DNA of 64,000 nt from NCBI GenBank assembly GCA_010909165.1, contig MU008181.1:806001-870000 (forward strand). Reading direction: 5' to 3'. This stretch comes from Anthoceros angustus (taxonomy: Eukaryota; Plantae; Anthocerotophyta). This document shows, piece after piece, positions 1 through 64,000 of this stretch. A program made the position numbers and the translations under genes. Below the pieces are notes generated by a model. That model had not been told where the DNA came from and made no database searches. It saw only the letters and a list, made by a program, of their open reading frames with translations. How positions within the stretch are numbered: the first letter of the stretch is position 1; every line of letters starts with the position of its first letter.

Positions 1-980
1 AGCCTACCTCAAGGACGTTTGGAGAGAGAAGGTTCCCTCCTCCACACCTGATACAACATCCTCCAGAAAGGGTCTGTCATGGAGGATGAAGCGAGAAGCC
101 AAAGCGGTAGAGGGCCCAAGCGCGAAGCCGCCGGTGAAGAGACCTCCAGGCGAGCGACTGTGCCTCAAATTGCAGGCGGGGATGCTGCCGGAGCGGATCG
201 CCTACGGGACCGAAAAGCCCACAGGCCTAGGATGTCCCCAAGAGTATCCATAATCTTCCTATCAAACCACCGCAGCAGGGACAAAAGGGTCGAGGACGGA
301 GGCTCCTACAGAAGCTTTTGGAAAGATGCACATGAAAAGGAGGGTCACCATTAACAGTTTGAACTATTTCACACACATGCATTCCGTCCATACATGATTC
401 TTCATGGTGATCATGGTCCACTGGGTAGGTGGGGCATGGCGTGATTGGCTCAGCGGCGCAATCCCGGCCTTTATGCCGATGGTAGAGACTATCAATCCAA
501 GCCGGGGTGGGTACAACGTCCTGCCGAGTCGGTGCCGGCCGGCCAACCCCAACAGAATCATGTCCGAGAAATGTGAAAGTTGGATAAATAGGGATGATTT
601 CTACCACCCTTTCCGTGTCATTTCATACCCTCTCAAGTTTAACAGGCCACGGCTGGACATGGTGCATAGGGTTTGAGGCCCAGAATGGTGTCATCTTTTG
701 AAATGACCAAGTCTTTGTACGATTGACCGACCGGAATGGGGAAGTTCATGGGCTCTATTTCGACACTTCCACAGGTGTCTGCCTTTCCTAGTACCATGCA
801 CACACACTGGCGGGTCCATGAAAGCGATGCGACCCCCGGGTGCACACCTTACTTTTGAGTGGGAAATTCTACATTTTCCGTGAACCACTGTTTCCCAACC
901 CATTGCAAACCCCCTTTGGCGTATGTTGTACAGAAAACCCCCTTCCTGTATATTCACCCCCTTGCAACTTTGTTGTGTTG

Positions 981-1516
981 AGAGCGGTTATTTTCCATAC
1001 AAGGAGCATCTATGTACCTTACGCAATGGGGTGTCGGTAAGGACGGATCTATTTCTGCTCCGAGGGGATCAAATCTTTGTTGCGGATGTCGTCGTAACGG
1101 ACCCTACCCGGAACTGTGAGCATGTCACTATCAACCCTCCGAGCTGGGCGGCGGAGTGATGCGCGACTGCCAATGTACACAAGTACACACCTTTGTAGGA
1201 TGGCCACGCCTTCATCCCTCTCGCCATTAAGACTACCGAGGCTATGGGCAAGGATTTTTCCCAGCTCATTAAGGATTGCACTAAAGCCTACTACAGTCGT
1301 CGGAACGGGCTGGATCTCCCTTTCCTCAGTGGTGGCTTTTTTTTCATAGCGGGTATCCATCTCGGAACACGACATAATCGGGGTGATAGGTAGCTTCGGG
1401 GTTGTCATTCGTGAGGGCTAGCTCCCCTAGCTTTTGGCCCTTTGGTGGGTTGTCCCCCCCGGTTCGGGTAGATGGTTTTCCCAATCTCTTCTTTTTAATA
1501 AAGTCTTATTGCCCCC
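981..1516 (+). mobile_element. 5'-truncated, degenerate non-LTR retrotransposon with restriction-like endonuclease (RLE) C-terminus
   Basis: Translation ESGYFPYKEHLCTLRNGVSVRTDLFLLRGDQIFVADVVVTDP...HVTINPPSWAA, then a degenerate FIPLAI segment (RxD...AD-V...KY...FxPxxxE RLE pattern). Colinear with 44637-45523, including the 3' tail (ggttgtcccc...ggtagatg...tttt-ataaagtct). Confidence 0.7.
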
Positions 1517-1638
1517 AAGTATGAAAGAAGAAGAAGTATAGGTATTAGAGAAGTATATATCCTTGAAAAATGGAGTGGGCAGCGCTTGCCACATTGAATT
1601 AGAATGTATATATTTAAACTTCCACTGCCGTTGTGCAC

Positions 1639-1719
1639 GTCAATATGGCCGAGTGGTTAAGGCGACAGACTTGAAATCTGTTGGGTTCGCCCGCGCAGGT
1701 TCGAACCCTGCTGTTGACG
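1639..1719 (+). tRNA. trnS-UGA: tRNA-Ser (anticodon UGA)
   Basis: Acceptor stem GTCAATA/TGTTGAC, D-loop TGGCCGAGTGG, anticodon arm ACAGA-CTTGAAA-TCTGT, long variable arm, T-loop GGTTCGAACC. Confidence 0.96.
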
Positions 1720-2141
1720 CTATCACCCCCTAATCAGACATGTCTATGTTCAGACAAGATGGCCGACACTTTTGTTCGCGGATTCTCTTCAATTTCGTTT
1801 TCGTTTTCCAATTTGAAGAAGGATTATCCTCTTTACGTGAGATAAAGCAGCAAGTATGTTCCCGGTTTGCAACCGATCAACATTACCTGACAGAGCGAGT
1901 GTAGTATCAGATCGAACGGAATTCTCGGATCCTCTTCAAGTTCATTTCAGAAAAAACTCATCAACAACAATACCTGGCACGGCAAGCGTGTCTCCAGATT
2001 AGAGCCGAATTCGCCGCGATTGGGAGAAGGAGGTTGACACAGCAAGAATGGGAGCCAGAGGGGGCCAAAAAATTATTCCCATTATTTACACACATGGCAG
2101 ACATTTGCGACAAACTTCAAATGGTCACATTAAACGGCCGT

Positions 2142-3107
2142 CTATCGGGGGGAGACGGTGATGTTGGCAGCATCCTCAATCAAGGTGCCATTCCTAAAGG
2201 CGCTGACGGCAGCCAGGGGCCATGTGAAGCCCTTCCAGATGATGCTGGTGGCAAGGGGAACGTCAATGATGATCTCCTTTTCGGTCGGCTTCTTGGCAGT
2301 CTCCTTAATCACATTCAGGTACTCCCTGCCAACCCACCCGATCCAGCCGGCGATGTATAGAAAGACAATGCCGGGGTACACGAACTCGCCGAGGTGAGCT
2401 TGGTCACCGTCCACGATAAGGTGCGGGAGGCCGTCGGTGCCGCACAGCAGACCGGCGTTGCCATAGAACTCGAACCTCTTCTTGGTCTTCTCAATGGTGG
2501 CGTTGATGGCCAGGGCCGGGGCGCTGTCAGCCTCGTACTGCTTCAACCTCTTCTGCAAACCCTGCGCACCACATCCGAATCCATTTCAGAGAACATCCCT
2601 AGCAAATACAAGCAGGAAATCGAAAAGATGAAACTTGAACATCCGGACCCTAGGATGCCCCAAGCCCGAAGCACAAACCTTGATCTCCTTGCTCTCGCGC
2701 TTGGCGAACGCCTTGCTCTCCTTGCACGGCGTGAGGCCCGCGATGTCAGCCTTGGCGTCAAGGGGAGCCACGAGGGGAGCGGTGGTAAGGACGGCGGCCA
2801 GGGCCAGCGCCGCCGCGACCTTCCCGGCGGACTGCGTGGAGGTCTGCTCCTCGGAGGAGGAGACTGAGCAGACGGTGCGTGCCTTCACCTGCGCAGGGGG
2901 AGCTCAGACGAGGTCAGGCACAGGATTAGGGAAAGGCTCCCTCCGCATTTTCTCCAGAACCACGACGCCGGCGTCCGGGATGAAGATAGCTACCTGCTTC
3001 ACGAAGACGGAGGCGGAGGTGGAGGAGAATGCAGCCTTGGCTGACACATCCTTAACCAAAGGGGAGACAAGGCCCGCCGGGGCGGACATGCAGACGGATG
3101 ACGCCAT
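2142..3107 (-). CDS. psaF: Photosystem I subunit III (PsaF) precursor; 3 exons: 3107-2994, 2888-2679, 2561-2142
   Basis: Bipartite transit peptide ending [21 protein letters not shown]; [45 protein letters not shown]-terminal ITVSPR. GT-AG introns splice in frame. Confidence 0.97.
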
Positions 3108-3789
3108 GGTTGCTTGTGCGTCTGCGGACTGCGTCTGCTTCTCAGCCCGTGCTTCTGCGTCCGCGTGTGCCTGACGGAGCTGGGGAGTGGGGATCGAAGT
3201 TTGGTGTGACACAAGAGGGCGCGGGGCACTTGCTGGTGTGTGCCGGGCCCGAGCGAGGGAGTGAGAGGGCCACAGGATTCCTGCGGATGGATAGATATTG
3301 CCCCCGCGACGCCATTGGATGACGCCCCTTCCTGTCCCGCGCACGGATAGACCACTTTCCCTTCGACGGATGGTCCGACGGTCTGGATTATCTCAACTCC
3401 CGCTTATTAGGTACACAAGTATGGTGTACCGATGATGAGTTGGCGGATGAGCCCAAAAGGCTGTCACTAAATGGACACACATTTATAAGGACGTGGCTGT
3501 TAAGCATCCGCGTTTCGATAGGTACTTAGTTGGGAAGCCTAAAGGAAGTGGATACTTAGATGGGGTGCTAAAGGGAGTGGATCTCTTTGGCACGAGTAGA
3601 ATATTCTTCTTCTTCTTCTTTGTACAGTAGGTACCTACTAGATAGTGTACGTGATCTAGGAATATTGTACTTAAATAAACAGAAGAATATCACCTACTAA
3701 GTAGTGGTAGTTTTGCAATTGGAGCTTTTAAAATTGTGTGTTATTGAGCATTCCAAAATGCGCAACAAATCCAAAATGCATTGAAGACC

Positions 3790-4400
3790 TTAGTTTTCCT
3801 ACATTGTGGCTTTTAAAATGTTCTGAAGATCTTAATTTTCCAATATTGTAGCTTTTAGAACTACCACTAGGAGTGTGATGGCTTCGTAATAAGAATTGAA
3901 CATCGTATCATATCTTTCGAAACTGCATACAATGGCTCCTGAAGGATTAAAACTCGTATTATTCTTACATTGCGGCTTTTAGAACTATCACTATGTGTGT
4001 GATGGCTTTGCCTTCAAAAATTGAAATATCTTTTGAAAATGCATGCAATAGGTTCGAAAAGAATTGAAAATCATATTATTGCTATATTGTGGCTTTTGGA
4101 ACTCCTCATGTCCCGACATAGCTTGCAATGAGTAGCGATCAAAGGTCTAGGCACTTGAAACTAAAAAATGGAAGATCAAGGTCTGGCTACTTGAAACTAA
4201 AAAATTGAAGATCCATTCATAACAGACGCAATAGAAACAATCAGACAAGTGAACCCTTTGTGCTCTAGTGCAAGATAGGAACAATCAACCCTTTATTTCA
4301 AGCAATTTTAAAAGGTTACTTCTAATTAATTTGAAAATGTAATTTTGGTATATGCAAGACTGCGCAAGATAGGAACAATCAACCCTTTATTTCAAGCAAC
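3790..4400. repeat. Degenerate AT-rich short tandem/dispersed repeats upstream of psaF
   Basis: attgtggcttttagaact-like motif near 3801, 3845, 3968 and 4086; about 37-bp unit x2 at 4137-4213; gcaagataggaacaatcaaccctttatttcaagcaa at about 4270 and 4364. Confidence 0.6.
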
Positions 4401-4492
4401 TTTGAAAATTTATAGATAATTTAAAAATACAACCTCCACAGGCACAATATCAGTTGGAAATTCAAAGTTGAGTTTGTGAGACGAAGGAAATC

Positions 4493-4574
4493 CGTGAACT
4501 GCAGGATTCGAACCTACGCGGGCAGAGCCCAACAGATTTCGAGTCTGTCGCCTTAACCACTCGGCCAAGTTCAC
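4493..4574 (-). tRNA. trnS-CGA: tRNA-Ser (anticodon CGA)
   Basis: Reverse complement GTGAACTTGGCCGAGTGGTTAAGGCGACAGACTCGAAATCTGTTGGGCTCTGCCCGCGTAGGTTCGAATCCTGCAGTTCACG forms a full cloverleaf with a long variable arm. Confidence 0.96.
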
Positions 4575-5120
4575 CTGATGACCAACATTGCGCACTTTAT
4601 TAATTATGTAATACTTAATTGTTCACTAACAAGATGTAAACTGATGGATACCAGGTTCCAGTATCTAATGGGAACCTGTCCTAAGGACCTGATCGTACGC
4701 CGAGGAATCGGTTGCAACCAGGCCAGCAAGTTCTGGCGCACCGCCGAATCCGAAAGGAGGCAAGTATGTCTTATCGGAAGTAGATGACCTTTATTGTCCA
4801 GGGCAGGGCGGAGCAGAGAAATGAATCAATCATGTAGTCTGTTCAACCAACATGAACGAACATAGAGGAGAGGCTACAGCAGAAGGAGCCGAGGAGAAGG
4901 CTTGGCCTGATCACATGGAGGCTGGTAGGCAGAGATCATCTATCCACGCTCGGAGTCCCAGCTGCTGGTCTTATACACGAGGCTTTTGCCGTTTCCACGT
5001 CCCCCTGCTTCTCCGACAGGAGATGAGGCAAGAGAAAAAAATCCGAAACCACCGAGCTGCGGCTGCGGCTCCTCACGAGATGAGCCGAGCAGGAGCAGCC
5101 CCCGTCTGTACAAATCGGGG

Positions 5121-6300
5121 CTACAAGACATGCGGGGACCTGATGTCGGACGTACCCTGACTGAGCGAGCCGTTGAAGCCCAGCACGGGCTTGCCGAGGT
5201 CAGACATGGCCGCATCCCGCTCCTGCGCCAGCTGCAGAGCCACCACCTCCAGAGCCTGCGTCTCCTGCTGCAGCCGGGCAACCCCCGCGGCCACCTCCTT
5301 CAGCTGCCTCACCTCCTCCAGCGCAGCGTCCCTCTCCGCAGCCAGCTGCAGCGCCACCGTCTCTAGCGCGGTATTCTGCTCCCGCAGCTGGTTCAGCTCC
5401 TGGTTCAGGAGCTCCTCCAAAGACCGCATCCGCTCCGTCATGGCCACCACCGCGCTCTTGAGCCCCGACACCTCCGCCAGCGCCGAGTCCCGCTCCTCCG
5501 CCAGCTGCATGGCCACAGCCTCCAGCGCCTCCTTCTCCGCAGCCATCCGCAGCCCCGCCTCCCCTCCCCTGCACCTTCAGCTTGTTCACCTCCGCGGCCA
5601 GATTGCTCACCTCCGACGCCAGATGCACCAGCGCCTCCTTCACGGCCGCGTCCAGATCCGCCGGCAGCGCCATCGCCAGCTCCCCCCCGGGCCCCGGCTT
5701 TCCCTGCCCCGCCTCCACCAGCTCCATCACCGCCTTGATCGGCGAGTCCGGCACTAACCTCACCGGCCTACCCTGCCAGATCCGGCTGACCACCAGCATG
5801 GCGTACGCCACTCCCACCGTCTGCATCGCCTCCGGCACGAACGGCACCACGTCCACCGAGCTCAGCAGCGAGGCGGAGAACTGCAACCCTAGAGCACCTG
5901 CAGCAAGAATCAGCACCATCTTCCCCTTGCTCACTCCCAGCGCTTCCGACAGCCGGTCCACCATCTCCATCAAACCCCCGCCTCCCTGCCTCTCCTCCTT
6001 CTCCGTCTCTTTCTCCTTCCCCTTCCCCTTCCCCTTCCCAGCCGCTTCCGCAGCAGCCGCACCAGCACTGCCGCCATAGCCGCTCTTGCTCTTGCTCTGG
6101 CTCTTCTCCTTGCTCTTTCCGATTCCCTGGAACCTCAAATTCAGTGTCGGAGGCCCCCGCTTCTGCTTCTCGGCCACCTCGTACTCCTCCGAGAGCTTGC
6201 ACCGCACCAATGCCGCGCGCCTAGCAGCGACCCTGCGCGGGGAGGCCGAGACCCCGGCGACCCGGGCCAGGCCGCCCCGGCCCAGCGCCAAGGCGTGCAT
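5121..6300 (-). CDS. Plastid-targeted CAAD/CURT1-like membrane protein with C-terminal repeated coiled-coil; one apparent 1-nt frameshift near 5550-5575
   Basis: Arg/Ala-rich transit peptide ending VRC; CAAD-like hairpin VLILAAGALGLQFSASLLSSVDVVPFVPEAMQTVGVAYAM. ORF 5121-5546 continues in another frame with three ALExVAxQLAxERDxA repeats. Confidence 0.7.
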
Positions 6301-6726
6301 GGCTGGGGCTAGCAGCGATCCTTCTACCGTCCTCTCTGCCGCTCCTCATGAAACCGAGCCAGGGCCGCGGAATTGGCGTGCCTGCAACACCGCGGGAAGG
6401 AGCTCGCTTCCCTCATCACCCCTGCGACGCCATAGCCAGACACCGCGACAGCGCGACACCGACAACCACTTAGGTCTGGGCGGAACGGAGTGATGACGGG
6501 TGATTCGTATGAGGCGAGGAAGCCGATGACGGGGAACGAAATGTATGTGGCTCTGTGTAACACTTGAAAAAACCACCAACTTGGCGCCCACTCGGCAGCC
6601 TGCTGCGCACTGACTGGCTTGTTCGAATTCGACCTGTGTAAATATCTGTCACGCACGATCGGGTCTCTCCACCACGCATTTTTCTTCCGCTAGAGAGAAG
6701 CTCCCAACTCGAGGTCGAGCCGGGCC
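6301..6726. promoter_or_regulatory. Probable bidirectional promoter shared by the CAAD gene and Lhca5
   Basis: Only 426 bp separate the divergent start codons. Confidence 0.5.
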
Positions 6727-7977
6727 ATGGCATCATCCGCGGCGGCCTCGCCCTGTTCCTGCTCCCTGCTTCCCGGCGCCTTGCGGCCTCCCGCTGCTCC
6801 GGCAGCCTCCAGGCGATTTTCTTATCAAGGCGCCCGGCGATGGCCGCAGCTGGGGCTCTCTGTCAGGGCCGCGGCAGCAACCTCTGGCGGGGACACCGCT
6901 TCTGCCGAAAGGCCTCTCTGGCTGCCAGGCTCCACGGCCCCGGAGCATCTTGATGGCTCGTAAGTCGGCCTGTATGGACATTGTTTTTGCCGACATTTGC
7001 CGACATTTGCCAACATTTGATCCAGTGGGAATGGGAAATGATTTTTGCAGTCTTCCGGGGGATTTTGGGTTCGATCCTCTGCAGCTCGGGAAGGACCCGC
7101 AGGACCTCCGGTGGTATGTTCAGGCAGAGCTCGTGCACGCCCGGTTTGCGATGGCCGGGGTTGCCGGCATTCTCTACACTGATGTGAGTTCTGGGTGAAT
7201 TGGGAACGGGATTTTTTGTTTCGCTGCTGTGGGCATTTTGCATGGACGCATCTTTCACTGCCTTGCAGTTGCTGCGAGTTACAGGTTTGAAAGACCTGCC
7301 TGTTTGGTTTGAAGCTGGGGCAACTGAATTTGAGTTTGCAGACACGAGGACGCTCTTCTTTGTACAATTGCTGTTGATGGGGTAAGGAGAATCAGATTTG
7401 CAATCCCTCGTTTGCCGAGATTGTATGCTTTGCGTTGGAGTGAAACTGGTGACTTTTTTCCAGGTTTGTGGAAACCAAGAGGTACATGGATTTCAAGTCT
7501 CCTGGGTCCCAGGCAGCTAAAGATTCATTCTTCGGCCTGGAAGCAGGCTTTGAGGGTTTAGGCGCTGGGTGAGCATGATGACCTCAGGAAGCAAGCTAGC
7601 TATTTTCTGTCTTGACATCTGGTATGGCAGGTATGCTGAATCCGCTTCACGTTGGGCATCAGCTATCCTGCAGGTCCTTTCTTCAACCCGCTAGGATTGG
7701 CCAAAGACCTCTCCAAGGATAGTGGTTTGAGACTCAAGGAAATAAAAAACGGTAAGGCAGCTCGTGTTATCGTCACCCATGTCCAGCCTTGCTGCTCCTT
7801 TTTCTGTCTTAGGAGGTCTTATGGGCGGTCTCCCATGTTACAGGGCGGCTTGCCATGGTTTCCATCGTGGGCTTCTTCGTTCAGGCGTCCATCACCAAAG
7901 TTGGGCCGCTGGAGAACCTCGTACAACATCTGTCAGATCCGTGGCATAACACGGTTCTGCAAGCTCTGTCCCACTAA
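6727..7977 (+). CDS. LHCA5: Light-harvesting chlorophyll a/b protein Lhca5 (6 exons)
   Basis: Spliced product ERPLWLPG...[13 protein letters not shown]...[30 protein letters not shown]...LPVWFEAGA...[17 protein letters not shown]...LKEIKNGRLAM...[24 protein letters not shown] and RYMDF-SPGSQA match Lhca5. Confidence 0.9.
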
Positions 7978-10900
7978 GGATCATAGGTACCACCGCGCAC
8001 TGGGTGGCTGCCGCCCCCTGCTTCTGCACAACTGGAAGTATCCACGTCGTTCCTGTTCGATCGCCCGGCCTGAAATTCGTAATCAGCCATTTCAGCTGGG
8101 CCGAGAAGGCTCTTTAGATATATGCCTTCGTTTTATTCAAATTCTTTTCAACGCTCGCTTATTCTACGGTTTCATCTGTCTACCTCTTACATATCACAAA
8201 CTACGTCGAGCGCGCCTCGTCTCCTGATGAGGCGATGAGCCGGGGTTGTTACGAACAACGTGGTCATCGTGGTTGACGATAAGTAGCTGGCCGAACGCTT
8301 ACGGGGTGAAAAGCGTCCAGAAGCAACAATCATCGTGTATTCACTTTAAACGAGACCGAAATTCTTGAAGTGCGTCGTATGATGCATGAAATAACTTATC
8401 TTCAAGATAAAATGAGATCACGAATCATTCCCCTCCTGGCCTGCCAACCGCCTAAAAGATGTTATGTTCACATCCCGGGTCAGCAAAATGGGGTCTTCTT
8501 TTCAAGAGGTGTGAAGCGGCAGCCTGTTAGATGGCGGTAGTCTTAAACGTCAGCCTAGATTTTTAGGCTCACCTCTCCTGCATAAGGGGTTCTCCCCATT
8601 GTAAACAAGGAAGCTGGGCAAGGACCAGCTTGGTGTTCATTCCTGTAGTATTCCATGTGTGTATGAAATATTATTGAGTCTACTGCAGTTGTCCTGGTTG
8701 TTGGTTCCTAGGGATAGCGTGTTGATATTTGTACAGGGGAAACATTACGAGAGGATTGCCCCACACTGCCTTGCCCCTTAATGCTTCGAACTGCTAACCA
8801 TTGTGTGTACAGTGTTTGCCCAATGGCTTTCTCCCTTGGTTAGCCAATGTATTGTAGCTTTCTTGCACGCTCCTAGACTCCCTTGAGAGAGTTCTTCAGC
8901 ATGAGACATTTATTATAAACTTAAACTTGAACTTGCTGCTGCTTGAAGTGAGTTAGTCATATTGATGCTTGTATTGCTAACTAATTAGTATACTAGGACC
9001 GAGGAACATAAATTGTTGTGCCTTGATGTTCATAGGATAAGAAGGTGTACATGCCATGGTTAGCGAATCTGCTAGAGCGATAAGGAAAGCTGACCATTTG
9101 AAGGACGTCTCATGTAGTAAGTGAGGAGTAGATTAACATAGTGGCACCCCCGGCGGGACCTATCACTATTAACAGACAGTGCATCCTACTACCAAGAAGG
9201 CTTAGCCTCACATGCTAGTACAGTGCCCCATGGGTCACACATAGGTTCGAATCAACATTCCTCTCTTGTTCTTGCTGCAGGTATTCCTCATACATTGAGG
9301 TGGCTAGTGTGAGTGGGATTGTGTTTGTAAAGAAGAGAAGTAGTTTGCGGAAATTTGCTCAAAAAAAAGGTGGCACAACTGTGGAAATTTGAAGTAACCT
9401 ACGAGTAGAGGCTATGAAGCAAGATGTGTCGGAAGGCTAGAAGGTAGACTCTTCATTTGGCAGAGAAATGGTGATGGGACAATATCTGAAACTATCCCCT
9501 TGAATTCCTATGGTAGTGAGCTACGAAAGGCTCACTCCATTTGTTAGTTGATTTTTTTTCACAAAAAAGTTTTAACTGATTAATAGACTTCTCGCTGCAT
9601 ATAGATTACAATAATGGAACTTTAATTAGGTTTCCATTGAGTTAGAGGAAAATGGCTCGGGCAGGAGATGCTAGGCCTCCTCCCGCGCCCCCCTCCTCCC
9701 CCCGCCCCTCTAACGCTAAGAAATTTTGATTAGCTTAGCCTCAATCCTACGTTGAGATCGCATGAGCATATTATGATAGACGCAGTTATGAATCTCATGC
9801 TCCATTGCAGTAGTCAGAAGGCTGCGTATGTCACACAATGTCCTTGCATCATTAGATTGGTGGATCAAGATAGGAGTCAACATGAGGAGCCTACAGTGAA
9901 CTAATTACATTGACACGTTTGACCACGTACATAAGGGCCAAAGGTGTCTGCCAAAAGGACCCCATCTGAGGGGGTCTACACCAATTGTCTCAAAACCTGG
10001 AGGAAGGTGTCCAAACCCCAATGCGATTCCCCTTGCAACGCAGCATGCCAGTGCAGCCGCTTTTTCTTGTGCACGGCGCATGATCGGGTGGTCCCTATCC
10101 ATATGGTACTTGTTCCACTTCCTCACATGCTTATTCACATCCCGGTTTGCATTTGAAGTGGATTCTGGTTGCCTCCGACACACTCTCTGGGGATCAGCAC
10201 TGGCTTTCTCTTGTTTCAAATTGGCGTTCTCATTATGGAGTTCTGCAATAGTGGCCTAGGCCTCCGTCTCTTTCATTTGTCTCTTGTGCTAGGTAATTTC
10301 CTCCTCCTTCTTCAAACATTCCACGACGAGGTCGTTGTGCAACCCCGCGGCCTTGCTGGCAGTGTCTTGCATAGCCTCTTACTGCACCAGTGCCTTGTCG
10401 ACATGTATAGGCCCAAGGGAAAGGCCGTCCTCAAGAGGAGGAAGGACCGACGAGTACCACGGAGGAGGTATTAAAGTTTCCATCGGCCATACCTGGCCTG
10501 GGCTTACCCACTGAGGAGGAGGCACCAACGAAATAGCACACCTGCGCCTGCTTCAACCCCCCTATCGGTAGCTGGGCAGTTGCGTAGAGCCTCGCACTCG
10601 GTTCAAGCTTGAGTATTCAAGTCACCTAGGGAGAAGGTCCCGTTCTTCTCAGGAGCCAGTATCAACCAAATCCGCAGTCAATCATGAAACAAGAACCCAA
10701 TTCGGAGTGATGTCAATGACCGGCTTGTATGAAAACTTGCTGAGGTCCGGGTATCATTCTGGATGTTGGAGGAGGGGAGAGCCGAGGGTGCACAGGCCAA
10801 GCCATGCATGTGAGAGCGGTGCAAGAGGTGTGGGGCAAGTGAACATACCATGGGATATTGTGTAAATGGTCCTTGTGGGTACTGTGGCGAAACTGGGGAC

Positions 10901-11084
10901 GCAGAGTGTCACTCCCACTTTGCTCTGCAAGAATAGCAAGCCACAACCTCACAGCACGGTCAGAAGGAAGCTAGGCAACCAGAGGGCACAACTTGCTAAT
11001 CTTGGGTACCCTGCCAACAACCTTAGAGATCGAGCACCGGGGTAAGCATCGAGTGAGCTGCGTTTCTGCTGATTGCACTGAAGA

Positions 11085-11289
11085 TGTTAAGTTTAGTAAG
11101 AGTTACATAACCCTAGCCAATAGTCAGGCGAGTTAGGCTAACCTAGCTCGTTAAGCGAACAGTCGCAGCCCTACGAAGGGGTGCCCGGGTCCCATATAAA
11201 GGGCCCCTAACCTATGAATTTTCTAATCTTTTCTAATTCATGCTTCCGCTATATTCTATACATTAGGAAAGTTCACATGGTATCGAGCC
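11085..11289 (+). repeat. 5' LTR (11085-11277) plus tRNA-iMet primer-binding site (11278-11289)
   Basis: TGTTAAG...GTTCACA, TATA-like CATATAAA at about 11193, followed by TGGTATCGAGCC. Confidence 0.88.
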
Positions 11290-12585
11290 AGCTCCACTAA
11301 GGCTATGGTAGGAAGGGCGCCATGGCTGGCCCATGGCGCCCTACCCCTCCCTTGTTCTTTCTTTCTCTCACTCGGATTAGTCCGCAGGGATTAGTCCTCT
11401 TGTTGCAGGAGGAGAAGGAAAAAAAAAAAACTAGTATCCTATGCTGCTAGGATAGGTAGGTGTTCTCCTTTCCCCTCCCAGTCTTGTGGATCACCTCAAT
11501 AAAAAGGAGGAGGCTTTAGACCATGAGCCAACCTGCATCCTAGAATCGCTAGGATATGCACTACCCTATAGCTTGTGGGATTAGATCAACAAAAAAAAAA
11601 CAGCAAAAAAATGCACCCAGGCTAGTCCCCCATCCGAGTGCTAATCCATGGGTGGCGTTTACTGGAGTTTCGATGATGACTCGCTGGCGGCCTCCTTTCT
11701 CGCCTACAATCACTTGCAGTTACATTTTTTATGTCAAATTGCGACGGGAGAGGCAGAGGGCTCCCTCCTCCGTTTCCCGTCTCCGATGAGGCGCCGAGGC
11801 TGAAGGAGGCGGCGCCGGCGCCACGCCTGGCTACTGCGGAACCAAGACCCGAGGGCCCGGCTAGCACCGGTCAGGAGGAGGCGGGGAAAGGAGGCACGAG
11901 GCACAGGCGCCGGGAGGAGGAGCGGCGGCGCCGCTGCGGGAATCTCGAGGCAGGCGCCCTCTCTCATCCAGGCGCGACGGACCAGATCTGGCCGGGATCG
12001 CCACCAAATTCCATCCAGATCGGAATCGGCGGCCCCTAGGCGCTGAACTGGGAGCGCAAGCCAGGGAGAGCAAGCCAGGATTTCATCCGAGAGACAACGG
12101 GCGCTCAAAACTCAGATCGCCAGCGACATGAGATTCGGGCCCGGCCGGCAGATTCGGTGAAGCGTGCCCCTTCAGACCAGATTGGGAGCGCCGCCAACCG
12201 CCGCTCCACCTCTGAACATCTGGCCTGGACGGGGACACTGGGAGCGCCCTACTCCTCCCAATCCTGGCTGGTGTGGCGCGACTTTTGCTGATGGCCAGCC
12301 GGGCGCGCACAATCCCGTGTCGTTGTAGGAAGGAGTCCGTTCCCAAGGGAATGACAGGCTCCGGTTGCAGCGTTCCAGGCGATCCTCGTCTTACTTTAGT
12401 TCCCACGCACACATTTATCAGTCCACATCTAACTACTGCAAAATCACCGTGCACAGTCTTGTATACTAAACGCCGGACGTTCGCGTCCGTTTCGTTCACG
12501 TTCGTCACTCACGCCTCTCGTCCGTTCCTCTCTCCACTCACACTACACTTATCAGTCTTAGGGAAAGACGCGCGGGCCCTCCCCT

Positions 12586-13181
12586 ACACACACCACAACA
12601 CGTTAGGTCCGTCACCAGGACCCTGATCAATCTCTCCGGAGCTGTCGTGCCTGCTCAGTGACTCAGGACTCACGTTAGCAAGAAGACACACAAGGGTCTG
12701 CAAGAACGCGGCATCAACACCAAGAGAAAGATGATTTATTCAGGGCAGCCCCAGCCCTCTTATACTACGCCCAAGTCGGCGTCTTTATTACACCCCCTAT
12801 ACGGATACGGATAGGGGTATTTATCTGGATGTTAGTCATGCATCAGACGTCACGAGTTCCTCGCATGGGGCGTGTATTACGGTTCGTAGGTGGGTACATA
12901 TAGGGCGGGCATCCTCGTCAAGAAAGGTGCTGGCCAAGATTATTCTGTTTCTTGGCACACTAGATTAGTCTAACCTATGGTTTAAGGTGGTTAGTTCCGG
13001 GTTAGGATTAAAATATTACTACTATCCTAGTTTACCTATTTATCGTCTAATTACCTGGTTAATTTACCCGTAACACCGGATATGGATAAGGTATTTCTAT
13101 GTGCACATATGTCTCAATTGCCTCGTGGGGTTTCCGCCGCCATGCTTGTGGCTAGGCGCTTCCCAACCATGTGTCTTCTCA
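12586..13181. repeat. LTR-like repeat modules B (12586-12792) and A (12830-13181); copies at about 15340-15895, A 20924-21258, B 21425-21611
   Basis: Direct repeats visible by eye: cacaccacaacacgttaggtcc...tctttattaca (B) and tgttagtcatgcatcag...cccaaccatgtgt (A). Confidence 0.8.
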
Positions 13182-16100
13182 GGCCGATGGACGCGAGGGG
13201 CCGGCTTGCCTCGTCTCATCCTCCCCACTTGCGTGGCCGGGTCCTCCTGCCTTCCGTCCTCTGCCGCAATCACGGCGGAGGTGGGGAAAGTGTTCACAAA
13301 ATCTTTGGGTTCCCAAGTCGCGCCGAGGTGTTCGCCTCTCAGCGACAAAATCGGATCGGCGTCGTCGGAGTTATGTCCGTGACGCAAGATCTGATCTGGT
13401 GTGGGGACCTTTGGGGTGCGGGTGTGGCGCGGGTGGTGCCAAGTCTTGTCGTGGCGGGAGGACTGTTGTGAAAGCCAGCCGATGGCGGGACCAAGTCGGT
13501 CGTCGGTCTCTCCAGTTTCGGCATGGAAGCGTGGAAGGTCTGGCCGAGGCGCCACTAGCGGGAAGGTCAGGGTAAGCAACTAGATTGATCGTGTGTGATC
13601 CGGAAGGGCCACCGTGATGTGAGCTTGTCTTCTGTGAATCGATTTGTGCACATGAGGCTTGATCCAAGCCAAGCGGGTTGGCCAACCTCATCTTGGACCT
13701 TATGGCGGTGCTTGTTGGCGTGTGTACTGTCTTGGGCGGCTGGAGTTTCGGCGGGCAAGCTTGACCTCATGCGGACATCTTGGCGACCTCGGCGTGGCTG
13801 CGCCACTTATCACAGGGGGCCACAGGACACAGTGGAGGGTCTCCCCATACAAGAGCTTGAAGGCGTAACCCGTGGCTGCGTGCTTAGAGTTGTAAGCATA
13901 TTCGAGCAAGGCGGTAACTCCTCCCAAGTGTTTGTTTCTCGTGTGTGAAATGTCGAGCATGTCCTCCGATTACTTGGTTACATTTTATGTCAAATTGCGA
14001 CGGGGAGGCGGCTCCCTCCTCCGTTTCCCGTCTCCGATTGAGCTGAAGGAGGCGGCGCGCCTGTTGCAGCTGCGAAGGCAAGAGGCAGGGCACAGCTGCT
14101 TGTTGGCGGCCTTGGTGTACTGTCTTGGGCGGCCCGAGTTTCGGCGGGCAAGCTTGACCTCATGCGGACATCTTGGCGACCTCGGCCTGCGCCACTTATC
14201 CCATTGGGCCCTGGACACAGTGGAGGAGTCTCCCCATACAAGAGCTTGAAAGGCGTAACCCCCGTGGCTGCGTGCTTAGAAGAGTTGTAAGCATATTCGA
14301 GCAAGGGCAGTAACTCCTCCCACCGTGTTTGTTTCTCGTGTGTGAAATGTCTGAGCATGTCCTCCAGTACTTGGTTCTGTTTTTCCGTCTGTCCATCCGT
14401 CTCTGGATGGTACGCTGTTGACATATTGGTTTTGATTCCCAGGGCTTCCGTGAAGTTTTTCCAGAACCCCGACGTGAACTTCGCGTCCCGATCGGACACA
14501 ATATTCTCTGGTGCACCATGTAGACGGAAGATCTCTCGGACGAAGAGGTTGGCCAGCTTGAGGCGATGTGATGGGCGAATAAAGTGAGCAGTTTTGGAGA
14601 ACACATGACTACCAGATCTGATCCTTGCCGGTCGTGTCAGGTAAGCTGGTGATGAAATCCATAGAGATAGATCCAGATCGGCCATGTGGAATGGAAGCTG
14701 TAAATCAGTTGCTTTTGGTGTTGGTTTTAACTGCGGCATGACTTGAGGGACCCTCCACACAATCGGTGAGTCCTTCCCACGGTAGTGTTCCTTCACTCGA
14801 GCATACGTTTGTCAATCCCAAGGTGACCCGAAATTGGGGAGTCATGGAAGTCATGAAGGATGGAAATCAGGGGCGCAAGCCGAGGAGAGCAAGCCGATTT
14901 CATCAGAGACAGCGCTCGCTCAAAACTTGATCGCCAGCGACATGAGATTCGGGCCCGGGCGAATTGATGGCGTGCCAGACAGTTAGGGCGCGCCAACCGC
15001 CGCTCCACCTCTGAACATCGCGGGCGGGGACCGCCTACTCCTCCCAATCACTGTGGTGTGCGACTTTTGATGGCATAGCGCGCGCCTGTCCGTGTATGTC
15101 GTTGTAGGAAGTCGTTCCCAAGGGAATAGCGAGCTCGGTTGCGGCCAGGCGATCCTCGTCTTACTTTAGTTACGCACATTATCCATCCATCTAACTACCC
15201 AAAATCACCGCGGCCCGGTATGGCCAAGCGTTTCTGGACGTTCGCGTCCGTTTCGTTCCACGTTCGTCACTCCGCCTCTCGTCCGTTCCTCTCTCCCTCA
15301 CTACACTTATCGGTCTTAGGGAAAGGCCGGGCCCTCCCTACACACAACACGTTAGGTCGTCACGGGACCACGTCAATCTCTCGGGTACATCGTGCTGCTT
15401 TCGACTCGAGACTCACGTTAGCAAGAAGACACACAAAGGGTGCAGGCAGCATCAACACCAAGAGAAAGATGATTTATTGAGGCTGACCCTCTTATACTCG
15501 CCCGATCGGCGTCTTTATTACACCCCTATCACGGATACGGGGAATTTATCTGGATGTTAGATGGGCCGTATCGCGTCTGAGTTCCTCGGGCATGGGGCGT
15601 GTATTACGGTTCGTGAGTGGGTACATATAGGGCGGGCATCCTCAGTCAAGAAAGGTGCCTGACCAAGATTATTCTTGGCACACTAGATTAGTCTAACCTA
15701 TGGTTTAAGGTGGTTAGTTAGGGTTAGGATTAAAATATTACTACTATCCTAGTTTACCTATTTATCTAATTACCTGGTTAATTTACAGTAAATCTTGGAT
15801 CGGATAAGGTATTTCTATGTGCACATATGTCTCAATTGCCTCGTGGGGTTTCCGCCGCCATGCTTCGTGGCTAGGCGGCTTCCCAACCATGTGTGTACGA
15901 TGGGCGAGGGGCGGCTCGTCTCTGTCTCATCCTCCCCACTTGCGTGGCGGGTCCTCCCAGGCCTCAGTCCTCTGCGCAATGCGGAGGTGGGGAAAGTGTT
16001 CACAAAATCTTTGGGTTCCCAAGTCGTGAGGTTCGCCTCTCAGCGACAAAATCGGATCGGCGTCGTCGGAGTTATGTCCGTGACGCAAGATCTGATCTGG

Positions 16101-19100
16101 TGTGGGGACCTTTGGGGTGCGGGTGTGGCGCGGGTGGTGCCAAGTCTTGTCGTGGCGGGAGGACTGTTGTGAAAGCCAGCCGATGGCGGGACCAAGTCGG
16201 TCGTCGGTCTCTCCAGTTTCGGCATGGAAGCGTGGAAGGTCTGGCCGAGGCGCCACTAGCGGGAAGGTCAGGGTAAGCAACTAGATTGATCGTGTGTGAT
16301 CCGGAAGGGCCACCGTGATGTGAGCTTGTCTTCTGTGAATCGATTTGTGCACATGAGGCTTGATCCAAGCCAAGCGGGTTGGCCAACCTCATCTGGACCT
16401 TATGGCGGTGCTTGTTGGCGCACTTGGTGTACTGTCTTGGGCGGCCTGGAGTTTCAAGTGCAAGCTTGACCTCATGACATCTTGGCGACCTCGGCCACAC
16501 TGCGCCACTTATCCCGGGCAGGGCCACAGGACACAGTGGAGGGAGTCTCCCATACAAGAGCTTGAAAGGCGTAACGAAGGCGTGCTTAAGAGTTGTAAGC
16601 ATATTCGAGCAAGGCGTAACCTCCCACCGTGTTTGTTTCTCGTGTGTGTGTCCGAGCATGTCCTCGATTGGTTCTGTTTTTCCGGCCCATCCGTCTCTGG
16701 ATGACTGCTGATATTGGTTTTGATTCCTGTGGCTTCCGTGAAGTTTTTCCAACCCCGACGTGAACTTCGCATCCCGACGGACTATATTCTCTGTGCACCA
16801 TGTAGGCGGAAGATCTCTGACGAAGAGGTTGGCGCTTGGGCGTGATGCGGGATTTAACGGTATAAAGTGACAGGTTTTGGAGAACCCGATGACTACCATG
16901 ATCCTTGCCGCGTGCGAAAGTGCGTGATGAAATCCATAGAGATAGATCTGAATCGGCCATGGAATGGGCGAGCCTGTAACCTCGGTTGCTTTTGGTGATC
17001 GGTTTTAACGGGCATGACTTGCGTGAACGGACCCACTCCACACAATCGCTGAGTCCTTCCCACGTAGTGTTCCTTCACTCGAGCATACGCTTTGTCAATC
17101 CCAAGGTGACCCAAATTGGGGAGTCAAGTCATGAAGGATGGAAATCTTCAGCTCTTTCAAGTGTTGTATCATGAGTCGCCTTTACGTATATACACGCATC
17201 CTTGAGAGTATATGTTTGAGTGAGAGCCGGAACACCAGCGCAAGTAATTGAGAATAGAGTTGTAGAGCCGTGTCGTAGGGATTGGCCGACCGAACTGGAT
17301 AATTTCTCGAATGGGTGGTGAGGATGGGATGCACGTCTGCCGAGGGCATCTCGCCACCACATTGGAAGGGCTCTACATACTTGATCTCAACGTTAAAGTC
17401 CGCGAGGTACTCCCACCTGCACCACTGGCATTGAGATTCGGTTGTGAGAAGAAATGTTGCGTTGAATGATGCATGTAGCATATCACTGTTGCCCGAGGAG
17501 GTAGTGTCCATACTTTGGCATGTGTGATTGCTAACATTTCCGCATGCTGTAATGTCATGCCTTGTAGCCGGATTCATAAGCACAATTTGTCCTGTGACAA
17601 CACGCCTCTATGGCATAGTCCACGTATGTATGTGTGTACGTTGTGTGGATGCAACGGCAGGTGCACCGCCGAGGGCCTGCTTTAAGGTGTCGGCCCACCG
17701 CCTCGGCCGAGTTGTAAGGGTTGGCCGGCAGATCAAGTGAGCCCGTGAGAGGTACGCCACCTTGTAAGCCCGATGAAAAAGCCACTGGGTGAGATCTTGA
17801 GGTAATGGCCACCAAATTGCCTTGATTTTCCTGGATCCACACTTATGCTACTATACCGATGATGTCCGAGGTATTCACATTCGGACCTCATGAATACGCA
17901 CTTGCTCCTCTTGGCTTTGAGTTGGTGGGTGCGCCCAAAGATCCGCTTAACCACCGTGGTGTGTACTGTGGTCCTGAGGTAGATGAGAATGTCATCTAAG
18001 AAGACCTCGACGCCATGTCCTAACAGGGGTCTAAGAATCTCCTGCATAAGGCACTGGAAAGTGGCTGGTGCATTGGTGAGGCCGAACGGCATCACCGAAC
18101 TCAAAATGGCCATGGTGAGTTCGAATGCGCCTCATCCCTTATTCTGATGCGGATCTGTGAAACCGCATGCAAGTCAATCTTGGTGAATAGCTGGGCCCCA
18201 TGGAGGCATCCGGATTTCGTCTATCCTGCATCTGCAGACATTGCGGATGGTGGCCTTAAGGGCCCCTAATCGATGAGTCTCCATCCTCCATCCGGTTTGG
18301 CCACAAGGAGAACTGGTGCCCCTAATGGAGAGAGGGCCGGACAAACCCCTTCTGCAGAACTCGCCCACCGCTTTTGATTTCTACCTGATGAAGTGCGGTA
18401 GGGTTGGATGCTCACCGGTTTGTGTCCCGGTAGCAAGTCAATAGAGTGGTCCATTGTTCATGGAGGAAGTGCGAGGTTCGAAGACATCAAGATATTCCTC
18501 CAAGAGGGCCTTAAAGGTGGAGGGTAGCGGTCGTCATGTGCTTTGGCCTCACGGCCCTCGGACTCGTGGGTTCCTCCAAGGGCAACACTCTCTTCAACTT
18601 TGCCACGTATACATGAACCCGCCCATGGCGTGAGCTTTATTGAAAGACACAAGAAATACCGCTTATCGTGTACATACCGCCTCCCTTCATGATGTACTTG
18701 CCTAGTTACAAGTGTCACCACGTTATTCCGCCACCTCTAACGCAATGAGTGTTTGGCTAGCCACGGCTTCCCAATGATAAGATCATGACACAAGGAGGCA
18801 TCACCATCAACTTGAGCACTTCCTTGTATCCGGAAAGGTAACCGCCTCCGCGCTCCTTGCTAGTGTCTCTTCCACCAGTAGTGATCAACGTGGAATCTTG
18901 ACGACTCGTGGACCAGCACTTTCTCGGCCGCCTTAGCCACGTAGTGATGACTAGCCGAGTCCGGCCCCGGTACCTCGTACCTCGACCGACCTCGAACTTG
19001 ATAGGAACATGCTCCGGATGGCGAAGCCACACTGCTTACAACACACAGTACGTTATCGCGTGCCGATGTTGGCTCATTCACCTGTCAGCGTGATTGAGTG

Positions 19101-21258
19101 GTTGGTTCTTGCGGTGTGGCGGGGGCTTCCTCGGGTTGTCTTGCTCTCCTTCAACCAGGTGATGAAGTCCCGTCGGAAGGGACAGCTTTTCGAGCCGTGA
19201 TCCAAGCCTTGACAGGTGAAGCACATTCTTTTGCTTTTGTATTCCACCTTCTCTGCTTCAGTCAAGATTTTGAAAGCAGGTTTCTTTTCAAATGCGTTAG
19301 CTGACTTACCCCACTTTGGCTTGGAGGGCCTCCGCCAAGTGCTTGTATTTGTTTGTGCCATAGTTGCAGCATAGCCTCCCGGTGTTGGGGTTGGTCAGTT
19401 GACATCAGACGCATCTCAAACTTCAAGCCATCGATAAATTTCGACCTTCCGCCTCCGCCGAGTCTCGCATATCAAGGTGAGTTGGAGAATTTGTCGCATG
19501 ATTCTCGCATGCCCTTGGAAAATCTTCCTGAATCGATGGTACGCTTCTTTCCGTGATCGACACGCAAGAACCGCCTGGTGAAGAGTTGCTCAACATCGCC
19601 CACGAATATACAGTGATTCCATACCAAGATCAACTCGCCCCGCCTCCACCGATAGCATACCCGCTAACGACACACAAAACTGGATTGAGGTCGCCCTTCT
19701 CGCCGCAAGGTACTTATCCATTTTGTCAAGCTAGTCGCACGCTCGGCGTCCTTGACTTGGCCCGAACGTGGATGTCTTGATTTTTCGGAGCTCTCATCCA
19801 ACTGGGCTTGGGCTTGAACATCCGCTTCTCCTTCAAGTGAATCTCCATTACCTCTTTGCTCCCAATGCTTGTATCGCATCGCTTGTAGCCTTTTGACCAT
19901 TGCCTTGATATCTTTGTTCTCCTTCTCCATGGGTGTCGTCAATTGAGTCGCTTCAACTCTTTCTTCGACGCCCCCCGTCGCTAGGAGGAATTGGTGAGGC
20001 TCTCCACTCCTCTTGTCTCCTGCTTGAGCGCTCAAGGTGGTAGGTCCGAGAGTTGGGTACCTTCTACTGGGAGCCGGTGGGTGGGAGGTAGGGATCGCCC
20101 AAGGACTGGAGCACTCCGCCATTGCCTCTCCAGGGCCCTCCCCACTTTTCAACCCCCAACGATTCCACCTTTCCCACCGGTCTTGTCGTGTGGCGTTGCA
20201 ACTCTTCAGTGCGTTCCACACTTGTCCGGCTTTCAACTGGGAGCTGTCCATGCCGCCCCGCCCGCCTACCGACCTCTTGAATGTTTGCGTGTCGTGATCC
20301 GGTGGGCGCCGTTTCTTGGTCGCCCCTCTTCCGACCACGGCTCGCGTAGTCCGCCGCTACCGTGTCCTCATCGGCCAAGTGCTGCTCGCTCCCGCAATGC
20401 AACTCACCGGATAGTTCTTGGCGCCTTCCTCCGGGCTGCTACTGTCCTCAACAGCTCCCAGATGGTGTGGATGCGCCATCCGCCGCTTGTCCTCGGCGCA
20501 CGGCCCGTGTTCCCGCCGCCATCCTCTTCACTACACTGGAAATGGTGCAAGATACCGGAGTAATCGCTCATGGTTCACGATTTCTCCGATTTTCTTTGGC
20601 GATTCGGCTGATTGTGGCTCCGGAGACCGCCTCACACTTCCCGTTCGCCTGCGTGTCACCGGTCCGTGAAGCCGGAGATGAATCCGGCAGCTCGGTCCTC
20701 AAAGCCGTGAGAAATTGTTGGGAGAGTTCACCAATCCAAAGGGTAAGAGCCCCGATTTTGTGATTGCTCGTTGACTTCTCCTTTGGCTTTTCGATGTCCC
20801 CTTTCCTTCACTGCAGTGCATGATTGGTGCACCAAAGATGTCGTGCGATCTTAGCCGATCTACACGCTCGATCCCCGATCCAAAGAATCAGATTTCGGGC
20901 TCGATCAAAGATGCGAATACGGATGTTAGTCATGCATCAGACGAGTTCCTCGCATAGACGGTATTACTGTAGGTGGGTACATATAGGAGCGGGCATCCTC
21001 CGTCAAGAAAGGTGCCCATGGCCAAGATTATTCGCTTTCTTGGCACACTAGATTAGTCTAACCTATGGTTTAAGGTATAGTTCCGGGTTAGGATTAAAAT
21101 ATTACTATCCTAGTTTACCTATTTATCGCCTAATTACCTGGTTAATTTACCAGTAAATCTGGATACGGATAAGGTATTTCTATGTGCACATATGTCTCAA
21201 TTGCCTCGTGGGGTTTCCCGCCATGCTTGTGGCTGGCAGCTTCCCAACCATGTGTCTT
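12830..21258 (-). mobile_element. Degenerate Ty3/Gypsy chromovirus-type retrotransposon (gag-PR-RT-RH-INT-chromodomain); INT/3' part present twice
   Basis: Gag Zn knuckle CFTCQGLDHGSKSC (about 19190-19230); RT HSIDLLPGHKPVSIQPYR and VMPFGLTNAPATFQ...VFLDDILIY; integrase HDSPISGHLG, IVSDRDAKFTSGFW, STAYHPETDGQTE; chromodomain-like PDQILRH...ATWEPKDFVNTFP (about 13280-13400); direct repeat A at both ends. Confidence 0.85.
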
Positions 21259-22212
21259 GTGGTGGCAGCTAGTAAATCTCACACTGTCCACTTGTGCAGG
21301 TTACGGTCCGGACCTCCTCCGCTGCTTCTCTGGCCTCCGTCCGGCTCAGACGCCTCCCGAGTCCCTCCGGCTCACACGTTCCGGTCGTTGGACGGGCCGG
21401 ACTGCGACGACGGTCCCAGTCACCCACACACCACAACACGTTAGGTCCGTCACGGGACCACGATCAATCTCTCCGGGCGCCGTGCACCTTTCGGTGACTC
21501 GGGACTCACGTTAGCAAGAAGACACACAAGGTGCAGGCGGCATCAACACCAAGAGAAAGATGATTTATTCAGGCATGACCCTCTTATACTACGTACGGCG
21601 TCTTTATTACACTCTATTCTCGAAATGGCCACCAAGATACCCTAATCGGCCGCCTACCATCCTATTTTCCCCCTATCTCCTTCGGCGTGGGGTGGGAAGG
21701 TCCGGGTTCCGCCTTGGGATTGGTGGTCCAATCTCCGTCACGGATTCTGGCGCAATCGGATGATCCGCGGACCCTCCTCTCTCCCGGAATCACAGCCGGG
21801 TTGGGCTACCGTGACGGTGATCGTTATCACGGCGTCATCCTCCACAGCCTCCCGTGGGTCCCCTCGGTGGGGCCACCGGCTCCCCTAAGCGTAAGTCGAG
21901 GGGCTCCTCCATCGCCAAGTCCGACCTCGAGGTCCGGCCTCGACCCCGAGTCCGAACCTGTGGGTCCGCTTATTTCGAGTCCGTGGTGGGTCCGGCCTCG
22001 TCTCTGAGGTTCGGACCTCGGTCAGAACTTATTCTGAGTCCGGTCCCCAAGCTCCGGACCCCTTATCTGGACCTCGTCTTGCTGGGTCCTCCTCCCTACC
22101 CAGGCCCTTGTCTTGGGTGGGTTAGCTCATAGCCCCTTTCCGGGCCGTCACTCCCACTTCTCCAGGCGGGTTGCGGTGAACTTACCCTGGGGTCCGTTGC
22201 GTCTCGCTCCTC

Positions 22213-25200
22213 TTGAGGCTCTTCTCCCCATTGCCGTCGTCTCAAGCAGGGGCCCCTAGAGTCCCCTGTCTTTGTCCCCATGCCCTTCTTCCCCCTCTGA
22301 GCCTTCCAGGGGTCCGTCTATTTGCAGCGGGCGCTGAGAGGCCTCTACCGCCTTCAGGAGCTCAGCGTGGTAATAGGCAAAGTCCGAATCCACTTGTTGG
22401 ATTGCCTCTTCCACGTGTGCCCGGAGCACCCGATACTCCCTTCGCCATAGGTGCTCGGGAGGCGTCTTTGCCGCTTGTTGGTCCACCTCCCGCGGGTTTG
22501 ATATTGGGCAGCCGCTTCTCATGGTGCAAAGGGTCGGTCACCTCCATGGCCGTCGGCTATTTGTTGCTCCCGCTCCGCCGCTTGGTTCATTTGCCGGCTT
22601 CCGCCTTCCTCAATGGACCGGCTTCTTATGCCTTCGACTCTATCTTTGTCCATTTTGGTACTAACTCCATCTCTCCTCTCGGTCGGGCAACTCTGCGGGC
22701 TGCGGCCAGCCCTTCTCCATCTCGGCGGCGTCACGCTCCTGTTCCATAGCGTCACGACTCAGTCGCCAGGCGGGCCGCTCTATTTCCGTTCGCGTTCGCG
22801 ACCATGTCCTGAGACTACCATTCCTCTCAATGGTAGTTTGAAGGCTATGACTCAAAGTCTCCTTGCGGTCTTCCATCTCCTGGCTGCTCCACCTCCGGAT
22901 GAGTCAGATCCTCCATCTCCTTGTCGCGAACTTCACAGGCTGGTCGCGCTTGCTCACCTCTGCTCCATCTTGAGGCGGTGGGCGCTCTATCTCCTCGAAG
23001 TCTTGGATTCTCTCGTTGAGAACCCCTTGCTTTGCTCCAGCGTCTTGGGTTGTAACTCCAAGGTGTCCTTCTTGTCCTCCGGCTCCTGCGCCTCCCTTCT
23101 ACCTCCTGCGTGCACGAGGTCCCGTTTCCGGGTCTTGGCCTCAGTGTTTACGCACGGCTCGTCGTGCTTGCTCTCTTGCTTTGCTCGGCCTTGATTGGCC
23201 GTGGCTACCCGGTAGCCTCCACTGATCCATGAGTAGTGATCGCGATCGGCCTTTGCCGTGGCTTCCGCCTCCTTGGCCACCTTCACAGGCCTCTCGACAG
23301 CTCTGGTCTGTCAGCCTCCGGTCCGCGCCCGCTCGCTTGCCCGGCCTCTTCCGCTCTGCTGCGCTACCCCCTCACTGCGAGGTCCTCGGCCCGCTTGGGC
23401 CTCCTTAGCTTGCTTGCTTCCTCCAGTGAAGGAATTTAGTCCGGTCCTTGCGGATGGACGGACTTCCCTCTCGGCCTCCGGCGTTTCCCTTCCTCAATCC
23501 GGCCGAGCTTGGCCTTCCTTCTGCCTCTGGGCCCCTCAAGCCTCACGGAGGAGTACCATGCGCCTCGGGTGGCTTCTACCTCCTGGGTCTTCTCGGCCAT
23601 CCGAGACCCCAAAGCATCTGCGTCCATGGCGGTAGCAGGAACCGCCGTGTTTCTTCCACGGCCGGCTAGTGAGGCTCCCACAAAGTCCGTAGCGGAGCCG
23701 CATTTCACGGTCCGCCAGGACCTCCATACCGTCCGAGTAAGTCCGACTGGGTTCTCGGACCTAATCGGGACCCTTAGGTCACAGTCTTGGCTTCACCCTC
23801 CTTGGCCCTTTGGCCGCGAGCTCCTTCTCGCCCTTTTTCTCACAGGGCTCGGAGGAGGTGAGGGGTCGGGAGCAAGCCCTTTTGCCCCTTCACATCGGCG
23901 GCAGGACCCGGCTCAGTGCGGCTGCTGCCGGTGTCCTCCTGCTCACAGGCGTCCCTTCTGCCCTCACTTCTCCTCCTTCTTGCCACTCAGGTAGGCGGGG
24001 TAAGAATCTTGGCACCGTCTGCCGTTAGTCTTGTCTTCGTCTCTTGGTTCCCTCACAGTCGGGGCTCCATGGTATGGTTGTGGTGGTGGCGGGGCGGGGT
24101 CGGGGGGCTTCTGTGGTGGCCCCTCGGTTGGGGCACCGGGAGGAGGAGGCGGATTTCTTCCCATACTTCCACAGGTGGTGAGGGGTCCGTTCAGACGTAT
24201 GGAGTCGAATTCCCTCGATCGTCCTCCTCCGGGTCCGTTTGGCCTTGATCGGCCTCCCCTCGGGCGCCCTTGCCGCTCCACTTCCGGCGGGGCCTCAGTC
24301 CTTTCGGGCGCCCGCTCAAGCTCTCCCTCCTTGAGGCTCTTCTCCTCACCGCTGTTGCCTCCAAACAGGCCCCTAGAGTCCCCTGTGGCCGCCCCCATGC
24401 CCTTCTTCCCTCCGAGCCTTCCAGGGTCCGCCTATTTACCGAGAGGCCTCTTCAGAGCTCAGTGGTAATAGGCAAAGTCCGAATCCACTTGTTGGATTGC
24501 CTTCCACGGTGCCCGAGCACGATACTCCCTTCGCCATAGGTGCTCCGGAGCCGAGCGTGCGCCCTTGTTGGTCCACCTCCCCGCCAGTTTGATAGCCGGA
24601 GCCGGCCGCCGCGAGGTCGCAAGGCCGCCGGCCACCTCCCGCAACCGCCGTTGCTCCACCGCCCAACTCCTTCGCCTGCTCACTTGCCACCCATAACGCA
24701 GCTGCTCCTTCCGCCTTCCGCCTGGACCAGCAGCTTCTTGTCTCGCCTCTTTGTCCATTCCGCAACTCCGCCATCTCCCTCTCAGACGGTCGGGCAACTC
24801 TGATCGGGCTTCGCCTGTGCCCTTCTCCATCTCGGCGACGCCCCGCCTCTGCTCCATCGCTGCTCCTGGCCTCCGCCAATGTAGCCGGAGCCGCTTATTT
24901 CCTGCCTGCCACCATGTCCCCGCATCACTACCATTCCTCTCAATGGTAGTTTGAAGTCAGCCCAAAGTCTCCTTGCGGTCTTCCATCTCCGCCGCCGCCG
25001 CTGCTCCACCTCCCGGAGCCGAGTCCGAGATCCTCCATCTCCTTGTCGCGAACTTCGGCCTCGGCCGTGGCTGCCGCCACCTCCCCGCCTCCATCTTCGT
25101 GCAGAGCCGAGGCGCCTATCTCCCGTCAAGTCTTGGATTCTCTCGTTGAGAACCCCTTGTCGCCCGACGCTGCCTTGGAGTTGTAACTCAAGGTGTCCTT

Positions 25201-26410
25201 GCCCTCCAGCCTCCCCGCCGCCTCCTTCTACCTCCTGCACTGCCTCGAGGTCCCCGATTTCCCGTGCTGGCCTCCCAGACGGCTCGTCTGCTTGCTCACC
25301 GCCGCCGCCTTCGATTGGCCGTGGCTACCCGCCTCCCTCCACCGGCCCGATCACGCCGATAGTGATCGCGATCGGCCTGCCGTGGCTTCCGCCTCCTTGG
25401 CCACCTTCACCGAGCCTCCAGCCTTGGCTCGTCGGGCCGCCCGCCAGTCCCGCCCGCCTCCGCTTGCGCCCGGCCTCTTCCGCCTCGCCAAGGCCACTCC
25501 GCCGCCTCAGAGGTCCCCGCTGGCCTCCTAGCTCGCTTCACTGCCTCCACTGAAGGAATTTAGTCCGTCCTGCGGATGGACCAGATTCCTCCTCGCCTCC
25601 CGCTTCCTTCTCAATCCGCCGAGAGCTTCCTTCCTTCGCCTCCCGGCCCTCCAACTGCTCCTGGAGGAGTACCATGCGCCTCCGGGTGGCTTCTACCTCC
25701 TGGGTCTTCTCGGCCATCCCGCAGAGACCCCAAAGCATACCGTCCATGACGGTAGCCAGGACCCGCCGTGTTTCTTCCACGGCCGCCACTGGTGAGGCTC
25801 CCACAAAGTCCGTAGCGGGAGCCGGCATTTCACGGTCCGCCAGGGACCTCCATACCGCTGTCCGGAGTAAGTCCGGACTGGGTTCTCCGGACCTAATCAG
25901 GACCCTTAGGTCCTGAGTGCTGAGCTCCGGAGCTTCACCCTCCTTGGCCCTTTTGGCCGCGAGCTCCTTCTCCGCCCTTTTTCTCCCTGGGCCTGAGGAG
26001 GTGAGGGGTCCGGAGCAAGCCCTTTTGCCCCTTCCGCCGGCGACAGACTGCTCCGGTGCGGCCGCTGCCTGTCCTCTCGCCTCGGCCCCTTCGCCTCCTT
26101 ACCGCTTCCTCCGCTTGCAAGGGTAAGGGTACCGGCACCGCCTCGAGGGTGCCGCAGGCTGCCTTGCGGCCTCTTCCTCCCGGTCCGCGGGCTCACCGTG
26201 GTTGTGGCCGTGGCGGGCTGGTCGGGCCGCCTCGGCCGCCCCTGCACTGTGAGGAGGGAAGGGAATTTCTTCCCATACTGGGTGGTGAGGGGTCCGCTCT
26301 GCACGATGGAGTCCGGAATCCTCCCCCGCCCTCCTCCCGGTCCGCCCTCGGCACCGGGCGCCCTTGCCCGCCCACTTCCCAGTAGGCCTCCATTTTCCCG
26401 AGCGCCCGCT
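22213..26410 (-). repeat. Two diverged tandem copies (about 22213-24330 and 24331-26410) of a degenerate TE-like ORF rich in coiled-coil and proline
   Basis: Colinear blocks, e.g. AIQQVDSDFAYYH at about 22370 and 24465, and ATDFVGAS...MAEKTQEVEATR at about 23600 and 25700; many frameshifts. Confidence 0.65.
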
Positions 26411-28182
26411 CTCCCTCCTTCAGAGTTTCAAATGTCCCCATACATGGATCGGGTATGGGGGCGGCCCAGATGGCGAGGCTTCTCGGTCTGCTTGCGGGCC
26501 TCGACTAAACCGGCGAAGATAATCCTTCCCAGTCCGCCCTCTTCCCACCCGGCGCGCGGGAATAGCGGGTTATCACCAAGGTGATCCACCTTGGTGAGCA
26601 GTTCCAATGGACAATGATCCGGCTACCGCCCTTACTCATTGTCGATGGTCGGATATCGGCCGGCGTTGGTGGTCCTCTGCGTCGAGCCTCGACGCCGCGT
26701 TGCCGGCCCTATCTTCCCGCCTTGAGGGGCTCGGCACCCTCCCCTTCTTCCTCCTTTGGGCGGTTGTAGGCCGCCTCGGGACCTCAAGGTCCATCGCCTC
26801 GGGTCCTCCGGAGGTTCTTGGACCGCACCTCCTTGTTGACCGCCGCCAAGATCTTCCGGCGAACTCCCGGACCCGAGTGACTGTCGAGCGTCGGGCAATG
26901 CGGAACACATCCAGTGCCACTCCTCCACTAATTCTCCGCTTCCTCCGGCCGGGCCCAAAGTCCGGATAGCGCCGGTCACAATGTTGCGCTCCACGAGGTT
27001 CCATGGCTCCCAAACTTCATGAGCTTTTGGGTGCCATCGCCTTCTCCTCCCTTTATTCTTGTGGCGCTTCGGAGACCGGCGCGTCGCCCTTCGCGTTCGC
27101 TCCAACCTCAGCGGTGGCCGCGCGATGTCGTCCGAGATGCGCCCGAGCGGGTGCGGGCGCAAGGCTGCGGTGTCTCGGCTGCGGAGGCCTTCCCCCGGCG
27201 CGCCGAGTAACGGCGGGGGCGGGCGCCTCTTCCTGTCCGTAGCGCGGTGCGCGCATGGCTTATTGACCTTACGCCTGCCTTTTGCACCGCTACGCGCGCG
27301 CGGTCGCGGGCGTGAATACTGCCTGCGGCCCTTGGCGAGCTACGGTCCTAGCCAGCGCATGCCCGACCTCCACTCGTCCGCGTGGCGCCGCCTAGTCCGT
27401 CCTCACGACTCACTTCTAAGTTACTTTCCCGGGCGTACTTATCACGCTTGGACTGGGTAGTCCGGACTTATCCGTTGCCGCGTAGTCCGGTACATCATAA
27501 TAGGTCGAGTCACATTGCCCATCCAGCGATCCGGAATATACTCCGGGGCTGCGATCTGGCTATCCGTGCTTATTCCTCCTTTTTCCGCCTTATTTTATCC
27601 TTCGCTCCTACAAAAAAAACAAAACCCTACTTATTTCTTAACCCCCAAGGGAAGTCCGTAGTCCACAGCTGGTATTGGGCGCAGGCACTCATCAGGGAGC
27701 GGGCGCCCAGATCGGTTCAGGTGGGAGGCCCGGATCTGGCTCAGCGCGTGTGGAGGGAGCAGGCGCGGGCGTGGGGATCATCGGGGGCGCATACACAACG
27801 GGCGCCGAGCTCGCGGGAGGCGCGGCCTGGTACAGCGCGGGCGCCAGATCCGACCGCCGCCGACGGCACTGCATCCATCGCGAGCACAAGCCCGGCGGGC
27901 GGTCGCGGCGTGGAGGTCGCGGGGCTGAAGTCCGAGGCAGGGGAGGGTGCAGTGCAGGCGGGCGCGGTGGGGATGGCGCGTGTCGGCCACGGGCGAGAGA
28001 TTCAGCGTGGCGCTTGCGCCGCAGGCCGGAGCCCGAGGTTCCCGCCCGGGCTCTCGAACGGGCACGGCGCACAGAGTGCGGTAGGTGCCGTGGATCGGGG
28101 GCCGACCAACCGGTGCCCCGTGCACCGTGCAGGGGGCCCGCCCATCCCTTACTTTTCATTCTTTCGCAAGACTCAGACGGAC

Positions 28183-28252
28183 GCGCCAACGGGAATCGAA
28201 CCCACGACCTGCAGCCCCAAGAAGCAAGACCCAACCACTACACCAACTCACT
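28183..28252 (-). other. tRNA-derived (SINE-head-like) Pol III A/B-box module
   Basis: A box TGGTGTAGTGG (28245-28235) and B box GGTTCGATTCC (28202-28192) at tRNA-like spacing; no complete acceptor stem. Confidence 0.5.
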
Positions 28253-28583
28253 TTGGTTACATGTGAAAGGTCTTCGCCTAGATTTAACCTGGTTTTAGCA
28301 GAAGACTGAAGCCACGTACATTACAAAAAAAAAAGGGAAGAAAAAGAGGAAGCAAGCCCCGGCGGAGCGAAAGGAGAAAGAAAGGGAGGGGAGAAACCAA
28401 CAAAAAAGAAGAAGAAAAGAAGACACAACAAGGGAGAACTCTCACAGAAGAAATCAAGAGTAAGCGGAGAGGGATACTCACTTCCTCCGAGATATCTGTC
28501 GGCACTTATGGAGGATGGACCCTTGAGACTCGTGATGGCGTGAGGTGGGCACTCTAGGCTATTACACCGCCCGCGACGAGCTC

Positions 28584-29883
28584 ATGGATCCGTCCACCGT
28601 CTGCGCCCGAATAAGCGGGCAGAGCCGGAGCGAGGAGCGATCGCCTCCTAGGCCCGTCTTTTATGACCACAAGTTACAACTCCCTTGTGGACCAGCCGAT
28701 CCAGTTGAGCTCACTCTCTTTGAACACGCCAACGAGGATGGCGGCGGGACCTCGACTGACCCCGGTGCCATACCCATCTTCACCGACCACATCAAGGAGA
28801 AAGACCGGTTCAACGGCCAGATTATCCAAGATGGCGAGTCCGGATGAAGTCGACCCTCATCGGCGGCGTTTGGAAGATAGTTGACTGGCTACCCAAAGCG
28901 ACCCCTACAACTCCTCCTCCCTCTGCAGCAGATATCGAGAAGTGGGAATACGTAAACGGAATTGCAGTGGCACTCCTGATCAGCGGACTTGACTCAAGCC
29001 TGGTGCCCAGCGTGGAGTTCCTTACAGAGGCTTCTGCCATCTGGGACCAGCTATCAAACACGTACAACGTTAACAATGTTCTAACCTTGTACAGTGTGCG
29101 ACAGGAATTCAACGCCCTCAAGATGAAGGAGTCAGATACGGTGGCGGCTCACACATCTAAGTTCCGGCAGTTGCGAGGGCAGCTAGCCTCTCTCGGCTCA
29201 ACGATGACCGAGGCTGACGCCGCCGCTCAACTCCTAATGAGTCTCCCGGATTCTTACCAACATTTCGTCACCAGCCTGATGCTGATGGCGACCCGCGGCA
29301 CCACCGGCTCAACCTCCTCTCTGACAGTGGAGGACATCATCGGCTCAGACGCGGAGCGGCGCCACCTCGGCCTGCAGGAGGGTCCAAGCCCGATGCAGAC
29401 AGAGCGCTCCACCGTTTCAAGCCGGGAGGAATTGAAGGGCAAGGCGAATTTCACCCCTAAAGGTGACTCAACCTCGCGCCTCGCCGAGCCGAACCGGTGC
29501 GGCTGAAGCCGGCTCTCCGGTGACGAGAGTGCCGCAAGAAAGAGGCCGAGAGCAGTGACCGGTGCAGCGCGGCTTGAGGGAACGCCAACACAACAAAGGC
29601 AAGGACCGTGAAGATACTTACGGTTTGCCTCAACACCCAGTTGCATCAGGATGCGGGGTGGTACCTGGATAGTGGAGCCACCGCCCACGTATGCAAAGAT
29701 CATGCTCTATTCACCAAGCTGGACACTTGCCCTCTGGAGGAAAGAGTGTTACTTGGTGATGAACATAGCAGAACCAGCCTGCCAATCATGGGACAAAGCA
29801 CTTGCGAACTTCCTCTGAAGGATGGTTTGGCCACCTTGGAGCTGTGCTCCCGTCCCATAAATAGGCGAGAACCGTGTCTATGA
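28584..29883 (+). pseudogene. Copia gag (UBN2/Retrotran_gag_2-like) and aspartic protease, frameshifted; no INT/RT/RH follows
   Basis: RFNG-(NYP)RWRVRMKSTL, ASAIWDQLSNTY, LKMKESDTVAAH...LLMSLPDSYQHFVTSL; protease WYLDSGATAHVC at about 29659. Confidence 0.85.
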
Positions 29884-30173
29884 CTCACCAAAGGAAGGCG
29901 ATCTCGAGATGCTTGATTCAAGGAGTCATGTCGCTTTTCAGGACAACAAATCGACTTGGGCCTCTTCACGGTAGTGCCTCAAGACGGCTGTGCAGCTCTC
30001 ATTCACCGTGAGTGGACCCACGCCACCCTCTGGTAACTGGCATCCCTCTGACTGCCGGAGAGACTTAGCTCTGAGGAGCGGCGCCAGGAGCGCCGCTCCA
30101 TGGAAGAAAGTCTCCACCAGGTCGTTACCCTTAAGAGGGAGTGTAGCTTAGGTTATGTTACCCTTAAGAGGAG

Positions 30174-30346
30174 TGTTAAGTTTAGTAAGAGTTACATAAC
30201 CCTAGCCAATAGTCAAAGTGAGTTAGGCTAACCTAGCTCACGAGCCCTACGAAGCCCGGTCCCATATAAAAGGGCCCTAACCTATGAATTTTCTAATCTT
30301 TTCTAATTCATGCTTCCGCTATATTCTATACATTAGGAAAGTTCAC
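30174..30346 (+). repeat. Additional copy of the Copia LTR, followed by the same GAAGA and flank
   Basis: Same LTR sequence and same downstream flank (gaagaccgtggcgcttgtgtcatttc) as after 31998. Confidence 0.85.
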
Positions 30347-30407
30347 GAAGACCGTGGCGCTTGTGTCATTTCAAGCAAAGTACAAATAGCCAAGTGCCCA
30401 TGATAAT

Positions 30408-32060
30408 GCTCACTCTCTTTGAACACGAGGATGGCGGCAGGACCTCGACTTGACCCGGTGCCATACCCATCTTCACCGCGACCACGCAAGGAGAAAGACC
30501 GGTTCAGCGGCATTATCCGATGGCGAGTCCGGATGAAGTCGACCCTCATCGGCGGCGTTTGGAAGATAGTTGTGGCTACCCAAAGCGGCCTACAACTCCT
30601 CCTCCCTCTGCGGATATCGGTAGAATACGTAAATGGAATTGCGGTGGCACTCGATCGTGGACTTGACTCAAGCCCGGTGCCCGGTGGAGTTCCTTACGAG
30701 GCTTCGCCGCCACGGGACCAGCTATCAAACACGCATAACGTTAACAATGTTCTAACCTTATGCGGTGTGCGGCGAATTCAATGCCCTCAAGATGAAGGAG
30801 TCGGTCGGTGGCGGCTCACACATCTAAGTTCCGGCGATTGCGAGGCTAGCCTCTCGGCTCAACGATGACCGAGGTCGACGCCCGCTCAACTCCTAATGAG
30901 TCTCCTGATTCTTACCAAGATTTCGTCACCCGGCCTTGATGGCGACCAGCACCACAGCTCAACCTCCTCTCGGCGGTGGAGGACATCGCCGGCGCTCGCG
31001 GGCGGCGCCACCTCGGCTCTAGGAGGGTCCAAGCCCGTCTGAGCAGGCGCTCCACCGTTTCAAGCGGGAGGAATTGAAGGGCAAGGCGAATTTCACCCCT
31101 AAAGGTGACTCAACCTCTGCGCCTCGCCGAGCCGGGAAGCGCAATTGGTGCGGAGCTCGGCCATTGGGCACGAGAGTGCCGCAGAGAGGCCAGAGGCAGC
31201 GACTTGTGACAGCCAGCGTTGCGGTTGAGGAACGCCAACACAACAAAGGCAAGGACCGTGAAGATACTTGCGGTTTGCCTCAACACCTGCATCGGGATGC
31301 GGGTGGTACTGGATAGTGGAGCCACCGCCCACATGCAAAGATCATGCTCTATTCACCAAGCCGACACTTGCCCTCGGAGGAAAGAGTGTTACTTGGTGAT
31401 GAACATATGAACCAGCACGCCAATCATGGGACAAAGCACTTGCGAACTTCCTCCGAAGGATGGTTTGGCCACCTTGGAGCTGTGCTCCCGTCCCATAAAT
31501 AGGCGAGGCTGGTGCTATGACCGGTTGCTAAGGAAGGCGATCTCGAGATGCTTGATTCAAGGGAGTCATGTCGCTTTTCAGACAACAAATCGACTTGGGC
31601 CTCTTCACGGTAGTGCCTCAAGACGGCTGTGCAGCTCTCATTCACCGTGAGTGGACCCGCCACCCTCACACTGGCATCCTCTGACTGCCGGAGAGACTTA
31701 GCTCGGAGGGAGGCGCCACGGAAGGCGTCGCTCCATGGAAGAAAGTCTCCACCGCTGGTCGTTACGTCCGACAGAGTCATAGCTTAGGTTATGTTACCCT
31801 TAAGAGAGTGTTAAGTTTAGTAAGAGTTACATAACCCTAGCCAATAGTCGGTGAGTTAGGCTAACCTAGCTCGTTAAGCGAAAGCAGTCCCCCTCGAAGG
31901 GTGCCCGGGTCCCATATAAAAGGGCCCCTAACCTATGAATTTTCTAATCTTTTCTAATTCATGCTTCCGCTATATTCTATACATTAGGAAAGTTCACAGA
32001 AGACCGTGGCGCTTGTGTCATTTCAGAAGCAAAGTACAAATAGCCAAGTGCCCATGATAA
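30408..32060 (+). repeat. Tandem duplicate of 28710-30407 (gag-PR, 3' LTR and flank), indel-rich
   Basis: Restarts at gctcactctctttgaacacg and is colinear through the LTR and flanking DNA. Confidence 0.8.
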
Positions 32061-32387
32061 TGATCAGGGAGAGCCGAAGAGAAGGACCAAGGTGGCTCAG
32101 CGAGATAAAGCAGCCACTTCTCCAGAGATGGAGGTGTATGACGCATCCACCACACAAAAGAAGAGAAGGCTCCGGAAGGGGGTCAGCGCGAATTTTGACC
32201 ATACCCTTCTCCTACATGCAATGCAACGAGTCCCAACGGGCATCATTGTCCCAAATGTTTGAGGGGTTCTAGAGTTTTGAAATACACAACTTTCACGAAA
32301 AGTGCACTTACTTTAAAATGACCAGATGGCAAATATAAGTGGATCATGCATATAATCTAGACAAATACGGTCCAAAAACCCATAGAG

Positions 32388-33288
32388 TATGGAATACCGA
32401 TCTCGATAGGAAGCCCTTTAGGGTTTTTTTCGATGGTGACAAAAGAAGTTATCCCGCTGCATACGGCGGGAAAACTTCTGGTGTCACACACTTGACGACA
32501 TCGGCCGCGGGCGCCTGCCCCTCGTGTCCCGATCTCGTCACTAAGCCTGTGGTGTGTGTGTGAAGATTCTTTTTAGGTTTTGACACACAAGGTTTTCTTT
32601 TTTAGGGCTGTCAGGGCATGGGCCATCGCACATCCATTCGCATGACCCCATCCGCCTGCTTTGCCATAAGGAAACCGTCACGTGCCTTATGGCGACAGCG
32701 TGGAGGAGCCATCGCCGAGCGCCACCGCCTTCGTATATGAGGCCTTTGTGGTCGTGCCCTGAGGCGCCATATGCGCCTCGCGCGCGCTTTCGCAGCCATC
32801 CAGCGTCGTGCATTTGGCGCCAAGCAGCCTCGGCGATAGCGCTAACATCTTCACACAAGCGGGCTTTACATTCGACCACAAGAAAGCCACCACCGGGCTC
32901 ACGTCTCAAAGGATGTAACACACCGGATCGAGCATGTTCGAGGCTAACATCCGGCCACGCGACGGTGAAAGGGAAACGCAGCCTTGAACGACTAGCATGG
33001 GCTTCCACCGGGGCAGACATGTCCGATCCGATATATATGTCCATGTGTGCAGGAAAACCCTAAATGAGTATGTGTGTTTGACATAAACCCTAAATGGCGA
33101 AAGAAAAGTGGATGACGAGATCGAACACGAGGGGCAAGTTCCAGACAAAAACTTTGTGGCGCCTGCCGCCGTGTTGATGTGGCGCGTATGTGATGAAGGA
33201 ATCTTGAAGATGCGCGAGCATCTTCATGTAGAATATCTAAGAAAAACTTGTCACACACACGGCTTAGTGACTAGATCGGTATTCCATA
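32388..33288. mobile_element. Non-autonomous TIR DNA element (about 900 bp)
   Basis: 16-bp TIR TATGGAATACCGATCT (32388-32403) / AGATCGGTATTCCATA (33273-33288); flanking direct repeat ATAGAG; internal inverted repeats gtcactaagcc/ggcttagtgac and ctcgtgt..gatctcgtca/tgacgagatc..acacgag. Confidence 0.6.
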
Positions 33289-34058
33289 ATAGAGTATGCA
33301 CACAACCTTAGAATACATAGCGTTCGCTTGACACTTTAAAATTCTAGTGTTTCTTCCAAAGGACACACGCGGTGGTCCCCAACTTTTAAACTCTCCCAAT
33401 CAAGCATGGCATATGCTTGCTACTAGCTACTTCACTCCTAGAACCAACTTCAACTTCCGCAAAGGAGTATGAAACAACTTTGAAGACCAGGCAATTACGG
33501 AGATTCGGGGCTTTGGCAGTTCTGGTGACAAGATGTTATATATACTTGGCTACCAGTTCACAAGAGGTAGATGCCACTCGATTCACATTCACAATTTTCA
33601 TCTTCATACTATCCAAAATAACGCCGCATAAAGGTTACCGTCCTTACAGACGTATTTCGTGATTTGACCGACAGGTGTACGCCGAGAACCCCGTGTATAG
33701 TCGTGCACCTCCCCACCTACACCAAAAGAGGTGCATTGTCCCTACTTCCGGATCTGTGCTGCTTCACGACTTCATCCGCGTGAGCAATCGCGTTTCATCG
33801 AGTGTGAGTACCGGTTCCTTCTGCGAATTTCGGGGCTGAGGGCTGGTCGTGAAGCTAATCTTTGTGTGACAGGGTAGACCGTAGGTGTTGCCCGGTGTGC
33901 CTGCTGTGGACGCTCGTGGAAATGGGTGTTCGTTACTGCCAGCTGTGGAGCTGCATTTGCTGGCAAAACGCAGCAGCTGGGGCTTGATTTCACCCTGGAT
34001 TTCTCGTTTGCAGGAGGAAGCGGGTGCAAGACAGGGCCGCAGATCGGAGTGGAGCAAA

Positions 34059-34806
34059 ATGAATGACGCAGATGTCGCCAAGCAGGTGCAGCAGATGGTG
34101 CACTTCATCCGGCAGGAAGCGGAGGAGAAGGCAAGCGAGATCGCCGTCTCTGCGGAAGAGGTGAGGGCTTAGGCGGATGATCGGCCCGCGTGGTGTGGCC
34201 TCTGTCCTGTTGTGTTGAGTTTTGAATGCACGAGTGGTTGGTGTTTTCAGGAATTCAACATCCATAAGTTGCAGCTAGTGGAGGCTGAGAAGCGGAAGAT
34301 CAAGCAGGAGTACGAGCGCAAGGAGAAGCAAGTAGAAGTTCGTCGGAAGATGTGAGGGTCTGAGAGCCTGCCCTGTTTTAGGTTAGGGAATGGCTTTGAA
34401 ATCTCATGACTCGTCGCGTCTCCAGTGAGTACTCTATGCAACTCAATCAGGCACGGCTGAAGGTTCTCCAAGCTCAGGATGACATCGTGCAGTCCCTGAA
34501 GGGGACGGTGGAGAAGCACCTGCAGGACGTCAGCTCTGACCATGAGCACTATGCGCATCTGCTTACGCAGCTTATTGTTCAGGTGCTCAATGTGCATGCC
34601 GTTCTGGTTGCCTCTTTACAAGATCGAACACCAGGTGAGGAATATGAAACCTTGCTGTTGTTTTGCCTCAGGGTCTCATCAGGTTGAAGGAACCCTCTGT
34701 TCTCTTGCTGCCAAGCTGATCTCGATCTGGTGGAGTCTGTCGTTGAGGCTGCCAAGGACAGTATGCTGAGAAGTTGCAGACTCATCCACCCGAAATTGTT
34801 ATTGAC
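34059..34806 (+). pseudogene. VHA-E: Truncated first copy of V-ATPase subunit E (ends in exon 4 at a tandem-duplication junction)
   Basis: Nearly identical to 35801-36552; sequence jumps back to the 33078 repeat start at about 34802. Confidence 0.75.
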
Positions 34807-35800
34807 ATAAACCCTAAATGGCGTAAAGAAAAGTGGATGACGAGATCGAACACGAGGGGCAAGTTCCGAGACAAAAAAACTTTGTGGCGCCTACGGCCCG
34901 TCGTTCGCTGATGTGGCGCGTATGTGATGAAGGAATCTTGAAGATGCGCAGGCATCTTCATGTAGAATACCGGAAGAAAAAAACTTGTCACACACACCCG
35001 GCTTAGTGACTAGATCGGTATTCCATAATAGAGTATGCAGACACAACCTTAGAATACATAGCAGTTCTGCTTGACACTTTAAAATTCTAGTGTTTCTTCC
35101 AAAGGACACACGCGGTGGTCCCCAACTTTTTAAACTCTCCCAATCAGCATGGCATATGCTTGCTACTAGCTACTTCACTCCTAGAACCAACTTCAACTTC
35201 CGCAAAGGAGTATGAAACAACTTTGAAGACCAGGCAATTACGGAGATTCGGGGGCTTTGGCAGTTCTGGTGACAAGATGTTATATATACTTGGCTACCAG
35301 TTCACAAGAGGTAGATGCCACTCGATTCACATTCACAATTTTCATCTTCATACTATCCAAAATAACGCCGCATAAAGGTTACCGTCCTTACAGACGTATT
35401 TCGTGATTTGACCGACAGGTGTACGCCGAGAACCCCGTGTATAGTCGTGCACCTCCCCACCTACACCAAAGAGGTGCATTGTCCCTACTTCCGGATCTGT
35501 GCTGCTTCACGACTTCATCCGCGTGAGCAATCGCGTTTCATCGAGTGTGAGTACCGGTTCCTTCTGCGAATTTCGGGCTGAGGGCTGGTCGTGAAGCTAA
35601 TCTTTGTGTGACAGGGTAGACCGTAGGTGTTGCCCGGTGTGCCTGCTGTGGACGCTCGTGGAAATGGGTGTTCGTTACTGCCAGCTGTGGAGCTGCATTT
35701 GCTGGCAAAACGCAGCAGCTGGGGCTTGATTTCACCCTGGATTTCTCGTTTGCAGGAGGAAGCGGGTGCAAGACAGGGCCGCAGATCGGAGTGGAGCAAA

Positions 35801-36907
35801 ATGAATGACGCAGATGTCGCCAAGCAGGTGCAGCAGATGGTGCACTTCATCCGGCAGGAAGCGGAGGAGAAGGCAAGCGAGATCGCCGTCTCTGCGGAAG
35901 AGGTGAGGGCTTAGGCGGATGATCGGCCCGCGTGGTGTGGCCTCTGTCCTGTTGTGTTGAGTTTGAATGCACGAGTGGTTGGTGTTTTCAGGAATTCAAC
36001 ATCCATAAGTTGCAGCTAGTGGAGGCTGAGAAGCGGAAGATCAAGCAGGAGTACGAGCGCAAGGAGAAGCAAGTAGAAGTTCGTCGGAAGATGTGAGGGT
36101 CTGAGAGCCTGCCCTGTTTTAGGTTAGGGAATGGCTTTGAAATCTCATGACTCGTCGCGTCTCCAGTGAGTACTCTATGCAACTCAATCAGGCACGGCTG
36201 AAGGTTCTCCAAGCTCAGGATGACATCGTGCAGTCCCTGAAGGGGACGGTGGAGAAGCACCTGCAGGACGTCAGCTCTGACCATGAGCACTATGCGCATC
36301 TGCTTACGCAGCTTATTGTTCAGGTGCTCAATGTGCATGCCGTTCTGGTTGCCTCTTTACAAGATCGAACACCAGGTGAGGAATATGAAACCTTGCTGTT
36401 GTTTTGCCTCAGGGTCTCATCAGGTTGAAGGAACCCTCTGTTCTCTTGCGCTGCCGCGAAGCTGATCTCGATCTGGTGGAGTCTGTCGTTGAGGCTGCCA
36501 AGGGACAGTATGCTGAGAAGTTGCAGACTCATCCACCCGAAATTGTTATTGATCACACAATATATCTGTCAGCTGCACCAAAATGGTAGAGCTTTTGGTG
36601 CTTTATCACAGTGTCGCACAATACCCCACGGCTGAATTTGTTGACGGAGGTTTAAGTCTGTTGGATGTGGCAGTGCTGGAGGAGTAGTGCTTGCAAGTAA
36701 GGATGGCAAAATTGTGCTCGAAAACACCTTGGACGCAAGGTTGGAGATCGTCTTCAAAAATCAGCTTCCGGAGGTGTGGTTTGGTTTCGGTCGTTCTCTG
36801 CTTTGTCACGATTATTGTGATGCAGTGGCAGCTGACTGACATCACATTTTAATACGTGGCAGGTCCGCAAAAGATTGTTTCGGGGTACCACACTCTCTGG
36901 TGCCTAA
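35801..36907 (+). CDS. VHA-E: V-type proton ATPase subunit E (6 exons)
   Basis: [38 protein letters not shown]...EYERKEKQVEVRRKIEYSMQLNQARLKVLQAQDD...LLRCREAD...GGVVLASKDGKIVLENTLDARL...LPEVRKRLF. Confidence 0.96.
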
Positions 36908-38519
36908 GGAGATGTCACTGTTGCAGGGCTCTGGGCACGTCCTATGCGTTTTTTGTTTTCCTTTGTTGTTTCCCCGCTCGCATGTGACTGGGTTGGGAAG
37001 CACGGTTTGTTACTTCGAGTGGACCCTCTACTGGGGGCTTCCCACTTAAGTATCAAATGAAGATTACACAAATCTTACTGTAACACGAAGTGTCCCAAAT
37101 CCTTGTGGTTGATGTACCGAATGCCAAAGTCCGTTTCATTTTTAATTATAAATGGGCCCAGGCCATTGTCCCAGTGGATGCGAACCCATCAGATGCTCAA
37201 AGCTCGAACATCGACACTACCTAGGTTTTCTATGTAGCATATATACGTATATGTATGGAGATTATACCGATTATGAGCGGATGATTGGAGTTTACAGCGT
37301 ATAAACGAGTGCGGTTTACAATGTAAGCTCACGGTTATAAATGAGAGTCTCAACCCATGAAATAACATAGAAGTTTTTGAAAAATAATAGAGAATTAGAG
37401 TTCATTTGAGGATTTGCTCTAGCCAAATTACCTTACTATCAAGGATTCACTCCTTCCAAGGTAAGTGGCAGTTTAGGGAAGGATTTGTCAATTGTAGTTC
37501 AGCTAATTGCCTAAAAGATATTATCGTTCTCGTTTTCCATGGCCAAGGCTGTCACCTCCTTGGCAGTGTGCATGTGAAGCTGGGCCAGATCGAGCCAATC
37601 TCTGTCAACACATGATCAGCACCTCGTTCTAGCTCTGATGACTCCAATATATCCCTCTCGCAACTAAGTGGGAGTACCACAACTCTCCACCAGGGTTGCA
37701 AAAGGCTCCAAACGCGGCCTCTTCCGCCTCTTGTGTTCCCCCTCGTCGAAGTGTTGATTCAACGCGGCGCTCCACTGAAGCATTTCTTGGTCGCTGTGCA
37801 TTGCGGGTCTGCACGCACTATCAGTATCATATGATCCCTCTTTTACCTTCAACATTGAAAGCCCACATTGCCATGTTATATAGCCTACAACTAGACAGCT
37901 ACATACAACCTCATCCCAAAACAAAAAAGTACTTACTTAGCGTGTTGCCCCCCGTTCTCTTTGCCCTTGCATTCCCCGTTCCTGTTGCCAATCCGCTCTC
38001 CATTTCTGCTGTGGTTACACTGCCCATTCCCGTTAGAGGGACGTTCACCGAGTTGTGCTCTTCACCTGTCTCCAAGTCGGTTGGATCATGCACCATCGTC
38101 TCAGGAAGGGATGGAAAGCTTTGCAACTAAGTCAATGGCATGGGAAGGTCTTCTTGGATGTCTAAGGCTCCGGGTGGTGTTGTGGCAGATGGTGTAGTGC
38201 TGCCTATTTTCTCTTATGTTTTCCAACACCCTTCCTCAATAGCCGTGATAACGTGCAATAATGTATTTCTATCTTCAGGCGTCAAATTAGGTAGGTTCAT
38301 TTCTTCTTCTTCTTGATTGGCTTCATTGCAAATCAAAGCAAATTGTAGGAATTCTCTCAAATTGGGCGTCATATTAAATATGTGTGCTTCTATGTCCTCT
38401 TGTGGCATTGCATAGATCCATAAGAACTCTTGCGGAGCCATGGTTGAGTACTGTCTTAATAGCCTTGAGAATAAAAGAAGAAAGAATAGCCTCAAGAAAA
38501 AAAAGAAGAAAGAAAATTG

Positions 38520-38810
38520 AATGATAGCTGTGATAAAAATAGAAGAGAAAAATAATGATTCAATAAAAAAAATGAGCTAATGATGGACAGACAAACAAAG
38601 ATAGAAGAACAATAAATGATAGTTGTGATAAGAAAATAGAAGAAAAAATAATTATAAAAAATGATCTAATGATGGACAAACAAACATAGAAGGGAAGAAG
38701 AATAAGCATTCTAGATAGTTGTGATAAGAAAATAGAAGAAAAAATAATTATAAAAAATGATCTAATGATGGACAAACAAACATATAAGGGAAGAAGAATA
38801 AGCATCCTAG
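38520..38810. repeat. AT-rich tandem repeat, about 97-bp unit, about 3 degenerate copies
   Basis: gatagttgtgataagaaaatagaagaaaaaataattataaaaaatgatctaatgatggacaaacaaacata recurs. Confidence 0.75.
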
Positions 38811-39768
38811 AATATGTGATATGTAGACGACAGGTTCAAGTTTCACTCGCTAGTCAAATAATAATATACCATATCTTAGAATATCATACTCCAATATACT
38901 TATGTATTATGATATTGAGATATGAGAAACACGGCCTTGGAAACAGTTCTATGATTTGTACATCATAATTCTTTTACTTCATAATTCGAGCTATATTAAT
39001 AAATTATATTGAATATAATTAATTTATTTTTATTTATAGAAGTTTTTAATTTTTATTTTTCTAGAAGTAAAAATCATCCGCTCATAATCTTGAGCGGATG
39101 AAATAAAGTAAATAACATATAAAAAGTTTTACTATAGATTGAGTAACATGAGAAGGACCTGTGCCGGTTGTGGGTCTCGCAGCTACCGGCAAGCGCCGGT
39201 AACCATGGGACACTTGTGGTGGTAACGGTCCAACCTCCGCTTCTAGCCGATATACAAGGCCTTGGCTCCTTAGTACCGGGTAGGAGAAAGTTGGCTTCTT
39301 TTTACCAGCTTTTGTTTTTCTATCGTGAACCAACCTCGAAGCTTTGTAAGGTTACGGATTATAGACACAAACCTCGGAGGAGTGAGGGATCAGCATAAAA
39401 ACCTGCAAATTCCCCTACGCTTTAGGGGGGCAACATAGACAGCCCACAGGCCCAGACTGGCCTGGGAGAACAAAACGAGCCCAGGGCAATCGACAAATAG
39501 AGACATCCACCCTGCCGGCCCGCTCCAGCCCACGATTGAGCAGCTCCTGGAAACACCTCTTCTCCTGCTCAGTGAGATCACCTTCCTTGGATGGAGCCCG
39601 AAGAGAGGAGCCTTTTTATTAGGTGGCAGCTATCCAATGGGTTATTTGACTGTGAAGGGGATCGAAATGAGACATAACAACGAGATCAATGTCAGCTGCA
39701 ATTCACAGCGGGAAGCAGCAGGTGTTGGAGGGAGGGGCGGTTCTTACGGAGGAAGGCGGACCCGTTCG

Positions 39769-40095
39769 ATGGCGAGACCACGTCAGGATCGGCGCTGGCG
39801 CTGGCGCTGGCGCTGCTGTTCTGTGTTTTCTTGCAACGCAATTATCACCGCCTTCTGCTGGTTGCTGCTGCTCATGCACTTCGTGCGGCGGCCTGGCCCG
39901 TCCCTGGTGCCTCGAGCTCTTGTCCAGGACGATTCCTCATCTCTCCAACTCAAACCGAGAGTTGGCTGGAGCTCTGCGTCCGCCTTGTTTCGGGGAAACC
40001 GGAGCAAGCTGCTGAAGGAGAGAGCGGCGCAGGGTATCACAGAGGACGCAGTCCACCATCCAAGCCTCGAGTGTCGAGAAACTGAACAATGTTGA
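39769..40095 (+). other. Short ORF with a type-II membrane anchor (possible glycosyltransferase-like N-terminal fragment or pseudogene)
   Basis: MARPRQDRRWRWRWRCCSVFSCNAIITAFCWLLLLMHFVRRP: basic tail, then a hydrophobic segment and stem, then an early stop. Confidence 0.3.
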
Positions 40096-40354
40096 TAACA
40101 TCGCCATATGTGGACACAATGATGATGTTCACTCACGGTGCCTCATTGATTGCCCGGGAGAAGACCAGATGCTGGTGCGGTGCCCGGATGGATTACAGAA
40201 ACGGTTTGATAATTTCATCATCTTGATGCCGTGTACTAGGGGATAACCAATGGAACAGAGTGATTTCCTTGTATCTCTGAGCTGCTTCATGGAGGTCTGA
40301 GATCACGTGTTTTGCTTACCGTTGTGCTATAACTTAGAAGGTCTGTCTGCCTCA

Positions 40355-43300
40355 TCAATTGCCTGAAGCCAAAGGCTCCTTCCCCCGGTTTGAACTAGAT
40401 ATATCTTGGATCTGCCCTTCTTTCGAACTCCCGCTCCTCTCAGTGTCAGTAGGGTCAGATTCCTGAGTAGGCTCCGATTCCTCTGTAGCCTCCGATACCT
40501 GTGTAGCCTCCGATACCTCTGTAGCCTCCGATTCCTCAGTAGGCTCAAATTCCCCCGTGGGCTGGAGTTCCTCGATAAGCAGAAATTCCCCGAGAGTCTG
40601 AACTTCCCCAGTCGGCTGAACTTCCCCAGTAGGCTGAACTTCCTCAGTAGGCTCAAGATCCCCAGTAGGCAGGGATTCTTCAGAAGTCAGAAATTCCTCC
40701 GCCAGCAGGGATTCCGGCACCAAAGCGTTACGTACAAGGACAATCGGTGTCTGTTCCTCGGCGTTGCCTGGAAACATGAATGAGAAAACATGAGTACTGT
40801 TGATCTCCGCACAGACACTAGGTTTTCAGGGTAACCTACCAGCAGGATTGTTCATAAGCGCAGCCTTTAAGGCCTGTTTGTCCACACCGTCGGATGCCTG
40901 TTTGGCATAAACGAATCAAACTGGTAAGAGCGAACTGGTACAGAACCCGAACTGGTACAGGACCCGAACTGGTGCAGGACCGGAGTCCAAAACGATTGGT
41001 CTCCAGCTTTCATCCTACTTACAGCTAGAATTTGGACCTTCTTCAAGTCATTGACGTCCACTACCGCAATATCAAGCCCTGTAACCATGGTCGGTGATGC
41101 AATGATCAGGCCCGGAAGGATAGCAGAGTAAAGGAATAAGAACTAAGGTGGTTTCCAACGGAGTGCACACTGACCAGTTTTTGCCTTCAAGGCATCGACA
41201 GTATCCTTCACGTGGACCTGCCAGTGTATGAGGTGAGAATTGCAACCAATATCAAACTGATGCAGATAACAAACCCGAAAGCACTGCTGACTCACTGGTC
41301 CCAGCGTGATAAACTGATCGTATGGTGGGAGAGTTCCACTCACGTCATCTATAAGTCTTGCCTGTCGGATGCATGGACAGAAGAATGTTACTGCCGACAG
41401 GCAAGGACAAGCAAGACTCTACTGAAAATTGGCACCATCCTTATTACGAAAGAAACTGGGTGCTTGATACATGTATACGAGACCTGCTGTCCAGCCAGAC
41501 GGTAGAACATCCCTCGAATTCCTACTAGTCTGCACAAATAAAAGTATTCCCACATGATCTTGCTTATAAACTCGATAAGAGTCCTCTCATGACAACAACT
41601 CAAAAAACTCACCTTGCAGCCACAGCGATTATCACAGCGAACACAACCCTCAGCCTTCCAGATATGTCGACAAGAGTCTGTTACAGTGCTAGGTTAGCCC
41701 TCTGCTGCTAGGCTTTGCAGTGCAGAATCTCTAGGCAAACACAGAATTCACTTATACCTGCATCCCGCAGGCAGTGGCCAATGACGATGTAGGATGAAAC
41801 AAAAGGCAAGCCAGTTTTGCAACCAGACCTGGACGAACATTTTGCGGATGACGAAACCGTCCTGTACAGCAGGGGCATCAGTTGTACACCTGTTTCTCAA
41901 CATACATGCAGAATAAGGAACATCCATAACTTCACCGGGCAATGCAACACAATACTTACCCTGCATGATTGCCAATGGAGTTTCCGCAATTGCAATGACA
42001 TCACCAGCCTTTGCATATGGCAGGACATAACTGCAACCACCAAGGTATCTGGTTAAGACATCACAAGCCCCCACCCCAACAAATAGTAGATGGGCAACTG
42101 CTATACTCACGTTTCAAGAACGTTCACTGGGTCATCCAAATGACAAAGAAGATGCGTTTGAATTGGAAGAACATTCCTCTGGTCTGGTCTGCATGAACAA
42201 AGAGCCGCACCCAGTTAAGGTCAAGTATATACCAGGGCACTCTCTCAGAACCCTTATCTCAGCGGCAGATGGTTACTCACGTCTGCAAGCTGAGATCCTC
42301 AGCAGAAGCTTCAGAGTAGTTCAAGGGCAGAACAACATGTTGAGAATGCAAGCCACGACCGTGTGGACCATATGAGACATAGGCAACCTCCAGACGGACA
42401 GCCTACCACCAAACATTGTCTTTCAGATTCCTCCGCAGATGAGGGCCAAGTCAACGTTGAGCACAACTAAGTTATCAAGACAGACATCATTTTAGTTAGT
42501 CATATCAAACTAAACCCAGATTATAAAGTCTCACCAAGCAAGATGGTTGTGTCTTTAAGAGTTCATGCCTGAAGTTCCTTCAAAGATCCTCCAAAGATGG
42601 TCTGTATGTCCACAACGACCTGCAACCAAGCAGAGGTTGTAGCCATTAGCAGAAACCCTCCTCTACAAACACAGACGGAAAACTACAACATATAGTACTG
42701 GCATCATACTTCCATAAACGTAGACTCTCCAGCACGGGTGATGTACGCTTGCCAATATCCATCATCTCGCGCACTGGGCTTGCCTCCAGGATGCCGAGGC
42801 ATAACCTGCAATTGGGCTCAGTGAGTATTTCAGGCACAAGCTAAAGAAACCTGTGACAAATTAAACGCCACCAATCACCATCGTACCTTCACAGTCGAAT
42901 GTATGTTTTGTAGGCCACCTTTCGACAACAAGCGTATTGTGGCTTTCACCTCAGGCACAAAGAGCTCAAATTTCTTGGTGATATTGCAGAACCTGCAACG
43001 CCCGCAGTCCTGATAACGTTCAAAACAGTCTACTGAAATGAAAACCCAGTACTCCAGACAACAAGCACATACTCCAGGGTGCAAGCATCACGTACTGCAT
43101 CTGGCCCCGCAGTCGGTAATGGGTAGGCTGCCTCAGCTCCCAACCCCACAGCCCACGGGTGAGCACTAACCCATCACCAGGCTTTTTCTGCACCCGCAAA
43201 ACAACATCGTCCCACCAGTGATACCCTCATCAGCGCCCAAGTCCCAGCAGGCAAGAATTCCGTAACCGGTAGGCATCACGAGACCTGAATTGACAGAAGG

Positions 43301-43617
43301 CGTGGCAATTCCCGGGAGAGCCAGTGAATGTTGCGCATGCCGTAGGTGCAGTCCCGAGGAGGTATCCGGGTGGCCTGCCGATTGTCTGCCGGGACGGAGG
43401 TAACGGCTTCAGAGGAAGCTCCAGAGCCAGCTTCAGCATTGGCTACAGCACGAACCAGCTTCTTGGTCCCATCCTTCCACCCTCGCCTGAAAGACGGAGA
43501 GGGCGACGGCCCATCTTTGTGGCCCACTTCAACGCCCCTGCATCTGGGGACTCGGAAAAGAGGCTCAGAGTGCCGCAAAGAGTGACATGGTGGGGCAGCG
43601 AGCATGGAGGCACACAT
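40355..43617 (-). CDS. Plastid-targeted cyanobacterial-type F420-0:gamma-glutamyl ligase (CofE/F420_ligase) family protein, multi-exon, with acidic repeat tail
   Basis: Exon peptides [123 protein letters not shown] and [16 protein letters not shown] match, from memory, the cyanobacterial family. Transit-peptide-like first exon. Confidence 0.8.
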
Positions 43618-44099
43618 CGTTCCACCACGCTGCACAAGCCAGAGCTGCCGAAACCATTAACCAGCAAATGTGATCTTCTTCATCATCTTGCCGGCCTCTC
43701 AAAGCTCATCCGTGTCAGGTGAAACAGACCTCTGTTCTCAGAGCTCTGTTCATTAACTGTAAAAGCACAGGGAATGAAATGCGCTCGATTTGGCAAGCCT
43801 TCCCCGGACGGAACGGATAGCGTGCCTGGATTGATGATGAAATTTACTACAATCTTTGCTGTCCTATCACATCATCCAGACAGATGTCGTTCCATTCACG
43901 TTACGATCGTGAAACAAATTTGTCTAATACGTACCGTAAAGTGCAATTCCCATGAAGTTCTTATAAGAGTGGGGAAGCGAAGGATTGCATCAAATCGGGG
44001 AGGCCATGGCGAGACTTCGAGACAGTAATATCTTATCTGACATCAGTCTCAGGGACGGGTTTCGACATCAGTGTCCTGGAGGGTTGCTACGTCTTCCAG

Positions 44100-45523
44100 A
44101 GCAGGAGGGACAGCTTCAAAGGTCGGGATGACGTAATGCGAGACAGATGTTTGTGGAGCAGTCATTCCGGCTGGCTTACGGCCTCTGTAACGCTTCCCAC
44201 TACCGTGTCGTGGAGCACAAAATCTGGCCACAATCGCTTGCAAGCACCATTCCTCCAGCACCACAACCAACGGACGCGAGCTTCCCCCAACAAGCGCAGC
44301 AGTGGGGTGCAGAGTGATGGAGGAGGACCAAAAACCCTACCACTTCGCTGCCGCCCACAAATAAAGCTTGGGCTCAACAGCGACTTGTGTACGTGAGTAT
44401 CTGGAAGTCTCTCCACAAACTGCCCTCTTTTCTCGATTGTGGATAACATCCACCGTGTCGAGATCAGCTTTTTTTTTCTAACCACTAGCCGTTCTCTTCT
44501 CTTCTGTGGGCCCTCCATCGATACCCTGGCCACTTGGTGCGTTGTGCTATGGGTGGACAACATATTGCTACACAGTGATGATGGCCAAGGAGAGGTTTAT
44601 GGTAGACAACGTATTCCAGACGTCATGATGGCCAAGGAGAGCGGTTTCTTTCCTTTCAAGGCGCGGCAGCACATTCTGCGCAATGGCGTGTCTATCAGAG
44701 CTGACCTTTTCTTGACGCGGGGGATGAGGTCTAGGTTGCAGACGTGGTTGTCACTGACCCAATCAGAGATTCTGTTAGCGATCATGTCATCATCAACCCT
44801 CCAGGTTGGGCGCGCAAGGGAGGGCAACTAAGAAAATTTACAAGTACAGGCCCATGCAGCAATGTCACATTGTCATCCCCTTTGCCATTGAAACCCATGG
44901 GCCTTGCAGCAATGTCACATTGTCATCCCCTTTGCCATTGAAACCCATGGGCCTTGCAGCAATGTCACATTGTCATCCCTTTGCCATTGAAACCCATGGG
45001 CCTTGCAGCAATGTCACATTGTCATCCCCTTTGCCATTGAAACCCATGGGCCTTGGGTAAGGTTTTTTCTCGTTTTATCAAGGAGTGCGCAAGGGCCTAC
45101 CACAACGACAAGATCGAGGTTGGCCTCCCCCTTTCCGGTGTCGTGGCATACTTCAGGCAATGGGTTTCCATCGCTGTGCAAAGGGCATTGGCCAGTGCCA
45201 TCTTTAGGACGATCACGAGCGCTGGAGACCCGGCATCAGCAACACTAGTGGTAAGTAGGCCCTTCCCTATCTCGGACGGTGACATCTTGGGGGCGGTTGG
45301 GGGTTATAGGATAGATTAGTGCGGCGGCACGCCTTCCCTAGTGGTAAGTAGGCCCTTCCCTATCTCGGACGGTGACATCTTGGGGGCGGTTGGGGGTTAT
45401 AGGATAGATTAGTGCGGCGGCACGCCTTCCCTGGCTTGGTGCCCCTTCGCGGGTTGTCCCCTTTCGTCTTGGGGTAGATGAGATTTCTCATCTCATTCTT
45501 TTTATAAAGTCTCCACATTCCCC
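44100..45523 (+). mobile_element. Degenerate RLE-type non-LTR retrotransposon 3' fragment (same family as 981-1516)
   Basis: KESGFFPFKARQHILRNGVSIRADLFLTRG..VADVVVTDP...HVIINPPGWA...KIYKY...IPFAIETHG...RQWVSIAVQRALASAI; shared 3' tail; 93-bp tandem duplication at 45246-45431. 5' boundary uncertain. Confidence 0.72.
44854..45054 (+). repeat. Four tandem copies of a 50-bp unit inside the RLE-coding segment
   Basis: (t/a)tgcagcaatgtcacattgtcatcccctttgccattgaaacccatgggcc x4 (third copy 49 bp), with no spacers. Confidence 0.92.
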
Positions 45524-47112
45524 TGTGTCAAGATCGGCTTCCCTGGCATTGCAGACGACCGAAGGGTTTCTTCAACCTGAAGACTTTCTGACCACGAAAA
45601 AACAGAAAGCATATTATAATCACGTAAAAACATTACGCACTCTATTACCGTTTCTCACATAAGTTTCTGTGTTACAAACTGCATCCTCGGGACTGCAATC
45701 AGTAAGCATCTTTCTAAGTTTGACGTATTTATAAAGCTTAAACCCATATTGGAACGATATAATATCGTCATCTTATTATGATTTACAAGCTTTACAACTC
45801 CGTCTCTACTCAGGGATGCCATACGCGTGATTGCTGTCACGAGGATGAAGATTGCAACAGAGAAACTTCTTGAGTTTAATGACATTAGACCATCTAAGAT
45901 GTCAAACAAACAAATGCCATTACCTATCTACAATCAAATACTATACAATATGATCTAAGATGCCAAACAAGACTCCTTTCCCACTCATACTCTACAATCA
46001 AATATCAGAATATCTAAGGTGCTCAACAAAACTCCTTCCATACTCATACTCAGAACAACAAATGCTACAATAGCACCGCAGTGACACCACATATATAAGC
46101 AAATTTCTGAGTGATATTCGATGTATATATTGACATCCCATGATAATACTCGCTCATAATGTTAACCACTTTGTAAAAGAAAGATAATAATCTTAGTTAA
46201 TATCATATTGAATCCTCAAATCTGGTAGAGGATATTCCGGGGTTCGATAACCATATTAATACCCTATCATAGTTTACATTACAGAATATAATACTCACAA
46301 TACTCGCTCACAACCACTTTGTAAAAAAAGATAATAGTCTCAATTAATATCATATTAAGTCCTTAAATCTTGTAGACGGCAATCATAACCTTGATCTTAC
46401 ATATTGGGTATGAAACAGCCATAAAATTTTAACTTATTAATATGATTAATCCTTTGGAGTTGTACTCGGCTATTACATCACATTACGTTTAAACATGCAC
46501 TGGCGGTTCGCACAAGGGAACTACGGAGTCCGACCCAGAGGGCGAGATCCAAGGTGATAATCTTATATATTTTAAGTGATATATAGTAATTTTAATAAAA
46601 TTAAAAGATTAATAATCAAGATGAAAATATTTGTTCATATGAAAATATCTTTTCTATTATATATTTATAATAAATGTATAGTTAAATTAAAATATTTTAT
46701 AGCTCTAATATATTTATATTAATTGAGTGAAAATTTTCTATATAAAAACGGCTTAAAACTATACCAATTATCGTTAATCGCTAATCGAAGGGCTGGGTCG
46801 GCCGCTACAAGTTGTGCCCAAAATCTTTCCAATCATATACATAAAAACGTGATAGTGCTAGTCAAGAGGCAGCCACATGGCAACACTTGATCAAAGTTGC
46901 TTGAGCCTTCAACCGCGGATTCTCAGCACTAGTGTTGTGTTAGAATCAACTGGCTGTTAAACAGCAAACCACTGCACCACTGGTGACTTCCCATGCATTA
47001 GCTAAGCTGGGTTTCCGGGGATTGTAGATGGCTCGGAAAGAACCCGAGAATCTTCTTGTTTCCTGACACTCAAGCAGTTCCACACTACCAGACTCTAAAA
47101 TGAAATACTCGT

Positions 47113-47372
47113 ACTCAGAACGATGGAACGCTGTGATTCCCATGTGTCGGCCATATTCTCTGGCCTATTGCAAGATGACCTTAGATGAAAGATGCCTCAA
47201 AATCGGCCCAGTTGGCCATGATAGATCATCATGGCCAAGAAGAAGGAAAATGCGTTGTGCCACAGCAGTACCGAGATCATGTGCGCCTTGAGAAACGAGA
47301 GATCATAGTCAGAGATGCGCACAAAGTGCACCCATTTTCAGATGGCTCCTGCTCATGTGAGGACAGAGATCG
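47113..47372 (+). pseudogene. Remnant of a DYW:KP domain C-terminus
   Basis: CHSSTEIM / RLEKREIIVRDAHKVHPFSDGSCSCEDR across a frameshift; nucleotide match to the reverse complement of 48655-48760. Confidence 0.75.
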
Positions 47373-48038
47373 ATGCCACAAGCCGAATGCTTGCTTACAT
47401 TTGATCCGGATTACAAAGAATGGGCTAACTCCATCCAAGATATAAAAGATGGAAATAGACCGGGCAGGTCAGAAAGATGCTGCTCCATTTCAACTGATGG
47501 GCTCCAGCAGGAAGGTTTGCATGGGATACTAGGGAATCAGACCATGAGATGGCGCCTTGGCAGAGCAGCACACAGACTGACAAGGACATTTGTTCAATCA
47601 ATTCATTCTTGATTGTGGAGTTCGTCATCTACAACCAGCAAAGGGATTTCCATTACAGACAGCAGGTGAGACGTGCCAAAAGTGCTGGAGAAACGGCTTA
47701 AAACATCATCGAGCTGCTCCTGACGCCAATCTAATCGCCAATCAAGGGCTGTGGCGGCTGTTACAAAGTTGTGCCCAAAATGCTTCCAAACATTTGAGAG
47801 TGCTAGTCAACGATCGAGACAGATGGCAGCGTTCAAGGTGGCCGTCTCGTGCTTGGCTGAATGTGCGAAAGGGCGGATAGTTGCTCGGTTTTGTGTAGAC
47901 ACCTTGCCTTGATGGGTAATGGCCAGCCATAGCATGGCCAGAATTAGACTAGACTGGGTGCTACAAATGCCATCTGGAGGTAGGTAAGGATACAATGCAG
48001 AGTGCTAATCAGGAGCGGGAGAAATCGCAGCGTTGAAG

Positions 48039-48482
48039 ATGGCCCATTCCTCCAACCTATCGCTGCTGGCCACAGGGCTGCTGCTGGTGGCTTTGGTATT
48101 TTATATGCCAGACAGAACGACGTCGCTGGAAGTGTCAACCAACAAACTGCTGCAAAACCAAGCCCTGTTTGTGGGTTCGCATCTGGTGTTGCCACCCTAC
48201 GAGTTCCTCATGCAGAAGGACTGCAACCTCGTGCTGTACAACGAGAACAATCCTCTGTGGGCGTCCAACACCACGGACACTATTTTCGAGAGCTGCTACT
48301 TCTTGTTACAGCCGGACGGGAATGGTGTGCTCTACAACTCATGGAACGATGCGCTTTTTGCCACCGACACCTGGGGCCGCAACGATGGGGCGCATACCAT
48401 CACCCTCCAGAGCGATGGGAATGTGGTCATGACCAATGCCCAAGGTGACGCCATCTGGCAGACCTATACCTCCGGTCGATAG
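48039..48482 (+). CDS. Secreted bulb-type (GNA-like) mannose-binding lectin
   Basis: Signal peptide; three QxDxNxVxY-type sites (QKDCNLVLY, QPDGNGVLY, QSDGNVVMT); LWASNT motif. Confidence 0.9.
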   Translation: MAHSSNLSLLATGLLLVALVFYMPDRTTSLEVSTNKLLQNQALFVGSHLVLPPYEFLMQKDCNLVLYNENNPLWASNTTDTIFESCYFLLQPDGNGVLYNSWNDALFATDTWGRNDGAHTITLQSDGNVVMTNAQGDAIWQTYTSGR

Positions 48483-48652
48483 CTTGCTCGATGACTGTCT
48501 CGTTGTTGTAAGTTCGCAGCTTTATCTCAGGCATGTTAGCTATAGCTAGAGAACGAAGATCATGCCAGCTTGTGAGTGCTCTCGTGTCCATCTTGCAGGG
48601 TGCTGCTTGCAAGTAAATGATTTGAACGTATGTAAGCTTTCGGTTTGTGGTA

Positions 48653-51007
48653 TTAATTTCGGTCCCCACATGAGCAGGAGCCATCTGAAAAATGGTGCAC
48701 TCTGTGAGCATCTCTGACTATGATCTCTCGCTGCTCTAGGCGGGACATAATCTTGGTGCTGCTGTGGCAGTCGTTGCACATGCGAAGGTTTTTAGTGACT
48801 AGCAGCGGGGTGCCATCTGGAGTGTTTAGGAGACCGTACGCCAAAGCCAGCTTCTCTGCATGGCCACACAACGCATCTTCCTTCTCCTGCTCGGACATGG
48901 CCTTCAGCACCAGCTCTGTCTGAGATACATGGCCGCCCTCCTCCTTCAGCCTCATGTGCACACTTTTCAGCTTGGAAGAGATGTCAGGCCTCTCCTCACC
49001 CACTGTGAACTCGTGCACCTTGTTTTTCACCTCAATGCACGCCTTTGCAGGCTTCTTCGTCGCACCTGCTGACCTTCTTAAGCTCTCTATCCTATCTACA
49101 TCCATCCACCTGCCTGCGTTTGCATATATGTTGGCCAGCAACACATATGAACTTGCGTTCTCAGGCTCCAATGACACGAGTCGATCAAAACATCGCTTAC
49201 CACGCTCTATGTCACCATGGTTTCTGCAGGCACTCAACAACGATCTCCAACCCACCACATAGTCTTTGAATGGCATTGTCTGCAGTATATGTTCTGCATG
49301 GTCCAGACAGCCAAACCGCCCAAGAAGATCAACCAGGCAACTGTAGTGATAATCAGTAGGCACAATGCCATGGTCCTCCACCATGAGCCTGAAGTACCGC
49401 TGGCCCTCTTGCACCAGGCCTGCATGACTGCATGCAGCAAGAAGACTACTGAAAGTCGTCCCATTAGGCTCCAAACCTTGCCTACGCATTTCTTCGAAAC
49501 ACTGCATTGCCATCTGAGCATCACAGTGTTCAGCATAGCCATTTAGCAGAGCACTCCATGATACCACATCTCGAGTGGGCAATCTGTCAAAGATTGCACG
49601 AGCATCCTTCAAGCTTCCGCACTTTGCGTACATGTCCACCAGGCAGCTACCAATTAGGACATCGGTGTCCAGTCCCTTTTCTCGTATCAGGGCATGAAGT
49701 TGCTTCCCTTGAAGCAAAGCTCCCACCCCGGCACATGCTTGAAGGAGGCATACAAAGGTAACCTGATTGGCTACAGTGATGCCCTCATGTTGCATACTCC
49801 TATACAGACAAAGGGCTTCATGACCCTTACCCTGCTGGACATACCCTGCAATCATGGTGGTCCATGTTACAACATCTCTTCTACCCATTGTGTCGAACAC
49901 TTCCCGAGCATCCTCTAGGCTCCCACATTTTGCATACATGTCAACTAGACAGTTTCCAACCACTAAATCAGCCTCCAGTCCGCTTTCCCTAAGCTGAGCA
50001 TGAATCTTCTTCCCCTGGTGCAAAGCTCCGACGCTAGCACATGCTTGAAGGAGGCAGACAAACGTAACTACATTGGCTGGAGTCATACCATTCAGTTGCA
50101 TACTTGCATACAGATCAAGAGCCTCTTGACCCATTCCTCTCCGAGCATATCCTGCAATCATTGAAGTCCAGGACACCACGTCCCTCGTATGCAATCTGTC
50201 AAACACCTTACGGGCATCCACCAAGCTCCCGCATTTCGAATACATGTTCACCAGGCTGTTGGTTACAAAGCTGTTGGGCCTCACATCACTCGCCCGAATA
50301 TCGGCATGAACCTCCTGACCAGACACCAGATCCTCTGCACTTGCGCACGCCTTAAGGACTGCAACAAATATGTGGTTGTTGGGCTTCAGATTCGAGCCTC
50401 GCATCTGTCGATAAAGCCTGACAGCTTCCATGGGCTGTCCATGTCGGGCATGGGCCAAAATGATGCTAGCCCACAGATGGGTGTCTGGTGCAGTCACTTT
50501 GCTGAAAACCTGAGCCGCTTCCTCCAATTTCCCATGGGAGGCATACATATCGACGATGTGCGTGGCCACGAATGCATTTGACTCGAACCCGCTCTCCAGA
50601 GCCAGAACATGCACCCGCCTCCCAAGCTCCAAATTCTCCGGTCCCGCCGTGCACCTCTTCAGAACACGAGAGAAGAGAGAGGTGTCAACACGACACTCCT
50701 GCTGCACCAGGAGGTCCAAAGCACCAACAGCCTCCCTGAGCTCTCCATCCTCAAAAAGCCTCCTGGAGGTTCTAGCCATCAAATCCACTCCACCCTTCCG
50801 CTTCCTGCGAACCACACCATCGTTGCCTGCAGTTCTTGAACTGGACGCAGACAGCTCCAAGGCCGCCAACCCAGGATTGTGTCGAGCGTTTCCCCAAACC
50901 CCCTTGCAGAACTTGTGCCCCAAGTCAGGCTGGAGGAAGATTTTGCCATAGCCCACGGTAAAGGCTCGCTGAGTAGTGCAGCTGCGCAAAGTATGTCCGC
51001 CATCCAT
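48653..51007 (-). CDS. Intronless PLS-class PPR protein with E1-E2 and DYW:KP domain (C-terminus DRN)
   Basis: PLS triplets; KKPAKACIEV replaces the PG-box; HAEKLA; CNDCH; ends GSCSCGDRN. Confidence 0.93.
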   Translation of the reverse strand: MDGGHTLRSCTTQRAFTVGYGKIFLQPDLGHKFCKGVWGNARHNPGLAALELSASSSRTAGNDGVVRRKRKGGVDLMARTSRRLFEDGELREAVGALDLLVQQECRVDTSLFSRVLKRCTAGPENLELGRRVHVLALESGFESNAFVATHIVDMYASHGKLEEAAQVFSKVTAPDTHLWASIILAHARHGQPMEAVRLYRQMRGSNLKPNNHIFVAVLKACASAEDLVSGQEVHADIRASDVRPNSFVTNSLVNMYSKCGSLVDARKVFDRLHTRDVVSWTSMIAGYARRGMGQEALDLYASMQLNGMTPANVVTFVCLLQACASVGALHQGKKIHAQLRESGLEADLVVGNCLVDMYAKCGSLEDAREVFDTMGRRDVVTWTTMIAGYVQQGKGHEALCLYRSMQHEGITVANQVTFVCLLQACAGVGALLQGKQLHALIREKGLDTDVLIGSCLVDMYAKCGSLKDARAIFDRLPTRDVVSWSALLNGYAEHCDAQMAMQCFEEMRRQGLEPNGTTFSSLLAACSHAGLVQEGQRYFRLMVEDHGIVPTDYHYSCLVDLLGRFGCLDHAEHILQTMPFKDYVVGWRSLLSACRNHGDIERGKRCFDRLVSLEPENASSYVLLANIYANAGRWMDVDRIESLRRSAGATKKPAKACIEVKNKVHEFTVGEERPDISSKLKSVHMRLKEEGGHVSQTELVLKAMSEQEKEDALCGHAEKLALAYGLLNTPDGTPLLVTKNLRMCNDCHSSTKIMSRLEQREIIVRDAHRVHHFSDGSCSCGDRN

Positions 51008-51179
51008 CGATGAAACACTACCTCTGAGCTAGAACGATTGTCCCCCATCCGTCCATCCGTCGATGAGACACTGCAAGTCAACTAGAGATCGTTCTGAACG
51101 ATGGTGTTGTGGGTTCAAAAATCGCGTTGTTCGGATGTCTGGATGGTCGAGAATTGATGAGAAGCAGAACAGGGTATTG

Positions 51180-54100
51180 CTAGTGCCAGTCTCCACACGA
51201 ACACGACCCGTCCACAAAACGGTGCACGCGGTGTGCATCTCTAACAATGATCTCTCGCTTCTCGATCCTAGACATGATCTTGGTGCCGCTGTGGCAGTCA
51301 TCGCACATCCGGAGGTTCTTGGTGACAAGCAAGGTCGTGCCGTCTGGTGTGTTGAGAAGGCCATAAGCCAGCGCTAGCTTCTCAGCATGCCCACACAAGG
51401 CATCTTCCTTTTTCTCGTCGGACAAGGGCTTGAGCACCAGGTCTGTGTGTGGCACATGGCCTCCATCCTCCTTCAACCGCAAGTTTACGCTCCTCAGCTT
51501 GGACGAGATGTCATCCCGTTGTTCTCCCACGACAAACTCCTCCACTTTGTCGTTCACCTCGATCCATGCCCTGGCAGGCTTCTTGCAAGCTCCGGCAGAC
51601 TTTCTCAAAGTCTCTATCCTGTTTACATCCTTCCACCTACCATCGTTTGCATAGATGTTTGCCATGAGTACGTACGCAGTAGACTGTTCCGGTTCCAGTT
51701 TACGGATGTGATCGAAGCACCGCTCTCCCCGCTCTATGTCACCATGGCTTCTGCAAGCATTCAGTAGAGCTTTCCACCCTGCCGAGTCACTCTGAACCGG
51801 CATCGTTTGCAACATGTTTTCTGCCTCGTCTAAGCACCCTGACCGGCCAAGTAGATCCACCATGCAAGTGTAATGGTAGATAGTGGGCGAGATGCCATGC
51901 TCCTCCGCCATAGCTTTGAAGTACTGCTTACCCTCATCCACCAAACCCTCATGACTGCATGCCACCAGAAGGCAGATGAAAGTTGTCTCATCGGGCTCAA
52001 CACCCTGTCCAAGCATCTCTTCGAAACACAGGATGGCTGATCGACTGTCGTTATGCTGGCCTAAGCCATTTAGCAGAGCATTCCATGTCACCACATTCTT
52101 TGTGGGCAATCTGTCAAACACCCTCCGAGCATCCTTTAAGCTGCCACATTTTCCGTACATGTCCACAAGGCTATTGCCCACCGCCACATCCGCTTCCAAT
52201 CCTCGTTGCTGTATCTCTAGATGAAGTTGCTTCCCTTGTGGCAAAGCTCCGATGCTGGCACACGCTTTCAAGAGGCAAACAAACGTGACATTATCAGCTG
52301 GAGTAATGGATGCCTGTTGCATACTTTCGTAGAGAGCGAGGGCATCTTGGCCGAGCCCATGCTGGGCATACCCTGCGAGCATGGCATTCCATGTGACTAC
52401 ATCTTTAGAGGGTAGTCGATCAAATGCTTTCCGAGCATCATCTAAGCTGCCACACTTTGCGTACATGTCCACCAGACAGTTGCCGACAACCAGATCTCCT
52501 TCTAAGTTCTGTTCCTGAATCTGGTGATGTAGTTGCTTGCCTTGATGTAAGGCCCCAAGAGAGGCGCATGCGTTAAGAAGGCACGTAAATGTAACACTGT
52601 CGGGTGGAGTTTTTCCCTCATTTTTCATACTGGCATACACTGCAAGAGCTTCTTGACAGAGACCATGCAGTGCATACCCGGCTATCATTGAATTCCATAA
52701 TGCCACATCTTTCATAGGAACTCGGTCAAAAACTCGGCGAGCATCCTCTAAGCTGCCACATTTTGCGTACATGTCAACAAGGCAGTTGGCAAGCGATGGA
52801 TCAACGTCTAGTTCTCTTTTCTGGATATCTGAATGGAGTTCCTTTCCCTCTTGTAGTGCTCCGATGCTTGCACATGCTTTCAGTAGTGTGGCAAACGTGG
52901 TAACGTTGGCAGAAGTCATGTCCTGCTGTCGCATGCCAGAATACAGAGAGAGAGCTTCCTGTCCCTGTCCACGCTGGGCATATGCTGTGATCATGGCAGT
53001 CCATGTCACCATATCCCTCGTGGGCAATGTGTCAAAAACTCTTCTAGCATCCTCCAAGCTGCCGCATTTGGCATACATGTCCACCAGGCAGTTGCCCACA
53101 ACCACATCAGTTTCCAGCCCGCTTTTCTGAACCTGAGAATGTAGCTGCATTCCCTGATGCAGAGAACCAACACTTGCACACGCATTAAGAAGGCACACAA
53201 ATGTAACTCTATCAGCGGGAGTGATGCCCTCCTGTAGCATGGTTTGATACAGATTAAGGGCATCTTGACCGAGACCAGCTTGAGCATATGCTGCAATCAT
53301 GGCATTCCATGTCACCACATTCTTCACAGGCAGTCTATCAAAGACAGTACGGGCCTCTGCCAAGCTTCCCAACTTGGCATACATGTTGACCAGGCAGCTA
53401 CCAACAACCACATCAGCTTCCAACCCTCGTTCTCGAATCTGTAAATGCAGATTCTTCCCCTCATTTAAGGCCCCAACACTAACACAAGCCTTCAGCAGGC
53501 TTACAAATGTTACTGGATCAGCCAGAGTGAGCCCTGCTGCTTGCTTATTAGCATAAAGAGTGAGAGCTTCTCGTCCAAGCCCATGCTCCACGTATCCTCC
53601 AATCATGGCATTCCATGTCACTGCATCTTTGGTTGGCAGTCTTTCAAACAGGCTTCTAGCATCTGCTAGCCTGGCACACTTGGCATACATATTCACCAAG
53701 CAGTTGCCCACCACCACATCGCACTCAAGCTGTCTTTCCTGAATCTGAGTATGCAGCTGTTGACCTTCCTGGAGTGCTCCAATGCTTGCACAGGCCTTCA
53801 AAAGTGACACAAATGTCACGTGATCGGCTGGAAACATGCCTTCCTGCTGCATCTTTGCATTAAGAGAGAGGGCTTCTTGGCTGCGCCCATGCTGTGCATA
53901 TCCTGTAATCATGGCCGTCCATGTCACCATATCCCTTGTTGGTAACATGTCAAATACTCTGCGAGCATCCTCTAGGCTCCCACATTTTGCATACATGTCC
54001 ACTAAGCTGCTGCCAATAAGTATATCAGATTCTAATCCCCTTTCCTGTATCTGCATATGAAGCTGCTCACCCTCACATGATGCTTGAATACTGGCACATG

Positions 54101-55412
54101 CTTTCAGGAGGCAAACAAACGTGACACGGTCTGCTGTGATGCCCTCCTGCTGCATGTTCTGATACAATGCCAGGGCTTCTTGGCCAAACCCATGCTGCAC
54201 ATATCCTGCGATCATGGCATTCCATGTCACAAAGTTCTTTGCAGGCAACCGATCAAACAGTCTGCGTGCATCCTCAAGGCTGCCGCATTTGGCATACATG
54301 TCCACCAGACAGCTGCTTACCGTCAAATCAGTTTCCAGTCCTCGTTCCCGAATCCGGGAATGCAGGTCCTTGCCCTCACGCAGTGCCCCAATGCTGGCAC
54401 AAGCCTTCAGCAAGGACAGAAACGTTACGGAGTTAGCTTCAGTAACTCCCTCCTGTTCCATGCACGAATGAAGATAAAGGGCTTCTTGACCCAGGCCATG
54501 CTTGGCATACCCAGTGATCATCGTAGTCCACGACACCACATCTTTTGTCTGCAAATTGTCAAAGACCCTGCGAGCATCCTCCAAGCTCCCACATTTCGCA
54601 TACATGTCCATCAAACAATTGGCGACGAAGATGTTGGGCTGAACTGCACTTTCCAGGACATCGGCATGGACCAGCTTGCCCGCTGCCAAATCTGCCGCAG
54701 CAGCACAGGCTTTGAGGGCAGCCACAAAGACGTGGTCATTCCGCTTCACCCTTGACTTCCGCATCTGCCCGTAAAGCGTGAGAGCCTGCATAGGCTGTCC
54801 CTGTTCCGCATGTGCCCCTATGATAGAAGCCCACAAGAACGTTCCCGGTGCAGCAAGAATACTGAACACCTGCGACGCTTCCTTCAGCCTCCCGTGCGAA
54901 GCGTACATGCGGATAATGTGATTGCCCAAGAATGCGTCCGACTCATACCCACTCTTCGAAATAAGAGCATGAACATGCCTACCGGCAGCCAGATCCCTCT
55001 GCGAAATGCACCCCTTGAGCACATGATAGAAGAGATAGGCGGGCACATTGAATCCTCTTTGCAACAGAACATCCAGCAGCTCCACAGCGTCTCTGAGCTG
55101 CCCCTCCTCACATAACCTGCTCCACGCCTCGACGTCGAAAGCATCTTCCAACCTCCCACTCCTGCAACACCCACCTCCAGTGTGTCAACACCATCCTCAC
55201 CTCCCAATTCCCGGCCACATTCCCCAGTTCCAGCCAGTCTAAAATCGCGTACCTCTGCACAACCCCAGTCTGGCAAGCGACTCCCCGCTCCCCAAACCTT
55301 CCATCCCAACCACGTTGTGGGTCCTCGGTTGCGCTGTGCACAAAGTCCAGATAAACGCGGTTGCTTCTCTGCAATGTCGCAACGATTGAATGCCCCAACA
55401 AAATCCACCCAT
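51180..55412 (-). CDS. Long intronless PLS-class PPR protein with DYW:KP domain (C-terminus DWH); N-terminus upstream of 55151 uncertain
   Basis: Ten MYxKxG-type S motifs in about 101-aa triplets; KKPARAWIEV, HAEKLA, CDDCH, ends GSCSCGDWH. The ORF opens at a TTG; a candidate ATG at 55412 (MGGFCWGIQSLRHC) needs an intron or indels. Confidence 0.9.
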
Positions 55413-55810
55413 TCCGGCTTCACTGACCACGCCCAAATCGCTGGCACTGATTACCTCGCGCGGCTTGCTCTCCCACCCCTTCACCTCCTTCTCCCAGCAT
55501 GCCTCCCGACCACCAACAGCCCTGGCTGCAGCCTTCCGTTGCTCCGCCACGCCTCTCAGCGACGACACCCGCCTGCACCACTCCTCCAAAGCCCCACGGG
55601 AGCTTGGATTCCTCTGCAGCAGGCCAAGCCCGGATCCCACGACCCGACGCCCCTCCTCCTTCCTCATCCCTGCCTCCACGCAACACTCTGCATCACACGA
55701 CTATGTACAGTCAACCGCCCATCAAACTGCCATAACCTAAAACCCACATTTCTTGGGTGCCCACAAAATCCAGTTCGTGGGCACCCACGAAACCCGCTTC
55801 CGCGGGCGAT

Positions 55811-57080
55811 ATGGCAGACACACCGGCAGCGATGGAGGCGGCGGAGCAGCAGATCCAGGCGCTCTACACCCTGCGAGACACGTTTTTCCCGGGCGACCCG
55901 ACGGTGAAGAAAGCCCGGGTGGAGGAGCAGACGGCGGCCGTTTTGGCGGCGCTGGACGCGATCCCGCCCGAGAGCCGGCGTCAGGCAGGGCGGCGCGCGG
56001 AATGGGAGTACCTCCGAGGAAAGGCGCTGGACGCCGCGGCCGACTACAGCAAACAAGCCGAGGAGCATCTGGCGAAGGCCGTGAAGCTGGAGCCGGGCCT
56101 GGTGGACGCCTGGTGCTGCCTGGGGAACTGCTTCTGGAAGAAGAACGATCTGGAGGCGGCCAAGAACTGCTTCACTCAGGCTCTGGCGGCAGGCCCCCAC
56201 GTGCGCGCTCTGCAGCAGCTCTCTATGCTGGAGCGGCGGATGGCGCAGGGCGGCTCCGGGGAGGCGGAGGCCGTGGAGGAGAGCATCCGGCTGGCCAAGC
56301 AGGCGCTGGCTCTGGATGTGAAGGACGGGCCGTCCTGGTACACTCTGGGGAACGCCTACCTGACCAGCTTCTTCGTGGCGGGCGCGGGGGCCTGGGACCT
56401 CCCCAAGCTCCGCCTCGCGCTTAAGGCGTACCAGAACGCGGAGAAGCACGAGGCCGGGAATTCCAACCCGGACCTGCACTACAACAGCGCCATCGCCCAC
56501 CAGTACCTGGAGGACTACGAGCGCGCGCTGCGGGCCTACCAGTGCGCCGGCGCCCGGGACCCCGGTCTCCAGGCGGACCGGCAGGCGGAGAAGCTGCTGC
56601 GGCTGCTGGCCCGGCTCGCGGACCTGGCCGGGAGCAAAGGGAGGATGAAGCCCAAGCGGCTGGCGGCCGTGATGGGCTCGGGGGCGGGTGGGCGACGCCG
56701 TAGTCCCCGCCTCGCACCGCCCGGTGGGCCTGGACGCGCTCCGGGAAGGCGTCAATGCCGGGGTGGCTGTGGCCTGCAAGGTGCTGCTGTCCGTGGGGCA
56801 CGACCAGCCCGTGCCGCTCTTCTTCCTGCTGGCCGACTCGCTGGAGTCGTGCGTCGTCCTGTCCGTGTACGCATTGAGGCCCGGCGTGATCAAAGACGCT
56901 CAGACTGTGACTCTGCTGGACCCCAATTTCCGCACCGTCTCCGTTGCCTGGCAGAAGCATCAATTTCGCTACCGAGCTGTGCGGGTCGACCATCCTAAGC
57001 AAATCCTGTTGAATGGGCGCTCCCCTTCCGTGCAGGATGCTGTCTGCTCCACCATCCATGCCCAGCATGTGCCTCCTTGA
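55811..57080 (+). CDS. TTC5: Tetratricopeptide repeat protein 5 homologue (TPR + C-terminal OB-fold); intronless; apparent 1-nt frameshift near 56685
   Basis: LYTLRDTFFP, AEEHLAKAVKLEP, DAWCCLGNCFWKK, SWYTLGNAYLTSFF, NPDLHYN; ORF 56688-57080 supplies LREGVN...VLSVY...AVRVDHPKQILLNG. Confidence 0.88.
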
Positions 57081-57449
57081 ACACTGAATGAATATTACAA
57101 ACCTTCGGCGTGCATACAACTCTGTGGGGCTTTCACGAATCAGAAGCAGAAGACGGTAGAACCCCCGGAATGGCAGCATGCTTGCATTCCTCCAGAAGCC
57201 ACAACGAACACTTCTCCAGAACTCACAAGGAACAAATGCACTTTTGCTTTGGGCCCATCCCAGGACCTTCGCCCACAAAACCGCAACTGTCCCACGCCTT
57301 CGGCTAAATTTGACAGTCATAGGGAGATCAGATAGGCTAGGCCGCTAGCCTACACATATATCGGTAGACTGTAGGCTCGTACATGAGGACCTGTGATACA
57401 TGGGAGGATGGTGCAGCCGATGTGTTAGGACGGTAACGACCTGCAAGAA

Positions 57450-60400
57450 ATGGGGACGCTCGAATCCCGTCTGCTGTGCTTGCTGACCTTCATCCTCTGC
57501 TTGCACTGCGTGGGGCTGTATTTCTTCACCGGAGGATTTCTTCTTACAAGAACCGAGCTTTCCTCCGTCAGCGCCTGCGCAGATGCAGCTGAATGTGCAG
57601 ACTGCGATCTGCATAGCAGTTGGGCTGGCTCTGACGAGAAATCTTGTCCTGTTGATGAATCCTGTTCTGATGATGGCCTGCACGAAGCAAGCAGTGCGGT
57701 AGACAAGTGTTGGACGAAGCCTCTGGTGAAGCGCCTTGTCATACTGATCATAGATGCATTGAGGTACAGTTTGCTGACCCGATCTTTGCGTCTCCTGAAC
57801 AAGGTAGGGGTTCTGGGCTTCTGGGGCAAGAATGACAGTACTGTCTGTTCACCGGGAACTAGGAGGTTTGGCTATATGTAGTGAATTGTGTGTTCGTTCT
57901 TTGTTTGCAGATTTGACTTTGTTGCACCCACCGACAATTCGACTGATGGTATGCTTTCAAGAGTTCCCATGCAATTGCTGGTTTCAGACTGCCTCTTACA
58001 TGTTTCGGGCTTTCAGCAGAGGCTGCTCCTTGGATGAATAATCTGGACATTCTCCAAAAGCTAGTGGGAACGGAGGGAGTGCCTGCAAAGTTGTTTAAAT
58101 TCATAGCTGATCCTCCCACAACCACCCTACAGCGCCTAAAGGTCAGCAGACTGTTGTGGTGACGTCAGAGAATAAGCATGCTTTCTCCTTGAGTGTGGGA
58201 GTCTGAAGGCTTCTGGATACACGCCAGGGCCTTACTACTGGTGGGCTTCCTACTTTTATGGACATTGGAGACAGCTTTGGAGCACCAGCTGTTGTCGAGG
58301 ACAATTTGCTGTTGCAGGTTAGGGTTCAGGGCGTTCAAAGCCCCCTTGTATGCTCAAAGGAACTTGTGTTTGAAGTAATCTGTGGCGCTTATCTCATGTC
58401 AACATGCATCGTGCAGCTGATACACATGGGGAAAAGGGTGATCATGATGGGAGATGACACTTGGATGCAACTGTTTCCGAAACATTTCCAAGAGGCTTAC
58501 CCCTTTCCATCTCTCAATGTCAAGGACCTACATACTGTAAGCTGTACCCTTGTTGATGCGTTTTGCCTTCCTGTTGCTTTAAGCTTGCAAGTAATCAGCA
58601 TTGCCAGACTGAACGTATGGTGCCAAACAGGTTGATGACGGGGTTATCAAGGAGATATTTCCAGCATTACAGCGAAGTAATTGGGACGTACTCATTGCAC
58701 ACCTCCTTGGAGTGGTACATCTCTTAGTACCAGGCACGCCGCTCCACTTGACTATTTTGCTAAAGTATGTGTGGTAGATTTTTGTGTTTGTTTCAGCTTC
58801 CAGCTCCTTATGATTTCTGTTCGTCATAATATTTTCAGGATCATGTGGGACATATTTTTGGTGTGGAGTCACCACTGATGGTGGAGAAGCTGAAACAGTA
58901 CAATGAGGTGATTAAGGTGGGTAGTCTGCCTCATTTCAATTTCGTAGATACTGGTCTTTGAATACGAGTCTTAACACCAACTGGGTTGGCTGCAGAACAT
59001 TTGCAGTCTCTTGTTGAAAGAATCACGTCCAGGTGGCTTACATGAGAATACCGTATTCATTGTCATGGGGGATCATGGGCAAACACGGAATGGTGACCAT
59101 GGAGGTGGTACAGCAGAAGAGGTACTCAAGTTCCACGGATCTTGATTGTTACATGTCACCGTGGTAATCCCTTCATAACAACTGATTTGTAAATGTTCAT
59201 GAAGGTGGAGACTGCATTATTTGCAGTAACAACTCGGGGCCTATCTCAGCAGGATGACCTCTCCTTTCTGTCATCGGTGAGGCTGAGTACAACTCTCTCC
59301 TGCAATCACTTGCCTTACACCATGTACTTCAATTAACGTGGCATGGATCTTGGTCCCACGTTGTTGAATGAACTTTGCCTTGATTGGCTTCAGGATATGC
59401 CAAAACGAGAGTCGATTACCACATTCCCACAGGTTGGTCCCTGATGGTTTTTGGACTGCTTCTGCCTGTCTCAAGCACGCCTGAAGCTGATCCAGCATAG
59501 GTTTGTCCATCTGACAGCTGGATTTCGCTGCAACGATGGCAGCAATCTTGGGAATCCCCATACCTTTTGGAAGGCAAGTTTGCAACCCTCACCTTTATAC
59601 AAGGATAGAGCTGGGGCGAGTGCTTGGATAAGCTAGCCTGACACCCCTCCTTATCATCTTTTGCAGTGTTGGGCAGGTGAATCCTATGCTTTGGAGCTTG
59701 GCTGCTGGGGCCAACTTTTCAAGCCCGTCCGAAGGATGTCAGAAAGATCAAAAATCTCTGAAGCATTTGAATGACTATTCTCAGGCTCTTTGCCTCAACA
59801 GCTGGCAGGTGAACCGTCTTTTGCTGCCGATTAGAGACAAGGTCATTATAGATTTGGTTGCCCTCTTTTGTCCCTTTGTGTGGTTAGCGAGCATTTCTGA
59901 GTACGTATTTAGCATGAAACAGGTCAAACGGTATCTAGAAAGCTATTCAGCTCATGCTTTGACCGGCTTTCCCATCAATGACCTATTGAAGTTGGAAGAG
60001 CTGTATGATGTCTCTAGAGCTCCGGTGCATAGACAACATGTGCATCCTATGGAGGAAAGAATAACTGCTTTCTCTACTTATCTCTCAGCAGCTGCTGATC
60101 TGGCACGATCACAATGGACTCAGTTCCATGTTGAATGGATGAGCATGGGGGTTGCAGTGCTCTTGGCTTCCCTTGCCGTTCACAGCATGGCACTTTACAG
60201 AGTGACAATGCTATCTTCAACTACCAATAACATGTGTACAGAACTTTTCTTTCCGGTGAAGGATATTGTCCTCAAAAGTTTGCTGTATACTTCAGTTTCT
60301 GCCAGTGGAATGGTGGTTGTCTTGAACATGATCCGTAGAAATGCAATTGTGAACTTCACTCTTGATGGTCAGCTGAAGGCAATGGTTCCTGGATTGTGGG

Positions 60401-62498
60401 CTCTGGTGGCTGCTCTTGTATTTTTACTGCCGAGGCGATGCACTACAGCACCCAAGAAGCTTGTTGGTATGACGTTCATTTATTCAGGCTGGGCATTGAC
60501 GATCAGAACAGCTGGTGTTGGCTTTTTTGTCCTCTTACATGCCTGCAGTCTTTTCTCAAACAGCTTCATCGGTATGTTGAATCCAACCAGTCTCCTTTCT
60601 GGCAACTGGATGCATACGTAATTCCAGTTTTGTAATTTATCTGTGTCCCCATTGCTGGTGTGTAGTTAGTGAATGGAATGTAATAAGTTTCTTCCTGGCT
60701 TCCACTGGTGTTCTGTACCTTCGGCAAAGTTTGCAGGATCGATCGAAATCTCTTGAGGTATCTGCCTGCACTTACTTCTGCTACACGTTCACTTGCTAAC
60801 TTCCTGCATTTTTTTTCACTTTGGTGGCATTTGTGCAAATGTAACTTTTCTGTTTGGCAGGCTGTTTCCTTTCTTGTGTCGAATTTTAGTCTCATAGCGG
60901 TTGGACTTTTGGGGACACTGAAAGAAACAACTGTGGCAAACAGCATATCATCGTACTTTGATGTCTGGAAGCACTTAGCTGGAGTCCTATTGTGGACTTC
61001 TGGCCCAGCGTGCCTTGTTCTGTTCATCCTTACACTGCTAATGCGACGACTTGGAGTGTATTATCAAGCACAGTCAAGATGTACCTGGTTGGTACTTGGA
61101 GTTCTAGCACCTGCAAGCTATGCTCTTGTAGCCTTGTACTGGCTAATCACAGATGTCAAGGGTTCTCTGTCATCTGTCGACGGTGGATATGGTGGCTTGT
61201 CAGCCGAGAGAGTGAACGAGATGGCTCGACTTCAGCTGCCTCGGATGGTTTTTATGATTTCTGGAGTAATTACTCTGTACACTATACTTCAAAGTTTGGC
61301 GAAATCCACTGTGGATCACGCAGTTTGGCAGGAAGGGGTCCACGAAGCAGTCACAACTCTGCTTGTCGGCTGGAGTGGAACATTCATACTCCTCATTGGA
61401 AAGAGAGGACCAGCAATCATTATGTTTGCATGTCTGCAAGGTCAGTTCTTAAGTTGTCTGCAGTCCCATGAGGTCGGCTAACAGACCTATGCATCTGAAT
61501 ATGTCTGTAATGTGCGGTTGCTGCAGCATGGTGCCTGCGGGAAATGCATAGGGGACCTCTTGGTAGTCAAACTAGGCCTCCCGCCACTATGATGGTGGAC
61601 TGGAACTTCATCGCTGTGCACCTTTTTTTTTGCACTGGACACAGGTATAGGTTTTCTTTCAGGTTGTATTGCTCAGGTCGCAAAACTCACTCGTTGTTAT
61701 GCTAAGACGTACTGCTGACACAGGTGTACTTTTGACGGCCTGAACTATGCAGCTGCGTTCATGGGGTGAGAGCACATCCTTTGCTGGCATTCTGTCAATT
61801 GCTATAGAGGCTAGTTTGAAAAAATTTTGATATCAAAAGTTTGTCTGCTAGTCTGCGATGCTGACATCTCGGCTCTGCAGGTTTAACGACTTCAACTTCT
61901 TCCGGCAAGGGGTTTTACTTGCCCTCGACACCTTTGGCACATCTCACCTGCTGCCTGTAATGGCAATCCCTTTGCTGATTGTAGATGACAAACTCCATAA
62001 TAAAAAATTGATGGATTCGAAAAATGACCCAGGCAGAAACACGCATTTTCTGCTGAAAACAGCAAAGGTGAGCTGTTCGTCTAAGGAATCAGGAGCCAGA
62101 TAAATTTGAAGCTTCTGTTAGCCATACCTTTCTTAGCTGTGCTGGAGTGCCCACTGCCTAATCAGTTTCTGATGCTGCAGCTATATCTTTCCTATGGACT
62201 CATTCAATCCATTACCACAACGGCATCAGTCCTGTGTGCTGCTCTGCAAAGGCGCCATCTCATGGTATGATTCCCTAGTATTCCATGCAATCCTTCCTAA
62301 TGGAGCTCATCAGCTGGAAAGGAATATCTGCTGATAATTGCCATGTGTTTGCAGGTGTGGGGCCTGTTCGCACCGAAATATGTCTTTGATGCTGTGGGCT
62401 TGATAGTGACTGACGTTTGCATTCTGCTGGGAGCGCTGGTAGTCGTATGCTGCAAACCAACGAGCTCTAGTCGTAAATCGGTGAAAATAAACCACTGA
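57450..62498 (+). CDS. PIGO: GPI ethanolamine phosphate transferase 3 (PIG-O/Gpi13), multi-exon
   Basis: [106 protein letters not shown]. Confidence 0.93.
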
Positions 62499-63569
62499 TG
62501 TATGCACATATTTTGAGATGTGCCGTCCTTATCAAGGAAGAAGAGTATCGACACCCGCAAATAGAGTCGCCGGGCTCATTGTGCCTGAAGTCAGGATGCC
62601 GGGGACTCTTTCTTTATCCTGCCTTGATGTCCCAACATGGATTTGAGTCTGAAATGAGTTGGTCCTGCCTCTCACTCTCAGGATGCCGGCCTGATGTCCC
62701 AGCAGTGATTTGCGTCTGAAATGAGCTGCTCCTGTCAATGTTGTTGTTGTGGGAGAGACGAGCTTGAATTTCATCTAAAGTCGTAACGGAAGGCAGATGT
62801 ATAATTGTTGAAAGTAAGGTAGGTACAGACGAACCTGGTCACCATTCTTGGAAACTCTGGTTTCTGTAGAGTGGAAGGCTTTTATCCTTGAAAGGCATAT
62901 ATGTAGGTATGACGATCCAAGCTGCCGTTCATACAGGTGATCAGATCGTCCACTTGCTAGTATGTGTACAACATCATCGTCATTTTACCCATTCCATTTT
63001 TAATGCCAAATTTCATATTTTAAAGGAAAAATTTATAGGGAGGAGAGCTATAAGCTCCCTGGTTGTCCAGAAAAAATCAATACTTGTATTCCGAAGTCAA
63101 GGCAACAAAATGGAATCGGACCCTAACTCCCCACAGACAAGGGAAAACTTTAAACTGCTCAAGATTCGTTCCACTCCGGAATGTTGAGCCTCCTCCAGCT
63201 CGGGCCTTTTATTCTTGTTATTTAGTCGGTGCTCCAGTTAAGTGGGTATGTAAGATGAAGTGAAACACTAGTGTCTTAATTATCCTAGTGTCTTAATATG
63301 ACTAGTGTCTTAATTAATATCTAATGATAAATAATACTTCTTAACATATCCACCTATTCTTATTTATGCTTGCATATTTACTCCGTAGTTGCGTCCATAT
63401 CCTCGTTCGTATTGCCTGTTACACTTCATGCATGTACATTGAAAATTTTTTAAACGCACTAATTTGATCTTCACTCTGCACATGGTAATTTTTGCCCTCT
63501 AGTGTAACTTACTGCTGGTATTTCGATAAGAAGCAAATGTAGAGGCCTTTCACCCTCTAGTGTTGCTAA

Positions 63570-63800
63570 TTACTCCAATCTTTGCGACACCATCTTTGCT
63601 ATCGACCAAGGCTGTACATTGTGATCTGTGAAAGGTGTCATATTTTTGCTCATTCAATTTGAAACATACATTCAAATGGTTGAGGGAATGGGTTACTTAT
63701 TTGATAAAGGCAATGATTCAAACCCGTGAAAGCTAAAACCTGGGCACACGTGAACATCCTCGTAAACCAAAATGGCAAAGGAATGATGCATAGGCTATGA
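63570..63800 (+). mobile_element. Possible highly decayed hAT transposase dimerization-domain remnant
   Basis: Fragmentary TP-L...LAI...CER...FE-IHS...N-L pattern across frames; weak. Confidence 0.25.
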
Positions 63801-64000
63801 CCACAGCTGCCAGGTGCTTACTCAAGCGCTTGACGAGGCAGGAGTTGGGGAGAACGAAGATGCCACGTCCATGAGTAAGAACGATGGTTTTGATGACCCG
63901 GAAGTGGAGCGCATGTGGAACTTAGAAGTGGTCATACATTCAGTGTTGGCTCAAGGCCCCGATGAGTTACAGATTAGTCCCCATGGCGGACCATTCGCTG

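What the first reader, a model, noticed from the sequence alone, without database searches (positions are those of the whole stretch)
40355..43617. Intron-rich plant gene for a cyanobacterial-type F420-0:gamma-glutamyl ligase family protein
Seen: spliced exons give motifs ([51 protein letters not shown]) that I recognise from cyanobacterial proteins annotated as F420-0:gamma-glutamyl ligase, behind a transit-peptide-like first exon. Known: CofE glutamylates F420-0 in archaea and actinobacteria; plants are not known to make F420, although some algae and cyanobacteria make its precursor FO (8-HDF) as a photolyase antenna. Inference: an endosymbiont-derived plastid amide ligase with an unknown substrate, pointing to an uncharacterised plastid cofactor or metabolite pathway in seed-free plants.
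Basis: partly seen in the sequence, partly recalled or inferred. Interest (0 to 1): 0.8.

Follow-up and report, generated by a model that had tools for sequence, protein, structure and literature searches.

The report
Plastid CofE-fold ligase gene, substrate unknown
This is a real, spliced and expressed plant nuclear gene inherited from the cyanobacterial ancestor of the chloroplast. Its protein has the fold of the enzyme that adds glutamates to coenzyme F420, but F420 is very probably not what it acts on, and no function is known for the family.

Summary
A 16-exon gene on the minus strand (ATG 43617, stop 40355) gives an 1800-nt reading frame of 599 codons.

The protein has four parts:
- a basic N-terminal extension of about 85 residues
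- a CofE-fold domain
- an acidic repeat tail of about 118 residues, absent from the homologues compared

The CofE fold was shown on the Marchantia orthologue: pLDDT 91, and Z 14.6 against A. fulgidus CofE. At sequence level the link is weak. PF01996 scores below its cut-off and NCBIfam finds nothing.

Orthologues are 60-67% identical in bryophytes, lycophytes, ferns and a conifer. They are 50-54% identical in ~390-residue proteins from at least 531 cyanobacterial genomes. The tree fits a single, vertically inherited plastid origin.

- The family is not confined to seed-free plants.
- Its distribution does not follow FO synthase.
- It lacks CofE's C-terminal segment, which stacks on the deazaflavin.

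Two new leads came up. In cyanobacteria a tandem-GNAT gene sits directly downstream in 75 of 80 loci. In eukaryotes the family's distribution resembles that of plastid peptidoglycan synthesis. No characterised orthologue was found.

The parts
43285..43617 (-). Exon 1 (residues 1-111). ATG at 43617. The first ~85 residues are an N-terminal extension that cyanobacterial homologues lack, and it looks like a transit peptide.
   Evidence: The X1 contig is continuous over 43285-43700. An in-frame stop lies upstream at 43659-43657. Composition of residues 1-85: R+K 15%, D+E 8%, S+T 15%, A 13%. Homology to the family starts near residues 85-110.
43096..43187 (-). Exon 2 (residues 112-142), start of the beta-sandwich domain
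   Evidence: Joints 43187/43285 and 42990/43094 (+2) in X1. AG/GT checked. tblastn HSP 43184-43092.
42887..42992 (-). Exon 3 (residues 142-177)
   Evidence: X1 piece 42885-42990; GT-AG after a +2 shift.
42710..42805 (-). Exon 4 (residues 178-209)
   Evidence: X1 piece 42708-42803; GT-AG after a +2 shift.
42569..42619 (-). Exon 5 (residues 210-226), followed by the only GC-AG intron (42568-42403, 166 nt)
   Evidence: Joint 42617/42708 is shown for X1. The lower end is inferred from the 51 contig letters between the neighbouring pieces. Of the equivalent cuts only the GC..AG one has standard splice ends. The reading frame matches the family consensus.
42281..42402 (-). Exon 6 (residues 227-267), end of the beta-sandwich domain
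   Evidence: X1 piece 42281-42400 and joint 42188/42281.
42111..42188 (-). Exon 7 (residues 267-293), start of the CofE-fold domain (about residue 271)
   Evidence: X1 piece 42111-42188; tblastn HSP.
41960..42030 (-). Exon 8 (residues 293-317), motif [12 protein letters not shown]
   Evidence: Joints 42030/42111 and 41860/41959. The family signature E[TS]P[LVI]A[ILV]MQG was used as a scan pattern.
41758..41861 (-). Exon 9 (residues 317-351), motif [11 protein letters not shown]. This exon was the search query.
   Evidence: X1 piece 41758-41860; 42 relatives found with this exon alone.
41613..41677 (-). Exon 10 (residues 352-373)
   Evidence: Joints 41677/41758 and 41529/41613.
41484..41529 (-). 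Exon 11 (residues 373-388), motif FYRLAGQQ
   Evidence: Joints 41529/41613 and 41360/41483.
41296..41361 (-). Exon 12 (residues 389-410), [16 protein letters not shown]
   Evidence: Joints 41360/41483 and 41215/41294.
41175..41217 (-). Exon 13 (residues 411-425)
   Evidence: Joint 41215/41294 in X1. The lower end comes from the GT donor and the contig length budget.
41023..41078 (-). Exon 14 (residues 425-443), VDVND
   Evidence: Joints near 41076/41174 and 40875/41022 in the related runs. The length budget of the X1 contig requires 56 nt.
40840..40897 (-). Exon 15 (residues 444-463)
   Evidence: Joint 40766/40839 in all four runs.
40355..40767 (-). Exon 16 (residues 463-599 plus the stop). 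It holds the end of the CofE-fold domain ([12 protein letters not shown], to about 40718) and then the acidic repeat tail.
   Evidence: X1 piece 40300-40766; translation.
40358..40711 (-). Acidic low-complexity C-terminal tail absent from the homologues compared (residues 482-599; D+E 26%, S+T 25%). It is encoded partly by an 18-nt tandem repeat at 40446-40670.
   Evidence: Tandem Repeats Finder: period 18, 12.5 copies. Composition. Homologues end a few residues after the VLVR motif. Related species show indels just upstream of the tail, at 40688-40704.
42316..43187 (-). Ig-like beta-sandwich domain (window residues about 112-255; genomic span includes introns)
   Evidence: Mapped from the AF2 model of the Marchantia orthologue. 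VIA-align Z 8-9.4 to GAE/adaptin-ear and ApaG folds over model residues about 6-171.
40718..42178 (-). CofE-fold domain (window residues about 271-479; genomic span includes introns)
   Evidence: Mapped from the AF2 model. Z 14.6, rmsd 3.1 A, 181 residues aligned to CofE 2PHN residues 2-222. Foldseek E 8e-7.

Best explanation
The gene encodes the precursor of a plastid protein of cyanobacterial origin. Shown: it is expressed and spliced (16 exons). It is the orthologue of a two-domain family of ~390 residues found in at least 531 cyanobacterial species genomes and in many green algae and non-flowering plants. Its C-terminal half has the CofE (F420-0:gamma-glutamyl ligase) fold and its N-terminal half is an Ig-like beta-sandwich. 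It keeps every invariant residue of the family. Inferred: the basic N-terminal extension of ~85 residues is a chloroplast transit peptide. Also inferred: the mature protein is a nucleotide-dependent amide-bond ligase working as CofE does, by activating a carboxylate as an acyl phosphate that is then attacked by the amine of L-glutamate or a similar amine. The acceptor is very probably not F420-0. The identity of the substrate is open. The acidic repeat tail is a recent, probably disordered addition.
For: Gene model and expression. Exon-by-exon homology. End-to-end alignment at 60-67% identity to land-plant proteins and 50-54% to cyanobacterial ones. All 31 invariant and 71 of 72 near-invariant residues kept. 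Fold: AF2 of the Marchantia orthologue with the family alignment gave pLDDT 91 and pTM 0.90. CofE chains are the top Foldseek hits (E 8e-7). VIA-align gives Z 14.6, rmsd 3.1 A over 181 residues, well above the next fold at 9.4. PF01996 is the only recurrent Pfam family, hit by 29 of 55 members with best E 7e-7. Origin: eukaryotic sequences form one group that follows the species tree, and the eukaryotic homologues examined carry N-terminal extensions. Against F420 as substrate: the family ends where CofE residue 222 aligns, so it has no counterpart of the segment holding R234, which stacks on the deazaflavin (with PMC10861534). No evidence exists that eukaryotes make F420 (PMC8498797). A CofE homologue can take another substrate: Chlamydia CT611 complements folC (PMC1971073).
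Against: The window's own joined protein was never folded or scanned. Fold and family evidence come from a 65%-identical orthologue and the family alignment. PF01996 is below its gathering score (16-19 bits against 25). NCBIfam gives nothing. Family profiles do not reach any CofE sequence in the PDB. Conservation of the GTP and Mn2+ ligands could not be checked residue by residue, so a non-catalytic role is not excluded. Plastid targeting was not tested with a predictor or an experiment. No enzyme activity is known for any member.
Confidence: 0.72

Rival explanations
1. The family belongs to the peptidoglycan or envelope biology that some plastids kept from cyanobacteria, for example as an amide ligase that modifies or recycles a muropeptide or a related envelope compound. 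This is a specific proposal for the unknown substrate.
For: Named eukaryotic members come from lineages reported to keep a complete plastid peptidoglycan gene set: Micromonas pusilla CCMP1545, Chloropicon, Cymbomonas, mosses, Selaginella, gymnosperms and all surveyed hornworts. Closterium, whose chloroplast division is sensitive to peptidoglycan-synthesis antibiotics, also has the family. Sources: against PMC4815162, PMC5741210, PMC12681378, PMC10784329 and PMC8964177. No named hit came from M. commoda, Ostreococcus, Bathycoccus, Chlamydomonas, Volvox or angiosperms, which are lineages with reduced sets. In cyanobacteria mltG (YceG) lies within 6 kb downstream on the same strand in 52 of 63 loci.
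Against: Asparagus and Citrus are reported to hold the full toolkit (PMC10784329), yet no angiosperm orthologue appeared. Absences rest on truncated hit lists and are weak for Chlamydomonas. Lineages that keep peptidoglycan genes keep many other ancestral genes as well. The family looks specific to cyanobacteria, whereas peptidoglycan is general to bacteria. The ruvX-DUF1292-mltG block is an old cluster in its own right (my own knowledge, not tested here). Glaucophytes were not assessed.
Confidence: 0.17
2. It works together with the tandem-GNAT acyltransferase encoded directly downstream in cyanobacteria to build an N-acylated, amide-linked small molecule. The logic would resemble the ligase-then-acetyltransferase steps MshC and MshD of mycothiol synthesis.
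For: The partner gene lies directly downstream on the same strand in 75 of 80 cyanobacterial loci. The pairing also holds in one divergent locus pair, L004/L005, taken for picocyanobacterial without a taxon check. The partner family has about 2600 clusters, and all named hits among the best 120 but one (a MAG labelled Actinomycetota) are cyanobacterial. Its AF2 model has two GNAT domains, and the best PDB matches are tandem GNATs including MshD and the clavulanate CBG protein.
Against: The 86 loci are biased towards filamentous orders and include many close relatives. Gene adjacency does not prove a shared pathway.
Confidence: 0.2
3. It is a true deazaflavin enzyme that glutamylates F420-0, FO or a related compound, in line with the database name and the reader's hint.
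For: The CofE fold, the weak PF01996 similarity and the database names. Cyanobacteria and some algae make FO for photolyases (PMC8498797).
Against: The family does not follow FO synthase. That enzyme is present in Chlamydomonas and mosses and lost in vascular plants (PMC6125616). This family is present in lycophytes, ferns and a conifer and was not seen in Chlamydomonas or Ostreococcus. FO has no carboxylate for an acyl-phosphate mechanism (established chemistry). There is no counterpart of CofE's R234 segment. No F420 is reported in eukaryotes.
Confidence: 0.04
4. It is an alternative folylpolyglutamate or dihydrofolate synthase, like the Chlamydia CofE homologue CT611 (FolC2).
For: CT611 complements an E. 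coli folC mutant (PMC1971073), so the fold can act on folates.
Against: Plants and cyanobacteria have canonical FolC/FPGS enzymes (established knowledge, not tested here), so no gap needs filling. Loss of the gene in angiosperms would be unexplained. The extra beta-sandwich domain and the low similarity argue for a different subfamily. No folate genes were seen in the neighbourhoods.
Confidence: 0.05
5. It is a non-catalytic protein, a binding or scaffold protein that only keeps the CofE fold.
For: Sequence similarity to active CofE is very low, about 18% over the aligned part. The catalytic ligands could not be checked. The Ig-like N-domain is typical of interaction modules.
Against: The invariant and near-invariant columns are rich in residues typical of active sites: D, E, H, R, C, S, T, Q and N, in blocks such as ETPxAxMQGR, [14 protein letters not shown], VDVND and NAxEQTP. 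This conservation spans cyanobacteria to land plants.
Confidence: 0.1

Closest known systems
CofE, F420-0:gamma-glutamyl ligase of Archaeoglobus fulgidus (AF2256; PDB 2PHN, 2G9I, 7ULD), Pfam PF01996
   Same: Same fold for the C-terminal ~210 residues: Z 14.6, rmsd 3.1 A, 181 residues aligned. PF01996 gives weak but recurrent hits. The mechanism class presumed here is GTP- and Mn2+-dependent carboxylate activation followed by glutamate addition (PMC8498797, PMC10861534).
   Different: Only about 18% identity, and below Pfam's cut-off. It has an extra N-terminal Ig-like beta-sandwich of ~160 residues. It has no counterpart of CofE residues 223-248, which include R234, the residue that stacks on the deazaflavin. 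It occurs in organisms not known to make F420.
FbiB N-terminal domain of Mycobacterium tuberculosis
   Same: A CofE-type gamma-glutamyl ligase domain fused to a second domain (PMC8498797).
   Different: FbiB's extra domain is C-terminal, of the nitroreductase type, and reduces dehydro-F420. Here the extra domain is N-terminal and is an Ig-like sandwich. FbiB did not appear among the listed fold matches.
FolC2 (CT611) of Chlamydia trachomatis, COG1478
   Same: A CofE homologue in an organism without the other F420 genes, which shows that the fold serves other substrates (PMC1971073).
   Different: It clusters with folate genes and fills a missing folC. The family here clusters with a tandem GNAT, ruvX and mltG, and sits in organisms that have FolC. 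The two were not compared directly.
The database group 'F420-0:Gamma-glutamyl ligase' of cyanobacteria and green plants, for example Leptolyngbya WP_190345038.1 and Marchantia Mp2g07820
   Same: The window's protein is an orthologue: 50-67% identity end to end, all invariant residues kept, same domain order.
   Different: The window's protein adds an acidic repeat tail of ~118 residues. The name of the group is an automatic transfer; no member has a tested function in the library I searched.

Membership tests
CofE / F420-0:gamma-glutamyl ligase (PF01996, COG1478) | CofE three-dimensional fold | tested here: met
   Tested on the Marchantia orthologue, which is 65% identical to the window protein. 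Foldseek's top hits are 2PHN, 2G9I and 7ULD at E 8e-7. VIA-align gives Z 14.6, rmsd 3.1 A, 181 residues. The window's joined protein itself was not folded.
CofE / F420-0:gamma-glutamyl ligase (PF01996, COG1478) | Score above Pfam's gathering cut-off for PF01996 | tested here: not met
   16.5-18.7 bits against a cut-off of 25 in 4 of 10 full-length homologues. 29 of 55 members hit at E <= 0.01, best 7e-7. Single exons of the window gave no hit.
CofE / F420-0:gamma-glutamyl ligase (PF01996, COG1478) | Match to NCBIfam models for CofE or FbiB | tested here: not met
   No NCBIfam family at E <= 0.01 for 11 homologues.
CofE / F420-0:gamma-glutamyl ligase (PF01996, COG1478) | Conserved GTP and Mn2+ ligands of the active site | not testable with these tools
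   No residue-level structural alignment and no CofE sequence by reference were available. Profiles and single sequences did not reach CofE in the PDB. The acidic blocks LIDD, VDVND and NAxEQTP are invariant or nearly so, which is suggestive only.
CofE / F420-0:gamma-glutamyl ligase (PF01996, COG1478) | Deazaflavin pocket including the C-terminal segment with R234 of the dimer partner | tested here: not met
   The alignment runs to the last residue of the model (395) and stops at CofE residue 222 of 248. R234 stacks on the chromophore (PMC10861534). The test is indirect, because only range ends are reported.
CofE / F420-0:gamma-glutamyl ligase (PF01996, COG1478) | Co-occurrence with the other F420 genes (cofC/cofD, FO synthase) | tested here: inconclusive
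   No cof genes lie within 6-8 kb in the six loci with called genes. Whole genomes could not be searched. The review reports no evidence that eukaryotes make F420. The reported FO synthase distribution does not match this family's distribution.
CofE / F420-0:gamma-glutamyl ligase (PF01996, COG1478) | F420-0:L-glutamate ligase activity | not testable with these tools
   This needs an enzyme assay.
Cyanobacterial and green-plastid beta-sandwich + CofE-like orthologous group | End-to-end alignment over both domains | tested here: met
   Window residues about 90-477 align with 60-67% identity to land-plant members and 50-54% to cyanobacterial members (local blastp). Exon-wise tblastn is colinear.
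Cyanobacterial and green-plastid beta-sandwich + CofE-like orthologous group | Signature motifs PTSSLATAC and E[TS]P[LVI]A[ILV]MQG, and the invariant residues | tested here: met
   Both motifs were the scan patterns that retrieved 531 confirmed loci, and both are present in exons 8 and 9. 31 of 31 invariant and 71 of 72 near-invariant columns are kept.
Cyanobacterial and green-plastid beta-sandwich + CofE-like orthologous group | Placement inside the land-plant clade of the family tree | tested here: met
   Quick IQ-TREE run on 59 rows. The window groups with land plants (SH-aLRT 96) and with mosses plus vascular plants (95). Eukaryotes form one side of a branch.
FolC2-type CofE homologues (Chlamydia CT611) | Clustering with folate genes and complementation of folC | not tested
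   Known only from PMC1971073. No folate genes were seen in the cyanobacterial neighbourhoods.

The most novel reading that the evidence does not exclude
This orphan two-domain ligase is an unrecognised component tied to the peptidoglycan layer that some plastids retained from cyanobacteria, or more broadly to an ancestral envelope or division function. It was lost together with that layer in most angiosperms, core chlorophytes and the small Mamiellales. In cyanobacteria it works with the adjacent tandem-GNAT enzyme. If so, it would give a new handle on how plastid peptidoglycan is made or modified.
Probability: 0.15. Interest if true: 0.75.

Novelty: new variant of a known kind. Interest (0 to 1): 0.5.

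Why it matters
Cyanobacteria and plants are not known to make F420. Yet at least 531 cyanobacterial species genomes in the scan, and many green algae, bryophytes, lycophytes, ferns and at least one conifer, keep a strongly conserved protein with the fold of the F420 glutamyl ligase. About 50% identity has been kept between cyanobacteria and land plants. Such a conserved enzyme-like protein with no known substrate points to an undescribed reaction in cyanobacteria and in the plastids of non-flowering plants. Its apparent loss in angiosperms explains why Arabidopsis genetics never met it. This work supplies three things for a direct test in Marchantia, Physcomitrium or a model cyanobacterium: a correct gene model, a confident fold and domain architecture, and two concrete leads (the tandem-GNAT partner and the resemblance to the plastid peptidoglycan distribution). 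On the other hand, orthologues are already in public databases under an automatically transferred name, so the gene itself is not a discovery.

Tried and rejected
- Pfam on 15 stop-free exon pieces found nothing apart from a chance zf-CXXC hit at E 0.03.
With a 121-aa stop-free piece most scan patterns fell in intron-derived sequence and nothing was confirmed.
- PDB sequence searches all failed to reach CofE. Tried: exon 9, the whole-family profile, the C-domain profile and a cyanobacterial C-domain. The last gave only a 47-residue match to a Shiga toxin A chain at E 0.05. I take that for chance and did not follow it.
- NCBIfam found nothing for the family.
- The search of earlier findings by F420/photolyase words found nothing in this genome.
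- The CofE structure paper PMC2678844 is not held, so active-site residue numbers could not be taken from it.
- I tried to see whether plants have the tandem-GNAT partner. The word search lists only the best 120 hits, all cyanobacterial or unnamed but one MAG labelled Actinomycetota. The Atlas shows only bacterial clusters. tblastn of the partner against the window found nothing. This stays unresolved.
- I considered a functional link to myxoxanthophyll synthesis, because cruF and cruG lie divergently upstream. I rejected it as a main reading: only 28 of 74 loci have cruF within 2 kb, the L004 locus lacks it, and plants do not make this carotenoid (the last point is my own knowledge).
- It was built only inside local scripts, for translation and for comparison with proteins already fetched.
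Full report
**The gene**

Read laying settled the structure. Run X1 holds one 3412-nt contig that matches the window without a single difference and skips 15 stretches. Every joint listed has CT..AC ends on the + strand, which is GT..AG for a minus-strand gene. A sequence without introns cannot be genomic DNA, so the contig shows a mature transcript, even though the run's label 'RNA' is only a guess. Contigs of three related organisms (88-95% identical) show the same joints.

After resolving the ambiguous cut positions the model has 16 exons:
- 43617-43285
- 43187-43096
- 42992-42887
- 42805-42710
- 42619-42569
- 42402-42281
- 42188-42111
- 42030-41960
- 41861-41758
- 41677-41613
- 41529-41484
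- 41361-41296
- 41217-41175
- 41078-41023
- 40897-40840
- 40767-40355

Introns are 72-166 nt long. Fourteen are GT-AG and intron 5 is GC-AG. Three boundaries were not printed for X1: the lower end of exon 5, and the junction between exons 13 and 14. I inferred them from the contig's length budget, the splice dinucleotides and the family consensus. The CDS is 1800 nt and encodes 599 residues. An in-frame stop lies 14 codons upstream of the ATG in the same exon.

**How the searches were done**

Single exons give no Pfam hit. Exon 9 alone (34 aa, by reference) was therefore searched against 1.84 billion representative proteins and found 42 relatives. Everything else was done on those relatives by id. 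The joined translation was used only inside local scripts, for comparison with proteins already fetched. Independent exon-by-exon support comes from tblastn of a Planktothrix protein against the window. It hits the exons in colinear order, from residue 30 at 43184 to residue 387 at 40730.

**What the protein is**

Window residues ~90-477 align end to end with full-length proteins:
- 60-67% identity to Sphagnum, Ceratodon, Calypogeia, Marchantia, Riccia, Diphasiastrum, Psilotum and the conifer Cryptomeria
- 54-56% to the ferns Adiantum and Ceratopteris
- 55-62% to streptophyte algae: Mesotaenium, Closterium, Klebsormidium, Chlorokybus and Mesostigma
- 50-54% to cyanobacterial proteins of ~390 residues

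The window's protein keeps all 31 invariant and 71 of 72 near-invariant columns of a 55-sequence alignment.

Residues 1-85 have no counterpart in cyanobacteria and are net basic and rich in S, T, A and P. The eukaryotic homologues examined carry such an extension. This fits a transit peptide but was not tested.

Residues 482-599 form an acidic tail (D+E 26%), encoded partly by an 18-nt tandem repeat. Homologues lack it.

**Fold**

AlphaFold2 of the Marchantia orthologue with the family alignment gave pLDDT 91 and pTM 0.90. The model has an all-beta domain followed by an alpha/beta domain.

- Foldseek's best PDB matches are the A. fulgidus CofE entries 2PHN, 2G9I and 7ULD (E 8e-7).
- VIA-align gives Z 14.6, rmsd 3.1 A and 181 aligned residues, matching model 187-395 to CofE 2-222. 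The next fold scores 9.4.
- The N-terminal domain matches Ig-like sandwiches (GAE/adaptin ear, ApaG) at Z 8-9, which is a generic similarity.

At sequence level the link to CofE is faint. PF01996 scores 16-19 bits against a cut-off of 25. It is hit by 29 of 55 members at E <= 0.01. NCBIfam gives nothing, and family profiles do not reach CofE in the PDB.

The family ends where CofE residue 222 aligns. It therefore has no counterpart of the CofE C-terminal segment whose R234, from the dimer partner, stacks on the F420 chromophore (PMC10861534). I could not check the GTP and Mn2+ ligands residue by residue.

**Origin and distribution**

All of the best 80 that carry a taxon name are cyanobacteria.

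In a tree of 59 sequences the eukaryotes form one group whose internal order follows the species tree: prasinophytes, streptophyte algae, Zygnematophyceae, liverworts, mosses, then vascular plants. The window's sequence sits inside land plants. The root is a midpoint only. This fits one endosymbiotic transfer followed by vertical descent.

Named eukaryotic members:
- Micromonas pusilla CCMP1545, Cymbomonas, Pyramimonas, Pycnococcus/Pseudoscourfieldia, Chloropicon, Tetraselmis
- the streptophyte algae listed above
- liverworts, mosses, Selaginella, Diphasiastrum, ferns and Cryptomeria

No angiosperm appears, although one would be expected to rank beside Cryptomeria. No named hit comes from Micromonas commoda, Ostreococcus, Bathycoccus, Chlamydomonas or Volvox. 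Those absences rest on lists cut at 120 rows and on a 34-residue query, so they are weaker.

**Function**

Shown: the fold, the conservation, expression and ancestry.

Inferred: a CofE-like mechanism, meaning nucleotide-dependent activation of a carboxylate followed by amide formation with glutamate or a similar amine (mechanism from PMC8498797 and PMC10861534).

F420-0 is an unlikely substrate for three reasons:
- The review finds no evidence that eukaryotes make F420.
- The chromophore-stacking segment is missing.
- FO synthase has a different distribution. It is present in Chlamydomonas and mosses and lost in vascular plants (PMC6125616).

The fold can serve other substrates, as the Chlamydia homologue CT611 shows by replacing FolC (PMC1971073).

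**Two leads**

*Lead 1: the cyanobacterial neighbourhood.* It is very stable.
- A gene for a 350-460-residue protein lies directly downstream on the same strand in 75 of 80 loci.
- It is followed by ruvX (63 of 73 loci), a DUF1292/DUF3727 gene (53 of 63), mltG/yceG (52 of 63), a HAD hydrolase and proB.
- cruF and cruG lie divergently upstream in about a third of loci.
- The downstream protein folds as a tandem GNAT (core pLDDT about 90). Its best matches are tandem GNATs such as the clavulanate CBG protein, VipF and mycothiol synthase MshD.
- A ligase followed by a tandem GNAT recalls the MshC and MshD steps of mycothiol synthesis. That is an analogy and nothing more.
- The loci are biased towards filamentous orders and include close relatives. 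Whether plants have the partner stays open.

*Lead 2: the eukaryotic distribution.* It resembles that reported for a complete plastid peptidoglycan pathway.
- The pathway is present in M. pusilla but not M. commoda, Ostreococcus or Bathycoccus. It is also present in class VII prasinophytes, mosses and Selaginella (PMC4815162).
- It is reported in Cymbomonas (PMC5741210), all surveyed hornworts (PMC8964177) and Picea (PMC12681378).
- Exceptions exist. Asparagus and Citrus are reported to have the full toolkit (PMC10784329), but no angiosperm orthologue was seen.
- Lineages that keep peptidoglycan genes keep many other ancestral genes too.
- I rate this reading at roughly one in six.

**Verdict**

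Three points need correcting. The family reaches seed plants (a conifer). The FO connection is not supported. The protein is a distinct two-domain variant that fails the sequence thresholds of the CofE family.

Orthologues are already deposited under an automatically transferred name. In the paper library I searched, none has a tested function.

The source organism was not identified. Short introns and the neighbouring DYW:KP-type PPR genes suggest a hornwort-like, lycophyte or fern genome.

Noticed in passing
L001-L086 (cyanobacterial loci), gene at about 6001-7100 of most loci: The gene order is highly conserved: cruG and cruF divergently upstream, then this gene, a tandem-GNAT gene, ruvX, a DUF1292/DUF3727 gene, mltG (yceG), a HAD hydrolase and proB. 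The tandem GNAT lies directly downstream in 75 of 80 loci.
   Followed up: yes
window 40446-40670 (last exon): An 18-nt tandem repeat (12.5 copies, 77% matches) encodes the acidic PTGE/EATE repeats of the C-terminal tail. Related species show indels just upstream of the tail, at 40688-40704, and many substitutions within it.
   Followed up: partly
window 42403-42568: Intron 5 is the only GC-AG intron. Contigs of related organisms show other joints here (42401 to 42534, and 42434 to 42569 with 19 extra letters). This suggests alternative splicing or divergence at this intron.
   Followed up: partly
window 40931-40981 (intron 14): A 17-nt tandem repeat, 3 copies, 94% matches.
   Followed up: no
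window below 40300 and above 43700: The X1 transcript contig runs 1065 nt beyond the stretch on the 3' side of the gene and about 400 nt beyond it on the 5' side. This means either long UTRs or a merger with transcripts of neighbouring genes in an unstranded assembly.
   Followed up: no
window 48653-51007, minus strand: A 784-residue intron-less ORF with PPR repeats and a DYW-like end (...SCSCGDRN).
   Followed up: no
window 48033-48482, plus strand: A 149-residue ORF whose sequence looks to me like a bulb-type (GNA-like) mannose-binding lectin domain. This is from memory and was not tested.
   Followed up: no
proteins P0019, P0021, P0001 (Closterium) and P0111 (Riccia sorocarpa): Some deposited models of this family are much longer (857-869 aa), carry two copies of the exon-9 motif, or carry an unrelated domain (PF17807). 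One member of alignment A1 carries CobW_C. These are probably fused or duplicated gene models.
   Followed up: no
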